50,671 bases of DNA, taken from NCBI GenBank assembly GCA_964398685.1, contig CAYNNF010000003.1, forward strand, positions 11,184 to 61,854. The letters are read 5' to 3'. Under the pieces are notes generated by a model. It saw only the letters and a program-made list of their open reading frames with translations, did no database searches and was not told the origin of the DNA. Made by a program: the position numbers and the translations under genes. The DNA is from an uncultured Candidatus Saccharibacteria bacterium (GTDB lineage: Bacteria; Patescibacteriota; Minisyncoccia; JBAYJV01). Positions 1 through 50,671 of the stretch are shown one piece after another (the first letter of the stretch is position 1; the number at the start of each line of letters is the position of its first letter).

Positions 1-116
1 GTTTATTATAGTAATCTATAACAAACTGTGTTTATTATAGTAATCTATAACAAACTGTGTTTATTATAGTAATCTATAACAAACCCTGTTTATTATAGCA
101 AATTATAATAAAAACT
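1..116. repeat. 29-bp head-to-tail tandem repeat, about 4 copies, at the window edge
   Basis: The unit gtttattatagtaatctataacaaactgt is identical at 1-29 and 30-58. The copy at 59-87 has 2 changes and the copy at 88-116 is degenerate. There are no spacers between copies. Each unit contains the inverted repeat ttatag-taat-ctataa. Confidence 0.9.
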
Positions 117-169
117 CCCAATAATAATTGGGGATAACATAATTCTCGCGCCTTAATAATTAAATGTAT

Positions 170-198
170 AAAAAAATGCCCCGAAAATATTCAGGGCA
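170..198 (-). terminator. Putative intrinsic terminator downstream of the CDP-alcohol phosphatidyltransferase gene
   Basis: On the minus strand the stem tgccc/gggca is followed by ttttttta, immediately after the stop at 201. The stem is short. Confidence 0.4.
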
Positions 199-200
199 AT

Positions 201-785
201 TTAACTCTTGGTCCAGAAATATTTAACTAAACTAACAGTTCTCAAGCTGATTGCTATTAGTAAACACGCGTTAACAACACAGCGAAATGTAGACCAATAC
301 GGCGTCCATTTGACTGAAACAAGCGTAACACACAGCGCGCCAATTAGGAATCCATAAGCTACTTTTCCAAAAATATTAGGAAACTTTTTCGTTTTTATTC
401 CTTTATTCCTTTGGAAATATACTCTTATTCCAATCACTATTGTTATTAATTCCAGTCCTGCTAATATGCCAAAAGGAATGCCTAGCAAATGTTTAAATAG
501 AATATATCCACCCGGAAGAACAAAAACTTTATCAATTAGGTGATCCAATGTATCTCCTAGCGAGCTTTCAACATGCCAGCGTCTTGCCAGTGCACCATCT
601 ACAATATCACTCATTGCCCCGCAAAAATATAGGGCTGCTATAATATGGTAATTAGTTATAATGTGAATCCCTACAGGAAAGTAAAACTTATCATGAACTA
701 AAAACCAAATAATAAAATATAAAAAGAGCAAGCGAGAAAAAGTTACTAGATTGGGTATGTATTTTTTCAAAGAACTCATCTCCAT
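201..785 (-). CDS. CDP-alcohol phosphatidyltransferase (PgsA-like), multi-pass membrane protein
   Basis: The motif DIVDGALARR...GDTLDHLIDK matches the D-x2-DG-x2-AR...G-x3-D-x3-D signature. The rest of the protein is hydrophobic. Confidence 0.8.
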   Translation of the reverse strand: MEMSSLKKYIPNLVTFSRLLFLYFIIWFLVHDKFYFPVGIHIITNYHIIAALYFCGAMSDIVDGALARRWHVESSLGDTLDHLIDKVFVLPGGYILFKHLLGIPFGILAGLELITIVIGIRVYFQRNKGIKTKKFPNIFGKVAYGFLIGALCVTLVSVKWTPYWSTFRCVVNACLLIAISLRTVSLVKYFWTKS

Positions 786-810
786 TATATTTTGTTTCCG
801 AGTTCACGAG

Positions 811-895
811 GAATTACAAAACATTGTGTCCGCCGAAGCTTTCTCGGCCTCCGTAGCTGAAGGTACTTCGGTGAAGAAGGCAGCGTAGGCGGGTC
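811..895 (+). repeat. GC-rich miniature element, long variant (copy E1)
   Basis: It starts gaattacaaaacattgtgtccgccgaagc and ends gcgtaggcgggtc. Its first 29 nt match 21/29 positions of the copy at 46011, including the identical tccgccgaagc, and the 3' ends are similar. It is much more GC-rich than its flanks. Outer stem gtccgcc/ggcgggt. Confidence 0.55.
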
Positions 896-971
896 TTTTG
901 TTTTTTGAACTCCATTCTATCTTAACAAAAAAAGTACGCTTTACAAGAACGCACTTTAATTAAAAAAGCTT

Positions 972-1172
972 TTATCTATTTGTAAACGGCAAAAGAGCCA
1001 TAATCCGAGCATGTTTAATGGCTTTTGACAGTTTGCGTTGATGCTTTGAACAAACACCGCTCTTTTTTCTGGGCAAAATTTTGCCTAAGGGCGTTAAATA
1101 TTTTTTTAAAACAACCGTATTGGTATAGTCAATTTCTTTTATATTTTTTTGGCAAAAAAAACAATTACGCAT
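972..1172 (-). CDS. rpsR: 30S ribosomal protein S18
   Basis: SGVCSKHQRKLSKAIKHARIMALLPF matches the conserved S18 core. It is the last gene in the rpsF-ssb-rpsR order. Confidence 0.95.
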   Translation of the reverse strand: MRNCFFCQKNIKEIDYTNTVVLKKYLTPLGKILPRKKSGVCSKHQRKLSKAIKHARIMALLPFTNR

Positions 1173-1216
1173 ATTTCAAATGAAAAACTAAAAAATAAAA
1201 TTTTTAAATTTTGACG

Positions 1217-1236
1217 CCTGCCTGCCGGCAGGCAGG
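1217..1236. other. Perfect 20-bp GC-rich palindrome between ssb and rpsR
   Basis: cctgcctgcc/ggcaggcagg is exactly self-complementary. It lies 5 nt after the ssb stop in otherwise AT-rich DNA. Confidence 0.9.
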
Positions 1237-1241
1237 GAAAG

Positions 1242-1694
1242 CTAAAAAGGAATATCTTCTACATCTACTTCTCCTTCGTCTTCTGTCTCTAAATCTTTCT
1301 CATCTTCTTTTTTAGCAGGTTTTTTTTGGAAAGTATTCGTTGAACTGCCTGAAGACGAATCTGGCTGCATACGAGGACCAAGCTGTAGCTCTTCTCCAAT
1401 AATTTCTGTGCGATAATGTTTCTGACCGTCTTTGCCATCCCATGAACGGTTTTGAATCCTGCCAATGACAAGGCACATTTTTCCTTTATTCAGATATTGA
1501 TTTGCGACATCCGCCAATCTCCCAAACAATACTATGTTGTGGAAATCAGTTGATTCCTGGCGATTGCCAGTTTTATCTTTCCAGACTCTATTGGTAGCCA
1601 AACTAAAATTCGAAATTGCCTGACCCGATGGAAGGGTGCGAGCTTCAGGATCGGCGGTAAGCCGCCCCAAGATAAAAGCCTTATTGAGATTCAT
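1242..1694 (-). CDS. ssb: Single-stranded DNA-binding protein
   Basis: OB-fold N-terminus (NKAFILGRLTADPE...FHNIVLFGRLA). Acidic tail ending in DIPF, the SSB C-terminal tip motif. Confidence 0.95.
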   Translation of the reverse strand: MNLNKAFILGRLTADPEARTLPSGQAISNFSLATNRVWKDKTGNRQESTDFHNIVLFGRLADVANQYLNKGKMCLVIGRIQNRSWDGKDGQKHYRTEIIGEELQLGPRMQPDSSSGSSTNTFQKKPAKKEDEKDLETEDEGEVDVEDIPF

Positions 1695-1778
1695 AAATTA
1701 ATACCGTAAGGACTATAAGAGTTATAATGCCATAACGATTTCTTTTATGGCTTTACAGCTTTACGGCTTTACGGCTAT

Positions 1779-2255
1779 TTAAAGCTCTTTTTCTAAAAGT
1801 TTTTTTAATGATTTGTCTATGTCCTCTAATTTAATTTTGAGTTTTTTCTTCAATTCTGGTTTTTTTATCTTTTCTTTTTTAATTTGACCACTAACACCGC
1901 TTATTTTTTTTATCTTCTCTTCTTTCTCTGTTTCTCTTTTTAGATACTTTCTAGGAACCCTTTTTTGGATTATATCTGCTGTTTTTCTAGTTGTTATTAG
2001 ATAGCGAAGAATTTTCTCTTCTTGCTCTAATGCCTCCCTTAATTCTACCACATTTTCGGGAGAAGTTTCAAATATCAATGAATTTAAAAACGCAGAAATT
2101 TCTTTCTTTATTGGATAAGCAAGCATAATCTTTCTTGATTCTCCTTCTTTTATTATTTTACCGACAATATCTTTCTTAATCTTTTGCCAAATTTCTTGAA
2201 GTTTTTTTTCTTCAAGTTTGCCTGAAAATTGTAAATTTAATTCATAAATCTTCAT
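1779..2255 (-). CDS. rpsF: 30S ribosomal protein S6 with Lys/Glu-rich C-terminal extension
   Basis: The N-terminal ~95 aa are S6-like and the gene sits upstream of ssb-rpsR. The last ~60 aa are a K/E-rich low-complexity tail. Confidence 0.8.
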   Translation of the reverse strand: MKIYELNLQFSGKLEEKKLQEIWQKIKKDIVGKIIKEGESRKIMLAYPIKKEISAFLNSLIFETSPENVVELREALEQEEKILRYLITTRKTADIIQKRVPRKYLKRETEKEEKIKKISGVSGQIKKEKIKKPELKKKLKIKLEDIDKSLKKLLEKEL

Positions 2256-2409
2256 AGTATAATAATCCTCAAACTTTTACGGATCTAAATAAAAACGCGA
2301 ATGATTTTCTATGTTAGCAAAGTATAAGAGAGGAGTCAAGACATACAATTTGATACATATTATTTTAAATGATATCATTATATAAAATTTAAAGTTTAAA
2401 ATTAAATTA

Positions 2410-3759
2410 ATGTTTGATTCTTCTATTTTTAAAGCTTACGATATTCGCGGCACTTATCCCGATCAAATCAACGAAAAAGCGGTATATAATATTGGCAGAG
2501 CTTACCTTGATTTTATTCGCGAGAAAGAAAAAGTTGATGAGCCCCAGATAGTCGTAGGGCGAGACGCCCGCCTCTCTTCAGATAAGCTTTTTGACGCCTT
2601 ATCTCAAGGTATTATAAAACAAGGCGGCGATGTTTTTGATATTGGTTACGCGACAACTCCGATGCTTTATTTCGGAGTTAATTTTTTAACCGCCCAAGGT
2701 GGAATTATAATAACTGCCTCTCATAATCCAGCCGAATATAATGGCCTTAAAATGACCAGAAGCCAAGCTATCCCCATAAGTAGCGCTTCAGGATTAACGA
2801 CTATTAAAAAAAGGGCTCAAGGAGAAAAATTTAAAACTGGTGAAACTAAAGAAAAAATTGATAAAAAACCGATTCTTCCATACTATATAGATTTTTTAAT
2901 GAAAACCGCTAAAGTCAATATTAAAGAAAAAGTTGTTATTGACGCAGCTAATGCTATGACTGCTTTAATCCTGCCCCAGCTTTTAAAAAGGTTAAACATT
3001 AATTATGTCCCTCTCTATTTTAAAATTGACTGTACTTTTCCCAATCACGAAGCTAATCCCTTTAAAGAAGAAACCTTAGATGAATTAAAAAAAACAATGA
3101 AGAAAGAAAGGGCTTCTTTAGGCATCGCCTTTGACGGAGATGGAGATCGGGTTGTTTTCTTAGACGAAGATGCCAAAGTAGTGAGGGGGGATTATATTAC
3201 ATCTCTTTTGGCTCAAGAAATTTTGAAAAAAGAAAAGGGTAAAGTTATTTTTGATCTTAGGTCTATGTGGACGCCAAAGGAGGCAATTAAAAAAGCGGGC
3301 GGAACACCTTTAATCTCCAAAGTAGGTCATTCCTTTATTAAAGAACAAATGAGAAAAGAAGGGGCCCTTTTTGCCGGAGAAACATCGGGTCATTATTTCT
3401 TTCAGGATTTTTTTAATTGTGAATCGGCTTTTCTAACAATGATAAAAGTTTTTGAAATTATGACCCAATCAAAAAAAAGCTTAAAAGAATTAGTAAAGCC
3501 CTTTGAAAAATATTATCATTCAAAAGAAATCAATTTTGAAGTTAAAAATAAGAAAAAAATTATTCAAAAATTAGAAGAAAAATACCCAAAAGGCAAAATT
3601 TCCCATTTAGATGGCTTGACTGTTGAATTTGATGATTGGTGGTTTAATGTCCGCCCTTCAAATACAGAACCCTTGCTAAGATTAAATTTAGAAGCAAAAA
3701 CAGAAGAAGCGATGAAAAAGAGAATTAAAGAGATTGAAAATTTTATAAACAATAATTAA
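2410..3759 (+). CDS. Phosphohexomutase (phosphomannomutase/phosphoglucomutase family)
   Basis: TASHNPAEYNGLK phosphoserine loop, FDGDGDR Mg site, GETSGH sugar loop. Confidence 0.9.
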   Translation: MFDSSIFKAYDIRGTYPDQINEKAVYNIGRAYLDFIREKEKVDEPQIVVGRDARLSSDKLFDALSQGIIKQGGDVFDIGYATTPMLYFGVNFLTAQGGIIITASHNPAEYNGLKMTRSQAIPISSASGLTTIKKRAQGEKFKTGETKEKIDKKPILPYYIDFLMKTAKVNIKEKVVIDAANAMTALILPQLLKRLNINYVPLYFKIDCTFPNHEANPFKEETLDELKKTMKKERASLGIAFDGDGDRVVFLDEDAKVVRGDYITSLLAQEILKKEKGKVIFDLRSMWTPKEAIKKAGGTPLISKVGHSFIKEQMRKEGALFAGETSGHYFFQDFFNCESAFLTMIKVFEIMTQSKKSLKELVKPFEKYYHSKEINFEVKNKKKIIQKLEEKYPKGKISHLDGLTVEFDDWWFNVRPSNTEPLLRLNLEAKTEEAMKKRIKEIENFINNN

Positions 3760-3845
3760 ATTATTTTTATTTAATTTATAAATTCATAATTTGAAAAACC
3801 TCCCTAATAAAATAGAAAGGGTCTTGATTTATTAAAAACAAAGAT

Positions 3846-5210
3846 ATGAAACTTACTTTTTGTGGTGGCGCTAGAGCTGTCACCGGCTCTAACTATCTCC
3901 TTGAGATCGGTCAAAAGAAATATTTAGTTGAATGCGGGCTAATCCAAGGAAGCGCTTTCTCTGAATCGCAGAATTACCAACCTTTTCCTTATGACGCAAA
4001 AGAAATTGAGGCTGTTTTTGTCACACATGCTCATCTTGACCATATTGGTCTTTTGCCAAAATTAGTGAAAAATGGATTTTCGGGAACAATTTATTCTACC
4101 TTACCAACCAAAGATTTGGCTGATCCGTTGCTTAAAGATGCTTTTAAAATTATGCGCTATGAAACAGAACGTTCAAAAAAAGAAATGCTTTATGAATTAA
4201 CAGATATTAACAAATCATTATCGCTTTTTAAGGGCGTAGATTATGGTAAAAAAATAGAAATTGATGAGCAAATTAGTGTAAGATTTCGTGATGCTGGCCA
4301 TGTGCTTGGATCTGCTATTATAGAAATTTGGGCTAAAGAAGGAAAAAAGGAAAGAAAAATAGTCTTTTCTGGTGATTTAGGAAATCCACCTACTCCTCTT
4401 TTGCGTCCAACGGAGCTTATTAAAAAAGCTGATTATATTCTTATTGAATCAACCTACGGAAATAGAATGCACGAAAACAGAGAATTAAGAAAAGAGCTTT
4501 TGGAAGATTTTATAGAAGAGACAATTTCGTCCGGCGGAGTTTTGATGATCCCTTCATTTGCCCTAGAGCGAACTCAAGAAATCTTATACGAGCTCAATGA
4601 ATTAGTGGAAAATCATAGAATCTCGCGCATACCAATTTTTATTGATAGCCCCTTGGCCATTAAATTAACAGATATTTATCAAAAATATCCCGAGTACTAT
4701 AATAATAAGGCCAAATATCTAATAGCAAGCGGAGATGAAATTTTCCAATTTCCCGGGCTTAAATTAACAAAAACTGTTGAAGAGTCAAAAAGGATAAATG
4801 ACATACCGGCGCCAAAAATAATTATTGCTGGTTCAGGCATGTCTAATGGAGGAAGAATCCTTCATCACGAAAGGCGTTATTTGTCTGATTCAAAGAATTT
4901 ACTTCTAATTATTTCTTATCAATCAGTTGGATCATTAGGAAGACGGCTTTTTGAGGGCGAGAAATTCGTAAAGATTTTCAATACGCCGATCCATGTCAGG
5001 TGTAAAATTAAAGCGATTGGCGGTTATTCCGCGCATCCAGACAAAAAAGGCCTTCTGTCTTGGTTAAGGGGCTTTATTAAACCTGTCAAGAAGATTTTTG
5101 TTGTTCATGGAGAAGAAGAAGTGGCCCTGTCTTTAGTAAATTCTATTCAGGACAATTTAGGCATTGACGCAACTGCGCCATTGAGAGGCGATAGCATAAC
5201 ATTAAATTAA
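3846..5210 (+). CDS. MBL-fold beta-CASP hydrolase (CPSF73/COG1236-like putative ribonuclease)
   Basis: THAHLDHIG metal motif, DAGHVLGS, and a C-terminal HGE. Size and layout fit beta-CASP RNA-metabolising MBL proteins. Confidence 0.8.
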   Translation: MKLTFCGGARAVTGSNYLLEIGQKKYLVECGLIQGSAFSESQNYQPFPYDAKEIEAVFVTHAHLDHIGLLPKLVKNGFSGTIYSTLPTKDLADPLLKDAFKIMRYETERSKKEMLYELTDINKSLSLFKGVDYGKKIEIDEQISVRFRDAGHVLGSAIIEIWAKEGKKERKIVFSGDLGNPPTPLLRPTELIKKADYILIESTYGNRMHENRELRKELLEDFIEETISSGGVLMIPSFALERTQEILYELNELVENHRISRIPIFIDSPLAIKLTDIYQKYPEYYNNKAKYLIASGDEIFQFPGLKLTKTVEESKRINDIPAPKIIIAGSGMSNGGRILHHERRYLSDSKNLLLIISYQSVGSLGRRLFEGEKFVKIFNTPIHVRCKIKAIGGYSAHPDKKGLLSWLRGFIKPVKKIFVVHGEEEVALSLVNSIQDNLGIDATAPLRGDSITLN

Positions 5211-5217
5211 AAAAAAC

Positions 5218-6192
5218 ATGGCATATCTAAAAACTATAAATCAACAGCGATATTTGAAAATAGCGCTTTTTTATTTTTTAGGTTTTTTCTTGTCATTTAT
5301 CTTCTGGCTTTTAATAAAGGTAAATTTTGATTTAGTTTTTTTAATAAACGGTGGCATGACAAGTTTAATTATAAGTTTTCTTTCCCTTCTCTTTTTTTGC
5401 TTATTTTTTGCCTTCTTTGCAAATTGCGCCTATCTTCTAAAAAGTTTTTATTTAACATCAGGATTAATTTTATTAGTCAATGTGCCGTATTTTGTTATTT
5501 TCGGCCTTAATCTTTTTGCTTTTGAAGGATTTTTAATTCTAATATTATTGTTTTACATTTGGGGCAAAAGAATAAATCATTATGATAAACAACATGCTCC
5601 TTTTAATCCCCTAATTAGCGGCAGAATTGGCCTAAGATCCGCGGTTACAATTTTTCTGCTTGTTATCTCTTTTTCTTTTTATGTTGCGATTGCTTATGAA
5701 GGAGAAGCCGGTTATTTCATCCCTCGTCTTGAAAAGTACACAGTTAATTTAAGCCATCAAGGGCTAAGCCTGCTTATTCCGGGATATAATAAAAACATAA
5801 AGATTGATAATGCTATTCATTTAATTTTAAAAAATAAATTCTGGCGAAAGTTTATCACTGCTGAAGACGAAATAAATCCATCAGATCCTCAGATAATTCT
5901 TCTGACAAGAAAATCTCTTGAGGATAAACTTGGCATTTCTCTAAACAATGAATCGGCTGATTATTTAATAAGCTATTTAGTAAAGAACTATGTAGGGGAT
6001 ACTTTGATGAAATATCAAAATATTTTCTCTGGCGCAGCTGCCTTAGCTTTTTTCCTTTTCTTAAAATTATTTTCTTGGGCATATTATTTTTTAATCCGAG
6101 GTCTTTCCTGGGTTTGGCTTAGATTGTTCTTGCTTACGAAAATCGTTAGTAAAAAAACCGAAACGATAGAAATAGAAAAAATAGTTATTTAA
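5218..6192 (+). CDS. Hypothetical multi-pass membrane protein
   Basis: Long ORF with several hydrophobic helices and a start 5 nt after the upstream stop codon. No recognisable motif. Confidence 0.6.
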   Translation: MAYLKTINQQRYLKIALFYFLGFFLSFIFWLLIKVNFDLVFLINGGMTSLIISFLSLLFFCLFFAFFANCAYLLKSFYLTSGLILLVNVPYFVIFGLNLFAFEGFLILILLFYIWGKRINHYDKQHAPFNPLISGRIGLRSAVTIFLLVISFSFYVAIAYEGEAGYFIPRLEKYTVNLSHQGLSLLIPGYNKNIKIDNAIHLILKNKFWRKFITAEDEINPSDPQIILLTRKSLEDKLGISLNNESADYLISYLVKNYVGDTLMKYQNIFSGAAALAFFLFLKLFSWAYYFLIRGLSWVWLRLFLLTKIVSKKTETIEIEKIVI

Positions 6193-6200
6193 CAAGAACC

Positions 6201-6239
6201 AATACAAAATACAGAGATTTAATCTCTGTATTTTGTATT
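6201..6239. terminator. Bidirectional terminator hairpin between convergent genes
   Basis: aatacaaaatacagagat-tta-atctctgtattttgtatt is a near-perfect 18-bp stem. It is A/T-flanked and lies between the stop at 6192 (+) and the recA stop at 6250 (-). Confidence 0.75.
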
Positions 6240-6249
6240 ATTTGATATC

Positions 6250-7296
6250 TTAAAGTTTTTTTTCGCTTTCAATTGCTTGATAAATTTTCTTTTCAATGGT
6301 TTTAGCAATTTTTAGATTTTTCCGTAAATACTCGCGCGACATTTCAACTCCCTGCCCCAGTTTTTTGCCGTCAAAACTTAACCAAGATCCAGCTTTTTTA
6401 ATCACATCATATTTTACGCCCGTATAAATTACATCGCCCAAGTAAGAAATACCTTCATTGTAAAGAATGTCAAATTCTGCGGTTCTAAAAGGAGGCGCGA
6501 CTTTATTCTTAACAACCTTGGCTTTAACTCTCACGCCAATAACTTCCTCGCCTTTCTTAAGTTGAGCCGCTTTTCTGACCTCAATTCTGACTGAAGAATA
6601 AAATTTAAGCGCTTTGCCCCCCGGAGTAGTTTCAGGATTACCAAACATAATTCCAATCCTCATCCTAATTTGATTAATAAAGACAATGCTTGTTCCGCTT
6701 TTTGCCACAATAGCTGTTAATTTTCTTAACGCATGAGACATAAGTCGGGCCTGAAGACCAATCTGTTGATCTTCCATTCGGCCTTCAATCTCAGCCCGCG
6801 GAGTCAAGGCGGCCACCGAGTCAATGACAATTAAATCAACTGCCCCTGAGCGCACCATCGTTTCAACAATATTAAGCGCTTGTTCGCCCGTATCAGGTTG
6901 AGATATCAAAAGATCATCTATTTTGACTCCAATCTTTTTAGCATATTCAGGGTCTAAAGCGTGTTCAGCATCAATAAAAGCAACAACACCGCTTTTTTTT
7001 TGAGATTCCGCAACAATATGCAAGCTTAGTGTGGTTTTTCCCGATGATTCTGGTCCATAGATTTCAATAACTCTTCCTTTGGGAATCCCCCCAATTCCTA
7101 AAGCAATATCTAAAGATATTGAACCAGTTGGAATACTGTTGACATCGACTTTTTTTGCTTCTCCTAATTTCATAACCGCGCCCTCGCCATATTTTTCTTT
7201 GATTTCGTCAACGACAGCTTGAATTTTTTTCTCTGTATCGCCAACTATTTTTTCTTTAATTGTTTTTTGTATTTTTGGTTCTTTTTTTGAAGTCAT
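6250..7296 (-). CDS. recA: Recombinase RecA
   Basis: Walker [31 protein letters not shown]. Full-length RecA-like. Confidence 0.97.
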
Positions 7297-7332
7297 AATG
7301 ATAAAAATTTAATAAAAAGACAGGTTAAAATA

Positions 7333-7737
7333 TCACTTTAATTTTAAAATCCTTAATTCAAAATTATTTTTTTTGCCAAAACGCGATTCCGCTTCAATAG
7401 TGAAAAAATTCAAATCCTTGTGCAAATCCACGTTTTTTTCAAAACTACCCTCCTCGTCAAAAGGAAACAATTGGCCATTAATCCTTAAAAGATATGTTCT
7501 TTTTACATATCCTCTAATTAGATATTCGTCGCTTTCTATTTTGATCTCTTTGGCCTGTGGCTGAGTTATAATAATTTTTGGCGGAAGAACAACGCTTAAT
7601 AATTTCTCTAGAAAAAAAACAAAAATTAAAATTGACAAAATTCCCCACAAAAAATGCATTAAATAAACTCTTCTAAAATGCATTATCTTCTTTTTTAATA
7701 AGAATTTCGCGCGACTTTGATCCCCGAGGCGGTCCAA
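7333..7737 (-). CDS. Hypothetical small membrane-anchored protein
   Basis: One TM helix (FLWGILSILIFVFFL) plus a ~90-aa soluble domain. The longest ORF overlaps the ftsK 3' end, so the real start is more likely the internal Met at 7683 or 7659. Confidence 0.5.
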   Translation of the reverse strand: MDRLGDQSRAKFLLKKKIMHFRRVYLMHFLWGILSILIFVFFLEKLLSVVLPPKIIITQPQAKEIKIESDEYLIRGYVKRTYLLRINGQLFPFDEEGSFEKNVDLHKDLNFFTIEAESRFGKKNNFELRILKLK

Positions 7738-9838
7738 TAATACTGTCTCTTTCGAGCATATCTAAAATACGAGCCGCTCTTGCATATCCTATTCTCATTC
7801 TGCGTTGAAGAAGCGATGCTGAAGCTTTCTTTGATTCCAAAATAAGTTTTTTTGCGTCAGCATAAAGTTCGTCCTCAAATTCATAATCTTTAAAACTATC
7901 AATACTAACTCTTTCATTATCTTCGCCTATTCCTAAATTAATTTGACTTTCTTCCTCGTAATCTTGTTTTTTAAAGAAGTCTACTACTTTTTTAATTTCA
8001 CGCTCTAAAATAAATGCTCCTTGAATCCGTTTCGGTTTTGAACTGTCTCCGGTCTGATAGAGCATATCGCCCTTGCCTAATAATTTTTCAGCGCCCGCCA
8101 TATCAATAATGGTCCGCGAATCTATTTGAGAAGCAACCTGAAAAGCAATACGAAAAGTAATATTAGCCTTAATTAATCCCGTAATAACTTCTACGGAAGG
8201 ACGTTGCGTAGAAAGAATGAGATGAATGCCGACCGCGCGCGCCATTTGAGCCAACCGCACTATTGCCGCTTCAGTTTCTCGTCCATAGCTCATCATAATA
8301 TCAGCAAGTTCATCAATAACAATTACGATAAAAGGAAGGATTTTATGATTATCCGCATCATTTTCTTTTTGTTGTTTTGTTAGCTTCGAAATTTTTTCAT
8401 TATAAGAAAGAATATCGCGCGCGCCAATTTTTGAAAGTAATTCATAGCGCCTTTCCATTTCAGATATGGCCCACTTTAGAGAATTAATCGCCCTTTGAGC
8501 ATCAACAATAACTGGAGTTAATAAGTGAGGAACACCATTGTAAGCCGTTAGTTCAACTCTTTTAGGATCTATTAAAATTAACTTAAGCGTACGCGGACTG
8601 TTTTGATACAAAAAAGAAATTAGAATATTATGAATAGCTACGCTCTTGCCTGTTCCGGTTGCTCCGGCAATTAAAAGATGAGGCATTCTCGCAAGATTAT
8701 CATAGACAGCGTCCCCAGAAACATTTTTTCCCAAGGGAATAGTGAGGTAATTTTTTCTTTTACTGTATTGAGGATCTTCTAAAAGGTTTCTCAGTCTTAC
8801 TAAATGCGGATTTTTATTAGGCACCTCAATCCCAGCCCATGACTTTCCAGGAATAGGCGCTTCAATTCTCAGGGGATGAGCAGCTAACGCTAAGGAAAGA
8901 TCATTGTGCAAAGCAACAATTTGAGAGAGCTTAATTCCTTGAGATGGTTTCAAGGTATATTGAGTAACGGTCGGACCCACGCTAACATCGCCCATTGTCA
9001 CGGAAATATTAAAGTTTTCAAGAGTATTTTTGATAATTTCATTATTAGCTTTAATCTCGGATTTATCAACGCTTTCCTTATCTAAAAGTTCATATGATAA
9101 TAAATCAATTGGTGGAAAATCATATCCTTCTTCTTTTGACTGTTGGAGTGTCTTTTCAGGCTCATTTTTTGTTCGGCTTTCGCCCCCGATATGTTTTAAA
9201 CTAAAAATAGGATGGCGTAATATTTTTGTTTCCCCCGATGAAATACGTCTTAAAAAAGACGGTTTTGTTTTATTAAAACCAAGGGTGGGCTGATTACTTT
9301 CTTGAAGAATATTTTGTTTGTCTTCCAATTTTTCTTCCTTTTCTTTTTCTTTTTTAAACAGAAACCCAAAAGACAGATTGAAAACTAAAATGCAAGAAAT
9401 TAGGCAAAATGCTGATAATACAATAAACGCGCCCGTAAAATCAAAATAGCGAAGCATCAATTGACCAATGATCTTGCCAAGAACACCGCCATTATCAGTA
9501 TTTATTATGCCCAAAAAACTAACCAGAGAAAGCAATAATAAAATGGCGCCTATTGATGTTGCCCATAGCGGTTTTTTGAGCCGCGATAAAATTGAAAGCG
9601 CAGTTACTATAAAAATAAGAGGAATCAAATAAGCGCCTCCTCCTAAAAACCAACGCGTTCCTTTTATAAAATATTCGCCCGCCACGCCAGCTTTATTCCA
9701 AAAAGCCGCTATGCTTAAGAACGACAAAGCGAGGAGAATAATGACAATAATGGTATTTTTTGTCCGTCTGCCAAGAGTTTTTTTCTTAGATTTTTTTTCT
9801 TCTTTGTCTTTTTTTTCTTTCTTACGTTTTTTAAACAT
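7673..9838 (-). CDS. ftsK: DNA translocase FtsK/SpoIIIE
   Basis: N-terminal TM helices. Motor domain with Walker A GATGTGKS and Walker B VIVIDELAD. C-terminal gamma winged helix (LLQRRMRIGYARAARILDMLE). Confidence 0.95.
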   Translation of the reverse strand: MFKKRKKEKKDKEEKKSKKKTLGRRTKNTIIVIILLALSFLSIAAFWNKAGVAGEYFIKGTRWFLGGGAYLIPLIFIVTALSILSRLKKPLWATSIGAILLLLSLVSFLGIINTDNGGVLGKIIGQLMLRYFDFTGAFIVLSAFCLISCILVFNLSFGFLFKKEKEKEEKLEDKQNILQESNQPTLGFNKTKPSFLRRISSGETKILRHPIFSLKHIGGESRTKNEPEKTLQQSKEEGYDFPPIDLLSYELLDKESVDKSEIKANNEIIKNTLENFNISVTMGDVSVGPTVTQYTLKPSQGIKLSQIVALHNDLSLALAAHPLRIEAPIPGKSWAGIEVPNKNPHLVRLRNLLEDPQYSKRKNYLTIPLGKNVSGDAVYDNLARMPHLLIAGATGTGKSVAIHNILISFLYQNSPRTLKLILIDPKRVELTAYNGVPHLLTPVIVDAQRAINSLKWAISEMERRYELLSKIGARDILSYNEKISKLTKQQKENDADNHKILPFIVIVIDELADIMMSYGRETEAAIVRLAQMARAVGIHLILSTQRPSVEVITGLIKANITFRIAFQVASQIDSRTIIDMAGAEKLLGKGDMLYQTGDSSKPKRIQGAFILEREIKKVVDFFKKQDYEEESQINLGIGEDNERVSIDSFKDYEFEDELYADAKKLILESKKASASLLQRRMRIGYARAARILDMLERDSIIGPPRGSKSREILIKKEDNAF

Positions 9839-9879
9839 AAATTACTTAATTACTTAATTGTTTTCTCTTATTTTACCAC

Positions 9880-9930
9880 AAAAAAACGAAAAACAAAAAG
9901 AGCTTCTAAAAAAATGTTTTTAAGCTCTTT
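9880..9930 (-). terminator. Intrinsic terminator after rplO
   Basis: Stem aaagagctt/aagctcttt (9897-9905 / 9922-9930), followed on the minus strand by ttgtttttcgttttttt. Confidence 0.6.
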
Positions 9931-9965
9931 TGTTTTTAAAAAATATGGAATTCTTCTTTTAATCT

Positions 9966-10703
9966 TTATCTTTTCTTGGCGACTTTCTTAATATCTTTTT
10001 TCTTAATAATCCTTGATTTTGATTTTGTTGATCCTTTTCCAATCTTTGCATCCTTCTTTTTCTTAACTGTTTTTTTTATTTTTCTTTTAATATCTTTTTT
10101 GAGTTTAACATCCTTTGGTTTTTTGTCAATTTTCTCTTTTTTTGGGCTTGTCTGTTTCTCAACTTCTTTGTTTGCTATATTTTTGGATATCTTCTTTTTT
10201 TCTGGCTCTGCGGTTTTTTTTACTTTTTTTGGCCTTTCCGCTCTAGGCAATGTTGATCTTATTTTTTGTTTTGTCTCAATTTTTCCTCCAGCTTTCTTAA
10301 TTTTTTCTAAGGCGGATTTTGAAAAGCTGATATTATATCCTTTGAAAATTAAAGATTTTTTAAGCTCTCCATCGCCCAATATTTTCACCAATCTGTCTTT
10401 TTTTCTAATAAATTTATTAGCGCGCAGTTTAATTATATCTATAATCTCGCCTGCTTTAAATTTTTCTTCTAAAATGCTTACATTCAAAACTACAGGTTTT
10501 TGCTTTTTAACGCCTGCGAATTTATAGCCACGTCTTTTGGGAAATTTCTTAATAATATCCCTTAAAACTGGCCGAGGAGTGCCGCCGGCTCGCGATTTCT
10601 GTCCTTTAACACCACGACCTGAATAAGTGCCCTTTTTGCCGCCACGACCGACTCTTTTTCTCTTTTTTAATAAATGAATTGGTTTTAATTCATGAAACTG
10701 CAT
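9966..10703 (-). CDS. rplO: 50S ribosomal protein L15 with ~100-aa Lys-rich C-terminal extension
   Basis: GRGGKKGTYSGRGVKGQKSRAGG L15 signature. The L15 core ends near residue 145 and a K-rich tail follows. Confidence 0.9.
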   Translation of the reverse strand: MQFHELKPIHLLKKRKRVGRGGKKGTYSGRGVKGQKSRAGGTPRPVLRDIIKKFPKRRGYKFAGVKKQKPVVLNVSILEEKFKAGEIIDIIKLRANKFIRKKDRLVKILGDGELKKSLIFKGYNISFSKSALEKIKKAGGKIETKQKIRSTLPRAERPKKVKKTAEPEKKKISKNIANKEVEKQTSPKKEKIDKKPKDVKLKKDIKRKIKKTVKKKKDAKIGKGSTKSKSRIIKKKDIKKVAKKR

Positions 10704-10728
10704 AAATAGTATGATAGAAAATTAGTAT

Positions 10729-11310
10729 TTAATTATCTTTCTTAACTTCCTTTTTTATTTTTGATATTGATGTTTTAGCTACCTTCTTTTCTTCGGTTGT
10801 CTTTTTAGATGCCTGAAGCTTTAAATATTCTGATTTAGCGTGAAATTGATTTATTCTCTTGAATCCTTCCAGGGTAGCGCGGGCAATATTAATTTTATTA
10901 TTAGTGCGGCTTAAGATTTTAGCTGAGATATTTTCAATGCCCGACAAGGAACAAAGAGATCTAACAACGCCTCCCGCAATTAAACCATGTCCTTTTTGAG
11001 TCGGTTTCAATAAAACTCGCGCGCTTTTAAATCGTCCAATAACATCAACTGGAATTGTTCCTTCTGAACGCACTACTTGCATCATTTTCTTTTCAGCTTT
11101 TTTTGATGCTTTTTCAATAGACTGAGCAACATCTTTCCCTTTGCCGATGCCCAAACCAATTAATCCTTGTTTATTGCCCAGTGCAACCGTGGCGCGAAAA
11201 CTAAAACGCCGACCGCCGGCGACAGTTCTTGATACGCGAGCAATATCTATTATTTCTTGATCGTATTGCGATTGTTCTTCTCTAATATGTGGGTTTCTCT
11301 GTTGAAACAT
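10729..11310 (-). CDS. rpsE: 30S ribosomal protein S5
   Basis: VSRTVAGGRRFSFRATVALGNKQGLIGLGIGKGKDV and GLIAGGVVRSL match the S5 N- and C-domains. Short K-rich tail. Confidence 0.95.
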   Translation of the reverse strand: MFQQRNPHIREEQSQYDQEIIDIARVSRTVAGGRRFSFRATVALGNKQGLIGLGIGKGKDVAQSIEKASKKAEKKMMQVVRSEGTIPVDVIGRFKSARVLLKPTQKGHGLIAGGVVRSLCSLSGIENISAKILSRTNNKINIARATLEGFKRINQFHAKSEYLKLQASKKTTEEKKVAKTSISKIKKEVKKDN

Positions 11311-11350
11311 ATTAATTTAAATAATTTAATTTAATAAGTTAAATATTTTT

Positions 11351-14300
11351 CTATTTTTTTAATCCTGTCCCTGCCGGAATTAATTTACCAATAATAACAT
11401 TTTCCTTGAGGCCTCGCAGTTTGTCTATTTTACCCTCACAAGCTGCATTAATCAAGACCCTTGCTGTTTCTTGGAACGAAGCAGCAGAAAGAAAACTCTC
11501 GCTTGAAAGCGAAACCTTAGTAATTCCCATTAAAAGCTCAGTTGCCGTTGCTTTATCTTTCTCTTTAAGTCCCTCATTGACTTCCACTAAAATATCCCGT
11601 TCCACTATCTGTCCGCTTAAAAGCTTAGTTGATTTTCCATCAATAACACGAAAACGAGAAAACATTTTTCTGGTAACAACCTCAATATATCTTTCATCAA
11701 TAGCTGCTCCCTGGAAAAAATAAATATTCTGCACTTCTTTGATAATATAACGCTGCACATCTTGTTTTGTTCGTAAGCGATAAAGCGCTTTGAGGTCAAG
11801 ATGTCCATCTGACAGCCTTTGTCCTTTAGTAACAAGATCTCCAACATTAACAAAAACTCTTTTGTTTAAAGGCAGTGAATAAAAACGTTTATTGTCTTTT
11901 TTAGTTTTATGTTTTTTGGGATTAGAATCAAGAATACTTTCGTTTATTTCAATGGTTATTTCTCTTTTCTTGCCAATTTTTTCAATATCAACAACCTTGC
12001 CGTCTACTTCTGAAATTAAAGCCCGTTCATGAGGCGTCCTTAATTCTAAAATTTCCTCAACACGAGGCAATCCCTGAGTGATATCTCCTTCACCAGCAAC
12101 ACCGCCAGCATGAAAAGTTCTCATCGTTAACTGAGTTCCCGGTTCGCCAATTGATTGGGCAGCTACTATGCCAACAGTAGCACCTATTTCAACGAGTTTA
12201 TTTGTGCCTAAATCATAGCCAAAACATTTTTGGCAAAGCCCATGTTTTGCTTTACAGCTTAATGAAGATCTAATTTTAATTTTGTCAATGCCGGTATCAG
12301 CAATTTTTTTTGCCGTTTCTTTATCAATAAGATCGCCTTCTTTAGCAATAATTTTTCCGGCATTTTTAATATCTTCTAAAATTGTTCGTCCGACTAATCG
12401 AGTTTCAAATCCAATCCCAATATCTTCACTATCTTTTAATTGCATCGTGATACCCTCTGTGTCGCCGCAATCAACTTCTCTAATAATTATATCTTGACAT
12501 ACATCAACAAGGCGGCGAGTTAAATATCCCGCAACAGCAGTTTTCAAAGCAGTATCTGTTGTTCCTTTTCTAGCGCCATGAGTTGAAATAAAATATTCAA
12601 GAACATTAAAACCTTCTTTAAAGTTTGATAATACGGGCAATTCAATTATTTCTGAAGCAGGATTAATAACAAGCCCTTTAATGCCTGACATTTGAGTAGT
12701 CTGACCCCATGATCCTCGCGCTCCAGAATCAAAAATATGAAAAATAGGCCCATCTTTAGGCAATACTTGAGGAACTAACCTAGATATCCTGTCAATAGCA
12801 GTAAACCAATTATCAATCACCTTGGTTTTTCTTTCTTCTTCTGTCAGTAATCCATCTTGATAATGCTTATTAATTTCTTCAACTTTTTGGACTGCTTCTT
12901 TTAAGATATTCTTTTTTTCAGGAGGGGTAATTAAGTCGTCAAACCCCCAGCTAATACCTGATTTCGTTGCATAATGGAAACCAATATGCTTAATACGATC
13001 AATAATTGGACCTACTTCTTTGTTCTCATATCTATCAATAATGCCAGCAATTATTTTTTGCAGGCCTTTTTTGTTTAGAGTTTTATTAACAAATGGTTCG
13101 TCTTCGGGTAAATTATTATTGAGAATAATTCTTCCTAAGCTAGTTTCAGTTAATTCATCCGAATTGGGTAAAAATAACTTAATTTTAGCCTTGAGATTAA
13201 TTTTATCAAAATCATAAGCAAGATAAGCTTCTTCAGGCGAGCTAAAAACAGAACCTTCTCCCTTAAGTCCTTCTTCTATCTTAGTCATCCAATAAATTCC
13301 TAAAACAATATCTTGAGTGGGATTAATAATGGGATGACCCGTTGCTGGTTTTAGTAAATTAGCGCTAGGTTTCATTATTTTCTCTGTTTCTTTCTGGGCT
13401 CTTTCGGAAATAGGAAGATGGACAGCCATCTGATCACCATCAAAATCAGCATTAAAGGCCTGGCAAACTAAGGGATGAAGTTTTATGGCATTACCTTCAA
13501 TCAAAATCGGTTTAAACGCTTGTATGCTGAGCCGATGTAGAGTTGGAGCGCGGTTCAAAAGGATGTATTTATTTTTAATAACCTCTTCTAAAATATCCCA
13601 AACCTCGTCTGATCCTTCTTCAATAAAATGACTTGCCGCCTTGATATTGGGTGCTAATTCTTTTTCATAAATGAGTTTGTGAATAATAAATGGCTTAAAT
13701 ATTTCAAGCGCCATTTTTTTAGGCAGACCGCATTCGTCAAGCTTAAGGCTTGGGCCAACTATAATAACCGACCTGCCTGAATAATCTACTCTCTTGCCCA
13801 AAAGATTTTGTCTGAACCTTCCTTGTTTTCCTTTGAGCATATCAGCTAATGATTTTAGAGCGCGGCTTTGAGCGCTAGCAGTACGAACTTCTTTGCCTTT
13901 CCGCGCCGAATTATCAATTAACGCATCCACTGCTTCTTGAAGCATTCTTTTCTCATTGCGCAAAATAACTTCTGGAGCTTTAAGTTCTTGCAATCTTTTC
14001 AAGCGATTATTGCGATTAATGACCCTACGATAAAGATCATTAACATCTGATGTTGCAAAACGTCCTCCATCTAACTGGACCATAGGCCTTAAATCAGGAG
14101 GAATAATGGGAAGGATTGTCCAAAACATCCATTCGGGCCTCATTTTATTTAAGAAAAAGGATTCAATTAAATCTAACTGACGCAGGATTTTCTTTTTTTG
14201 CGGTCCAGTAACTTTTTCTAATTTATTTTTAAGATAGGCCCTGTCTTTTTCTAAATCAATTTGTTCCATCATTTGCCGAAGCGCCTCCGCCCCAATACCC

Positions 14301-14953
14301 GCCTCAAACACCTCAGCATACTTATGGCTAAGACCATAATATTCAATCTCAGAAATAACCTGACCTTTGGCAAGCCGTCTTATTTCTTCGCGCGTTTTAT
14401 TGCGTTTTAATTCTAATTTTTTTAATTCTTTATTCTTGTTTTTGGTGGTTAATTTTTGTTTTTTAAGGGCCTTCTTTTTGGTTTTAAATTCATTGTCAAT
14501 ATTTTTTAAAACTTCTTGGCGCGCTTGATCGTCCACGCTGATAATAACATAACTCGTAAAATAGATTACTCTTTCTAAATCTTTAATAGAAATATTCAAA
14601 AAGAGGCTAATTTTTGAAGGAACGCCTCTCAAAAACCAAATATGGGAAACAGGACAAGCTAATTTAATATGCCCCATACGTTCGCGCCTTACCGAAGAAG
14701 TTGTCACTTCAACGCCACATTTATCACAAACAATGCCCTTATAACGAATTTTTTTATATTTACCGCAATAACATTCATAATCTTTTTCCGGACCAAAAAT
14801 GCGTTCGCAAAAAAGACCATCCCGTTCAGGACGATGAGTACGATAATTAATCGTTTCTGGTTTGGTAACTTCGCCAAAAGACCATTCAAGAATTTTTTCC
14901 GGAGAAGCAATTTTAAGTTTTATAGCTTCAAAATCCTGAATTGTTTCTTTCAT
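11351..14953 (-). CDS. rpoC: DNA-directed RNA polymerase subunit beta'
   Basis: NADFDGDQMAVH catalytic motif and N-terminal Zn-finger cysteines. 1200 aa. Confidence 0.98.
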   Translation of the reverse strand: MKETIQDFEAIKLKIASPEKILEWSFGEVTKPETINYRTHRPERDGLFCERIFGPEKDYECYCGKYKKIRYKGIVCDKCGVEVTTSSVRRERMGHIKLACPVSHIWFLRGVPSKISLFLNISIKDLERVIYFTSYVIISVDDQARQEVLKNIDNEFKTKKKALKKQKLTTKNKNKELKKLELKRNKTREEIRRLAKGQVISEIEYYGLSHKYAEVFEAGIGAEALRQMMEQIDLEKDRAYLKNKLEKVTGPQKKKILRQLDLIESFFLNKMRPEWMFWTILPIIPPDLRPMVQLDGGRFATSDVNDLYRRVINRNNRLKRLQELKAPEVILRNEKRMLQEAVDALIDNSARKGKEVRTASAQSRALKSLADMLKGKQGRFRQNLLGKRVDYSGRSVIIVGPSLKLDECGLPKKMALEIFKPFIIHKLIYEKELAPNIKAASHFIEEGSDEVWDILEEVIKNKYILLNRAPTLHRLSIQAFKPILIEGNAIKLHPLVCQAFNADFDGDQMAVHLPISERAQKETEKIMKPSANLLKPATGHPIINPTQDIVLGIYWMTKIEEGLKGEGSVFSSPEEAYLAYDFDKINLKAKIKLFLPNSDELTETSLGRIILNNNLPEDEPFVNKTLNKKGLQKIIAGIIDRYENKEVGPIIDRIKHIGFHYATKSGISWGFDDLITPPEKKNILKEAVQKVEEINKHYQDGLLTEEERKTKVIDNWFTAIDRISRLVPQVLPKDGPIFHIFDSGARGSWGQTTQMSGIKGLVINPASEIIELPVLSNFKEGFNVLEYFISTHGARKGTTDTALKTAVAGYLTRRLVDVCQDIIIREVDCGDTEGITMQLKDSEDIGIGFETRLVGRTILEDIKNAGKIIAKEGDLIDKETAKKIADTGIDKIKIRSSLSCKAKHGLCQKCFGYDLGTNKLVEIGATVGIVAAQSIGEPGTQLTMRTFHAGGVAGEGDITQGLPRVEEILELRTPHERALISEVDGKVVDIEKIGKKREITIEINESILDSNPKKHKTKKDNKRFYSLPLNKRVFVNVGDLVTKGQRLSDGHLDLKALYRLRTKQDVQRYIIKEVQNIYFFQGAAIDERYIEVVTRKMFSRFRVIDGKSTKLLSGQIVERDILVEVNEGLKEKDKATATELLMGITKVSLSSESFLSAASFQETARVLINAACEGKIDKLRGLKENVIIGKLIPAGTGLKK

Positions 14954-14995
14954 AAGTTTATAAAAAAAGTAATATTGTGTTAATTTCTCCTGTCT

Positions 14996-17900
14996 TTATC
15001 TTCCGTCTTCCTCTCTCTTTAAAATCTTTTTCCCTAAAAGTTCAATTGAAAAACCAAGACCTCTGAGCTCATTAAGTAAAACATTAAATGAAGCAGGAAT
15101 GTTAGAATTTATAATTTCTTGACCTCTAATAATTGCTTCGTAAGCCGCTGCGCGGCCTAAAACATCGTCCGATTTAATCGTTAACATTTCCTGAAGAGTA
15201 TAAGCCGCTCCATACCCTTCTAATGCCCAAACTTCCATTTCTCCAAAGCGCTGACCGCCAAACTGCGATTTTCCTCCAAGTGGCTGTTGAGTGATTAGAG
15301 AATAAGGACCAATAGAACGCATATGGATTTTTTCACTGACTAAGTGATTCAATTTCATCATATAAATGTATCCAACTGTTACTGGTTGATCAAACTTTTT
15401 GCCTGTTCTTCCATCGTAAAGATCAAATTTGCCTGTTTCCGGATAATTGGCTTTTTTTAATTCATCTCTTATTTCTGATTCTTTTACTCCCGAGAGAGAC
15501 GGACTTAATGCGCGGCATCCTAAAGATTTAGCAATCATGCCTAAGTGAGTTTCAAGAATTTGACCAATATTCATACGCGACGCTACTCCCAGCGGATTAA
15601 GGACAATATCAACAGGCGTACCATCTTTTAAGTGAGGCATATCTTCTTCTGATAACACTTTAGAAATAACGCCTTTATTTCCATGACGTCCTGACAATTT
15701 ATCCCCAACTTCTATCTTCTTAAATAATGCTACTTCAACTTGAACGCTCTTAATAACGCCCGAAGAAAGTTTATCTCCTTTATCTTGAGAAAAAACGCGA
15801 ACACCAATAACACGCCCTTTTTTACCATGAGGCAAAGTCAAGGAACTATCCTTGATATCACGAGCTTTTTCTCCAAAAATTGACCTAAGTAATCTTTCTT
15901 CAGAAGTTAAATCTGTTTCTCCTTTGGGGGAAATTTTTCCAACAAGAATATCTCCTTCCTTAACTTGCGCCCCTATTCTTACTATTCCTTCTTCGTTAAG
16001 GTCTTTTAATCTTTCTTCTCCTACATTGGGAATGTCGGGCGTGGTCACTTCGGGGCCCAAGCGAGTATCCCTTACATCAATCATAAAATCTTCAATATGA
16101 ATTGAGCTGAAGCGATCATCTCTGACCACTTTTTCTGAAATAATAATAGCGTCTTCAAAATTAAATCCTTCCCAAGAGATAAAAGCAACTAAAAGATTCT
16201 GGCCTAATGCAAGGACATCGCCATCAATTGCTGGTCCATCTGCCAAAACTTCGCCTTTCTTCACCCTATTTCCTTTCTTCACTAAAGGCCGCTGATGAAT
16301 ACAGGTATATTGATTAGATCTCCTAAAATTAGCAAGAGAATATTCTTTAATTTTATTAGCTTTTGTTTCTTTAACAATTATTTTTTGAGCATCAGCATGC
16401 ATTACTATACCGGCATTTTCGGCCGTAACAATCATGCCTGAATCAATGGCTGTCCTTTTCTCCATTCCAGTTCCCACGAAAGGAGCTTCTGGTATTACAC
16501 AAGATACCGCCTGGCGTTGCATATTTGAACCCATGAGCGCGCGATTGGCATCATCATGTTCTAAGAAGGGAATTAATGATGTCGCTACCGATATTGATTG
16601 ATTTGGCGCAACATCTACAAAATCCACTTTTTCGCTTTCTATAAGGCCTGGTTCAGTTTTAATACGAGCTTCCACTTTTTTGTTTTTAAAAAAGTTTTTA
16701 TCATCAAGGGGCTCTCCAGCAGGAGCAATAACATAATTTTCTTCTTCATCAGCAGTTAAATAAACTACTTCATCAGTAACCTTGCCACCCTTAACTTGCC
16801 AATAAGGAGTAATTAAAAACCCGTATTTGTTCAAGGAAGCGTATGTAGAAATATGGTTAACAAGCCCAATATTAGGTCCTTCAGGCGTTTGAATGGGACA
16901 TAGTCTTCCATAATGGCTTGGATGAACATCGCGTACTTCAAAACCAGCTCTTTCTTTGGTTAATCCGCCAGGACCCATAGAAGAAACCCGACGCTTATGT
17001 TCAAGCTCTGCAAGAGGATTGACCTGATCCATAAACTGAGAAAGCCGAGAAGATATAAAAAATTCCCGCACAACTGCCGCAAGAGGTCTGATGTTAATCA
17101 GTTGAGCGGGAGCAAGGGTATAAATATCTAAAGTGCTCATTCTGTCTTTAATAATTCTCGTCATGCGCGCAAAGCCGACTTGAACGCGATTAAGTAAAAG
17201 TTCTCCTACACACTTAATTCGCCTATTGCTTAAATGATCAATATCATCAGGCCTTGATTGAGGGTTTTGATTAAGCTTAATTATTTCTTTAACAATTAAA
17301 ACAATGTCTTTAATAGAAAGAATTCGTTCAGAAAAACCAATTTTTTGTTTTTTCTTTGAGTTTTGTTGAGGACTGTTTAATCCAAGACGTTGTTTAATTT
17401 TCCATCGCCCTACTTCTGATAAATCATATCGCTCAAAGCTAAACATTGCCTTGAGCAACGATCTAGCATTATCCGGCGTTGCTAATTCACCGGGTCTAAT
17501 TCTGCGATAAATATCAATAAGTCCTTCAGGTTGATTATTGGTAAGATCTTTTGCCAGTGAAGCGTCTATATAATCAAACTCATCGGTTTTAAATGAATCT
17601 TTAAAAATTTCTTTAATATTATCATTAGTGTCAATAAGGGGTTTTTCTTCTTCGCGAATTCCTGAAAATGCCCTGAGAAATGCTGTAACGGGCATTTTAC
17701 GCTTACGATCAACTTTGACATAAATAGTGTTATGGTTATCCGTTTCAAATTCCAGCCAAGCGCCTCGATTGGGAATAATTTTGGCGCCAAAATAATGACG
17801 GCCATTTTCATATCGAGAATTAAAAAACACGCCCGGCGAGCGCGCAAGCTGCGATACAATAACTCTTTCTACCCCATTTAAAATAAAAGTTCCGCGATTT

Positions 17901-18238
17901 GTCATCAACGGAAAATCTCCCATAAAAATATCTTGCTCTTTAGTCTCTGCTGTTTTCTTGTTTTCGAGATTTAAACGAACTTTCAACGAGGCTTCGTATG
18001 AAGCATTATGCTCTCTGGCGCTAATTTCGGTATGCTTAGGTTCATCTAAATAATAGTCAATAAAAGACAACTCCAGTTCTTTGCCTGAATAATCAACGAT
18101 GGGAGAAATTTCTTGAAACAGACTCTTGAGCCCTTCTTCAAAAAACCATTTATAGGAATTGAGCTGAATTTCAATCAAATTGGGAAGAGGCAAGTTTTTT
18201 TTAGGAAAACCCGAAAATTTTTTCTCTTCCATACTCAA
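14996..18238 (-). CDS. rpoB: DNA-directed RNA polymerase subunit beta
   Basis: SGRHGNKGVISKV, GGQRFGEMEVWALE and other RpoB blocks. 1080 aa. Confidence 0.98.
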   Translation of the reverse strand: MSMEEKKFSGFPKKNLPLPNLIEIQLNSYKWFFEEGLKSLFQEISPIVDYSGKELELSFIDYYLDEPKHTEISAREHNASYEASLKVRLNLENKKTAETKEQDIFMGDFPLMTNRGTFILNGVERVIVSQLARSPGVFFNSRYENGRHYFGAKIIPNRGAWLEFETDNHNTIYVKVDRKRKMPVTAFLRAFSGIREEEKPLIDTNDNIKEIFKDSFKTDEFDYIDASLAKDLTNNQPEGLIDIYRRIRPGELATPDNARSLLKAMFSFERYDLSEVGRWKIKQRLGLNSPQQNSKKKQKIGFSERILSIKDIVLIVKEIIKLNQNPQSRPDDIDHLSNRRIKCVGELLLNRVQVGFARMTRIIKDRMSTLDIYTLAPAQLINIRPLAAVVREFFISSRLSQFMDQVNPLAELEHKRRVSSMGPGGLTKERAGFEVRDVHPSHYGRLCPIQTPEGPNIGLVNHISTYASLNKYGFLITPYWQVKGGKVTDEVVYLTADEEENYVIAPAGEPLDDKNFFKNKKVEARIKTEPGLIESEKVDFVDVAPNQSISVATSLIPFLEHDDANRALMGSNMQRQAVSCVIPEAPFVGTGMEKRTAIDSGMIVTAENAGIVMHADAQKIIVKETKANKIKEYSLANFRRSNQYTCIHQRPLVKKGNRVKKGEVLADGPAIDGDVLALGQNLLVAFISWEGFNFEDAIIISEKVVRDDRFSSIHIEDFMIDVRDTRLGPEVTTPDIPNVGEERLKDLNEEGIVRIGAQVKEGDILVGKISPKGETDLTSEERLLRSIFGEKARDIKDSSLTLPHGKKGRVIGVRVFSQDKGDKLSSGVIKSVQVEVALFKKIEVGDKLSGRHGNKGVISKVLSEEDMPHLKDGTPVDIVLNPLGVASRMNIGQILETHLGMIAKSLGCRALSPSLSGVKESEIRDELKKANYPETGKFDLYDGRTGKKFDQPVTVGYIYMMKLNHLVSEKIHMRSIGPYSLITQQPLGGKSQFGGQRFGEMEVWALEGYGAAYTLQEMLTIKSDDVLGRAAAYEAIIRGQEIINSNIPASFNVLLNELRGLGFSIELLGKKILKREEDGR

Positions 18239-18244
18239 AAAGTG

Positions 18245-18288
18245 CCGATAAACAAAAGACCCTTGCCTAATTAGGCAATTAAGGGTTT
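18245..18288 (-). promoter_or_regulatory. Terminator-like (attenuator) hairpin in the rpoB leader
   Basis: The minus strand reads aaacccttaattgcctaattaggcaagggt followed by cttttgtttat. It ends about 12 nt before the rpoB ATG. Confidence 0.4.
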
Positions 18289-18500
18289 AATATATTTAAG
18301 GCGTTAAAAAGTAATTAATATCCACCATTAAGGGTGGCGCTGATCATTTCCAAAAGAAAGCCAGCGGGCATTAATATTGAAACAGATTAACTTGACAGCA
18401 ATTGTTGATAATTAAAAAGCAGTAAGATTGTCTGGAAAAATAGCAAAAATTAAGGTAGGTAAAACTAACCTCCGAATGTGGATGGTCACTATGTTTTATC

Positions 18501-18528
18501 ATTTTAATGCAAATATTTTATTTGTCAA
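18501..18528 (-). promoter_or_regulatory. Candidate sigma70-type promoter for rpoBC
   Basis: Minus strand TTGACA (18528-18523), a 16-nt spacer, then TAAAAT (18506-18501). It is flanked by the TTATCCACA-like boxes ATATCCACA (18544-18536) and CCATCCACA (18485-18477). Confidence 0.45.
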
Positions 18529-18572
18529 CCCCCCCTGTGGATATGTCATAAAACAGATATTTGATCTTCGCT

Positions 18573-21254
18573 CTAATATTTCGGACTAAACACTTTTATT
18601 AACTGTTTAAAATTTGTTGGTTTGTATTTATCCCATTCTTCCTGCTTCACATAGAGCATTTTGTATGCGATCTTTTTTTGTCTCTCGCTTGCGTCTTCGC
18701 ACCATTGTCCTAACCTCTTTATTTTCTCAATATCGTCTAAATCTTCTCGCCCCTTCGTTTCTACGATATAAATTGTTTTGTTGTCCGTTTTTACAAAAAA
18801 ATCTGGATAATAATTAGAAATCGTTCCGCTTGCATTTTTATAATCAATCTTAAAATGAATCCCGGTATAATTTTTGGCAAAGGAAAGCACATCGTCTGCG
18901 CCTTCCAAGAAATCAGCAAATTCAAGTTCAAAATCACTATCGCCAACAATTTTATTGAATACGCTTTTTTTTGGCAACAAATATTTTTTATCACTAATAA
19001 CAAATGGCCTTGCGTTACTTACTTTGATATAATTTTTTATTTCAGTGTTGCCAACATCTCGCACGGTCAGATTATTTATTTCTTTTTTAAATGTTTCTAC
19101 AATCGTTTTTATTGCCTCCAGCTCAGATAAATTTTGTAAAATATTTGAATCTGTAAGGTCGACTTGTCGCTCAAACAGATAATCGGAAATAAATTCTTTC
19201 ACTTTTCCAAAAAGTATATTGTAACAACCAAATAAACGAAGTTCTCTCATTATTCTTTGTACAAACCAACCAATAGCGCTCTGGTGGTTTGGTTCAATTT
19301 TTGTTTCTAAAATTGTCCGGTGATGTTCTTTATCCTCCAAAACTTCTCTAAAAACAATTTCTTTCTTTTCTTCCTCTGAAAATTGTTTTACTGAAATCTT
19401 GTTATGCTTAAATCCAGCAACATTCAATAAATCAAGATTTTTATATTCTCTTTGGATTCTTGGAGTTAAGATCGGTAATTCAATATCCAAATTTTCAATA
19501 TCTTTTTTCACATTCTGATTATCAATTTCGATGACCGTCGGGGTGATTGGTGGGCTGGAACGATCCATTCTTCGTTTTTCCAGTTCAACGCCTTCCGCCT
19601 TGATTGATTCTACAAATTCCATAAAAGCGGGCGTGCCAATAACGCTCACATATTCCTCAACATCTTGGCCAAAAAACATTCGGCGAAGACCGCGACCCAG
19701 TGTTTGCTCTGGCAATATTTTTGAATCTGACCCATAAGGGCGCAAACCAACGATAGTCGTTACATTTTTGACATCCCATCCTTCTTTAAGCATTAAAACG
19801 GAAACTATCACCTTGTAAGGGCTTTCTATGCTGTCTATCTCATTAGCTTTCTTTCTCAAATCTTGTAGTTCTTTTTCTTTTTTGCCGGTAACTGTTTCCG
19901 AAATCTCACCGCTTTTGTTTGTATGAATAGTTAAAACCGCGCCTTTAAATTGTGGATAACTTTTCTCCAAAAATTCCGCCACATCATCGCAATTTTTTGT
20001 GTCATCGGTCATTATAAAAAGAATTGATTTTTTACCAGTCGGTTCAAGTTCTTTGTATATTTTTTTCCATTCTTCAACTCCTAGTCTGATATAGTCCTCG
20101 TATTTTTCGGAAAATATTGAGCTCTGTTTTTCTTGCAGTTTCGCCCGGCTGGCTTGATCTGGTAAAACAGGATTTTTTACGACTCCCTGATGTATAGCTT
20201 CAACCAAAGGATAGTCAGAAATAGTTTGCACGAAAATTTCACCGCGATTATTTTTCGGCGTAGCAGTAAAATCAATTTGCAGAGCTAATTTTTTGCCTTT
20301 TTGTAATAATTTATTGTGTATATCTTCAATAGATTTAAACCACGCCATTTTTGGATCATGTATATGGTGCGCTTCGTCATTTATAATCATCAATTCATCA
20401 ATATCGCGTACTATTTCTCCCAGATCAACTTTTGAATCATTGGTTTTACCAACAACCTTGTTCCCAAGAAAATAGTCCGAAGTATTTTCGTCTTCAAAAC
20501 TTGCTTCATTTATATTTCCTTCATAAACTCTATGAATATTGGTCAAAAAGATATTTCCCGATTTTGAAATTGTGCCAACCTCATCTTGCAAATGCAATTT
20601 GATTTGAAAATCGTCTTGCCAATTCTGTCCGCCGTATCCATTGTTAGGCAAAATTGGATCTTCATAAAATATTTTTAAGCCTTCAAAATCCGTTTTGATT
20701 CTATCCAAAACAATGATATTTGGGGTGATGAGCAAAAAATTTTTGGATAATTCTGAATTTTTCTCATAAAATTTATGAAAATATGACCAAGCCAAAAGTA
20801 AGCTCATTACTTTTGTTTTTCCACTTCCGGTTGCCATTTTTATCACAAAACGAAGCCAATCTTCGTCAAACATATTCGGGCTCACCCTACCCAATTTATC
20901 AAACTTAATTAAATCATATTTACTTTCAACTTTCTCAACATCATAAAGCCAAATAATAGTTTCCACCGCTTCTCTTTGAGCATAGTAATATTGAAAAGCA
21001 GTGCTTTCGCTGTCTTTGGTATAAATTGTATGAAGTTCCTTGAACCACCAATTCAATAATGCTTTTGAGGTTTCGCTTGCGCCATCATAATTATTTTTCC
21101 GCCACTCGGCTACTTTTTCGCGAAGTTCCGGCACAAAGGGAGGCAGAAGTTTTTCGTAACCCTCTTTACGCAAATCCTCATCGGCCGGAAACCACCTAAT
21201 CGCCGGATCAAGTATTTGATATTTATCTTTTGGAAAATTTTTATGTAATGCCAT
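18573..21254 (-). CDS. res: Type III restriction enzyme Res subunit (SF2 helicase + C-terminal nuclease)
   Basis: Helicase motif I ATGSGKTKV and motif II NDEAHH. C-terminal PD-(D/E)xK-like YYPDFFV...IYIVETKG. Confidence 0.88.
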   Translation of the reverse strand: MALHKNFPKDKYQILDPAIRWFPADEDLRKEGYEKLLPPFVPELREKVAEWRKNNYDGASETSKALLNWWFKELHTIYTKDSESTAFQYYYAQREAVETIIWLYDVEKVESKYDLIKFDKLGRVSPNMFDEDWLRFVIKMATGSGKTKVMSLLLAWSYFHKFYEKNSELSKNFLLITPNIIVLDRIKTDFEGLKIFYEDPILPNNGYGGQNWQDDFQIKLHLQDEVGTISKSGNIFLTNIHRVYEGNINEASFEDENTSDYFLGNKVVGKTNDSKVDLGEIVRDIDELMIINDEAHHIHDPKMAWFKSIEDIHNKLLQKGKKLALQIDFTATPKNNRGEIFVQTISDYPLVEAIHQGVVKNPVLPDQASRAKLQEKQSSIFSEKYEDYIRLGVEEWKKIYKELEPTGKKSILFIMTDDTKNCDDVAEFLEKSYPQFKGAVLTIHTNKSGEISETVTGKKEKELQDLRKKANEIDSIESPYKVIVSVLMLKEGWDVKNVTTIVGLRPYGSDSKILPEQTLGRGLRRMFFGQDVEEYVSVIGTPAFMEFVESIKAEGVELEKRRMDRSSPPITPTVIEIDNQNVKKDIENLDIELPILTPRIQREYKNLDLLNVAGFKHNKISVKQFSEEEKKEIVFREVLEDKEHHRTILETKIEPNHQSAIGWFVQRIMRELRLFGCYNILFGKVKEFISDYLFERQVDLTDSNILQNLSELEAIKTIVETFKKEINNLTVRDVGNTEIKNYIKVSNARPFVISDKKYLLPKKSVFNKIVGDSDFELEFADFLEGADDVLSFAKNYTGIHFKIDYKNASGTISNYYPDFFVKTDNKTIYIVETKGREDLDDIEKIKRLGQWCEDASERQKKIAYKMLYVKQEEWDKYKPTNFKQLIKVFSPKY

Positions 21255-21278
21255 AAAATTTAAGTCTGTGGATAACTA

Positions 21279-21306
21279 TTGACTTTTAATAATCACTTGC
21301 TATAAT
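21279..21306 (+). promoter_or_regulatory. Near-consensus sigma70 promoter pointing antisense into the NYN gene
   Basis: Plus strand TTGACT (21279-21284), a 16-nt spacer, then TATAAT (21301-21306). All neighbouring genes are on the minus strand. Confidence 0.5.
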
Positions 21307-21312
21307 GTAAAT

Positions 21313-21368
21313 GATCGTAAGATCACTAATTCTAGAGCTTAGAGGCCCCTTCATCGGGGTCTCTTTTG
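21313..21368 (+). ncRNA. Candidate short cis-antisense RNA overlapping the NYN 3' end (or 5' end of a leaderless 44-aa ORF, 21311-21445)
   Basis: It starts about 7 nt after the TATAAT. It holds a small hairpin gatc-gtaa-gatc, then a 9-bp stem agaggcccc/ggggtctct (21341-21349 / 21356-21364) followed by TTT. There is no expression evidence. Confidence 0.3.
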
Positions 21369-22108
21369 CATTCCAACTCTCTTTTCCAACATATGAAATC
21401 GCGAATTTTCTGAATATCAAAAATCATCAGTCCTCTTGTAGTTAAGGCCGAAAGCTCTTTGGATACTTTTCTGGCAGTTGCAAATAAAATCACTTTTTTT
21501 CCGGCACTCATTAATTTCTCAACAGGATCAGCGAAATCGCTATCTCCGCTCCATAATATAAAAGTTTCTACGCTATTTCGTTCACAATCAAGAAGCATAT
21601 CAACTCCAATTTCAACATCAAAATTACATTTCATATCCTTGATGAAATATTCTCCTTTTTTATTCATGTCTTTAAATCGCTTATTCAGGTACTCAATGGT
21701 TGCAATTTCATATCTTTTAAGAAGCGCACGCCGAATAAACTGATTGAGCAATACCGTTGAATCGGGTGATATACTAGAAGCATTAATGGAAAAATTTATT
21801 ATTTTTACAGGTTTTGTTCGAAGAATGTACTTGCAGTTCTCTGTTTCTGTTTTTTCTCTTTCTGACCTCTCGTTACCCTCTAAATATCCATTATAAAAAT
21901 TGATTGCCTTTATTTTACTAAAAGAATCTAAGAATTGTTTAAGTCTTTTTAAGTCGATGTGCCACCCAAGTTTTTCGCTCCATGGACGCACATTTGCATA
22001 ATCAATATAGATGCGAGTTTTTGTGCCAAAAATATCATCAAGTTGACTGATGACTTCTCGTTTGTTTTTTGCAATATTTTTAATTCTTTTTGTTTTTGCT
22101 GAAAACAT
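21332..22108 (-). CDS. NYN-domain (LabA/DUF88-like, PIN-like fold) putative ribonuclease
   Basis: RIYIDYANV (N-terminal D..N), CNFDVEIGVDML, ILWSGDSDFADPVEKL...GKKVILFA. These are the characteristic NYN/LabA motifs. Confidence 0.7.
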   Translation of the reverse strand: MFSAKTKRIKNIAKNKREVISQLDDIFGTKTRIYIDYANVRPWSEKLGWHIDLKRLKQFLDSFSKIKAINFYNGYLEGNERSEREKTETENCKYILRTKPVKIINFSINASSISPDSTVLLNQFIRRALLKRYEIATIEYLNKRFKDMNKKGEYFIKDMKCNFDVEIGVDMLLDCERNSVETFILWSGDSDFADPVEKLMSAGKKVILFATARKVSKELSALTTRGLMIFDIQKIRDFICWKRELECKRDPDEGASKL

Positions 22109-22112
22109 AAAA

Positions 22113-22325
22113 TTACCTAATTTTTTGATATTGATACCTATACTTTATATAATCATTCAAAAATTGGCCATTTGAAGACGCACTTATTAAATTTTGATAT
22201 AAATATTTTGGCACATTAAAATACTGATAAATTTCAGCCGAACTAAACTCTACTTCTAAAGTAGCCGACTGAGGGTCATAGCCAATTGAGCGAATATTTG
22301 ACGAATTTACTGGTTTTCTGTTCAT
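22113..22325 (-). CDS. KTSC-domain protein
   Basis: SSNIRSIGYDPQSATLEVEFSSAEIYQYFNVPKYLYQNLISASSNGQFLNDYIK matches the KTSC domain pattern over its full 70 aa. The stop lies 4 nt before the NYN start. Confidence 0.75.
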   Translation of the reverse strand: MNRKPVNSSNIRSIGYDPQSATLEVEFSSAEIYQYFNVPKYLYQNLISASSNGQFLNDYIKYRYQYQKIR

Positions 22326-22423
22326 ATTTATGTATTAATTTCAATAATTTTCATTGGTTGGAAATTATTTGATTGATAGGTCAAGGATTTAAAATTTATC
22401 TTTTAGAAAATTTTTGTGTAATC

Positions 22424-22825
22424 CTATATCTTATCTTTAAATTTCAACCACAATCTTTCAAAATATTTTTTATCCATAAACTCTATTGTTTCGTCAGCTT
22501 CTTTTATTAAACGACTAAAGTGTGAATTTTTTTCTAATTGCGGCCTCCACCATTCTTTAAGATCCCTTAAAATTCTTTTTGAAACTGGATAATATTCTGG
22601 AAATCTTCTTAAGTCAAATATAACAGCGACTTGCTCATCAAGTCCCGTTTTCTCGTCACGATTTGAAATTTTTCTTATTATTTTTTCATGAAATCTCTCA
22701 AAATTAACTTGATCTTGTTCCTTCTTTTTCGCATGCAAATATTGAAACAGTGGAACAATAATCCCAAAAAATGAAACTGCTATCGCTGCTATTTCCTTAT
22801 AGTTTTTTATAAAAAAGTTTTTCAT
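22424..22825 (-). CDS. Hypothetical protein, N-terminal TM anchor + charged helical domain
   Basis: TM helix IAAIAVSFFGIIVPLF. The ATG overlaps the mod stop (ATGA at 22822-22825), suggesting translational coupling. Confidence 0.55.
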   Translation of the reverse strand: MKNFFIKNYKEIAAIAVSFFGIIVPLFQYLHAKKKEQDQVNFERFHEKIIRKISNRDEKTGLDEQVAVIFDLRRFPEYYPVSKRILRDLKEWWRPQLEKNSHFSRLIKEADETIEFMDKKYFERLWLKFKDKI

Positions 22826-24903
22826 ATATTTATCTCAATTACTTTTGTCGTATCATTTCCAAAAATATCAATGACCTTGATTGCGATTTTCATTTTTCCT
22901 CTTGGCACAACCACGACCTTGAAAGCTGAAATCAACTCAAGCACTCTGTCTTTCTTTGTTCTAAACGACTGCCATTCATTCTCAAAGATGTAGCTTCCGG
23001 TCCATTCTTCTTTCTCTTCGCCAGTTTTTTCATCAATTACGCGGACAATTTCTTTTTTGCTTTCAAAATCAAAATCAACTGACCAATAATCAATCCAGTC
23101 CGTCCATTTTTTTGTCAAAACTTCTTTTTCAATAATACCTGTTTGCTTGTCTTTGAAAATTTTAATCACTTGCCCATTTTCAATAATAATTTTACTTCCG
23201 CCTGATTTCAGTTTTTCTTCTACCTCGCCGGTATTGTCTTGGTTATAAAAAACGGAAAAGTCGGTCAATTCAATCGCTACTTCTTTGGCATTGCCTCTTC
23301 CGCGAATTATTGGCTTGACTTCAACATAGGCGACATCATAAAATTTCACCTGCCCCTTTTCCACCGCTTTTTTATCAAACACTTCGCGCGGAATAACTTT
23401 GAACTGCACATCAATTCCCATTTTTTTTACCTGTTCAAAATCTAACCCCATTTCATAATCAAATCCTAAAACATCCGCTTTGGTGATTTTCTTTTCTTTA
23501 CACTCGCTCATAACCCTTTCTAAGAAATTATTGGTAACGGGAGTGTCAATTGATCCAACAGCGACCAACCTATCTCTTTTCTTACCGACAAAAGTATTAA
23601 AAGAATCAACTGGCTCGGCTTTGTAGGCCGAAAGGATAAGTTTGATAAATTCTTTTTCTTTGTTTTCTCGCTGGATTCTTTTTTCTTCTTCACGCAAATT
23701 TTCATTTACATTCAAAAACTTTTCTCGTTCGTATTTGCCAATGTTCAAAATCTCAAATGCCCGAAAATCCTTTCCAGCCTTTTTCAGCTCTCTTTGCACG
23801 CCAATCATTCGTTTGCGGGTAGTATGAATAGAAAACCGTCCTAAATCGGCGCCAATCCATTTTCTGCCTAATTTTTCTGCCACTGCCAAAGTCGTGCCAG
23901 AGCCGCAGAAAAAGTCGGCAACCAAGTCGCCTTCATTGGAAGATATTTTAATAATTCTTTCTAAAAGTTGCTCCGATTTCTGTGTTGGATAATCAAGTTT
24001 TTCATAATCAGTTGGACTCGTAATTTTTTTAATATCAGGCCACCAGTCGTTAATTGGTGTTCCAACTTCTCGCAATTTTGCATCTTCTCCCTTTACAGCA
24101 GTTCTGCCACGCTCAACCGTTCCTTCCGAATACGGACGATATTGCGGATTATAAATCCATTTATCTGATTTTGTGTACCAAAAGATTGTATCGTATTTTT
24201 TGGGCATTTCGTTTTGTGGGATACCCCCACCGCTATAAAGCCACGCAATCGTGTTCCTTAAGTTATTTTTTCCAAAAACCTCATCTAAGACTAATCTCAT
24301 ATAACTATTCACACGCCAATCACAATGCACATAAATACTGCCGTCATCTGCCAAAAGCCCGTGCATCAATTTCAATCTTTCATAAATCATGGCGATAAAA
24401 CTGTCCGCGCCTTTGCCCCAAGTGTCGCGGTAGGCAATTTCTTCAATCACTGACGGCTTTTTAGTAAAACTTTCTTCGCCAATTTCAATATTCATAGAAA
24501 AATCCGCGCCGACATCAAAAGGCGGATCAATGTAAATCAATTTCAGTCCGCCTTCGGCTTCAATTTGTTTTCGCAAAGGACCATTTTTAAGCGATGATAA
24601 AATTAGCTTATTATCCCCCCAAATAAGTTTATTTGACCAACCTTGTATTTGACGACCAGACATATCAAATAATTCTCTTTGTCTTTCTATTTTTTCCTCG
24701 CTTCTCGGCTCATCAATATGTTCAATCGCCTGAAAAGGCAAAACTGTATTCTCTACCTCGTCGGTTTTCCCATTCCATAGAAGCTCAACCTCTTTGTCGC
24801 TATCAAAAAGTAAAAAACGATATTTTTCCGGCAACGGCTTGCCCGATTCCAAATACTTTATAACATCCCTTTTTTCATTATCGGTTAAATTAATCTTATT
24901 CAT
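22822..24903 (-). CDS. mod: Type III R-M DNA methyltransferase Mod (beta-class amino-MTase)
   Basis: Motif IV IYIDPPFDVG lies upstream of AdoMet motif I DFFCGSGTT (beta order). A long variable C-terminal region could serve as a target-recognition domain. Confidence 0.88.
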   Translation of the reverse strand: MNKINLTDNEKRDVIKYLESGKPLPEKYRFLLFDSDKEVELLWNGKTDEVENTVLPFQAIEHIDEPRSEEKIERQRELFDMSGRQIQGWSNKLIWGDNKLILSSLKNGPLRKQIEAEGGLKLIYIDPPFDVGADFSMNIEIGEESFTKKPSVIEEIAYRDTWGKGADSFIAMIYERLKLMHGLLADDGSIYVHCDWRVNSYMRLVLDEVFGKNNLRNTIAWLYSGGGIPQNEMPKKYDTIFWYTKSDKWIYNPQYRPYSEGTVERGRTAVKGEDAKLREVGTPINDWWPDIKKITSPTDYEKLDYPTQKSEQLLERIIKISSNEGDLVADFFCGSGTTLAVAEKLGRKWIGADLGRFSIHTTRKRMIGVQRELKKAGKDFRAFEILNIGKYEREKFLNVNENLREEEKRIQRENKEKEFIKLILSAYKAEPVDSFNTFVGKKRDRLVAVGSIDTPVTNNFLERVMSECKEKKITKADVLGFDYEMGLDFEQVKKMGIDVQFKVIPREVFDKKAVEKGQVKFYDVAYVEVKPIIRGRGNAKEVAIELTDFSVFYNQDNTGEVEEKLKSGGSKIIIENGQVIKIFKDKQTGIIEKEVLTKKWTDWIDYWSVDFDFESKKEIVRVIDEKTGEEKEEWTGSYIFENEWQSFRTKKDRVLELISAFKVVVVPRGKMKIAIKVIDIFGNDTTKVIEINI

Positions 24904-25020
24904 GGTTTTTGAATAAATAATTCAATTAACACGATAATGATAACTAATTTAAACAATTTTGTAAACAAATTATCTGAAGCTGTTTTGTCTTATATTTTTT
25001 TAAATTTCTTCCTCTATTTT

Positions 25021-26490
25021 TTAGCCAGGCGGCATTTCGTTGGGCTCGGGCGGAAATTCAATTTCTTCAATCTCGCCAGGACGCTTGCTCACTGATTCGT
25101 AGGTAGCAGATTTCTCTTTAAAATAAACATTAATATGACCCGTTGGCCCATTTCTGTTTTTGGCAATAACAAGTTGTCCCTCAGGTTGAAGACCTATTTC
25201 AGGCAATGCTTTTTCTTCGCGATAAATAAACATAACAACATCCGCGTCCTGTTCTATTGATCCTGATTCGCGAAGATCTGAAAGTTTGGGAATAGAATAG
25301 GATCGATGTTCAACCGCGCGAGAAAGCTGAGATAAGGCAAGTACTGGTATATTAAGTTCTCGCGCTAATGCTTTGAGCGATCGAGAGATTTTTGAAATTT
25401 CTTGAACACGATTTTCTGTCTTGGCAGACGGCTCCATTAATTGAAGATAGTCTATAATAATAAGCCCTAAATCAGATTGCGCCTGCAACCTCCTTGCCAT
25501 TCCTCTCATTTGAAGAACATTACTAGTCATGCCGTCGTCAATATATATTGGAGCGTGAGAAAGATCGTCTAAAACATGTTGAATAACATCAAAATCATGA
25601 TCGGCCAAATTACCCGTTCTTAACTTCCACAAATCAATGTTTCCTTGTTGAGATACCAATCTATCAACCAATTGGTCAGTTGACATTTCAAGGCTAAAAA
25701 TACCAACCGCCTTTTTTTCTTTGAGCGCTATATTTCTAGCAATATCTAAGGCAAGAGATGTTTTTCCAATGCGCGGTCGCGATGCTAAAATTATTAAATC
25801 GGTTTTCTGAAAGCCAGAAAGATATCTATTGTCCAAATCAGGATAGCCGGTAGCGACTCCCCTTAATCTTTTGCCTCCCTTTTGATGAAGCAAATCAAAG
25901 CGTGAAAAAGCTTCGGCCAAAGGTTCTTTTAGAGAGAGAAATTCGTGAGTAAGAGATTTTTGGGCAATAGAAAAAACCCGTTTTTCCGCCGCATCCAAAA
26001 CTTCATCAATATTCTTATCTTCGTTATATCCAAGCTGAGCCAAATAATAGGAAGCGTCAATAATATCGCGCAAAACTTTCTTTTTAGAAACAATTTTAGC
26101 ATAGCTATAAACATGGCTTGAAGTTGGCACAGCATTGACCAAGTTGGCTAAATATGATCTGCCGCCTATTTCTTCAAGCTGTTTTTTTTCTTCAAGCTTA
26201 GCTGAAACACTCAAAAGGTCTATTGCTTCTTGTTCTCTGAAAATTTCAAGCATAGCTGAATAGATTAATTGATGCCGCCTGCGGTAAAAGCTCTCTGGAC
26301 GCAAGAAATCCGAAACTCTAATAATCGCGTTCTTATCAATCATAGCCGATCCTAAAACAGATTGTTCTGCTTCAATGCTTTGAGGAGGCAAACGGTCTTG
26401 GGATGTTTGAATTGACAGAGAATCAATCTGAATATCAGAATTTTGTTCTTTGGGTTTTTCCCTTTTAACTTTTTTGTCTTTGTTAACCAT
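25021..26490 (-). CDS. dnaB: Replicative DNA helicase DnaB
   Basis: PPQSIEAEQSVLG N-domain, Walker A SRPRIGKTSLAL, IIIDYLQLM, ALSQLSRAVE. Confidence 0.95.
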   Translation of the reverse strand: MVNKDKKVKREKPKEQNSDIQIDSLSIQTSQDRLPPQSIEAEQSVLGSAMIDKNAIIRVSDFLRPESFYRRRHQLIYSAMLEIFREQEAIDLLSVSAKLEEKKQLEEIGGRSYLANLVNAVPTSSHVYSYAKIVSKKKVLRDIIDASYYLAQLGYNEDKNIDEVLDAAEKRVFSIAQKSLTHEFLSLKEPLAEAFSRFDLLHQKGGKRLRGVATGYPDLDNRYLSGFQKTDLIILASRPRIGKTSLALDIARNIALKEKKAVGIFSLEMSTDQLVDRLVSQQGNIDLWKLRTGNLADHDFDVIQHVLDDLSHAPIYIDDGMTSNVLQMRGMARRLQAQSDLGLIIIDYLQLMEPSAKTENRVQEISKISRSLKALARELNIPVLALSQLSRAVEHRSYSIPKLSDLRESGSIEQDADVVMFIYREEKALPEIGLQPEGQLVIAKNRNGPTGHINVYFKEKSATYESVSKRPGEIEEIEFPPEPNEMPPG

Positions 26491-26644
26491 ATAATAATAT
26501 TAGTTATTATTAAATATTTGTCTGGTTTTAGTTTAACAATAAAAAATTACTTTTAAAAATATATCTGTTTTATAGTTCAATCTTGTTAAATTGCCTATTT
26601 TGTGGATAAGACCTTTGTAGCTCCTTGAATTAAATGGGGATAAT

Positions 26645-26911
26645 GTGTTATTATCTAATAAACATATGGAGTTTTTAATCAAAATTAGAAAACAAAAATC
26701 CGATTTAGTCATTAAAACAGACGAAAAAGAGTTAAAAAAAGAAATTGATTCAGATAAAACTTTTTCAAATAATCTTCTCCCTTCTATTGACAAATTAATT
26801 AAAAAAGCAGGCATTAAGATTATGCCCAAATTTTCTGTTGAGTGCGATAAAAACGCTAGCATGATTTCCTGCAATGTTGCCAAGGCAACTGCTAATGCTC
26901 TAAATATATGA
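26645..26911 (+). CDS. Hypothetical 88-aa protein
   Basis: K/E-rich composition typical of this genome. The stop overlaps the next start (ATGA at 26908-26911). It is preferred over the L/S/F-rich antisense ORF 26533-26883. Confidence 0.45.
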   Translation: MLLSNKHMEFLIKIRKQKSDLVIKTDEKELKKEIDSDKTFSNNLLPSIDKLIKKAGIKIMPKFSVECDKNASMISCNVAKATANALNI

Positions 26912-27456
26912 AAATCTATCTCCTAAGGCATACGGAAGCGTATAATCCTAATAATATTGATTATTATCAAACTGATTTAGAATTATCTGAGAAAGGCAAA
27001 AAACAGGCCAAAGAATTAGTTAAAAAATTAAAAAAATATCATTACGATGTTATTTTTTCCAGTCCGATGAAAAGGGCTCGCCAAACTATCGCCCCCTTCC
27101 TAAAAACTCTTGAAAATCCCAAGGTTGTGTACGAAAGCTTGATTATTGAAAGGCATACCGGTGAATTTAATGGGAAATATCCTAAAAGATTTTTTCTAAA
27201 TTATTGTTTAAAAAATAATTTGGATAGGATAAGTTTTCGCCCCAAAGATGGCGAATCCCTTCTTGATGTTACGAAACGAGCAAAAGAATTTCTTAAATTT
27301 ATTGAAAAAAATTATAAAGATAAGTCAGTTTTAGTTGTCAGTCATGGCAATGTTCTAAGGTGCTTAGAAGGTCTAATTAAAAAAATAGATCCAGCTGATT
27401 TTTACCAAAAACTCACTCTTTTCGGCTTAGGAGAATTAAAAAAATATGTATCCTGA
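26908..27456 (+). CDS. Histidine phosphatase family protein (phosphoglycerate mutase-like)
   Basis: IYLLRHTEA (RH catalytic motif) and VVSHGNVLR. Confidence 0.85.
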   Translation: MKIYLLRHTEAYNPNNIDYYQTDLELSEKGKKQAKELVKKLKKYHYDVIFSSPMKRARQTIAPFLKTLENPKVVYESLIIERHTGEFNGKYPKRFFLNYCLKNNLDRISFRPKDGESLLDVTKRAKEFLKFIEKNYKDKSVLVVSHGNVLRCLEGLIKKIDPADFYQKLTLFGLGELKKYVS

Positions 27457-28069
27457 ATTAATAAAAAAACTTATTAAATCCTTGGGTGATCTCCCGGGAT
27501 TAAGCGAGCGGGCTGCCACAAGGTATGTTTTCTATTTTTTAAAAAAATCCGCTAAAGATATTGAAGATTTGGCTCATAATCTTATTCGTTTAAAAAAAGA
27601 CATTATTTTATGTTCTCGTTGCTATAATATCGCTCAAAGAACAGAAGACAATAAGGAGGCACTCTGTGTAATTTGTCAAGATAAAAAACGGATTGAAGGA
27701 AAAATTTGTTTAGTTGAGAAAATTTCTGACATTGAAAGAATTGAAAGTATCCGTTTTTATAACGGCGTTTATCATGTTTTGGGAGGACTATTAAATCCTA
27801 TTAAAGGCATTACGCCTCAAAAACTTACTTTTAATCGTCTAATTAATCGCTTAAAGAAATTTAAAGAGAATAACGAAAGCCCGGAATTGATTATTGCCTT
27901 GAATCCGACAAGAGAAGGCGACTTAACCGTTAATTATTTAAAAAAACTAGCAACGCCGCTTAAAATAAAAATAACCCGCTTAGCGCGGGGCATTCCAACG
28001 GGCGGAGAAATACAGTACGCCGACGAAGACACTCTTAAAGAATCCTTTTCTCAGAGAAAAAAGCTTTAA
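27446..28069 (+). CDS. recR: Recombination protein RecR
   Basis: HhH N-terminus (LPGLSERAATRYVFY), C4 zinc finger CSRCYN...CVICQD, Toprim domain. Confidence 0.93.
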   Translation: MYPELIKKLIKSLGDLPGLSERAATRYVFYFLKKSAKDIEDLAHNLIRLKKDIILCSRCYNIAQRTEDNKEALCVICQDKKRIEGKICLVEKISDIERIESIRFYNGVYHVLGGLLNPIKGITPQKLTFNRLINRLKKFKENNESPELIIALNPTREGDLTVNYLKKLATPLKIKITRLARGIPTGGEIQYADEDTLKESFSQRKKL

Positions 28070-28125
28070 CAACACTCTGTAAGAATCCTTGAGGAAATCC
28101 TTGAGGATTTTATAAAAAAATTTAC

Positions 28126-28641
28126 TCAAAAAATCGCGGTTTCAGGAGAAAACATAAAGTTCAGAACAAAAAAAAGCGTTATATAAATTATCCCTAAAAA
28201 TACTAATAAGGTTAATTCTTTTCGAGCTTTCTTTGCCGTAGAAATATTAAACAATCTGTCAACGGTTTTTAAAAATAGGATGGCTAAAAATGGTAGCACG
28301 GGAATAAATAAAATATTAAAAGGGACAAAAACAGCCACCATCAATAAATATAAAACTAAGAAAAAAACAGTAAGTATTATTGCTATTTTTATTAGAACTT
28401 TTAGTGTCAATTTAGTTTTATCATTATTTTTTTGCCACTCTCTGCGCAAATATAATATTGTGAAACAAATACTTAATAAATCAATCGCTATAACGGAACA
28501 ATATCTATCTACTGAATAGAAAATAATAATATTGCTAATAATAATTAATGTCCAAACAAAAACAATAATCCATAATGAATTATTGTTTTTAGATTTCTTG
28601 TCTTTTTCTTCTAAATTATTGTTAAAAAAAGATTCGTTCAT
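28126..28641 (-). CDS. Hypothetical multi-pass membrane protein
   Basis: Four to five hydrophobic helices. No motif recognised. Confidence 0.5.
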   Translation of the reverse strand: MNESFFNNNLEEKDKKSKNNNSLWIIVFVWTLIIISNIIIFYSVDRYCSVIAIDLLSICFTILYLRREWQKNNDKTKLTLKVLIKIAIILTVFFLVLYLLMVAVFVPFNILFIPVLPFLAILFLKTVDRLFNISTAKKARKELTLLVFLGIIYITLFFVLNFMFSPETAIF

Positions 28642-28696
28642 AGTATGTTTTCTGCTTCTTATTTTTCTGAATTCATTATATTATTAACCGCCCTTT

Positions 28697-29140
28697 TTAC
28701 CTTCTAATTTCCGACTTTTCCAAAAACTTCAAAATATAATCACAATATTGATGATAATCTTTCAAGCAATCCTTTATAGAAGAATAAATTTGGCTATAAT
28801 CAATCTTATCGTATTCATGAACTAAAATATTCCTTGTGCCAACGCTTTTAGAAATACTCTTTCCAAAATCCTCTGAATAAACCTTCAGTTCTATCAATCT
28901 CAAAAATGTTTCTTTATAGTCCTTAGGCGATTCTATTTCCTTCCTAAACAACTCGACAACTAAATGCTGATTAATATCTATGGCTCTAATTATAATCTTT
29001 TCTAAAATTCTTTCTAATGCATTCTGCTTCAAAAAATCGCTCACAATTTCTTGAAAAGAATATTGAGATAATTTTTTCAAATCAATCAATTCTTTTTGAA
29101 TAAGCTCTATTTTTCTTTTTATAAATTTTTTATTGACCAT
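28697..29140 (-). CDS. hepT: HepT-like HEPN (DUF86) toxin
   Basis: GTRNILVHEYDKIDY contains the R-x4-H-x-Y HEPN motif. It overlaps the upstream MNT gene by 11 nt. Confidence 0.8.
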   Translation of the reverse strand: MVNKKFIKRKIELIQKELIDLKKLSQYSFQEIVSDFLKQNALERILEKIIIRAIDINQHLVVELFRKEIESPKDYKETFLRLIELKVYSEDFGKSISKSVGTRNILVHEYDKIDYSQIYSSIKDCLKDYHQYCDYILKFLEKSEIRR

Positions 29141-29546
29141 AGATGCTCTGCTCCAATAACTTATGTCTCTTTTTTACTAAAATATCTTCTAAGTCAAAAA
29201 GTCGCTGACTGTCAATATGTGTCCTAAAGGCAAGCGCCTTAAACTCTAGATAATCCAACTCATTGCCATAAAGTAATCTACTATTTATTGCAATTTCATA
29301 TCGCAATAAAGGATTAACATTTTCTAAATTAACCATATCTATTCTGTCAGAATGAAAAATATCCATTAAATCACAATTTAGATCTATTTGTTCCTTACCA
29401 TTTAATTCTCTTTTGGTCAAATAAGCAATGTCAAAATCACTCTCTTGGTGAAGATTTTTTTTATTGACTTGAGAACCAAAAAGTAAAAGTAATTTCAAAC
29501 TATACTTTTTAGCAATCTTGTTCAGTTGTTTTTTTTCTTTTTCCAT
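29130..29546 (-). CDS. mntA: MNT-type minimal nucleotidyltransferase antitoxin
   Basis: LLLFGSQV...ESDFDIAYL (GS...DxD NTase motif). Paired with the HEPN gene. Confidence 0.8.
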   Translation of the reverse strand: MEKEKKQLNKIAKKYSLKLLLLFGSQVNKKNLHQESDFDIAYLTKRELNGKEQIDLNCDLMDIFHSDRIDMVNLENVNPLLRYEIAINSRLLYGNELDYLEFKALAFRTHIDSQRLFDLEDILVKKRHKLLEQSIYGQ

Positions 29547-29560
29547 AATACTTAATTTTC

Positions 29561-30028
29561 TTACTCAAAAAATCCGTCTTTTTTGTCCTCTGATTTCTTT
29601 TCTTCTTTTTTATCTTTGACAATTTGAGTTTTTGTTTTTACATCCTTTTTTTCTTCTGGCTTTATTGGTTCTTTTTTAGTAATAGGTTTTGTTGCTTTTG
29701 TAGTTTCTAATTTTTCATCGCCAATTCTTATAATTTGAATTAAAGTATAGGGCTGGCGATGACCTTTTTTAACTTTATAGCGCTTCTTGGGTTTATATTT
29801 AAAAATGATAACTTTTTTATGTTTATCTTGTTGAATGACTCTTCCTTCAACTTTAGTTTTCAGGTTGGGGGCGCCAATATTAGTTTTTCCCGAATCTTCG
29901 TCAAAAACTAAAAATACATTTTCAAAATCAATTATTTCACCTGCTTCCTTTTCAATTTTTTCTATTTTTATTTCTTGACCTAAGGAAACTATATATTGTT
30001 TTCCGCCTGTTTTTATAACTGCTTTCAT
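29561..30028 (-). CDS. rplU: 50S ribosomal protein L21 with K/E-rich C-terminal extension
   Basis: MKAVIKTGGKQYIV...FKYKPKKRYKVKKGHRQPYT is L21-like. About 50 extra aa form a K/E tail. Confidence 0.92.
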   Translation of the reverse strand: MKAVIKTGGKQYIVSLGQEIKIEKIEKEAGEIIDFENVFLVFDEDSGKTNIGAPNLKTKVEGRVIQQDKHKKVIIFKYKPKKRYKVKKGHRQPYTLIQIIRIGDEKLETTKATKPITKKEPIKPEEKKDVKTKTQIVKDKKEEKKSEDKKDGFFE

Positions 30029-30102
30029 TGGAATAAGTTAAGAATAATGAATTAAGAATTTAGTCAATTAAAAATCTATTGTATATTAATAGGTTTCTTG
30101 TG

Positions 30103-31803
30103 TCAATTGTCTTGCCTATTCTTGATTATGTCTTGAAGAGCGCTTCTTAGCGCTTGTCTGTCTGGTTCTGGCTTTTTAGATTCAATTTTCTCCACTTTCA
30201 TTGGCTCTTGATCTTTTTGCTCTTCTGTTTGTTCCTTTTTAGGTTCTTGCGAGAAAACTTCTTTTGGTTTTTCATTTTCTTCTTTCTCTAAGGAAACTCT
30301 TTTCTGTTTTATATCAGACATTTCCTGAGAAGGCGGTTTATTAATTTCTTTTGTTCGTGGCACTGGCGAAAGTTCACCATTTTTAATTTTCTCTAAACAA
30401 TCATTGCAATAAACTGGCCGTCTTCCGTCAGGTTTAAAAGGTAATTTTGTTTTTTCTCCGCAGTGCGCGCAGACAGCGTCAAAAAGTTCTCTTTTTCTCT
30501 GAATGGCTTCTGCTTCAATCGTTTCCTTGCCAAAACCGCTCCATTTAGCAATTCTTTGTTCTACTTCTTCTTTTGATGAAGCATACCGTTCTCGCGAGAG
30601 ACTAATAACTTTCTCGCGATAAGATTTCTCTTGCTTAGAATAGGGAGGAAGCGTAGTCGCGGAAAAAGGACGGGACGCCATGCCATCAATCATAAGTTTC
30701 AAGTAAATGTCAAATCTAGATAAATTAACTAAATCGCTAGCCGTAAATTCGGGCATAAATTCCTTCTCCAAAAACTCCGCGTCTTCAGCGCCTACTCTGA
30801 AAGATACTAATGTTCCGACATTGCCAAAAACAGCATCGCGAACTGGTTCTTCAAGCTGAGTAATATATTGATGAGCTAAAATAATATTTAAACGATATTT
30901 ACGAGCCTCAGAAAGAATGTTTGCAAAGGATTCAGTGGCAAAATTCTGAAATTCATCTACATATAAATAAAAATCTCTTCTTTTTTCTTCAGGAATATCA
31001 ATCCTGCTCATTGCCGCCAATTGCAATCTGGTTATCATCATTGCTCCCAAAAGAGCTGAATTATCTTCGCCAATTCTTCCCTTAGAAAGATTCATAATTA
31101 AAATCTTTCCTGTATTCATCACTTCCTTAATGTCAATTTTAGACTTGGTTTGTCCAACTATGTTTCTAATCAGAGGACTGGTTAAAAATTGTCCTACCTT
31201 ATTTTGTATTGGAGAAACAGCTTCAGCTAAAAATCTATCTGGATACTTAGCAAATTCTTCTACCCAAAAACTTTTAACGACAGGGTCTTTAATTTTTTCA
31301 ATAATTTTTTTTCGATAGGCTTTATCTGTCAACATTCTCATAATTCCCAGAAGCGTACTGTCCTGGCATTCTAAAAGAGACAAAATAGTATTGCGCAGCA
31401 AATATTCAAGTCTCGGTCCCCAGGAATCTGCCCATATTTTCTTAAAAACACCAATTAATCCTGAAGCAACAAGATGTCTTTGCTCGGGAGAAACTTTTTC
31501 AATCGCATTGAGCGCGATAGGAAATTCTAAATCACTTGGATTAAAATAAATAACATCATTAATTCTAGATTTGGGAATAAAATCAAGCATTTTATCGGCA
31601 AATTCTCCGTGAGGATCCACAATTGCCATGCCATTTCCTTCTCTAATGTCCGCTATTGCCATATTTTCTAAAAGCGTTGTTTTCCCGACGCCAGTTTTTC
31701 CAATAACATAAAGGTGCCGGCGGCGATCATCGGTTTTAATGCCAAATTTATGGCGCTGATTCCTAAAATTGGTTTCAGCAAATAAATTTATTTGATCAAT
31801 CAT
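30103..31803 (-). CDS. Soluble TraD/VirD4/HerA-like P-loop ATPase with C-terminal CxxC-x17-CxxC zinc ribbon
   Basis: Walker A GKTGVGKTT, Walker B FYLYVDEFQNF, ILAHQY. CAHCGEKTKLPFKPDGRRPVYCNDC, then a K/E/Q-rich tail. No TM helix. Confidence 0.7.
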   Translation of the reverse strand: MIDQINLFAETNFRNQRHKFGIKTDDRRRHLYVIGKTGVGKTTLLENMAIADIREGNGMAIVDPHGEFADKMLDFIPKSRINDVIYFNPSDLEFPIALNAIEKVSPEQRHLVASGLIGVFKKIWADSWGPRLEYLLRNTILSLLECQDSTLLGIMRMLTDKAYRKKIIEKIKDPVVKSFWVEEFAKYPDRFLAEAVSPIQNKVGQFLTSPLIRNIVGQTKSKIDIKEVMNTGKILIMNLSKGRIGEDNSALLGAMMITRLQLAAMSRIDIPEEKRRDFYLYVDEFQNFATESFANILSEARKYRLNIILAHQYITQLEEPVRDAVFGNVGTLVSFRVGAEDAEFLEKEFMPEFTASDLVNLSRFDIYLKLMIDGMASRPFSATTLPPYSKQEKSYREKVISLSRERYASSKEEVEQRIAKWSGFGKETIEAEAIQRKRELFDAVCAHCGEKTKLPFKPDGRRPVYCNDCLEKIKNGELSPVPRTKEINKPPSQEMSDIKQKRVSLEKEENEKPKEVFSQEPKKEQTEEQKDQEPMKVEKIESKKPEPDRQALRSALQDIIKNRQDN

Positions 31804-31847
31804 TATAATGTCGTAATTAATAATTATTAATTATTTCAACAATTATT

Positions 31848-33299
31848 TTATTCAACGGGCAACCTTGCCGGCGGACCGCCGCGCTTGGCTTCAACCTTAG
31901 GCAGTTCAGGCGTAAGCACAGATTTCATTGGAAAGTGAAAAATAGTGGCCAATTCTTCCGTATTGAAAATAAATCCCTTATGTCCTCTCATCGGCCTGCC
32001 AAACGCTCGAGTTTTGCAAGCTTTATAAATTTCTCTCATTCGCAATTTTTGAAGCTTTGCTCGAGTATAAGGAATTTCTTTGTGTTTCCAAAATAAGTTA
32101 TAATTTGTTTCCCAATTTTTCAATAAATCTGGCTTGCGCACAGTATAGCTTAGTTTAGGATTGCTTTTAAAACCATTGAGCGTCTTATCATTAAACTGTA
32201 AAAATGAACCAATCAGGGTCATTGCTTTTGAAGTATTAAAAATCTCATTAGGGGCGAAATAGACAAGGCGAAGCATCGTATAAAATCCAAGTTTTGAAAT
32301 ATTTTTCTCAATTGCTAAGCATAATTCTCTTTCCCCCGGCGAAAGCCGAAAAAACCCTGATTCTGCCATAGAGGATTGTTTCTTTTCCTCTTCTTCAAAC
32401 GGTGTTTCCTCTGGCATAACATATTCCCCTCCAGCAACGAGATGACTCACTCTAGTTGTTATATGAGGTTCAAAACTTATAATTTCATGAATTAAGCGCC
32501 TTAATAATCCCATCGTTTTTGGCTTTTCTGTTTCCCGTCCCATAATTTTATCAACAATTTCTTGGCCATCCTCGTGCCAATTAGAAAACATAGGAATACC
32601 AATAACACAATGCGCCCACATCTGTTCTCCTTCACTGATTGCGCTCATTGCTTCCATCACAACAGCAAAGGGATCAACAACATATTCAGCTTCTCTACCG
32701 GCCTTTAACTCAAATTGTTGATAGGTTCTAATAGGATAGGGATCAGGTTTTTCTAAAATCAGCTCAGCGGCAGCCAACTGATAATCATCATTGGGCAATT
32801 TTTTTGGAGCATCTTGAGTATAATCTTCTACTTCCTGAATTTCTACTTCAGGAAATTGAGCGTAAATTAACGCTTCCATTGTGGTGCGGTATTTTCTTTC
32901 TCCTCTTATAAAAAAATGGATTTTCCCTCCGATGCTCGCTAATTCCAGACTGTAAGCTGTTTCAAGATAGCCCTTGACTTCAACTTCATATTTAGTCACT
33001 CCCTTAGCGGTTCCATGAAGTCCGGCAAAAATTTGTTCCATTCCCAAGGGAGTTTTTTCCAACGCTTGAGGAATTTTTATTTCTAAGATACAGGACTCCT
33101 GTTCTGATAAAAAAAGATCCTCCCAATAATCATGAAAACGTTTACGCAGCTTTTTATTAATTTTAAAAACTTTGAAAAATAAAAACAGCCCAACAGCAAC
33201 ATAAAGCAACCAAAAGTAAGGCTGTATATTGACCTTCAGATCGACGAACCAAGATAAAACTTGTCTTAGAATATCCATAAACAATCTTGTTTCATTCAC
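31848..33299 (-). CDS. Hypothetical membrane-anchored protein (putative partner of the ATPase)
   Basis: Single N-terminal TM (FWLLYVAVGLFLFFKVF) and a large soluble domain. A 44-nt gap separates it from the ATPase gene. No motif recognised. Confidence 0.5.
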   Translation of the reverse strand: MNETRLFMDILRQVLSWFVDLKVNIQPYFWLLYVAVGLFLFFKVFKINKKLRKRFHDYWEDLFLSEQESCILEIKIPQALEKTPLGMEQIFAGLHGTAKGVTKYEVEVKGYLETAYSLELASIGGKIHFFIRGERKYRTTMEALIYAQFPEVEIQEVEDYTQDAPKKLPNDDYQLAAAELILEKPDPYPIRTYQQFELKAGREAEYVVDPFAVVMEAMSAISEGEQMWAHCVIGIPMFSNWHEDGQEIVDKIMGRETEKPKTMGLLRRLIHEIISFEPHITTRVSHLVAGGEYVMPEETPFEEEEKKQSSMAESGFFRLSPGERELCLAIEKNISKLGFYTMLRLVYFAPNEIFNTSKAMTLIGSFLQFNDKTLNGFKSNPKLSYTVRKPDLLKNWETNYNLFWKHKEIPYTRAKLQKLRMREIYKACKTRAFGRPMRGHKGFIFNTEELATIFHFPMKSVLTPELPKVEAKRGGPPARLPVE

Positions 33300-33339
33300 A
33301 ACTTTAAGGCCTTGCTAAATCTTAATCTGAATTAAAAAT

Positions 33340-34392
33340 CTAGCTTTTTTTTAATATGTAATGACCAGGGCTTTTTTCTACAAATTCGGGATTGCTTTTC
33401 AGGTTAAAGCGAACAGTGCTTTCTTTGACGAAACGCTTTTTAAGAAGCAATTCAATTAGCTTGCTTTCTGGGAAAGTCTTATCTTTGTTTTTCTTGAAAA
33501 TATTTATCAAAACTTCTTTTACTGTTCCCCTTTCATATCCCCACTCTATCAGAGCATAAAGCCCGCGCCCCACAAGAACAAATCTTTTATCCTTAATAAG
33601 CTCGTTGTGGACTGTCTGGGGCTTGGCAATGTGCTTTGAAAAATTAGCTTTGTTTATCTCATCAGCAATCGCTCTGAAATGGAGAGGCTTGCCCAGTTTT
33701 TTCACTACTAAGTAAGCTTTATCTTTAACACCTCGGGGATTAATTTCTGGCCATTCACTTAAACCCAAATCGCCAAAAATGTTGCAATCAATCGCTCTTG
33801 AGCTGTCAATATAAGAACTAATGGCTTGGCGAGAGAAGAAAGGAAATGACTTCTTAAGCTTTGCTATAACATATTTTTCCTGAAAAGGAGTTTTAGATTT
33901 CTTAAAAATTTTAATAACTTCGCCAATTAAAGAACGCGCCTGGTCTAAGGCCTTTTTCTGAGTATACCATAAAGTATAAAATTTTGCATTTTCTTTTGCT
34001 CTTTGAATGTTCTTATCCAATCTAAGGAGCAAAAGAGAGAATCCTTTTAATTTAATCTTATCGGCTTCAGGATCAATATATTCTATAAAATCTTCCAATA
34101 GTACATTTTCTTTCACTAACCCACCTCGTTCAGAAATAAATAATTCTAAGTCATCAAAAAGAGGCCTGAGAACAGAAATATTTTCTTCCGTTTTAAGATG
34201 TTTTAATCCTTCGTTTTGGATTTGGCGAACTCGCTCTCGAGTTATGCCATAAGTATGACCAATGGATTCAAGGGTTTCTTTTCTCTTTTTGCCAACGCCA
34301 AAACGGCGGATGATAACATCCTGCGTTCTTTTTGACAGTCCTTGAATAAGTTTTCTTTTCACCTCCTTAATTTGAATTCCAGAGTTAGACAT
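33340..34392 (-). CDS. Sigma-70 region 4 HTH + C-terminal HARE-HTH domain protein
   Basis: The N-terminus (IIRRFGVGKKRKETLESIGHTYGITRERVRQIQNEGLKHLK) is sigma region 4-like. The C-terminus (LHFRAIADEI...VHNELIKDKRFVLVGRGLYALIEW) is HARE-HTH-like, as in RNAP delta. No sigma region 2 is present. Confidence 0.65.
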   Translation of the reverse strand: MSNSGIQIKEVKRKLIQGLSKRTQDVIIRRFGVGKKRKETLESIGHTYGITRERVRQIQNEGLKHLKTEENISVLRPLFDDLELFISERGGLVKENVLLEDFIEYIDPEADKIKLKGFSLLLLRLDKNIQRAKENAKFYTLWYTQKKALDQARSLIGEVIKIFKKSKTPFQEKYVIAKLKKSFPFFSRQAISSYIDSSRAIDCNIFGDLGLSEWPEINPRGVKDKAYLVVKKLGKPLHFRAIADEINKANFSKHIAKPQTVHNELIKDKRFVLVGRGLYALIEWGYERGTVKEVLINIFKKNKDKTFPESKLIELLLKKRFVKESTVRFNLKSNPEFVEKSPGHYILKKS

Positions 34393-34633
34393 ATTGATTT
34401 TGTTTCACAAATTTAAATAAATGTAAATAGAGCAAGTCTCTTTAAAGGTATCCTATCACGACCATATAAACTTGTCAACATCTATTCACAGAATACTATA
34501 TAATAATTTTTTGTCAAGAAAATTCCGCATCTGGATCGCAGGATTAATATGATCAGCTCCAATAAATAAAAAATTTAAAAGCGGACAAATGTTATTGCCC
34601 GCTAAAAATCCCCTTCTTTGTTGATAAAGATTC

Positions 34634-34855
34634 TTACTTTTTTCTTTGAACAGAATATCTTTGGTGCGCCCCGATTGCTGTGGCTGCATTAATGCCCGCC
34701 ATAACAAATCCAAGCAAAACAATTAGCCCAAAAAATAGTCCTAATGATATGCCCAGTCCCCATTGCCAACTAATAAAGAGACCAAACAGAAACCCAATTG
34801 CTGATATGACTATGAAGATTAAAAACCAATTTCTGATTATCTCTCTTTTCCTCAT
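34634..34855 (-). CDS. Small 73-aa two-TM membrane protein
   Basis: AAGGAGG-like SD (gaaaggaggaaaaATG) and two hydrophobic helices. Followed by the hairpin agcgg/ccgct plus a T-run. Confidence 0.5.
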   Translation of the reverse strand: MRKREIIRNWFLIFIVISAIGFLFGLFISWQWGLGISLGLFFGLIVLLGFVMAGINAATAIGAHQRYSVQRKK

Positions 34856-34965
34856 TTTTCCTCCTTTCTTAGATTATTTTGATGAGCCCTGCCCGCCAAG
34901 ATCAAGCGCTATATTTTGTGTACTAATTCATATATAACAAATATTTTTATAAATGTCAATAAGCA

Positions 34966-35079
34966 TTACCAGCTTCCGCCACCACCACCGCCAAAACCGC
35001 CACCCGAAAATCCTCCTCCACCAAAGCCACTCTTTTCGCCAGCAAAAAAAGCTGATAAATGAGAAATAATAGAAAAGGT
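34966..35079 (-). pseudogene. Start-less remnant encoding a Gly-rich C-terminus (...GFGGGGFSGGGFGGGGGGSW*)
   Basis: A 37-codon open frame runs between an in-frame TAG (35080-35082) and TAA (34966-34968), with no ATG/GTG/TTG. The tail resembles C-termini of TPM-domain (YgcG-like) proteins. Confidence 0.3.
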
Positions 35080-35110
35080 CTATCGTGAATTCACGACAGA
35101 CCCTTTTTTG
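35073..35110. terminator. Bidirectional terminator hairpin downstream of secF
   Basis: ggtct-a-tcgtgaattcacga-c-agacc (35077-35102), flanked by aaaa upstream and cttttttg downstream. Confidence 0.55.
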
Positions 35111-35189
35111 TCTTTGCTATCCGCCAAGCGGGAAAAAAGAACTTATCTCTATTATATTAAATTTCAAAAACAATTACAAGAATCAATCA

Positions 35190-36074
35190 TTATTTTCTGT
35201 GTTTCCAGTTTTCCCAAACCACTAAAAGGGGACTGGCAATAAACAATGAGGAATAGGTGCCAAAGAATATTCCTGCAATTAAAGCCATAATAAAATCACG
35301 AATTGTTTCGCCTCCAAAAAAGAAGATTGATATTAAAACAGCTAATGTTGTTAAAGATGTATTGATTGAACGAACATAGCTTTGTTTAACGCTATGTTGA
35401 ATGATATCTTCAAAGTGTTCTTTATGGGCTTTAATTAAATTTTCTCTAATGCGGTCAAAAATAACAATTGTATCGTTAACCGAATAGCCTAAAATCGTCA
35501 TCAAGGCGGCAACAAAAGGCACGCCTACTTCAATATGGGCAAAATGACCAAGGATAGAAAAAAGACCAAGAACGATAATAATGTCATGAAACAAGGCAAT
35601 AACGGCGATTAAACCATATTTCCAGGAAGCGATCGGCCAAGAAACCTTGCGAAATGCCCAGCCAATATAAGAAATAATCGCTAACAAGCTTAGAATAATG
35701 GCCCAAAATGTTCGTCTCTTTAATTCTTCCCCAATAACTGGACCAACCGCGTCAAAACGTTTCTCTTCTAAATTCTTATCTAATGTATAAAGCTTAGCAA
35801 TAACTTGATTATGAACTGTTTCTTCTATTTCCTGAAAACGCAAAATATACGAATCTTCACCAGATGGCTGAACTATCAAGCTATTCAGCCTTTCTTCCTT
35901 GAGGGCTTCTTTTATTTTAGTAATCGCGGGACGCTCTTGAGAAAACTTAATTTCAAGCAAGCTTCCACCGGTAAAATCAATGCCGAAATTAAGGCCCCAA
36001 AAAGAAAGACTGACTACGCTTATTAAAAGCAATGTGCCTGAAAAAATAAAAAAGATTTTTCTTTTTTTAATCAT
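35190..36074 (-). CDS. secF: Protein translocase subunit SecF
   Basis: GIDFTGGS, six TM helices, VNDTIVIFDRIRE. Confidence 0.93.
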   Translation of the reverse strand: MIKKRKIFFIFSGTLLLISVVSLSFWGLNFGIDFTGGSLLEIKFSQERPAITKIKEALKEERLNSLIVQPSGEDSYILRFQEIEETVHNQVIAKLYTLDKNLEEKRFDAVGPVIGEELKRRTFWAIILSLLAIISYIGWAFRKVSWPIASWKYGLIAVIALFHDIIIVLGLFSILGHFAHIEVGVPFVAALMTILGYSVNDTIVIFDRIRENLIKAHKEHFEDIIQHSVKQSYVRSINTSLTTLAVLISIFFFGGETIRDFIMALIAGIFFGTYSSLFIASPLLVVWENWKHRK

Positions 36075-37464
36075 TTTTTTCTTTAAACCAAATCCAATTG
36101 AATTTTTGAATTCTTGTATTTGCTAATATTATTAAAAGCTGTCTCGTGAAAACAATCGCTGTGAACATTGAAACCAAAATACCGATACTAAGAGTCAAAG
36201 CGAATCCTTTAACAAAGCTAACTCCCACTCCATACAAGATTACTGCGGTAATAAGTGTTGAAGTATTTCCGTCGCGGATTGAAGACCATGCTCGTCGGAA
36301 TCCTTCTTCAATTGAGTTTTTCAGTTCTTTTTTTTCTTTTAATTCCTCTTTCATCCTTTCAAAAATTAGAACATTAGCATCAACTGCCATGCCTAATGTC
36401 AAAATAAATCCAGCAATGCCTGCAAGCGTCAATGTTACGGGAACTAACTTAAATAAAGCAAGAACGAGCGCGCCGTAGACCGCTAAAGAAAAAACCGCTA
36501 AAATTCCAGGCAAGCGATAGTAAAAAATCATAAAAAGGGCAATTAAAATAAATCCTAAAACTCCCGCCTTCAAGCTTTTGTCTAAAGAAATCTTTCCTAA
36601 GGTCGCCCCTACGGTTTGTTGGCTGATGATTTCAATAGGAACAGGCAAGGCGCCGGCATTTAAGTTTCTCACAAGATCCTTCGCCTCTTCAATAGAAAAC
36701 TCACCGGTAATGCGCGCTTCACCTGTGGTAATTTCTTCGTTAACTCTGGGAACACTAATAGGAATACCGTCCAAATAAATAGCAACGCGTCTATTGATAT
36801 TGCGTTTGGTGATTTCGCCAAAAAGTTTTGCGCCTTCTTTATCAAGGGTGAATAAAATTTCCGGCTGGCCGGTATTTTGACTAAATCTTACTTCGGCTCC
36901 TTTAAGCATTCTGCCGTCCAATCCTGTGGACTTAAAATAAGGATCTTCGTTTTGTCTTTCATCTTTCTCTTGAGCGCTAAAAATTTCTTCTTTTTCTGCT
37001 TCCGTTCTTTCTTCTTTAAACTCCAAATAAGGAGTTGCGCCTATCATTTCAATTGCGTCAGCAACACTTTTAACGCCTGCTAATTCAACAATGAGGCGAT
37101 AATGGCCACCTGATAGATCTGCTTGAACTAGCGGTTCGGCCACGCCAAAAAAATTAACTCGCCTTTCTACAACATCTCTCACTCCAACAAGAGCTTCGCT
37201 TCTATTCTCTTTTTTAATATTTGACATATCGGCTTCATAAACAAGATGAGTGCCCCCTTGTAAATCAAGGCCTAATTTAAATGGTTTGTTATAAAAATAA
37301 CGAAACTCACGGCCAAAAATGCCAGTAGGTATAGATTTATTCAACTTATCAGCTGTCTTGTTCCAAATATTGGGAAAATCTAAATTAACTGCCAAAAATG
37401 CCAGTAAGAACACGAAGATTACTGCTAATTTAATTTTATTTCGTTGAGAGAGAGAATTAAACAT
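36067..37464 (-). CDS. secD: Protein translocase subunit SecD
   Basis: LGLDLQGGTHLV, periplasmic domain, C-terminal TM bundle with AVDANVLIFERMKEE. Overlaps secF by 8 nt. Confidence 0.93.
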   Translation of the reverse strand: MFNSLSQRNKIKLAVIFVFLLAFLAVNLDFPNIWNKTADKLNKSIPTGIFGREFRYFYNKPFKLGLDLQGGTHLVYEADMSNIKKENRSEALVGVRDVVERRVNFFGVAEPLVQADLSGGHYRLIVELAGVKSVADAIEMIGATPYLEFKEERTEAEKEEIFSAQEKDERQNEDPYFKSTGLDGRMLKGAEVRFSQNTGQPEILFTLDKEGAKLFGEITKRNINRRVAIYLDGIPISVPRVNEEITTGEARITGEFSIEEAKDLVRNLNAGALPVPIEIISQQTVGATLGKISLDKSLKAGVLGFILIALFMIFYYRLPGILAVFSLAVYGALVLALFKLVPVTLTLAGIAGFILTLGMAVDANVLIFERMKEELKEKKELKNSIEEGFRRAWSSIRDGNTSTLITAVILYGVGVSFVKGFALTLSIGILVSMFTAIVFTRQLLIILANTRIQKFNWIWFKEKND

Positions 37465-37473
37465 TAAGGGTTT

Positions 37474-37517
37474 GAATTAGAAGAATCTCCCGGTGAAACC
37501 GAGAGAACCTTGACGGA
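37474..37517 (+). repeat. GC-rich miniature element, short variant (copy F1)
   Basis: Sequence gaattagaagaa-tctcccggtgaaaccgagag-aaccttgacgga. The terminal blocks are identical to the reverse complement of 43960-44005 and the core forms a hairpin. It lies 9 nt upstream of the secD ATG. Confidence 0.7.
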
Positions 37518-37617
37518 AGATAGAATTTAGAATTGCGAATTGAAAAATTGTTTTGGACTTTATATTCCGTATCTTAATTTTAATCTATATATTACCACTT
37601 ATCTTAAAATATTCAAA

Positions 37618-38910
37618 TCAAATCTCTCTTCTTGCTTTTTTTAAATTTAATTCTCTTGCTACTCTTTCAATTGCTTTAATGTAAGCAGCTTGTCTTAAGG
37701 AAACTTTGCGTTCAATCGCTATCTTTTTTACTTCTTCATAAGCGTCAATCATCATTTTTTTTGCCCGCTCAAGAACATCGACTTCTGGCCAATATGATTG
37801 TTCAATATTTTGAAACCACTCCAAATAGCTTACTACCACTCCTCCAGCATTAGCTAAAATATCGGGTATGATTAAAATTCCTTTATCTTCCAAAATTTCC
37901 TCCGCCTCAACTGTGATGGGTCCATTAGCCATTTCTAAAATAATTTTTGCTTTAATTCTGTCTGCATTACTTTTGTTAATTTGTCCTTCAATGGCAGCTG
38001 GAATTAAAATATCAACTTCCTTTTCAAGAAGTTCTGCGTTAGAAATCAACTGACTGCCTCCAGCGCGAGAGCAAACAGAGCCAACACAATAACAATTAGA
38101 AATCATAACATTCTCTTTTAAACAATTATAAACGGCAGTTGGATTAAGCGCTTTCTGCTTAGAATTGGCCTGAATTGCGCTATTAGAGTCTGAGAGCGCC
38201 ATAATGCTAAATCCAGCCATTTGAAGAATCTTTGCTAAATTACCACCGACATTGCCAAAACCTTGAATAGCCACCGTAGGATGCTTATTTAAAAGTTTAG
38301 GAAAGTAGTCGTCAATAATTTTTTTTAAAATCACCGCTCCGCCATAAGCAGTTGCTACTTCTCGCCCCCTTGATCCTTCAATATTAATTGGTTTTCCTGT
38401 AAAAGAAGCAGGTGTGAAATCGCCCTTCAGTTTAGAATATTCATCTACCATCCATGTTATAATTTGAGGATTAGTATTGATGTCAGGCGCTGGTATATCA
38501 ACATAGGGACCAATAAAATTAAAAATAGCCCGAACATAGCCCCTAGATAATTCTTCTAACTCTCTTCGAGAAAGCAATAAAGAATTAACTTTAATGCCTC
38601 CCTTGGCTCCGCCGAAAGGAAGTCCTAAAAGAGATGTTTTCCATGTCATTAACCCCGCTAAAGCCTTAATCTCTCCTATATTTGCTTCGGAGAAATAACG
38701 AATGCCCCCTTTATAGGGACCCAAGATGTTTGAATGCTGAACCCTAAATGCGAGGAAAGTTTCAACCGCGCCATTATCCCGTTTAAGCGGAATAATGAAT
38801 TGAAGAATACGATTGGGCGTTTTTATATTTTGTAAAACGTCAAGATTAAGTTTTAGTGTTTGAGCCGCAATATCAATGTGTTTTTGAACATCTTGTAAAA
38901 AATCGCTCAT
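37618..38910 (-). CDS. gdhA: Glutamate dehydrogenase (Glu/Leu/Phe/Val dehydrogenase family)
   Basis: YKGGIRY, PFGGAKGG catalytic Lys loop, GFGNVG Rossmann motif. Confidence 0.92.
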   Translation of the reverse strand: MSDFLQDVQKHIDIAAQTLKLNLDVLQNIKTPNRILQFIIPLKRDNGAVETFLAFRVQHSNILGPYKGGIRYFSEANIGEIKALAGLMTWKTSLLGLPFGGAKGGIKVNSLLLSRRELEELSRGYVRAIFNFIGPYVDIPAPDINTNPQIITWMVDEYSKLKGDFTPASFTGKPINIEGSRGREVATAYGGAVILKKIIDDYFPKLLNKHPTVAIQGFGNVGGNLAKILQMAGFSIMALSDSNSAIQANSKQKALNPTAVYNCLKENVMISNCYCVGSVCSRAGGSQLISNAELLEKEVDILIPAAIEGQINKSNADRIKAKIILEMANGPITVEAEEILEDKGILIIPDILANAGGVVVSYLEWFQNIEQSYWPEVDVLERAKKMMIDAYEEVKKIAIERKVSLRQAAYIKAIERVARELNLKKARREI

Positions 38911-39830
38911 TATTGTTCTCTTACATTATCTAAATAATTAATAGCGCTTAAAGCTGCTCTGGCGCCTTCTCCAACTGCAATTGAAATTTGGCGATATTGA
39001 TTATCAACAACATCTCCGGCTGCAAAAAGACTAGGAATTTTCGTCTGACAAGATTTATCCACAATAATTTCTTTTTTTTCATTAAGAATATCCAGATTTG
39101 CGCTAATAAATTTTGTATTCGGCTTTACTCCAATATAAATAAACGCGCCACTGATTTTTATTTCCTTTTTTGCGCCTGTATTTAAATCTTGATAATGCAA
39201 ACCTTCTAAAAAATTTGCGCCGAAAAAATCTGTCGTTTTCGCCTGATAAATAATTTTCACATTCTTGATTTGTTTTGCTTTCTCAATCATAACTCTTTCT
39301 CCTTGCAACTCATTTTCTATCACTACAAGATAAATGTAAGAAACAATTTTTGAAAGCGCGACTACTGCTTTGAGGGCTGAATTTCCCCCACCGATGATAG
39401 CAACATCTTTGCCGGCAAATATCGGCCCGTCGCAAGTTTCACAATAACTAACGCCTTTGTTGAAGAATTCTTTTTCTCCCGGAATTTTGAGCGTCTCAGG
39501 ATCAGCGCCGCTTGCAATAATAACAGTTTTGGCTTCAAAGTTCTGTTCGCCTGCCTTTATTAAAAAATGCGTATTTTTTTGCTCTATGCTCTCAATTTCT
39601 TTGAAAATAACATTCGGAGTATATTTTTCTAAATGTTCTTGAAATGTTTTTATTAAATCCATCCCCGCAATAGACGGAAATCCAAGATAATTTTCCACAA
39701 GACCTGCCTTGATTGCGTTTCCCCCCATATCTTTAGTTATCACTAAAAAATTAAGGCCAGCTCTCGCGGCATATATAGCAGCTGACATTCCACTTGCTGA
39801 CGCGCCAATAATGATTAGATCAAAAATCAT
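38910..39830 (-). CDS. trxB: Thioredoxin-disulfide reductase
   Basis: GASASG FAD motif, CETCDG redox-active disulfide, GGGNSA NADPH motif, GDV. Confidence 0.9.
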   Translation of the reverse strand: MIFDLIIIGASASGMSAAIYAARAGLNFLVITKDMGGNAIKAGLVENYLGFPSIAGMDLIKTFQEHLEKYTPNVIFKEIESIEQKNTHFLIKAGEQNFEAKTVIIASGADPETLKIPGEKEFFNKGVSYCETCDGPIFAGKDVAIIGGGNSALKAVVALSKIVSYIYLVVIENELQGERVMIEKAKQIKNVKIIYQAKTTDFFGANFLEGLHYQDLNTGAKKEIKISGAFIYIGVKPNTKFISANLDILNEKKEIIVDKSCQTKIPSLFAAGDVVDNQYRQISIAVGEGARAALSAINYLDNVREQ

Positions 39831-39864
39831 AAATCAGAAATTAAAAATTATAGATTAAAATGAC

Positions 39865-40101
39865 TTATTTAATATCAAGTAGTTTTCGTATTCGTCCTTC
39901 GTCAAAATTGATAATAATTTCTCCATCAATATCAATAACTGGCACGCCCATTTGGCCAGTTTTTTTAATCATTTCTTCTCTCGCTTTCTCGTCAATCGCC
40001 ACATCTTTAGCTTCAAATTCAATGCTGTGTTCTTTTAAGAAGTTTTTTGCTACAACACAGTAAGGACAAGTTGGCGTTGAATAAACAATAACTTTTTTCA
40101 T
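39865..40101 (-). CDS. Glutaredoxin-like protein
   Basis: VIVYSTPTCPYCVVAK (CPYC active site), GVPV. 78 aa. Confidence 0.88.
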   Translation of the reverse strand: MKKVIVYSTPTCPYCVVAKNFLKEHSIEFEAKDVAIDEKAREEMIKKTGQMGVPVIDIDGEIIINFDEGRIRKLLDIK

Positions 40102-40149
40102 ATAGTTGAAATAAAAAACACAAACCCCAAAGCTAATACCTATTCTAAT

Positions 40150-40194
40150 ATATTGGGGTAAAAAAGAAAAGAGAGGGAAACCTATGCTTCCCTC
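40150..40194 (-). terminator. Intrinsic terminator of the 213-aa orphan gene
   Basis: Stem gagggaa/ttccctc (40173-40179 / 40188-40194), followed on the minus strand by ctcttttctttttt. It begins 13 nt after the stop. Confidence 0.65.
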
Positions 40195-40206
40195 CCTTTG
40201 TATCTC

Positions 40207-40848
40207 TTATCTCTTCACAAGAGAAATGGTATTGTCGATGTGATCGACATGTAGATAGTAATCAGGCGCAAGAGTTATCTTCTCCACTCCTGGCACACCT
40301 TTCATACTGCGCCCATTTTCGTCTCTTGGCCACACCATAATCGGTGGACCTTCGGGAATTCGGAGTGGCTGGCGTGCTTCGAAATTGATACTAATAGCAT
40401 GCTTATTTGGAATTTTCTCTCCATTTTCGTAGTAAGGATTGAGAAAAACCCTCGCCCTCCACATCGCAGTCGCGCACATCTCTCTGAGACTTCCAAGCGC
40501 AGAAACTCTTTCGTTCATAAAATTATCAGGAAGTTGCATGTCTTCGCTGCGAACGAAAACGAAACGAACCATCTGATATTTCCTGCTTGAATGTTTTGGA
40601 TCAATACGCTTTTGACAAAACGCATCAACTAGTTCGTATCCTGATCTTCCAAGATCTTTGGCAATGCCCAGAACAGAACAATTCTCGGTTGGCTCAATAA
40701 CAAGCTTTCCGTCTGATCGGCTTTTTCTTTCCGTTCTTTCTTGCGGAACTTCCTTCTCATGGCGACCGATCCATTCCGGAACGGCATTTCCATTCGAGAA
40801 GCTGAATTGCAGAACGATCATCCGCACAGAATTATCTATCTCAACCAT
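40207..40848 (-). CDS. Orphan hypothetical protein, compositionally foreign (about 50% GC)
   Basis: 213-aa ORF with a strong SD (AAGGAGG 5 nt before the ATG). By hand count, 40261-40320 has 30/60 G+C and 40441-40500 has 35/60, against 22/60 in 39901-39960. No motif recognised. Confidence 0.65.
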   Translation of the reverse strand: MVEIDNSVRMIVLQFSFSNGNAVPEWIGRHEKEVPQERTERKSRSDGKLVIEPTENCSVLGIAKDLGRSGYELVDAFCQKRIDPKHSSRKYQMVRFVFVRSEDMQLPDNFMNERVSALGSLREMCATAMWRARVFLNPYYENGEKIPNKHAISINFEARQPLRIPEGPPIMVWPRDENGRSMKGVPGVEKITLAPDYYLHVDHIDNTISLVKR

Positions 40849-40908
40849 TCTTGCCTCCTTATGGTTTTTAACTCTATTGTGAAGAACTTCAACGCCTCTT
40901 TTGTTATA

Positions 40909-40937
40909 AGTATATCATACTTTAATATAAAAAGCAA
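40909..40937 (-). promoter_or_regulatory. Candidate promoter of the orphan gene
   Basis: Minus strand TTGCTT (40937-40932), a 17-nt spacer, then TATACT (40914-40909). This would give a ~50-nt leader. Confidence 0.45.
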
Positions 40938-40952
40938 TAGTTTTAATGAAAA

Positions 40953-40973
40953 TTTGATGGCTAAGCCATCAAA
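40953..40973 (-). terminator. Perfect 10-bp inverted repeat after the RmlC-like gene (terminator or operator)
   Basis: tttgatggct-a-agccatcaaa, followed on the minus strand by ttttcatt. Confidence 0.5.
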
Positions 40974-41029
40974 CACTAACCGTCAAATATATCGTTTTTG
41001 AGTTGAATATTAAATTAAAAAATTTTTAA

Positions 41030-41569
41030 TTATACAAGCTCATATTTTTCTAAAATTGTTTTTAGGTTTTTATCTTCTTCAGGTATGAATCTTATATAAT
41101 CATCATTATCGTGAGGCAAGTTAGTCACGGCTAATACCTCTACTTTTTTTTCTGTCAATGGATAATAGACATGATAAACTCCCGCTGGAACTAAAACCTG
41201 AGCCATTGATTCTGGCAGATAATAGGCATTTGTTTTTTTAAAATTTGAGTTAATATTTTTGTCTTTTTTTCCTAAAACAACAGCGTAGATTTTGCCAAAA
41301 GTTTTAGAATTTTTTCTAAAATCTTTAAACAACCAAAGCGCCGTCCCCGTTAAAGTATAAAAAATCTCAATTAATTGATGATGATAATGTCCGCCCCGCG
41401 CTATATTTTTTTGAGTTGCGGTAGAACAATAAATATTGCCAATTTCCCCTTGGATAAATTCGTTTTCGTTGCCTTTTGGCGCTATTTCATACAAATAACC
41501 GCGTTCATCACCGACAACTTTATTTAATTTTATCATTAAACCATCAATAGTGGTTTTAATAATAGACAT
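41030..41569 (-). CDS. Cupin-fold NDP-sugar epimerase/isomerase (RmlC/FdtA-like)
   Basis: VVGDERGYLYE and RGGHYHH motifs, ~180 aa, adjacent to RmlB. Confidence 0.65.
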   Translation of the reverse strand: MSIIKTTIDGLMIKLNKVVGDERGYLYEIAPKGNENEFIQGEIGNIYCSTATQKNIARGGHYHHQLIEIFYTLTGTALWLFKDFRKNSKTFGKIYAVVLGKKDKNINSNFKKTNAYYLPESMAQVLVPAGVYHVYYPLTEKKVEVLAVTNLPHDNDDYIRFIPEEDKNLKTILEKYELV

Positions 41570-41593
41570 TGGTCTTTGTTTTTTAATTTAAAA

Positions 41594-41636
41594 TTGAAAA
41601 TTCATTGAAAATTGAAAATTGAAAATTGAAAATTTT
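41594..41636. repeat. 7-bp microsatellite (ttgaaaa)
   Basis: Four perfect tandem copies at 41605-41632 plus one copy at 41594-41600. It lies between the RmlB stop and the cupin gene start. Confidence 0.9.
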
Positions 41637-41641
41637 ATCTG

Positions 41642-43858
41642 CTAAGACTTCTTAATATGCAGATTAAATCCTTCCGTTCTTTTCTTGATATTTATAATCC
41701 ATTGTTTGTTTTTTAAATACCAATCAATAACATCCGGTAAAGTTTTTTCAAATGTTTTAGTTGATTGCCATCCAAGATTTTTGTTTATTTTACTAGTATC
41801 AATGGAATATCTTCTATCGTGTCCCGGCCGATCATCTATAAAAGTTAATAAAGACTCTTTGCGTCCTAAAATTTTGAGAATTGCCCGAGCCACATCAATA
41901 TTATGCCGTTCTTGATCGGCGCCAACATTATAAACTTCTCCTATTGCGCCTTCATGTAAAATCTTATCAATCGCAATGCAATGATCTTCAACATAGATCC
42001 AATCTCTCACATTTTTACCATCCCCATACAAAGGAACCTTCTCACGCGCCAACGCTTTAAATAAAAAGAAGGGAATCATTTTCTCCGGATATTGATATGA
42101 TCCATAATTATTGGAACAATGTGTCACAATGACAGGAACTTTATGGGTTCTAAAATAGGCGCGACACATTAAATCGCCGCCTGCTTTTGCCGCCGCATAA
42201 GGAACATTTGGAGCGAAAGGACTGTCCTCTTTAAAATGTCTATCCTCATCTAATTCAACGGATCCGAATGTTTCGTCCGTTGAAATTTGAATCATTTTTT
42301 TAATTTTATATCGCTTAACGGCCTCAAGCAAAGTATGAACTCCGATAACATTGGTCATTAAAAACTCCCTCGCTCCACCATAAATACTTCTATCAACATG
42401 AGTATTATGAACTACAATATTACCAACGCCACAAACAAAATTATGTTTATTGGCTACTTCAATATCATAAACATAACCCTCGTAATCAACTTTTTTTTGT
42501 CTTTTAGAAAGCAGTGAAATTGTGTAGTCGTTCCCGAAAACAAGAGTATAAGCATCAAATCTTTCATCTTTATTAACGGTAAAATTCTTTCTTAGTAAAG
42601 TTAAAAGCAAAGAAATGCCTGTTGCTAGCTTTTTAGAATTTGTTGTATAGCGATATGTAATTGAATGTTTATTTTTAATAATCTGACCATCTCCTAAACA
42701 AAGATGTTCAAGAAACAGGTTTTGAAATTCTGAGCGAAGTTGAAAAATAAAATCTGGAATGAATTTATTTCTCGAATAAACTCCGCACATTTTTCTAAGA
42801 AAACCATAAAGCTTCTTATTGGAAACCGTAAGCTGATACCATCCTTCTTTTCTTTTAAAGAAATTTGGATTATATCCAAGTTTTTTGAAGTCTTCCGTTA
42901 ATAGCTTAATCCAATCTTCGTTGATATTGGTTATATTGGTAATGTATCCACCATTAGCCTTATTATAAGTAGTGCTGCCTTCTGTAATATGAGCTGCCAT
43001 TATCCTTAAGAGGCTTTTAAGTTTCGCTCCTTTGAAATTACCAAAAGAAGTCTTCTTGGGAATATGATTGATGTTTTTAATAGATAACAGTTCGGGATTT
43101 TTAGCAGGTGTTGTTAAATTCCCATCTATGTCATAAATAGAATGATTATTTGTTGCCGTTATTTCTCCCCATTTTTGATTAAGTTGAATGAGTTTTCCTT
43201 TATAATAGTGCCGGGAAATTTGTTTAATAGGTAACCAATAGCCAATGCCACCGTGATTAGCTAATGCCTTTAGATTAGAATTGTTTATGCTAATAATCTC
43301 TACGCCTTTAATTTTTACAACATTATGTTTACCATCTACGCTTAAGTTGAGAAAAAGTTCTTCTAATGTTTGAATCTTGATTTGACCTGCCTTATACAGT
43401 GGTAGATAAGTGTCATTACTTATGCTTTCTGCCGCCCAATTGACAACATAATCAATTTTGTTTTTTGCAAAGACATTGTCAACCTCTTTTTCGTCAGCAA
43501 TATCGCCTTTGATAAATTTATAGTGAGGATTTTTTTCAACTTCTTTTAAATTATCAAGATTACCAGCATAGGTAAGTTTGTCATAATTAATAATCTTATA
43601 ATTCGGGTATTTTTTTAAGATATATCTAATAAAATTGCTTCCAATAAATCCGGCTCCGCCACAAACTAAAACAGTCGCTTTTGCTCCGCCTATTTTGTGA
43701 AAATAATCCAAAAGCTCTTTCTTGGAAAGTTCAGTGACTACGCTTAATTCATCTAAACTCATTTTCCCTTCCTGATATAAATCCAAAAACTTTTTAAGTT
43801 TTTTCAAATAAGCGTCAGATGTATTTTTAAGTTGTAAATCCTTTTTTAATTTCCGCAT
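41642..43858 (-). CDS. rfbB: dTDP-glucose 4,6-dehydratase (RmlB) interrupted by an intein; N-terminal extension
   Basis: Exteins: GGAGFIGS Rossmann, VVNWAAE | THVDRSIYG, PYAAAKAGGD (YxxxK), DRPGHDRRY. The 738 aa total breaks down as ~337 aa RmlB, a 341-aa insert and ~60 aa of extra N-terminus. Confidence 0.9.
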   Translation of the reverse strand: MRKLKKDLQLKNTSDAYLKKLKKFLDLYQEGKMSLDELSVVTELSKKELLDYFHKIGGAKATVLVCGGAGFIGSNFIRYILKKYPNYKIINYDKLTYAGNLDNLKEVEKNPHYKFIKGDIADEKEVDNVFAKNKIDYVVNWAAESISNDTYLPLYKAGQIKIQTLEELFLNLSVDGKHNVVKIKGVEIISINNSNLKALANHGGIGYWLPIKQISRHYYKGKLIQLNQKWGEITATNNHSIYDIDGNLTTPAKNPELLSIKNINHIPKKTSFGNFKGAKLKSLLRIMAAHITEGSTTYNKANGGYITNITNINEDWIKLLTEDFKKLGYNPNFFKRKEGWYQLTVSNKKLYGFLRKMCGVYSRNKFIPDFIFQLRSEFQNLFLEHLCLGDGQIIKNKHSITYRYTTNSKKLATGISLLLTLLRKNFTVNKDERFDAYTLVFGNDYTISLLSKRQKKVDYEGYVYDIEVANKHNFVCGVGNIVVHNTHVDRSIYGGAREFLMTNVIGVHTLLEAVKRYKIKKMIQISTDETFGSVELDEDRHFKEDSPFAPNVPYAAAKAGGDLMCRAYFRTHKVPVIVTHCSNNYGSYQYPEKMIPFFLFKALAREKVPLYGDGKNVRDWIYVEDHCIAIDKILHEGAIGEVYNVGADQERHNIDVARAILKILGRKESLLTFIDDRPGHDRRYSIDTSKINKNLGWQSTKTFEKTLPDVIDWYLKNKQWIINIKKRTEGFNLHIKKS
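42404..43426 (-). mobile_element. Intein (341 aa) with LAGLIDADG-type homing endonuclease domain
   Basis: Block A SISNDTYLPL (Ser1), block B TATNNHSIY (TxxH), C-terminal YVYDIEV...NIVVHN followed by Thr+1. Endonuclease-like LLRIMAAHITEGS and LFLEHLCLGDG. Confidence 0.85.
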
Positions 43859-43959
43859 AAAAATATTAATCTATGTAAAATTCTTCACTTCAGTTTATTA
43901 AGTAAATCTTTGTTCAAAATGATTTTTTATTCCATGATTCATGATTCGTAATTTTATCT

Positions 43960-44005
43960 CCCGTCAAGGTTCTGAGGAATGGAATGACGAGGGTTCTTCT
44001 AATTC
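43960..44005 (-). repeat. GC-rich miniature element, short variant (copy F2, inverted relative to F1)
   Basis: The reverse complement reads gaattagaagaa-ccctcgtcattccattcctcag-aaccttgacggg, so both terminal blocks are shared with 37474-37517. It abuts the GT2 stop codon. attcatgattc occurs at 43937-43947 and 44002-44012. Confidence 0.7.
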
Positions 44006-44831
44006 ATGATTCCTGTCTTCTCCTCCATTTCCAAAGATATTTAAAATAACTCATAATATGAATTCTTGTCAGCTTATTAGTAAAAATATCTATGATTCCT
44101 CTTTTTGAATCAGATTCTTTAAGATGAAAATGCCTAATAGTCGCCTCGGGCAAATAAACAATTTTATAGCCCATTTCTCTAAATCTCCTGCACCAATCAA
44201 CATCTTCAAAATACATAGAATATCTTTCGTCCATAAGCCCTATTTTTTTAACATATTCTTTTTTTGTCATTAGGGCTGACCCCATCAGCCAGTCAACTTT
44301 TAATGACTTATCTTTTGATTCTTTTTGAGCTTCAAAATTTTCAAGCGCGCGCTTTCCCCAATGAGTTTTTTTCCAAACAGTTCGCCTTGCCAAAACTGAC
44401 CCCAAGGTATATTCCTTAAAATATGATTTTTGAATTGACTCATCAATATTAATAAGTTTTGGACCGACAATGCCAACATCCTTATTTTCCTCTAAATATT
44501 TAATCATTACTCTCAATGATTTTTCATCTTCAATAACTGTATCGGCATTTAAAATTAAAATAAATTTCCCCTTAGCATTTTTTAATCCCTCGTTGACTAG
44601 TTTTGCATAGCCAACATTTTTCCGAAATGCTAAGTGATTCACGTTGGGATGGTGATATTTAATTAAAAAAGCCGTGCCTTCATTCGCTTCAGAATCTGCT
44701 ACAAAAACTTCGCAATCAATGCTTTTTAAATTTTTTTCAATAGATTCCAGACAGCTCAAAAGAAGGTGAGGAGTTTTATAATGAGTAATAATTATTGAAA
44801 GCTCTATGTTTGCCATAAAAAAGAAAAACAA
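44004..44831 (-). CDS. Family 2 (GT-A) glycosyltransferase
   Basis: LSIIITHY N-terminal strand, ILILNADT, YFEDVDWCRR. The start is possibly the Met at 44816. Confidence 0.85.
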   Translation of the reverse strand: MFFFFMANIELSIIITHYKTPHLLLSCLESIEKNLKSIDCEVFVADSEANEGTAFLIKYHHPNVNHLAFRKNVGYAKLVNEGLKNAKGKFILILNADTVIEDEKSLRVMIKYLEENKDVGIVGPKLINIDESIQKSYFKEYTLGSVLARRTVWKKTHWGKRALENFEAQKESKDKSLKVDWLMGSALMTKKEYVKKIGLMDERYSMYFEDVDWCRRFREMGYKIVYLPEATIRHFHLKESDSKRGIIDIFTNKLTRIHIMSYFKYLWKWRRRQES

Positions 44832-44857
44832 TTTTTCTTTAATTTACCATAAATTTC

Positions 44858-44893
44858 CTCAAAAGAAAAGGGCAACCGCTGTTCTGGTTGCCC
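44858..44893 (-). terminator. Intrinsic terminator (bidirectional-capable)
   Basis: Stem gggcaacc/ggttgccc (44870-44877 / 44886-44893). The minus strand follows with ttttctttt and the plus strand with aaactttttta. Confidence 0.65.
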
Positions 44894-45062
44894 AAACTTT
44901 TTTATTTATAAGATGTTTCTAAACCTTGGATATACATGCTTAATGCTGCTATATCAAGCGCATCTTGAATTTTTCCGTCAATAACAAAATAATACCACCT
45001 TCCTCCGAGATGGTATTATTGATTTAGTTTAAACTAAGTTGTTTTTCTGTTCTAATAACAGC

Positions 45063-45338
45063 TTATTCTGTTGTTCCTTCTGCGGGAAGTTCTTCTTCAG
45101 GTAAAACTTCCTCTGGCAAGACTTCTTCTCCCGGTAAAACTTCTTCAGGTTGAACTTCTTCTTCCGGTAAGGCTTCTTCAGGTAGAATTTCTCCTTCTGG
45201 CAAGACTTCTTCCTCTGCGGGTAGATTTTCTTCTCCAGCAGGAGCTTCTGTTTTTTGGGTAACAACCAAAACTATAAGAACAACAATAATAACAGCAATA
45301 ATTATCCAAATCCATAAATTCTTATTTTTCGCATCCAT
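45063..45338 (-). CDS. Small membrane-anchored protein with acidic Pro/Glu hexapeptide repeats
   Basis: N-terminal TM (LWIWIIIAVIIVVLIVLVV), then ~9 imperfect repeats of (E/G)E(E)(V/A/I)LP(E), encoded by an ~18-bp DNA periodicity at 45066-45239. Confidence 0.6.
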   Translation of the reverse strand: MDAKNKNLWIWIIIAVIIVVLIVLVVTQKTEAPAGEENLPAEEEVLPEGEILPEEALPEEEVQPEEVLPGEEVLPEEVLPEEELPAEGTTE

Positions 45339-45532
45339 GTTTTAATTCCTTTCTAAAAAATAATATAAATACTGTCGACCTTATTAATTTCTAATCCTAT
45401 TCTAATGCGTCTTTCTAAAAAAGTAAAGGTAAGATATCTAAAAAATTGTGGATAAACTTCTTAATAATTAGAATAACATGTTTGCCATTTATTTTTCCGT
45501 TGTCAGGTAAAAATTTTAACATTTACTATTTT

Positions 45533-46684
45533 TTAGACAAACCATTTTTCCATTTCTTTCGCTCTCGCTTTCTTTTTCTTCATAATAATTTTTCTCTGTT
45601 TAAGCGCTTTGGGTATTTGCCTAAACATTTGTGGTAAAATTTTTAGGATTCTCGGCTCAAATAAAATTATATATCCCCATGCCCTAATTTCTTTCCAAAT
45701 TATCCAAGGAAAATGTTTAATATATAACCCTAGTGTTTCGTTCTTTATCTGCATTAATCTTTGATTTTTAAAAGAAATTGTTTTGGCAAAAAGAGAAATG
45801 TTTCTTCTTTCTCTAACAATATCTAGTGATTTTTTTGACGCGCTCTCGCCAGCGCCCCTTTCGTGATAAGCCAAAATATTTGGAACATAAATTGTTTTCC
45901 ATCCATATAATTTTAATCGCCATGCCAAATCCACATCTTCCTTATAACAGAAGAAAGATGAATCAAAATACTCTCTTAGTTCTTCTTTCTGAGTCACCCT
46001 AGGCGACGAAGAATTAGAAGGACTTAGATCCGCCGAAGCCCTGCCTATCGGCAAGGCAGGTTTACACGAAGACGGGCTCGTTTTTTTGACACTAAAGCTT
46101 GGCAATTTTACATCTTCAAGCGCTTTCCTGCGATAAATTGGTACTGCGCCATCTGCCCCAAAAATTTCTTCCTGTTGATTAAATTGCCCCTTATCTGTCT
46201 GTCCTTGCCCGCGATTAATAATTCTTCTATTTTTAAGCATTAGAAGACCAGTTGTATCAAAAATATTTTTGGGTTTTCCTTTTTCAAAATCATATTTTAA
46301 AACCTTTGGTTGAAGAGCTGCAATTGTTTTATCTTTTTCTAAAATTTTAATTGCCTCTGTTAAAAAATCGGTTGTTAAAATTGCATCTTGATTTAAAAGC
46401 ATTACATATTCACCGTCAGTTATTTTAATCCCTTGATTGTGTCCAGCCGCAAAACCGACATTTTCTTTATTTTTAATATATGTAATCTTCCGTGTGTGTT
46501 CCGTGTCTTTTTTTGTTCCGTGTAAATAATCTCTGATTATTTTTTCTGTGCCATCCTTAGAATCATTATCAATAATTAAAATTTCGTAATTTGGATAATC
46601 TTGCGCAAGCGCTGAATCTAAACAAAGCTTTAAATATTTTTCGGCATTCCAAGTTAAAATGTTAATGTTTACTTTTGGTTTCAT
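45533..46684 (-). CDS. Family 2 glycosyltransferase carrying an in-frame GC-rich insertion
   Basis: NINILTWNA, LIIDNDSKDGT and YKEDVDLAWR GT2 blocks. About 35-40 extra Ser/Pro-rich aa lie between the ..YRRKALEDV and ..FFCYKED blocks when compared with the two GT2 paralogs in this window. Confidence 0.85.
   Translation of the reverse strand: MKPKVNINILTWNAEKYLKLCLDSALAQDYPNYEILIIDNDSKDGTEKIIRDYLHGTKKDTEHTRKITYIKNKENVGFAAGHNQGIKITDGEYVMLLNQDAILTTDFLTEAIKILEKDKTIAALQPKVLKYDFEKGKPKNIFDTTGLLMLKNRRIINRGQGQTDKGQFNQQEEIFGADGAVPIYRRKALEDVKLPSFSVKKTSPSSCKPALPIGRASADLSPSNSSSPRVTQKEELREYFDSSFFCYKEDVDLAWRLKLYGWKTIYVPNILAYHERGAGESASKKSLDIVRERRNISLFAKTISFKNQRLMQIKNETLGLYIKHFPWIIWKEIRAWGYIILFEPRILKILPQMFRQIPKALKQRKIIMKKKKARAKEMEKWFV
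46011..46077 (+). repeat. GC-rich miniature element (copy F3) inside the GT2 coding sequence
   Basis: gaattagaaggacttagatccgccgaagc-cctgcctatcggcaaggcagg-tttacacgaagacgggct. It shares gaattagaag with F1/F2, tccgccgaagc with E1, and an ...acggg end. Internal hairpin cctgcc/ggcagg. Confidence 0.55.
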
Positions 46685-48288
46685 GCGAATTTATATGAAT
46701 TATTAAACGAATTAATACGAGTGAGAGAAAAGAGGATTGTCACTTCCGCCACAAAAAACATCATCACCCTCGCGTCAAATAAGGCAACATCAAATAAGCA
46801 ATAAGTAAAGACCCATAAAAAATAAAATCCTAAGAATATTTTTAAAATACTTAAGGAATCATTTTGGGGTTTTTTAAGACCAGCCCAACACTTTTTTAAA
46901 ATTTCGTAGAAAATCATTATAATTAAAATCATACCCAAGATACCCATTTCTACGGCAGAATTTAAATAGATATTATGGGCGGTTGAGCCCGCTTTTTGGA
47001 GCAAAACATCCTGTTCTAAAATTACAGGAAAATTACCAATCCCTACGCCTAAGAAGGGATGTTTGGCTATAGATTTTATACTTTCTTTCCATATAAAGAG
47101 ACGGCCCTGATTGGATGTTTCTGTGAGATCAATAATACTTCTTAATCTTTTAAGCGTAAGCGCGCTATCGGTTTTATCCTGACCATTAAATTGTGGAACA
47201 GAAAGGAAAAGAGAAGACAATAAAAGCGCTAAAATAAAAATTAATAATGAACTTAACGCAAATTTAAAAATATTATTCCGGCGATTTTTCAAAACAAGAT
47301 ATGTCGCCACGATAAGGGGAATTCCTACGCTAATCCAAATACCCCTAGTGCCTGAAAGGGCGATAGAAAACTGTATTAAAAGAAAAACGATTCCTTGAAA
47401 AATTAGCACTGCGTCTATTTTTTTGCTCTTCAAAAAGCGAATCGCAATTAGCCACAATAAAAGAGGGCTTGCAAGAACAAGATAGAGCGCGAAAGAATGA
47501 GAGTCGGTAAAAGTTGAAAAAACCCGCAAGGTTGGAGAACGCCCTTCGTAATAAGAGAACCAAGTATTGGCTCGAGCAACAATATTGGCAAGGTTATTAC
47601 CATAAAAAGTCAAGGAGACATGCCATGTCCACCATCCCCAAAAATGTCCCAAACTCGTAAAATAAGCAAAGATTAACTGACAAAGTCCAATTAAGAAAAC
47701 GAGAAAAGATGATGCAAATAAATATTTAATGCCTTTTTTAAAAAGCTTTTTATCTCGCGCTAAATGAAGCGCTAACGGATAGATTAAAATCATTTGAAAA
47801 ATATAGAAAAATCTTTTCAGGGCAACAATTTTGTCCGTTGCTACAAAAATTGATAAAGTCACTAATAAAAAATAAAGAAGAGTCCATAGTTCTAATTTAT
47901 TTTTTTTAAGACGGCTCCATGCCTTTTGAAGAAGATTTTTAAAAAAATCAGGTTTGGATAACGATATAAAAGGAAACTGAGCCAATAAAAACCTGTAAAA
48001 AAGAATTAAAATAGCAATCCGCCAAATATTTAATGAATCAAAACCGCGAGAAACAGGCAAGGCAACAAAAAAAGGAAGAGAAGCTAAAAAGAAAAGAATA
48101 CCATCTTCTATCTTCATTAAAAAAAGATAAAAGAAAATTAAAAAAGCCGATCCTAAAATTACTTCACGAGGCAAAAAACCAAAAACAATGCCGAATAAAA
48201 TAATTAAGTTAAAAATATAGAGAAGGTATAAAGGATTAACAAAGATATTTTTTTTAAAAAAAGACATGAATTTAATTTCAAATGACAA
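46681..48288 (-). CDS. O-antigen ligase/polymerase-like (Wzy_C family) membrane protein
   Basis: At least 10 hydrophobic helices and a LSGTRGIW loop typical of the family. The listed start is TTG (48288); the first ATG is at 48267. Confidence 0.7.
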   Translation of the reverse strand: MSFEIKFMSFFKKNIFVNPLYLLYIFNLIILFGIVFGFLPREVILGSAFLIFFYLFLMKIEDGILFFLASLPFFVALPVSRGFDSLNIWRIAILILFYRFLLAQFPFISLSKPDFFKNLLQKAWSRLKKNKLELWTLLYFLLVTLSIFVATDKIVALKRFFYIFQMILIYPLALHLARDKKLFKKGIKYLFASSFLVFLIGLCQLIFAYFTSLGHFWGWWTWHVSLTFYGNNLANIVARANTWFSYYEGRSPTLRVFSTFTDSHSFALYLVLASPLLLWLIAIRFLKSKKIDAVLIFQGIVFLLIQFSIALSGTRGIWISVGIPLIVATYLVLKNRRNNIFKFALSSLLIFILALLLSSLFLSVPQFNGQDKTDSALTLKRLRSIIDLTETSNQGRLFIWKESIKSIAKHPFLGVGIGNFPVILEQDVLLQKAGSTAHNIYLNSAVEMGILGMILIIMIFYEILKKCWAGLKKPQNDSLSILKIFLGFYFLWVFTYCLFDVALFDARVMMFFVAEVTILFSLTRINSFNNSYKFA

Positions 48289-48359
48289 GATCCAAATGCC
48301 AAATCAATTCCTCAATGACTAAATGCAAATTTAGCATTTTAATTTTAATCATTCATTTA

Positions 48360-49517
48360 TCATTTGAACTTTGAAATTTGGCATTTAAGCGCCCGTAAGG
48401 TGCGCTTGGCGCATTTTTCCCAAGAAAATTCCTGTGCTTTTTGAATGCCTTGTTTTTTAATCTTTTGATAATTTTCCTTATCTTCAATTGCCTTTTTCAT
48501 CATTTGATAAATTTCCTTAATATCTTGAGGGTTTTTTATCCAAAAACAGTTTTTACCCGTTGTCTCTTTAAGCGCCTCGGCATTACCGCATATCGCGGGT
48601 AATCCACATCTCATTGATTCTATGGTCGGCAAACCAAATCCTTCATAAATTGATAAATAAATAAGAGCGTACGCTCCGCGATAAAGCGCCGCTAATTCTT
48701 TATTCTCCACGAAAAACGGTTTATAAATGATCGCTTGCCTTTTCAGTTTAAAATTTATCTCTTTTGTTATGGCACTGATATTCTGAGCGCGAGTAAAATC
48801 TTTGCCGATGATCAAATACTGAAAATCAGAATACTTCTTGGCAATTTCTTGAAAAGCTAAAATTGATTCAGTTACGCATCTTCTTTCAAAAATTGCAGCC
48901 GCGAATAAAAAATAATTTTTCTTAATTCCATCTTTTCTTTTAATGAAATTTTCATTTTCTTTTCTTTTTTTTAAATAAAAAACTTTATCGGCTGCTAATC
49001 GCGTTACTATTATTTTATGAAATTGAATTTTATAATATTTGTGAATTTCTTTTTTAGTAAATTCAGACGGCGTAAAAATAATATCGGCTTTTTCTGCTGA
49101 TTTGCACCCCATCCATTTAACTAAAATCTTATCCCAAAAACCGCGAAAACGGAACCATTCAGGATGCGCTTCATAAATTATATCATGGATTGTGAGCGCC
49201 GTCTTTCCTTTATAAAAAAACGGCAATAGATAAGATGGTGAAAATAAAATGTCAACTTTATCTTTTTTTGCTTGTCTTGGTAGAAGCCAGTGCTGGAAAA
49301 GGGCAGTACTTGAAATTTTTCCTTTAAGAATTTTCCTTTTAAAATTTTTACTCTGAGGAATTTTTTTAGCTGACTCATCTCTGTCTACATATAAGATAAA
49401 GTTAATATTTTTTTCTTTTTTCCAAAAATTCAAAAGATTGAGAACATATCTCTCGATGCCTTTTTGGTCTTTAATATGATAACAGTCAATGCCTATTTTC
49501 ATAATATCAAATATCAA
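48360..49517 (-). CDS. GT-B fold glycosyltransferase (family 4/1-like)
   Basis: YEGFGLPTIESMRCGLP (E-x7-E motif). 385 aa. Confidence 0.85.
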   Translation of the reverse strand: MIFDIMKIGIDCYHIKDQKGIERYVLNLLNFWKKEKNINFILYVDRDESAKKIPQSKNFKRKILKGKISSTALFQHWLLPRQAKKDKVDILFSPSYLLPFFYKGKTALTIHDIIYEAHPEWFRFRGFWDKILVKWMGCKSAEKADIIFTPSEFTKKEIHKYYKIQFHKIIVTRLAADKVFYLKKRKENENFIKRKDGIKKNYFLFAAAIFERRCVTESILAFQEIAKKYSDFQYLIIGKDFTRAQNISAITKEINFKLKRQAIIYKPFFVENKELAALYRGAYALIYLSIYEGFGLPTIESMRCGLPAICGNAEALKETTGKNCFWIKNPQDIKEIYQMMKKAIEDKENYQKIKKQGIQKAQEFSWEKCAKRTLRALKCQISKFK

Positions 49518-49553
49518 AGTTTAAATATCAAATAAATGTCAGATAACTAAATG

Positions 49554-50555
49554 TCAAAATATTATTTTTTGACATTTGGATTTTGTCATTTTGATTTCTC
49601 CATATCTCCCTCTCCAAAAATCCCAAGTTGCTTTAATTAGTGGTTTTACCCACTTCCTTTTTTTAGGCAAAAATATTTTAAACGGTTGTTTGGTTAATTT
49701 ATAAACAGAGTAGAAAACAACAAGAATTTTTTGCTGCAAATTTCCGTTTTTCCACGCTAAAAAATATCCATTGCGCATAAGATAATAAATATAATTAAAA
49801 GAAAGATATTCCGTTGAATGATATCCTTTATGATAAATTATAGCGCTGGGCACAATTGCATGAAAGTATTTTTTTTCTCTTGCTTTAACCGCCCAATCAG
49901 AATCTTCATAATACAAAAAATAATCTTCATCCATGTAGCCAATATCGTCCAAAACTTTTTCGCTTAATAATAGCGCGGTACCGGTAATGTAGTCAGTTGT
50001 AAACGGATCATTATTGTTGAGTCCTTTTTTTGTTTTACCATGATCTTTTAAAGTAGCGCTTGTCAAATTTTTATTAATAAAACCGCCGTTTGAATAAATT
50101 GTTTTTTTATCTTCATAAAAAATTCTTGGACCTAAAAAGCCAAGTTTTTTTCCTTTTTTAATTTCGGCCTTTATGGCCCTATAGCTTTCCGGCTTTACGG
50201 CCACTCCTATTAATTTTTTAAGAAAACCTGGCTCAATGGTCGTATCTGGATTCAAGAGCAGAAAATAATTTGATCCTAATTCTTTCGCTTTTTTAATTCC
50301 TAAATTACAACCGCCAGCAAAGCCAAGATTTTCTTTTGATTCTATTAATCTTACTATTGGGTGTTTATTGTCAAGCATCAAGTGTTTGAGAAAATTTTTA
50401 ATTTTCTCATAAGAATTATTCGCTGAACCATTATCAATAACAACAACATTAAAATTAGGATAATCTAATTTAACTAAACTTTTTAAACAATTAATGGTTT
50501 CTTCAAAACCGTTATAATTGACAATAATAATCGAAACTTTAGGATTACTTTTCAT
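49554..50555 (-). CDS. Family 2 glycosyltransferase
   Basis: VSIIIVNYNG, VVVIDNGSAN, GFAGGCN, YYEDSDWAVKAR. Confidence 0.88.
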   Translation of the reverse strand: MKSNPKVSIIIVNYNGFEETINCLKSLVKLDYPNFNVVVIDNGSANNSYEKIKNFLKHLMLDNKHPIVRLIESKENLGFAGGCNLGIKKAKELGSNYFLLLNPDTTIEPGFLKKLIGVAVKPESYRAIKAEIKKGKKLGFLGPRIFYEDKKTIYSNGGFINKNLTSATLKDHGKTKKGLNNNDPFTTDYITGTALLLSEKVLDDIGYMDEDYFLYYEDSDWAVKAREKKYFHAIVPSAIIYHKGYHSTEYLSFNYIYYLMRNGYFLAWKNGNLQQKILVVFYSVYKLTKQPFKIFLPKKRKWVKPLIKATWDFWRGRYGEIKMTKSKCQKIIF

Positions 50556-50671
50556 GCGGTTATAAAATAGTCTAATTTTTTGAAACTTTCAGGTCAACCA
50601 ACAGTTTTAATAAACTGTTATAATTGACAATAATAATCGAAACTTTAGGATTACTTTTCATGCGGTTATAA
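50511..50671. repeat. 55-bp direct repeat (50511-50565 and 50617-50671) duplicating the 5' end of the GT2 gene
   Basis: The two copies gttataattgacaataataatcgaaactttaggattacttttcatgcggttataa are identical, 106 bp apart. The second copy runs to the last base of the window. Confidence 0.9.

Follow-up and report, generated by a model that had tools for sequence, protein, structure and literature searches.

The two genes of a type III restriction-modification (R-M) system are expected to lie side by side, with mod directly upstream of res and adjacent to or overlapping it. In the window, that is, the whole 50,671-nt stretch of DNA that was analysed, which comes from an ultra-small, uncultured bacterium, mod and res are separated by 1,567 bp that hold three small co-oriented genes. 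This raises the question of whether the three genes work together with the R-M pair, as a previous sequence-only reading had proposed when it took a membrane protein, a KTSC-domain protein and a NYN nuclease for one composite defence module. Our analysis supported that proposal in part. The KTSC and NYN genes, together with a predicted antisense RNA that the previous reading had overlooked, make up a promising candidate for a novel module of defence or addiction. We estimate at about 0.55 the probability that they act as an RNase module that is autonomous, resembles a toxin-antitoxin system and sits in a cargo slot of the type III operon.

Results

A type III R-M pair with an interrupted mod-res junction

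Type III R-M enzymes use ATP to cleave 25-27 bp away from asymmetric sites in inverse orientation, and Res is active only in a complex with Mod. The five open reading frames of the locus (Table 1) were found on the minus strand at the positions given by the sequence-only reading, and its family calls for Mod, KTSC, NYN and Res were upheld by profile matches. Mod matched Pfam N6_N4_Mtase (PF01555, 1.5e-44) and the PADLOC MTase_III model (1.7e-118), its matches to PDB sequences included EcoP15I Mod (4zcf), and motif IV (DPPF) precedes motif I (FCGSGTT) in the translation, as had been noticed before, which is the order of the beta class. Res, which is full length relative to 80 homologues, matched ResIII (5e-20), RE_endonuc (1.2e-5, at residues 762-845) and PADLOC REase_III (1.1e-22), and partially the NCBIfam BPTD_3080 family. 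Searches of PDB sequences with Res as a single query and as a profile gave no match, so that a solved relative is undetectable by sequence. The promoter-like site upstream of mod might possibly be the operon promoter. Among the homologous loci, the gap between mod and res is of 8 nt or less in 25 of 66, which indicates that the family itself is canonical and that the gap in the window is secondary. All in all, the profile matches and the order of motifs identify the locus as a canonical type III R-M pair with an interrupted junction.

Table 1. Features of the interrupted type III locus, in window coordinates
Feature	Position	Strand	Description
res	18573..21254	-	893 aa; SF2 helicase and C-terminal PD-(D/E)xK-type endonuclease
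NYN gene	21332..22108	-	258 aa; start 4 nt past the KTSC stop
KTSC gene	22113..22325	-	70 aa
133-aa ORF	22424..22825	-	membrane protein gene between mod and res
mod	22822..24903	-	693 aa; type III-like N6/N4 DNA methyltransferase
Promoter-like site 5′ of mod	24937..24965	-	TTTACA-17-TATCAT; consensus scan only
Insert relative to empty locus L127	21255..22425	-	1,171 bp; res 5′ stub, KTSC, NYN and antisense-RNA region
Decayed duplicate of res codons 1-27	22347..22427	-	IGLHKNFLKDKF*ILDLSIK*FPTNEN; left edge of the insert; from tblastn and translations
DnaA-box sequence	21267..21275	-	TTATCCACA; 3 nt upstream of the antisense -35
Antisense promoter	21279..21306	+	TTGACT-16-TGcTATAAT; points into the NYN 3′ end
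Predicted antisense RNA	21312..21374	+	~60 nt; 5′ hairpin 21312-21325, linker, terminator hairpin 21341-21364, then UUUUGCAUUCC
Flanking gene rpoB	14996-18238
Flanking gene dnaB	25021-26490

The block between rpoB and dnaB had also been said to fit an inserted island. The operon was indeed found in unrelated neighbourhoods of other genomes, but in base composition the block does not stand out from its flanks. Composition was thus rejected as evidence, and the island idea is left with the unrelated neighbourhoods elsewhere as its one support.

The mod-res junction as a slot for co-oriented cargo

The locus surveys reported here are pattern-seeded samples, and their counts are to be read as such. 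In the survey of 66 Res-centred loci of the type III family found in the window, mod and res were adjacent in 25 and separated by cargo in 41, with KTSC-NYN as the cargo in five of the occupied loci and cargo lacking an intact KTSC-NYN in the other 36. A census of 73 loci gave 55 cargo clusters, in which KTSC-NYN was always the final item before res. The other cargo included Schlafen+HATPase, Fic, DUF3800, NYN+PLD, Bro-N, SIR2+HerA (in locus L064), ABC ATPases and GmrSD. Because these other occupants are mostly known defence-type genes, 'guilt by embedding' points to defence. These counts indicate that the junction serves as a slot for co-oriented cargo across the whole type III family.

The comparison of loci did not bear out the idea that the three genes of the window are one unit. 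The 133-aa protein occurs without KTSC-NYN: in locus L127 a membrane protein 79% identical to it is all that lies between Mod and Res, and in L129 a homologue adjoins AbiJ. KTSC-NYN, for its part, is a separate insertion of 1,171 bp. The 133-aa protein has a single N-terminal hydrophobic helix and an all-helical body, and scans of Pfam, PADLOC and NCBIfam assigned it to no family. Only 11 homologues were found among 5.8 billion proteins, and a Foldseek search with its AF2 model (pLDDT 82) gave no significant match. Its start codon does overlap the mod stop codon as ATGA, as claimed previously, an arrangement that marks the protein as translationally coupled to mod. The distribution of its homologues identifies it as an older cargo that was acquired independently of KTSC-NYN.

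Insertion of KTSC-NYN at the res start codon

Alignment of the window with L127 by blastn showed that homology breaks off at 22426 and picks up again at 21254. At its left edge the insert carries a decayed duplicate of the 5′ end of res, identical to it at 59 of 81 nt, compared with a maximum of 38 of 81 for random 81-mers (n=20,000), and intact res stubs of 41 and 52 aa stand at the same position in L001/L040 and in L028. We read the duplicate as an insertion or recombination scar. Five pairs of occupied and empty loci showed the same placement, in which the cassette reaches from the upstream stop codon to the res ATG and, where stub and spacer are absent, begins 2-5 nt past that stop. The alignments thus place the insertion exactly at the res start codon. 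The stub could have arisen by single-crossover integration of a circle with homology to the 5′ end of res, or by homology-facilitated illegitimate recombination. Neither a recombinase nor element ends were found in the cassette, which counts against the reading of it as a mobile, autonomous module. Searches of viral contigs (with the protein and the DNA core of the 3′ element), INPHARED phages and PLSDB plasmids gave no NYN homologue or 3′ element, and hence no sign that a phage or plasmid carries the cassette; a PHROGs search returned only families of unknown function.

KTSC-NYN as a predicted nuclease with a small partner

The KTSC protein matched PF13619 over the entire profile (positions 1-58 of 58; 2.4e-23, 82 bits against a cut-off of 25), and among PDB sequences it matched 7x8c (2.7e-16), 4rgi (6e-15) and the C-terminal arm of HerA from SIR2-HerA (8wiv). 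PADLOC has no model for KTSC. The KTSC gene lies directly 5′ of NYN wherever the contig includes the pair from end to end and NYN identity reaches 65% or more. NYN matched PF01936 (3.2e-17; 63.8 bits against a cut-off of 24.2) and the PADLOC NYN model (1.1e-12); the match to the HEC-09 model (3.3e-8) was weaker than that to the generic NYN model and partial, aligning NYN residues 135-236 with positions 79-180 of 203. The best PDB match of the NYN AF2 model, which is of moderate confidence (pLDDT 70.5) and poorly predicted in the insert at residues 100-160, was the LabA-like NYN protein 2QIP (E 8.9e-6, TM 0.69, target-normalised).

The motifs IDYAN, FDVEIGVDM and SGDSDF quoted by the sequence-only reading are present in the NYN translation. 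That reading had made its proposal depend on the catalytic residues, and these are intact: the acidic residues D36, D164, E166, D170, D189 and D191 were kept in at least 39 of 40 diverse homologues, down to ~40% identity. Based on this conservation and on the structural model, NYN is predicted to be a metal-dependent RNase of the LabA-like (PIN-like) type. According to a 2017 classification (PMC5499597), no bacterial NYN protein of the LabA type had been assayed by then. The search retrieved 1,893 NYN homologues, of which the top 120 are 76-88% identical in amino-acid sequence. Such conservation is unusually high for a toxin or defence gene.

A conserved, predicted antisense RNA at the 3′ end of NYN

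The strongest promoter-like match between 18400 and 25100 lies on the plus strand and faces the operon. It agrees with the consensus at 11 of 12 positions and has an extended -10. The site is conserved in position, with at least 9 of 12 positions matching in 34 of 41 loci, and its -10 ends 5 nt before the 5′ hairpin of the predicted transcript. This RNA covers the NYN stop codon and the last ~13 codons, folds at -23.5 kcal/mol (z -3.9) and ends in the top terminator-like match of the region. The element was found in all 41 aligned cassettes, as a single copy per locus and always 3′ of NYN.

Covariation indicated on which strand the structure is kept. Both sides had changed in 12 of 16 pairs; 97.6% of cells were paired in the antisense reading versus 88.7% in the sense reading, and a central G.U pair exists on the antisense strand only. 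A structure or terminator of the sense mRNA was rejected, as the main hairpin has 28 A.C mismatches and no G.U in the sense reading, compared with 99% pairing in the antisense reading. A small plus-strand ORF from 21312 was also discarded, for its start codon varies between loci and the transcript would end at the terminator ahead of any stop codon. The same applied to a transposon end or attC-like site, given that nothing is conserved 5′ of KTSC beyond ~15 nt, that the cassette has no recombinase and that no copies stand beside other cargo. Rfam (in E-value mode) and ARAGORN assigned the element to no RNA family and to no tRNA. The promoter, the terminator and the strand-specific covariation together predict that an antisense RNA of ~60 nt is the third part of the KTSC-NYN cassette. 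The DnaA-box sequence next to the antisense promoter recurs in many cassettes, in either orientation.

Occurrence of the cassette inside and outside R-M operons

Homologues of NYN are spread over many Patescibacteria classes. R-M genes adjoin KTSC-NYN in 16 of 27 species-level loci, belonging to the type III family of the window (7), other type III systems (2), type I (5), type IIG (1) and a lone C5 methylase (1), and in the type I operons the pair follows hsdS with the same RNA. The neighbours look housekeeping in 7 of the 27, for example pyruvate kinase, NusB and RecG. KTSC-NYN is no dedicated component of type III systems: 11 of the species-level loci have no R-M neighbour, and many homologous mod/res pairs are contiguous or carry other cargo. 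The interruption itself is real and recurrent: KTSC-NYN is nested and co-oriented in 13 distinct type III loci, spread over several independent lineages, in the order Mod..KTSC-NYN-Res, behind at least nine different upstream cargos, in addition to its type I and type IIG contexts. The previous reading had named a simple insertion as the alternative, with contiguous mod/res pairs in related genomes and the trio only in unrelated contexts. The first half of this picture holds for many homologous pairs, yet KTSC-NYN keeps recurring in the slot. Embedded and free copies are interleaved in a neighbour-joining tree of NYN, so that a single embedded clade with later escape was rejected. Degraded copies were detected as well, with a split NYN in L042 and only a KTSC fragment and the RNA element in L079. 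With its three parts unchanged in type III, type I and type IIG operons or outside R-M, the cassette appears to be autonomous.

Discussion

The slot of the window holds two passengers acquired independently, the older 133-aa protein and the mobile cassette. In the model that we favour, NYN would be an RNase effector or toxin, and KTSC, made along with it by coupled translation, would be its partner and hold it in check or guide it. The antisense RNA, driven by a strong promoter, would pair with the 3′ end of the NYN mRNA and keep NYN output low. Once phage takeover or loss of the locus perturbs transcription, decay of the short antisense RNA would release NYN, which would cleave RNA and arrest the cell. 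The putative outcome would be abortive infection and/or an addiction function that stabilises the host R-M operon.

Two other explanations would tie the cassette to the R-M enzyme itself. One is that it regulates the operon, with the antisense promoter and RNA, which lie in the 77 nt from NYN to res, throttling or delaying read-through and translation of res relative to mod, and with NYN processing the polycistronic mRNA, which would make establishment in a new host safer. The cassette always stands immediately 5′ of res, its end abutting the res ATG, and the strongest promoter-like site of the region faces the operon; moreover, EcoP15I has been reported in a review to delay res translation after entry into a new cell. 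However, the same cassette and RNA follow hsdS in type I systems or stand by unrelated genes, and mod abuts res directly in over a third of the homologous systems (25/66), which makes such a role unlikely. The other is a guard in the style of PrrC, in which NYN would be kept inactive by contact with the Mod/Res complex and would fire once a phage puts that complex out of action with an anti-restriction protein. An RNase gene within an R-M operon recalls prrC in ecoprrI. The name of the KTSC domain, taken from the C-terminal domain of lysyl-tRNA synthetase (Pfam description), hints at RNA or tRNA binding. Against this, the same highly conserved NYN accompanies three unrelated R-M types and also occurs with none, so that a specific protein-protein lock with this Res is improbable, and neither an ABC-ATPase nor an anticodon-nuclease domain was found in the cassette by Pfam, NCBIfam and PADLOC scans. 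We consider a guard of this kind highly unlikely.

The remaining explanations would dissociate the cassette from restriction. KTSC-NYN might serve the cell as an enzyme of RNA processing, regulated in cis by the antisense RNA, and land in R-M loci only because these tolerate insertions. The housekeeping-looking neighbours and the high NYN conservation, both at odds with the module reading, would also fit such a role, and the literature links LabA-like NYN proteins to gene neighbourhoods of tRNA/rRNA processing. It is nevertheless hard to reconcile with the variable genomic context and the tree that mixes embedded and free copies, with the R-M genes of several types next to more than half of the species-level loci, with the insertion scar and the defence-type genes that share the slot, and with the degraded copies; we regard it as improbable. 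Coincidence would mean that KTSC-NYN and the membrane protein are junk insertions, unlinked to each other or to R-M. The trio is indeed not a unit and the content of the slot is highly variable, but every ORF is intact, precise placement at the start codon is seen again and again behind nine or more different upstream cargos, and the cassette is strongly conserved, compensatory RNA changes included. Little probability is therefore left for mere chance.

The autonomous RNase module thus remains our preferred reading. A more ambitious form of it can be put forward tentatively, as a possibility with odds against it: KTSC-NYN and the antisense RNA would be a new three-component toxin-antitoxin/abortive-infection system with an RNase effector, a protein partner and a cis-antisense switch, possibly DnaA-tuned through the adjacent box. 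It would be the commonest single R-M passenger in Patescibacteria, and the mod-res junction would be a dedicated docking site, with recombination in the flanking R-M genes swapping one defence cargo for another.

In Patescibacteria (CPR), genomes are tiny, recognised defence systems are few and experimental genetics hardly exists. The locus offers a compact (~1.1 kb) three-part candidate module that is widespread in this group and whose synthesis and testing in E. coli are feasible. It also extends 'defence embedding' to type III R-M, and the ~60% of Res-centred loci of the family that carry mod-res cargo, including many small membrane proteins of unknown function, are a hunting ground for new defence genes. 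Predicted solely from covariation and strand asymmetry, the antisense RNA would be one of the rare RNAs to control a nuclease effector beyond the classical type I/III toxin-antitoxin families.

Comparison with known systems

Convergent, 3′-overlapping antisense RNAs are a feature of type I toxin-antitoxin systems such as par/Fst RNAI-RNAII, TxpA/RatA and BsrG/SR4. Classical type I toxins are small hydrophobic peptides, and nuclease-type toxins are represented by SymE/SymR and RalR/RalA. The cassette resembles these systems in its short, strongly promoted antisense RNA, predicted to be convergent, to cover the 3′ end of the effector mRNA in cis and to consist of a 5′ hairpin and a terminator hairpin. 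It differs in its effector, which is not a small membrane peptide but a 258-aa soluble predicted nuclease with a co-translated KTSC protein, to which only the SymE and RalR exceptions are similar.

PrrC, encoded in the type IC locus ecoprrI, is the paradigm of a second-line abortive response tied to restriction, and the likeness lies in an RNase gene within an R-M operon. PrrC is an ABC-ATPase-anticodon nuclease that is found almost only in type I R-M loci and is kept latent by the R-M complex. In contrast, KTSC-NYN is unrelated to it in sequence, occurs with type III, type I and type IIG systems or alone, and has its own predicted antisense RNA. PIN-like toxins in hsdM/hsdS/hsdR operons, sometimes without a recognisable protein antitoxin, were described by Matelska et al. 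2017 (PMC5499597). These likewise are PIN-superfamily nucleases in R-M operons, but they are mostly of the VapC type and in type I contexts; that work assigned LabA-like NYN (COG1432) neither a function nor a link to R-M. For the partner, the closest precedent is the SIR2-HerA anti-phage system, in which a C-terminal KTSC-like arm of HerA, fused to the ATPase, stabilises the hexamer (PDB 8wiv, PMC11472057). In that system, of proven anti-phage activity, the KTSC fold thus acts as a small accessory part, whereas in the window it stands free, as a 70-aa protein with a predicted nuclease for a partner.

'Guilt by embedding' is described by Payne et al. 2024 (bioRxiv 10.1101/2024.01.29.577857) in a survey that covered Hma, BREX, DISARM and type I R-M, but not type III. 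HEC-09, the only embedded NYN protein tested, is embedded in Hma and gave no protection in E. coli (10.1101/2024.01.29.577857). It is a lone protein with an N-terminal HTH-like region, without a KTSC partner or a described RNA, and the NYN of the window matches it weakly. What the locus shares with such embedded defence systems is its general architecture: co-oriented genes between core genes, a diverse and largely defence-type cargo, and an NYN-domain RNase among the candidates.

Composition of the type III locus

The five minus-strand ORFs reported by the sequence-only reading were all found again at the same positions when ORFs were called with a simple script, and the overlap of the 133-aa ORF start with the mod stop codon (as ATGA), the 4-nt spacing between the KTSC stop and the NYN start, and the flanking of the R-M block by rpoB and dnaB were likewise confirmed. 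In the window, mod and res are 1,567 bp apart. Profile searches upheld the proposed families: Mod matched N6_N4_Mtase (1.5e-44) and PADLOC MTase_III (1.7e-118), Res matched ResIII (5e-20), RE_endonuc (1.2e-5) and PADLOC REase_III (1.1e-22), and the two small proteins matched the KTSC (2.4e-23) and NYN (3.2e-17) profiles, while the same searches found no family for the 133-aa protein. Mod also matched EcoP15I Mod in the PDB in a sequence search. These results show that mod and res of the window are a canonical type III pair.

Features of the R-M block and its surroundings in the window
Feature	Position	Strand	Remarks
res	18573-21254	minus	893 aa
Insert relative to L127	21255-22425		1,171 bp
NYN gene	21332-22108	minus	258 aa
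KTSC gene	22113-22325	minus	70 aa
133-aa ORF	22424-22825	minus	133 aa
mod	22822-24903	minus	693 aa
Antisense promoter TTGACT-16-TGcTATAAT	21279-21306	plus	best promoter-like site in the 6.7-kb region
5′ hairpin of predicted antisense RNA	21312-21325	plus	
Terminator	21341-21364	plus	9-bp stem then TTTGCATTCC; best terminator-like site of the region
DnaA box TTATCCACA	21267-21275		perfect; 3 nt upstream of the antisense -35
Other perfect DnaA boxes	19951-19959, 26601-26609, 39055-39063, 45447-45455		
Polbeta and HepT-like genes	~28697-29546	minus	mapped from locus L008, 563-1412
TrwB/TraG-like gene	beyond ~30100	minus	566 aa; mapped from the start of L008

Around 2 kb beyond dnaB we observed a nucleotidyltransferase (Polbeta) and HepT-like pair, that is, a toxin-antitoxin system of the MNT/HEPN type, and therefore another RNase-type module near the R-M block. 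A TrwB/TraG-like coupling protein (DUF87, TrwB_AAD_bind, TraG-D_C), whose gene adjoins that of ribosomal protein L21, suggests that genes for conjugation or type IV secretion may lie in the vicinity.

Two separate acquisitions at the mod-res junction

DNA of the window was compared with L127, a related locus with the order Mod-TM-Res and no KTSC-NYN at the junction. Homology spanned mod and the membrane protein (TM) gene to position 22426 and restarted at the res ATG (21254), and the intervening DNA is therefore an insert. Its left edge consists of res codons 1-27 repeated in frame but decayed, reading IGLHKNFLKDKF*ILDLSIK*FPTNEN where res has MALHKNFPKDKYQILDPAIRWFPADED; the two are identical at 59 of 81 nt, and the best of 20,000 random 81-mers reached 38 of 81. 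Intact res 5′ stubs occupy the same position in two other lineages, with 41 codons in L001/L040 (64% nucleotide identity to their own res) and 52 codons in L028 (85%). The res 5′ duplication is compatible with a circle that bore res 5′ homology integrating by a single crossover, and also with homology-facilitated illegitimate recombination.

The sequence-only reading had treated the 133-aa membrane protein, KTSC and NYN as a trio within a candidate composite defence module. The three do not form a unit, since L127 carries a homologue of the 133-aa protein (79% identical) without KTSC-NYN, and KTSC-NYN lies on an insert of its own; the window junction thus records two separate acquisitions. In L127 the TM gene overlaps the mod stop as it does in the window, and res starts 7 nt downstream of it. 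Only 11 homologues of the 133-aa protein were found among 5.8 billion proteins; a second one of these adjoins an AbiJ gene in surroundings that lack an R-M system. Its AF2 model is all-helical (pLDDT 82), and a Foldseek fold search with this model gave no significant match. Small membrane proteins turn up repeatedly between mod and res: about 20 small cargo proteins with one to four predicted membrane helices, falling into many unrelated clusters, were seen at homologous junctions (e.g. L001, L015, L019, L028, L033, L056, L062, L066, L094, L100, L107).

The mod-res junction is a family-wide cargo slot

A Res-centred metagenome scan yielded at least 80 loci at or above 65% identity. Among the 66 non-redundant loci of these 80 that hold both mod and res, the genes abut (gap of at most 8 nt) in 25 and are separated by 0.6-3.6 kb of co-oriented cargo in 41, showing that the junction is a cargo slot throughout the family. 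Cargo formed 55 sequence clusters in a 73-locus census made of these 66 loci and seven NYN-seeded species-level loci; the larger items included Schlafen/AlbA_2 with HATPase_c_4 (five loci), Fic, DUF3800, NYN with PLD-like, Bro-N, a SIR2 and HerA pair, AAA_15/AAA_21 ABC ATPases and GmrSD_N. This diversity would be accounted for if cargo were swapped through recombination within the conserved flanking mod and res sequences.

Intact KTSC-NYN was present in five of the 41 cargo-bearing junctions (a sixth was a duplicate), and wherever slot loci carry it, no other cargo lies between it and res. One upstream cargo occurs both with and without it in each of the pairs L015/L062, L019/L100, L083/L111, L092/L056 and window/L127. 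In occupied loci the cassette fills the space between the upstream stop codon and the res ATG: it ends at the nucleotide directly preceding this ATG and begins just past the stop, 2-5 nt after it where no stub or spacer is present.

Several individual slots deserve mention. L064 (3251-6155) holds a complete SIR2 and HerA pair, a known anti-phage system, inside a homologous type III mod-res. Two more unrelated NYN lineages use the slot (L054 7075-7986, L093 459-1379; L060, L086, L087), both without KTSC and without the antisense element described below; one is fused to a PLD-like domain and the other, of 266-293 aa, abuts res. In L079 (4241-4425) a degraded cassette joins a 54-aa KTSC fragment straight to the antisense-RNA element, NYN being deleted, and a Bro-N gene lies between this remnant and res.

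KTSC-NYN is an autonomous cassette associated with R-M loci

NYN homologues numbered 1,893, and the best 120 of these, at 76-88% identity, come from many Patescibacteria lineages; some MAG labels, e.g. 'Gammaproteobacteria', are probably binning errors. Viral contigs, phage genomes and plasmids yielded no such homologue. A species-level genome scan with NYN gave 35 loci, and KTSC lies directly upstream in every case where NYN identity reaches 65% and the contig holds both ends of the pair. Among 27 species-level loci carrying the pair, the context could be read in 25: between Mod and Res of the window-type III family in seven, beside other type III-like genes in two, in type I operons directly after hsdS or hsdM in five, after a type IIG Eco57I-like gene in one, adjoining a C5 methylase in one, adjoining a lone nuclease in two, and among housekeeping-looking neighbours in seven, all frequencies quoted being sample rather than census values from locus surveys seeded by short peptide patterns. 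Embedded and free copies are intermixed in an NJ tree of NYN proteins. Altogether, KTSC-NYN is an autonomous, widely spread cassette with a strong association with R-M loci.

Two type I operons, L018 and L026, have the order hsdR-hsdM-X-hsdS-KTSC-NYN, in which X is an OLD-like ABC ATPase-TOPRIM protein (L018 2670-4343) or a second NYN protein (L026 3964-4932). In stand-alone loci (e.g. L013, L018, L023, L032) only some 8-12 nt separate a TATAAT-like -10 box from the start codon of KTSC; embedded copies show this signal weakly or not at all. With a -10 so near the start codon, free cassettes may use leaderless or near-leaderless mRNAs.

A predicted antisense RNA is the third part of the cassette

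The sequence-only reading had listed KTSC and NYN and had overlooked a third part. Every cassette, embedded or free, shows DNA-level conservation of about 110 nt surrounding the NYN stop codon, and so do distant NYN genes that lack KTSC. The promoter keeps its position (at least 9/12 in 34 of 41 loci), with 5 nt from the end of the -10 to the hairpin, and a 66-nt stretch folds into two hairpins (-23.5 kcal/mol, z -3.9). In the antisense orientation 97.6% of alignment cells are paired and 12 of 16 pairs are changed on both sides; all five covariation measures exceeded 500 of 500 shuffles, and slid controls dropped to 35-62%. Read on the sense strand, the main hairpin contains 28 A.C cells and zero G.U, and on the antisense strand it is 99% paired; the RNA could therefore be assigned to the latter, where a central G.U is retained in 38 of 40 sequences. 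An Rfam search gave no match for the element. These analyses show a three-part cassette with a structured, predicted antisense RNA that overlaps the last ~13 codons of NYN together with its stop.

The DnaA-box sequence beside this promoter is repeated, in either orientation, in many cassettes. Five perfect boxes were observed in the window versus 0.33 expected, and none of 100 shuffles gave five; besides the cassette copy, one lies within res and one just upstream of dnaB.

Proposed mechanism

The AF2 model of NYN (pLDDT 70.5) has a confident core and a poorly predicted insert at residues 100-160, and best matches the LabA-like NYN protein 2QIP (E 8.9e-6, target-normalised TM 0.69). As the sequence-only reading had proposed, the acidic residues are intact: D36, D164, E166, D170, D189 and D191 are kept in at least 39 of 40 homologues, showing that the catalytic residues are preserved. 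KTSC matches the solved KTSC proteins 7x8c and 4rgi, and also the C-terminal arm of HerA in the SIR2-HerA defence system (8wiv).

We propose that NYN would be an RNase effector, KTSC its co-translated partner (antitoxin, adaptor or sensor), and that the antisense RNA may repress NYN by pairing with the 3′ end of its mRNA. Disturbed transcription or loss of the locus would then let the antisense RNA decay and release NYN, and growth arrest could follow, as abortive infection and/or addiction. Alternatively, the R-M complex could hold NYN in a physical lock like that of PrrC, but the cassette is found with too many different R-M partners for this. In the type III context the cassette may also throttle expression of res, a role that however leaves the free copies unexplained.

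Comparison with known systems

PrrC is the classic embedded RNase, and PIN-like toxins in type I operons are on record (PMC5499597). Defence genes embedded in Hma, BREX, DISARM and type I R-M have already been described, among them an NYN candidate, HEC-09, which gave no protection in E. coli (Payne et al. 2024, bioRxiv 10.1101/2024.01.29.577857). PADLOC has no model for KTSC, and the literature searched did not mention KTSC together with NYN. What is new here is the type III slot, the KTSC-NYN-antisense RNA cassette and the prevalence of this cassette in Patescibacteria.

Follow-up and report, generated by a model that had tools for sequence, protein, structure and literature searches.

A G+C-rich gene between rmlC and grx probably represents a long-resident, undescribed protein family restricted to Patescibacteria

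A solitary gene, here called X, is located between an rmlC-like gene and the grx gene of the window, which is the whole 50,671-nt stretch of DNA that was analyzed. Based on gene order, substitution patterns and homologue searches, X is probably a genuine protein-coding gene, a long-standing resident of its bacterial family and a representative of an undescribed protein family restricted to Patescibacteria. A previous inspection of the DNA alone (the sequence-only reading) had described X as a compositionally foreign orphan gene, organized as a self-contained transcription unit and recently acquired, possibly from a higher-GC host or a phage. The observation was partly confirmed and the interpretation partly supported; the main point, the recent acquisition, was refuted.

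The coding sequence of X is located on the minus strand at 40207-40848, and it encodes a protein of 213 amino acid residues belonging to an uncharacterised Patescibacteria protein family. The ORF was found in the ORF list with the N-terminus and the internal peptide that had been quoted for it, and the several overlapping ORFs that had been mentioned correspond to five short ones of 54-86 aa. All signals described here are on the minus strand. The promoter read from the sequence is of the sigma-70 type and spans 40909..40937, with the -35 element TTGCTT at 40937..40932 and the -10 element TATACT at 40914..40909, separated by a spacer of 17 nt. The -10 element lies within an extended -10, TGATATACT (40917..40909), whose TG was absent from the earlier description. 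The promoter is followed by a 5' UTR leader of ∼54 nt, inside which a conserved motif, AAGTTCTTCACA, was found at 40878..40889, and by the Shine-Dalgarno sequence AAGGAGG at 40854..40860, 5 nt upstream of the ATG. An intrinsic terminator with a 14-pair stem, which runs into TCTTTTTT (the T run), was located at 40199..40168. The rmlC-like gene ends in a separate terminator-like palindrome (40974..40952) with a 10-pair stem, GTTTGATGGCTTAGCCATCAAAT, and a weak T tail; this palindrome is also present in the same-genus orthologue L016. The promoter, the Shine-Dalgarno sequence, the terminator of X and the rmlC-side palindrome had all been listed in the sequence-only reading, and all of them are present. 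Past the terminator of X, a block, TATATTAGAATAGGTATTAG (40133..40152), is nearly invariant across five orthologues; it probably holds the grx promoter, of which it would be a candidate -10 region.

The position of the promoter is kept in four syntenic orthologues (L001, L005, L010 and L016). The -35, the TG-extended -10 and the Shine-Dalgarno sequence of X align across these four loci, where the -35 reads TTGAC/TTGAT. The leader core AGTTCTTCACA, which occurs once in the whole genome, is common to the window copy, L005, L010 and L016, and L001 retains AGTTCTT only. A terminator hairpin with a T-run was found in the matching position in the orthologues, with stem bases unlike those of the window. 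As shown by a promoter scan, 7 promoter-like sites were present versus 6.7 expected by chance, and the X site, whose -35 matches at only 3 of 6 positions, fell under the threshold; conservation among orthologues is therefore given more weight here than the match to the motif. Since the promoter, the leader and the position of the terminator are conserved in the syntenic orthologues, the proposal of a self-contained transcription unit was confirmed. X is predicted on these grounds to be a monocistronic unit with its own conserved sigma-70 promoter, a strong Shine-Dalgarno sequence and an intrinsic terminator.

The composition of X was compared with that of every ORF of 100 aa or more (697 in total) in its 794-kb genome (24 contigs, 98.9% complete), in which X is present as a single copy. 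The G+C content of the X ORF is 44.4% (GC1 54%, GC2 38%, GC3 41.1%), and the values for the window and the genome are 34.3 and 34.5%, respectively. The earlier estimate of about 50% was too high, given that the most G+C-rich 300-nt segment reaches 45%. For GC, X stands 10th among the 697 ORFs (z=2.6), and for GC3 it stands 15th (z=2.4), so that its description as foreign-looking holds insofar as X is an outlier, although the deviation is moderate. The GC3 of 0.41 compares with 0.32 expected from the amino-acid content and the codon usage of the genome (z=3.0, rank 25/697). The protein is rich in Arg (9.0 versus 4.2%) and Pro and low in Lys, Leu and Ile, and neither TTA nor TTG is used as a Leu codon. 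High expression was considered as a cause of the GC3 of X and was rejected, because the ribosomal proteins S5 and L15 have an ordinary GC3 (0.27-0.28); the two largest ORFs of the window (11351-18238) are at 0.26-0.27. Stronger GC outliers were found elsewhere in the genome, namely a DUF5701 protein just beyond the window, a secreted class-II phosphodiesterase and a prophage-like cluster on contig C13. The presence of this cluster among the GC-rich ORFs means that GC-richness does mark foreign DNA in the host genome.

The gene order GT2-rmlB-rmlC-X-grx-trxB-gdh-secDF is repeated in L001, L005, L010, L016 and L034, and the order rmlC-X-grx-trxB-gdh was found in six assemblies (these five and that of the window) from two genera. 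L016 is the locus in G001, a genome of the same genus, and L034 is that in G003, from another genus of the same family. The recurrence of rmlC-X-grx in independent assemblies therefore excludes a chimeric assembly. This order shows that X had already taken its place between the two genes when at least two genera still shared an ancestor. The identity of X to its syntenic copies is 61-69%, and that of the flanking proteins is 67-92%; in G003, the identity of X is 40% and that of the flanks 52-74%. Trees built by maximum likelihood for X and for the concatenated RmlC, Grx and TrxB proteins share the backbone (L034,(L001,(W,L005,L010,L016))), in which W is the window copy. The differences between the two trees are confined to poorly supported internal nodes, and the branches of X are about twice as long as those of the flank tree. 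Between orthologues, X has a dN/dS of 0.11-0.17, and dS starts at 1.1 and extends to values that are not computable (saturated). Taken together, these comparisons show that X has been inherited vertically within the bacterial family of the window, under purifying selection, and has evolved at about twice the rate of its neighbours. In G002, which belongs to the same family, rmlC is directly followed by gdh, and X, grx and trxB are all absent, a state compatible with either loss or gain. Neither flanking repeats nor mobility genes were found around X within the window. The sequence-only reading had itself held that a gene conserved at this position across the lineage would be an old resident; since X is syntenic between rmlC and grx across two genera, the proposed recent transfer is refuted on that reading's own terms.

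A word-indexed search returned 25 homologues of X, and an exhaustive search returned 538 representatives (50%-identity clusters) at E<=1e-3, of which 402 were still retained at E<=1e-10; related loci were searched for with a 26-sequence alignment as the query. Nearly all representatives are 190-235 aa in length. All 11 matches to named GTDB genomes are to Patescibacteria, and the named carriers comprise Nealsonbacteria, Taylorbacteria, Berkelbacteria, Minisyncoccales, 'Saccharibacteria' and unclassified Parcubacteria. X was found in 5 of 61 relatives and in 7 of 400 further genomes drawn from the whole phylum, always as a single copy. The alignment contains 8 invariant and 26 near-invariant columns, in which Arg, Asn, Trp, Phe, Gly and Pro dominate. 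When X was compared with Pfam, PHROGs and NCBIfam, no match was obtained, and PADLOC gave one noise match (E=0.019). A Pfam scan of 70 family members assigned no Pfam family to more than two of them, and phmmer (single sequence) and hmmsearch (profile) runs against PDB sequences gave nothing better than E=1. The earlier description of X as an orphan with no recognized family is thus borne out insofar as no described family matches, but not in the sense of a gene without relatives, given the 538 representatives. Protein family surveys in Candidate Phyla Radiation/Patescibacteria genomes were reportedly made by Meheust et al. in 2019. X resembles the lineage-restricted families of these bacteria in that its named hits are confined to Patescibacteria, in that no Pfam or NCBIfam model covers it and in that its members are annotated only as 'hypothetical protein'. 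It differs from them in that it is not core (∼2% of sampled genomes), in its systematic GC and GC3 excess, and in its conserved promoter and leader. No neighbour of X recurs across lineages, and guilt by association gave no lead. An Xer-type recombinase is present in L027/L028, where it is lineage-specific, and the small ORFs downstream of X look spurious.

The excess of G+C is not peculiar to the window. The GC3 of X is above that of every neighbouring ORF in 17 of the 18 loci with good flanks, with a mean difference of +19.5 points. After 62 metagenome loci had been added, the G+C of X exceeded that of its flanks at 36 of the 41 non-redundant loci (median difference +8.7 points; 34 loci above +5; Wilcoxon p=2.5e-8). 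The window copy is among the mildest cases of the family (GC3 z ∼2.4-3). The syntenic orthologues retain a GC3 of 0.37-0.60 despite the saturation of dS, and their hosts are at 0.26-0.31. The high G+C of X was thereby shown to be a trait of the family, made up of an Arg/Pro-rich composition and of G/C-ending codons, and no scar of a recent transfer. An amelioration model for horizontally acquired genes is said to have been set out by Lawrence and Ochman in 1997. On that model, since the GC3 excess outlasts saturation, simple amelioration from one old transfer could not account for it, and something must, we infer, actively maintain the excess. The candidates for keeping it would be selection that acts on the mRNA or a bias linked to recombination. 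Five loci (L058, L059, L068, L070 and L095), in which X is AT-richer than its flanks, fit a composition decoupled from the host, as by transfer, as well as they fit selection; the tie between the G+C of X and that of its host is loose (r=0.52).

X may be an accessory gene of a laterally mobile Patescibacteria gene pool, inserted repeatedly as a one-gene islet, often by tRNA genes, with a composition that comes from the pool and from repeated allele exchange and not from selection in each host; such a history seems possible without being probable. It would agree with the rarity and patchiness of X (7/400 and 5/61 genomes) and with its housekeeping contexts, which are unrelated from lineage to lineage (ybeY/ftsA, htrA, ruvB, rluD/gmk and SIMPL). 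A same-strand tRNA gene ends 130-260 nt upstream of X in 7 of 56 loci, where 0.43 would be expected (p=3e-7), and the tRNAs concerned vary (Arg, Lys, Glu and Leu). The loose tie to host G+C, with five loci AT-richer than the host, and the faster divergence of X relative to its flanks also fit, as do the perfect 44-nt direct repeats that flank X in L001. The tRNA adjacency and the L001 repeats were seen in other lineages only and are absent at the window locus. Moreover, no integrase, transposase or phage gene adjoins X in any locus seen, no relative of X was found in viral collections (50,697 phage records and IMG/VR), synteny is stable within each lineage, and the history of X inside the bacterial family of the window is vertical. 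Rarity, unrelated contexts and tRNA adjacency together suggest an old lateral spread of X as a one-gene unit. X would probably have been gained over deep time by lateral single-gene insertion, often beside tRNA genes, and an old lateral origin is plausible alongside the long residency of X in the family of the window.

The persistence of G/C at synonymous sites could also be explained by selection for a stable, highly folded mRNA, for instance with a long half-life or with resistance to AU-directed RNases, an explanation that we regard as rather unlikely. In all of the 18 loci compared, the X coding sequence folds better than its synonymous-codon shuffles (mean z=-2.8). For twelve independent lineages the mean z was -3.1, versus -1.1 for 45 neighbouring genes (Mann-Whitney p=2e-4), although each z-score comes from only 16-20 shuffles and some control genes reach z < -4. 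The survival of the GC excess through dS saturation would be in line with such selection. When six orthologues were folded jointly by RNAalifold, on the other hand, the consensus was weak (-63 kcal/mol across 827 columns, of which covariation contributes -3.8), no RNA structure was seen to be kept in position among them, and the X region had no match in Rfam. The folding excess is a hint toward the cause of the GC excess and does not explain it.

A recent acquisition from a higher-GC bacterium or a phage, in which the GC excess would be the unameliorated composition of the donor, is very improbable. The rank of X for GC in its genome (10th of 697), the company of the C13 prophage-like cluster among the GC-rich ORFs and the possession of its own promoter and terminator would all agree with it. 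They are outweighed by the synteny of X in six assemblies and two genera, by the congruence of its tree with the flank tree, and by the orthologue GC3 values (0.37-0.60 versus 0.26-0.31 in the hosts) that persist where dS is saturated. The window is free of flanking repeats and mobility genes at X. A phage donor, which had been suggested, finds no counterpart in the phage and IMG/VR collections, where no relative of X was detected. In the test for a recent islet, the compositional deviation was found, and absence from the site, tree conflict and mobility, att or phage marks were not. Foreign genes are usually AT-richer than their host. X is like horizontal islets and ORFans in being a compositional outlier, solitary, equipped with its own signals, patchily distributed and often near tRNA genes. 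It is unlike them in being GC-richer than its host, in its cross-genus synteny and congruent tree, in a deviation that holds despite saturation, in having no mobility genes with it, and in its hundreds of homologues. A GC spike with private signals does not, as a matter of caution, demonstrate recent transfer.

That the region is a structured non-coding RNA on which the X ORF is incidental has a negligible likelihood: a GC-rich island with its own promoter and terminator in an AT-rich genome and a transcript folding z-score of -4.1 would suit an RNA, but an ORF length of ∼210 aa is kept in hundreds of clusters, the conservation pattern is of the protein type, dN/dS is 0.11-0.17, the AlphaFold2 models are confident, and neither a conserved RNA structure nor an Rfam match better than E=0.14 was found.

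The structure of X was modelled by AlphaFold2 for the window protein (pLDDT 90.6, pTM 0.86) and for a 43%-identical family member (pLDDT 91.2, pTM 0.87). The secondary-structure elements follow in an identical order in the two: beta, alpha, beta, alpha, beta-beta, a long alpha, a long beta-hairpin and a beta-rich C-terminal part. When the models were compared by Foldseek with PDB and BFVD only (thresholds E<=0.001 or TM>=0.5), no hit at E<=0.001 was obtained and TM did not exceed 0.3. The best PDB hits of the two models were at E=0.13-0.16 (TM <=0.2), and the best BFVD hit was at E=0.018 (TM 0.27). The newness of X consists in this, that nothing described matches its sequence or its fold (PDB, BFVD), and no new biological mechanism is claimed.

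The conserved residues of X are mostly Arg, Asn, Trp and Phe, and the alignment is without an invariant His, Cys or acidic catalytic set. The long hairpin carries its conserved residues in alternating positions (W130-R131-x-R133...N137-P138 and S153-x-N155-x-E157-x-R159), which would give it a polar, basic face that is conserved. Inspection of the sequence by eye showed neither a signal peptide nor a transmembrane segment. Based on residue conservation and secondary structure, X is tentatively, and with low confidence, proposed to be an alpha+beta protein, soluble and cytoplasmic, with an anionic ligand or a nucleic acid as its binding partner. The binding surface would be the conserved Arg/Asn/aromatic face of the long beta5-beta6 hairpin (WRxR...NP and SxN.E.R motifs), and strong, separately controlled expression would suit an accessory rather than a housekeeping factor. 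Neighbours, domains and fold matches lend this assignment no support.

Weak local Foldseek hits of both models fall on the substrate-binding region of the dTDP-sugar C-3'-methyltransferases TcaB9, KijD1 and MtmC (∼70 columns, 22% identity), and X adjoins dTDP-sugar genes in the window. However, the hits are not significant (E 0.25-0.9, probability <=0.25, TM <=0.16), X is without a SAM-binding domain, and it is not linked to sugar genes outside the bacterial family of the window; the likeness was treated as chance for these reasons. A redox pair of Cys57 and Cys124 tied to grx/trxB was likewise rejected, because the residues are not conserved in P0020 and P0022 and the linkage is confined to one bacterial family. 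The family combines hundreds of clusters and confident models with the absence of a PDB or BFVD relative, in a phylum of largely unknown biology, and the GC3 excess of X, which persists in most hosts, could be used to examine whether selection or biased conversion shapes synonymous sites in tiny AT-rich genomes.

The signals upstream of X were also compared across the family. Exact TTGACA is present in 46% of X upstream regions versus 3.8% of control windows, a 12-fold enrichment. GTTCTT, a part of AAGTTCTTCACA, is carried by 35% of X leaders, from 9 of 29 lineages, versus 7% of controls. A masking of the Shine-Dalgarno sequence by the CU-rich leader motif was not supported, given that the mean SD pairing probability was 0.61 and was 0.60 with shuffled upstream leaders (50 loci, partition-function calculation, Wilcoxon p=0.88). 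The leader also resembles a Rex-like operator, TGTGAA-N4-TTCACA; this candidate was dismissed, since the motif is unique and no Rex homologue or Rex DNA-binding domain was found in the genome. An operator of the CRP/FNR type found no support either, the genome being without a TGTGA-N6-TCACA site.

One clade of X (L019, L021, L023, L025, L038, L052, L053, L060, L069 and L072) carries a 22-bp hairpin in its leader. The hairpin is like cis-regulatory 5'-leader RNA motifs in that it covaries and lies directly upstream of the gene. It differs from them in having no Rfam family, in being missing from the leader of the window, as searched with its covariance model, and in being a simple long hairpin with no multi-helix aptamer. 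It is conceivable, though doubtful, that X is a new fold and family of ultra-small episymbionts whose mRNA itself is selected (G/C synonymous sites and folding), with dedicated leader elements (AGTTCTT and the one-clade hairpin) that may be bound by X, as a self-regulating accessory module that spreads next to tRNA genes. The conserved promoter and leader, together with the covarying hairpin, provide concrete experimental handles on X. In the hairpin, 95.6% of the cells are paired, a share that falls to 35-53% with the partners slid out of register; compensatory changes were seen in 8 pairs versus 3.0±1.2 in shuffles, none of 500 of which reached the observed number. In 469 kb, the covariance model built from the hairpin had its only matches directly upstream of X, among them loci outside those used for model building.

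The RNA leader of X, the GC-rich gene that in the window encodes 213 aa and lies between rmlC and grx, contains in one clade of the family a covarying hairpin of 22 bp, which lies ∼110 nt before the start of X and has a conserved upper stem (TTTTGC...AAAACTG). This hairpin was confined to that clade, where it was found at loci L019, L021, L023, L025, L038, L052-L055, L060, L069, and L072. When a covariance model of the hairpin was used for searching, matches were obtained upstream of X only, and the hairpin has no counterpart in Rfam; it is a candidate new cis-regulatory motif. At 7 of the 56 loci, where chance predicts 0.43, a tRNA gene on the same strand as X ends 130-260 nt upstream of it; these genes encode tRNA-Arg (L019, L023, and L038), tRNA-Lys (L049 and L053), tRNA-Glu (L062), and tRNA-Leu (L083). 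The start codons across loci were predicted, being picked by the score of the Shine-Dalgarno (SD) site. Many members of the family apparently start with GTG or TTG preceded by a strong GAAAGGAGG-type SD site, and the window copy of X starts with ATG.

In the syntenic relative L001, X and its promoter are flanked by two perfect 44-nt direct repeats (5761-5804 and 6710-6753; AATACTTGACATTTAAAACCATGTGGTCACCCAGTGACCACATT), both of which include a hairpin and a TTGACA motif. These repeats may represent a MITE-like intergenic element or the trace of a rearrangement, and no counterpart of them was found in the window. In G002, a genome of ∼600 kb from the same family (locus L033, G002:C6:36000-44000), rmlC is followed directly by gdh with a spacer of 305 nt, X, grx, and trxB being absent together, as a block, from this junction. 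Three additional small genes, one of which encodes a ParE-type toxin, are located between gdh and secD in the syntenic locus L010 (6600-7768) and are missing from the window.

The RmlB-like dTDP-glucose 4,6-dehydratase of the window (41642-43858, minus strand) has 738 aa, compared with 397 aa for its orthologues in L001 and L010 and 323 aa in L005, and it therefore carries an intein-like insert of ∼340 aa. The length of the G002 orthologue (739 aa; L033 1389-3608) suggests that this insert is common to the window genome and another genus.

Outliers in GC and GC3 stronger than X were found on host contigs C3, C21, C2, C9, and C13, outside the window. They comprise a DUF5701 protein with a GC content of 54.6% (C3:68254-68967), an unknown 257-aa protein (C21:4979-5752), a secreted class-II cAMP-phosphodiesterase-like protein (C2:66825-67838), two Cys-rich secreted paralogues (C9:29201-31425), and a prophage-like cluster (C13:9234-13927). 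Within this cluster, a 493-aa ORF gave a weak Pfam match to DEAD-helicase, and other ORFs, judged by eye, appeared ParB/methylase-like and serine-recombinase-like.

Follow-up and report, generated by a model that had tools for sequence, protein, structure and literature searches.

A probable two-layer repeat insert read in frame in a glycosyltransferase loop of a Patescibacteria genome

The host gene and its GC-rich loop

The window, by which we mean the whole 50,671-nt stretch of DNA that was analyzed, corresponds to C3:11184-61854 of a 793,609-bp assembly (34.5% GC, 24 contigs; C-numbers name contigs). The relatives of this genome are "Candidatus Paceibacterota" and other Patescibacteria metagenome-assembled genomes. 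The GT2 glycosyltransferase gene of interest lies at 45533-46684 on the minus strand and is an open frame of 383 aa that matches PF00535 (E=7.8e-30). It belongs to a glycan locus with the order GT4, Wzy_C, host GT2, small ORF, second GT2, and RmlB-type dehydratase, and this synteny is kept across ortholog contigs. The AlphaFold2 model of the protein has a mean pLDDT of 85.5 and a pTM of 0.85, and its best Foldseek matches are the GT-A enzymes ppGalNAc-T2, SpsA, and TarS. The residues D39, D100, E249, D250, and D252, in the acidic or catalytic regions, are invariant in 30 orthologs. The host GT2 has both the GT-A fold and the nucleotide-sugar-binding and acidic catalytic motifs.

Alignment with the two GT2 paralogs of the window placed a 45-column insertion between ALEDVK and EYFDSSFF, corresponding to about 41 to 45 extra residues. 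We delimited a variable loop at 45974-46105 (minus strand; residues 194-237, LPSFSVKK...QKEELR), which is absent from minimal orthologs and has a GC content of 48%, versus 31.6% for the remainder of the gene. In 60-nt windows over 45990-46079 the GC content rises to 53-60%, and both flanks are at about 23-35%. The reading frame is open across the insert, so that the preliminary description of this patch as GC-rich, in frame, and extra with respect to the paralogs was borne out. Peptides of the predicted protein that span the insert are TSPSSCKPALPIGR and ASADLSPSNSSSPR.

In the AlphaFold2 model, pLDDT drops below 50 over residues 199-233 (window 45986-46090), which loop out without structure from between two short paired strands. 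The insert is thus predicted to be a disordered surface excursion on a confident GT-A fold, in agreement with the surface loop that had been suggested as a check. Since the acidic motifs are invariant and disorder in the confident fold is confined to residues 199-233, the insert appears to be placed where a working enzyme tolerates it.

The two layers of the insert

The repeat kinship of the insert became visible only once it was split into two layers. A repeat search with the intact insert gave no linked copy, single-sequence nhmmer and blastn searches with it gave only a marginal match at 811-895 (E=0.43), and it joined no cluster when 218 GC-rich islands were compared all against all by BLAST. 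The insert had been described as a single element; we instead found a 21-nt palindrome within an older hairpin element of about 54 nt.

The inner layer is the palindrome CCTGCCTATCGGCAAGGCAGG at 46040-46060 (no strand assigned), which codes for PALPIGR, residues 209-215. This is the hairpin cctgcc-tatcggcaa-ggcagg of the preliminary description, and it is one base longer than the 20-nt family consensus CCTGCCTRCCGRYAGGCAGG. It is identical at 19/21 positions to C8:9834-9854 and at 21/22 to C1:15328-15347. A profile built from seven other palindrome copies, with the GT2 copy left out, recovered the GT2 insert at E=0.0088; with this profile all matches below E of about 0.1 were true copies, and noise began at about 0.4. 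The genome holds 16 palindrome loci at no more than one mismatch, or 17 by regular expression, which includes the 21-nt GT2 copy. The motif count of 17 compares with none in each of 20 composition-preserving block shuffles of the genome, and the motif arose in 35 of 200,000 shuffles of the insert itself (p of about 2e-4). The palindrome therefore exceeds what chance would give.

The 20-nt form CCTGCCTGCCGGCAGGCAGG surfaced on inspection of the GC-rich islands and is often nested within modules of the F1/F2 type (see below). A canonical intergenic copy lies at 1217-1236 (no strand assigned), between ORFs 972-1172 and 1242-1694, both on the minus strand; it is preceded by TTTGACG and followed by GAAAGC, with GACG (CGTC on the opposite strand) directly adjacent. 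Four copies have GACG immediately before CCTGCC, and about seven have GGCAGG-CTT-GACGG or a close variant; GAC^G is a candidate target motif. The GT2 palindrome carries no adjacent CGTC or GTAG tag, the nearest CGTC being 12 nt away. In a profile search its flanks gave no significant match to the usual flanks of the family, and its orientation could not be called.

Across the class, the palindrome occurs in 23 of 41 genomes, patchily over many families and at 0 to about 41 copies per genome; a reversed control pattern gave zero in all 41. Palindrome-rich genomes include G040 and G003 (see below). About half of the copies in this genome are inside ORFs of at least 150 aa, some of which are putative genes. 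The palindrome as read from the sequence contains no stop codon in any frame, and any copy of frame-keeping length can therefore be read through. We considered and rejected a rule by which in-gene copies are 21 nt and intergenic copies 20 nt, as 20-nt copies also occur within larger composite inserts in ORFs.

The outer layer consists of a left part, TAGAAGGACTTAGATCCGCCGAAGC (46015-46039, plus strand; 5' half), and a right part, TTTACACGAAGACGGGCTCGTTTTTTTGA (46061-46089, plus strand; 3' half), both found with a hairpin profile. CCGCC and GACGG, on either side of the nested palindrome, pair to form its stem. When the 21 nt were removed from the insert, marginal matches to copies on C18 and C6 were gained. 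A profile from these two copies only (C18:340-408 and C6:48958-49028) gave E=8.2e-6 (25.1 bits) for the insert without its palindrome and E=0.017 for the native insert, and it found a fourth copy at C21:17-63 (E=3.1e-5). The core common to the four hairpin copies, CTTAgayCCGCCrAAGyTTyA-rCG-rGrCGGrCT, comprises a short stem and a conserved loop. On C6 the copy occupies the space between two genes; those on C18 and C21 are at the ends of their contigs, where no verified gene covers them.

The left part is homologous to the loop DNA of genome G003 (L001/P0006), from another genus of the same family. The G003 loop aligns codon by codon with the GT2 loop here, with 69.5% identity over 213 aligned columns (74.4% for the entire gene), and the sole break in the alignment is a 21-nt gap that coincides exactly with the palindrome. 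This exact gap, together with the hairpin-profile match of the excised insert, places the 21-nt palindrome within the loop of an older element of about 54 nt. The length of each unit is divisible by three, as is their combined 75 nt. In G001 (P0007), a genome of the same genus, both layers are missing and (CAGAAGC)n heptamers occupy the site. The insert is not in its entirety specific to this lineage, as its outer layer is also present in G003. In the outer stem, the alignment of this genome with G003, read by eye, contains a compensatory change from G-C to T-A.

The copies originally cited as relatives fared less well. The element at 811-895 (plus strand) does have TCCGCCGAAGC(TTT) in common with the insert and was its best nonself nhmmer match, but the E value of that match and those of later tests (0.5 and 1.6) do not support kinship. 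F1 (37474-37517, plus strand) and F2 (43960-44005, minus strand) belong to a modular family of about 30 copies genome-wide, composed of GAAGAACC, a variable hairpin, and AGAACCTTGACGG[AG]AGA. The 10-mer GAATTAGAAG reported at the left end of the insert is present (46011-46020) and recurs without a mismatch in F1 (at 37474) and F2 (at 43996, minus strand). It is weak evidence of kinship: only 5 of its 15 occurrences in the genome are within F1/F2-type elements and 10 are outside the family, and 17 occurrences in the window at no more than one mismatch compare with 9.1 +/- 3.2 expected. Membership in the family (GAAGAACC...CTTGACGGAAGA) is unsupported, with this 10-mer and GACGGG alone in common and a right end that agrees at 8/16 positions by eye. 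Statistical alignment thus supports other relatives than those first named, namely the CCTGCC...GGCAGG palindromes (e.g., 1217-1236 and C8:9834-9854) and the C18, C6, and C21 hairpins.

Other in-frame copies and recurrent occupation of the loop

A search of other coding genes, as had been proposed, found further palindrome copies in frame. An HI0933-like flavoprotein on C8 has 17 residues that are extra relative to PDB structure 2i0z, located exactly over "...GRTSPVRTGENPALPAGRL" (...NPALPAGRL). In a protein on C1, a block of repeats read in frame, GLPADRQG among them, breaks up the GDE_C domain, and an ELP3-like protein has the palindrome in its C-terminal tail, ending ...LSCLPTGRAREP. Where palindrome copies persist within genes, they keep the frame and occupy tolerant positions.

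Two pairs of loci differ by the palindrome alone. F2 is the "empty" counterpart of C11:~650-750, a homologous module that differs from it by an exact 20-nt palindrome, and C11:~528 and C6:38728 form a second filled and empty pair, exactly 20 nt apart. Neither pair has a duplicated flank, and no target-site duplication was found in the three filled/empty comparisons made (these two 20-nt pairs and the 21-nt GT2 copy versus G003). In these sequence comparisons, the palindrome behaves as a discrete present-or-absent unit that leaves no target-site duplication.

We aligned 119 full-length homologs of the host GT2, taken from the best 120 of 910 at E<=1e-10. At the loop site some have no insert (ALEDVKI-DNEYFDE) and others up to about 50 extra residues; the loop sequences are mostly unrelated between lineages, and many of the loops are not GC-rich. 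No homologous loop of normal composition was found across diverse lineages, an outcome that leaves the repeat reading standing. Several orthologs have palindromes at the same place. P0008 has the same palindrome in the same loop, between CAATTTTCAATTTT repeats, and P0005 has flanks of the P0008 type around another hairpin pair. Of two orthologs with the same loop type, P0012 and P0009, only the former has the palindrome. In P0013 the palindrome lies between ATCAGCGC repeats, and in more distant orthologs the loop again consists of short tandem units around GC-rich stems.

The ortholog L029, from a 0.8-Mb genome of "Moraniibacteriota," has a 108-nt loop insert with 63 matches in its own genome. 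Near-full-length copies of this repeat are 76-90% identical, the best being 90% over 81 nt (E=3.3e-26). L029 is an independent replication of repeat DNA in this loop.

In a gene tree computed with the loop masked, the loop types do not follow the tree, whose internal branches are short and partly unresolved. The loop studied here matches that of P0006/G003, in a different clade (support 100/99), and in its nearest relatives, P0002 and P0003, the loop is short and unrelated. Similarly, the P0008 loop resembles those of P0004 and P0005 of the other clade. Because loop types and gene tree are discordant, turnover, recombination, or parallel insertion must be involved. The GT2 loop is a recurrent, tolerant site that has been hit repeatedly in different lineages.

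Origin of the insert and likeness to known repeats

In the reading that we consider likely, two layers of selfish or neutral repeat DNA make up the GC-rich patch, which lies in a tolerant GT2 loop and would be translated as about 35 disordered residues. The outer layer would be a hairpin element of about 54 nt from a small family whose three other members in the genome are intergenic, and a 21-nt copy of the 20-nt palindrome CCTGCCTRCCGRYAGGCAGG would be nested in the loop of that hairpin. Both layers would have arrived by insertion rather than being left over from deletions elsewhere. Spread may have occurred via single-stranded hairpin DNA, possibly served in trans by an HUH/Y1 transposase. 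The peptide would have no function of its own and would persist as selection purges only those copies that break the frame or the fold. The core of the preliminary description, a repeat element translated in frame in the manner of Rickettsia palindromic elements (RPEs), appears to hold on sequence evidence, given the repeat families, the loop model, the other in-frame copies, and a closest relative that is without the insert.

A somewhat unlikely alternative is that the loop was acquired or remodeled by recombination or gene conversion, with cassettes exchanged between Paceibacteria lineages or drawn from intergenic copies, and that the 21-nt gap in G003 records a deletion of the palindrome. 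Palindromes are prone to deletion. As the outer layer is common to two lineages only, the 21-nt indel may be either a gain here or a deletion in G003. Recombination or gene conversion could also have delivered the loop, because the loop types disagree with the loop-masked tree, both for the P0006/G003 clade and for P0008 versus P0004/P0005. However, the 20-nt unit is also present or absent at two unrelated sites, and the palindrome sits in four ortholog loops with four different flanks, for which repeated gain is the easier explanation. The short internal branches of the tree further weaken the case for recombination.

A bolder reading, which we regard as unlikely, makes the GT2 loop a preferred landing pad for "SSR-flanked hairpins" throughout the class. 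The palindrome would move bare, as a single strand and with no dedicated enzyme, and the heptamers would serve as frame-shifting on/off switches. The codon interval would be refilled by the own palindromes of each genome, between short, often 7-nt, tandem repeats.

It is improbable that the element is kept for a function, either as a DNA or RNA hairpin signal (protein binding, pausing or processing, antisense) or as a useful peptide loop. In favor of a function, many families of the class have the palindrome with its sequence conserved, T7 follows the outer hairpin on the plus strand, the insert is unchanged in strain variants, and the compensatory stem change relative to G003, seen by eye, hints at a possible functional maintenance of the hairpin. 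Yet most orthologs have unrelated sequence or nothing at the site, and the genes that host in-frame copies serve unrelated functions. Disorder is predicted for the peptide, a terminator scan called none within 45700-46400, and Rfam (gathering thresholds) and ARAGORN searches of the entire window found no RNA gene that accounts for the GC-rich patches.

The loop could also be an ordinary, fast-evolving disordered linker whose likeness to repeats is coincidental, a product of convergence among GC-rich, low-complexity sequences. This would accord with the variable length of the site in nearly all orthologs and with the many loops that are not GC-rich, and likewise with the chance-level resemblance to the originally cited copies and the unexceptional folding energy of the 111-nt segment as a whole (z=-1.3). 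We judge coincidence very improbable and already largely refuted, as profiles built without the insert gave genome-wide significance in two independent tests, the motif is rare in shuffles of the insert (p of about 2e-4), the indel is exactly 21 nt, and the genome of L029 contains over 60 copies of its loop insert.

An assembly artefact or chimeric insertion has a negligible probability: the source is a metagenome-assembled genome and palindromes can mislead assemblers, but the identical GT2 protein is present on 12 contigs, and P0121, a strain variant with 99% identity that comes from separate JGI and ENA assemblies, differs by three substitutions in other parts of the gene and has unchanged GC-rich elements, which makes misassembly very unlikely, and the insert is in frame and partly common to another genus.

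Selfish or neutral repeat DNA in two layers therefore remains our preferred account of the patch. Three points are of special interest: the nesting of the two layers, the bare 20-nt unit that leaves no target duplication, and the reoccupation of one loop across the class. In a genome of 0.79 Mb, small hairpin repeats are apparently still spreading and are tolerated within working enzymes. A single GT2 surface loop would hold a record of many independent captures of repeat DNA across a bacterial class, and thus offers a natural experiment on REP-like movement with no assignable transposase, on the absorption of junk by proteins, and on the origin of loop sequence. Such inserts inflate and distort the protein alignments and annotations of Patescibacteria, and the 20-nt palindrome could act as a lineage marker. 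The general phenomenon is already known elsewhere, with in-frame palindromic repeats established in Rickettsia and several other phyla (PMC3733652, PMC10969869); our literature search found no published account of them in Patescibacteria.

A transposase partner was sought among Y1 genes. Two Y1_Tnp (IS200-like) transposase homologs are encoded in the genome (C1:41756-42460 and C2:30335-31090), and the hairpins that bracket each of them (e.g., GGGGAAGTCSGACTTCCCC) are its own and differ from the palindrome. The palindrome lies within about 500 nt of 2 of the 12 Y1 loci examined, on one side only, and its abundance did not correlate with Y1 presence in the 41 genomes, G040 having about 41 copies and no Y1 gene. 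A REP-RAYT link for the palindrome is thus unsupported by either co-occurrence or neighborhood.

The element shares with the REP/REPIN-RAYT systems and BIMEs of Proteobacteria (PMC2817692, PMC3116915) its hairpin repeats, modular mosaics, and the Y1 homologs in the genome. It is a short, imperfect, GC-rich palindrome repeated in the genome (CCTGCCTRCCGRYAGGCAGG, 16 loci), as REPs are. Unlike in the REP-RAYT arrangement (REPtron), the Y1 genes here are bracketed by hairpins other than the CCTGCC palindrome. According to Nunvar et al. 2010 (PMC2817692), REPs usually number 100 copies or more, compared with about 16 here and at most about 41 per genome. REPs are also high-copy and mainly extragenic, whereas about half of these few copies are inside ORFs. 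As with in-frame-fusion MITEs (ERIC, QMITE1, Correia, and others; PMC10969869), these are small nonautonomous repeats readable inside genes, but the palindrome itself supplies the only terminal inverted repeats, and no target site was duplicated in the three filled/empty comparisons.

RPEs are palindromic repeats found in frame in unrelated metabolic genes and tolerated where the fold is undisturbed (PMC10969869). The present case resembles them in that several unrelated genes are hit in frame and that the insert is modeled at a fold-tolerant surface loop. It differs in unit size (20-21 nt and about 54 nt, compared with about 100-150 bp and a family-specific conserved peptide in RPEs) and in phylum.

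In behavior the element matches the CGTC-tagged REPs as reported by Di Nocera et al. 2013 (PMC3733652): some of their copies lie in frame within genes, they have no known transposase of their own, and they do not correlate with Y1 genes. Those repeats are GC-rich palindromes of 20-40 bp that form mosaic clusters with other motifs, and some copies lie in frame within genes for known enzymes, encoding about 20-30 residues; the same description fits here. In this genome, several copies bear CGTC or GACG at one end or close to it; the GT2 copy lacks an adjacent tag. In contrast to the CGTC-tagged cases, the host belongs to Patescibacteria, the palindrome is nested inside a second hairpin element, and the same protein loop is hit across lineages. 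Because the GT2 copy has no tag, we file the element as REP-like, behaving in the manner of RPEs or intragenic REPs, and claim no membership in the tagged class.

Repeats and an intein in the conserved glycan locus

Several orthologs of the GT2 gene, which encodes a 383-aa family-2 glycosyltransferase (window 45533-46684, minus strand) with a translated repeat insert in its variable loop, have heptanucleotide tandem repeats within the coding sequence of this same loop. The arrays are (CAGAAGC)x3-4 in ortholog loci L085 and L002/L093, (AACTCGY)x4 in L087, (GAAGTYC)x4-5 in L081/L082, and (AAATTCA)n in L044. Adding or losing a single repeat would put the coding sequence out of frame, which makes these arrays candidate phase-variation switches of a surface-glycan enzyme. 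Compared with the strain variant P0121, GT2 differs at three nucleotides (gene positions 221, 413, and 595), all of them nonsynonymous (E74A, P138L, and V199I), a number too small to interpret.

Just downstream of GT2 is a 91-aa ORF (window 45063-45338, minus strand). Its N terminus is hydrophobic, and its tail consists of tandem repeats of 15/18 nt (45077-45209) translated as (E/P)EEVLP-type units. Ortholog contigs have a small ORF of 77 to 96 aa at the matching position. The RmlB-type dTDP-glucose 4,6-dehydratase of the same locus (738 aa; window 41642-43858, minus strand) contains an intein. Precomputed Pfam results for the identical gene on strain-variant contigs contain an Intein_splicing match and a faint LAGLIDADG_3 match, and the orthologs on other contigs are 393 to 397 aa long and without the intein.

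Modular repeats, Y1 transposases, and window ends

Modular repeats of the form GAAGAACC-[variable hairpin]-AGAACCTTGACGG[AG]AGA make up a family of about 30 copies genome-wide, including F1 (37474-37517, plus strand) and F2 (43960-44005, minus strand) in the window. Within these modules, the single-stranded parts are constant and the stems variable. Modules are often bordered on either side by the same short units, which are AT-rich (AAACTTA, GAATTAT/GAATCAT, and TTTCAAT), and at times lie in tandem or beside tRNA genes.

Contig C2, outside the window, encodes a homolog of Y1 (IS200-like) transposases (C2:30335-31090, minus strand) with the hairpin GGGGAAGTCSGACTTCCCC on either side. This hairpin has seven copies in the genome, one of which lies within the transposase ORF itself, at C2:30877. 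A second Y1 gene (C1:41756-42460) is flanked by inverted repeats GGGGTCA[AG]CTCTA. The window starts with four copies of a 29-nt tandem repeat, GTTTATTATAGTAATCTATAACAAACTGT (1-141), and ends with a 60-nt direct repeat with copies 106 nt apart (50506-50671).

The CCTGCC palindrome in other ORFs and tRNA-like sequences

Translated repeat clusters spanning several hundred bases occur in two long ORFs outside the window, C1:14264-16279 and C1:17880-19973. Peptides such as CHSERSEESQ, RHPERSEGSR, VIARNEVTKQS, and LRFARNDK are encoded there, together with the CCTGCC palindrome. The first ORF encodes a GDE_C (amylo-1,6-glucosidase) protein with an interrupted domain; the second had no match in Pfam.

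In L096, a region of genome G003, from another genus of the same family (G003:C3:75000-79000), the palindrome lies within tRNA-like sequences at about 2395-2440 and 2790-2840, where it occupies the D-arm position (GGCGGAATTGGTAGAC|CTGCC..GGCAGG|CGCGC). They represent tRNA genes that have been interrupted, or else tRNA pseudogenes; beside them is a tRNA that looks intact and has GGCAGACGCGC in the D-arm position. The pattern suggests GAC^GC as a possible insertion target of the palindrome.
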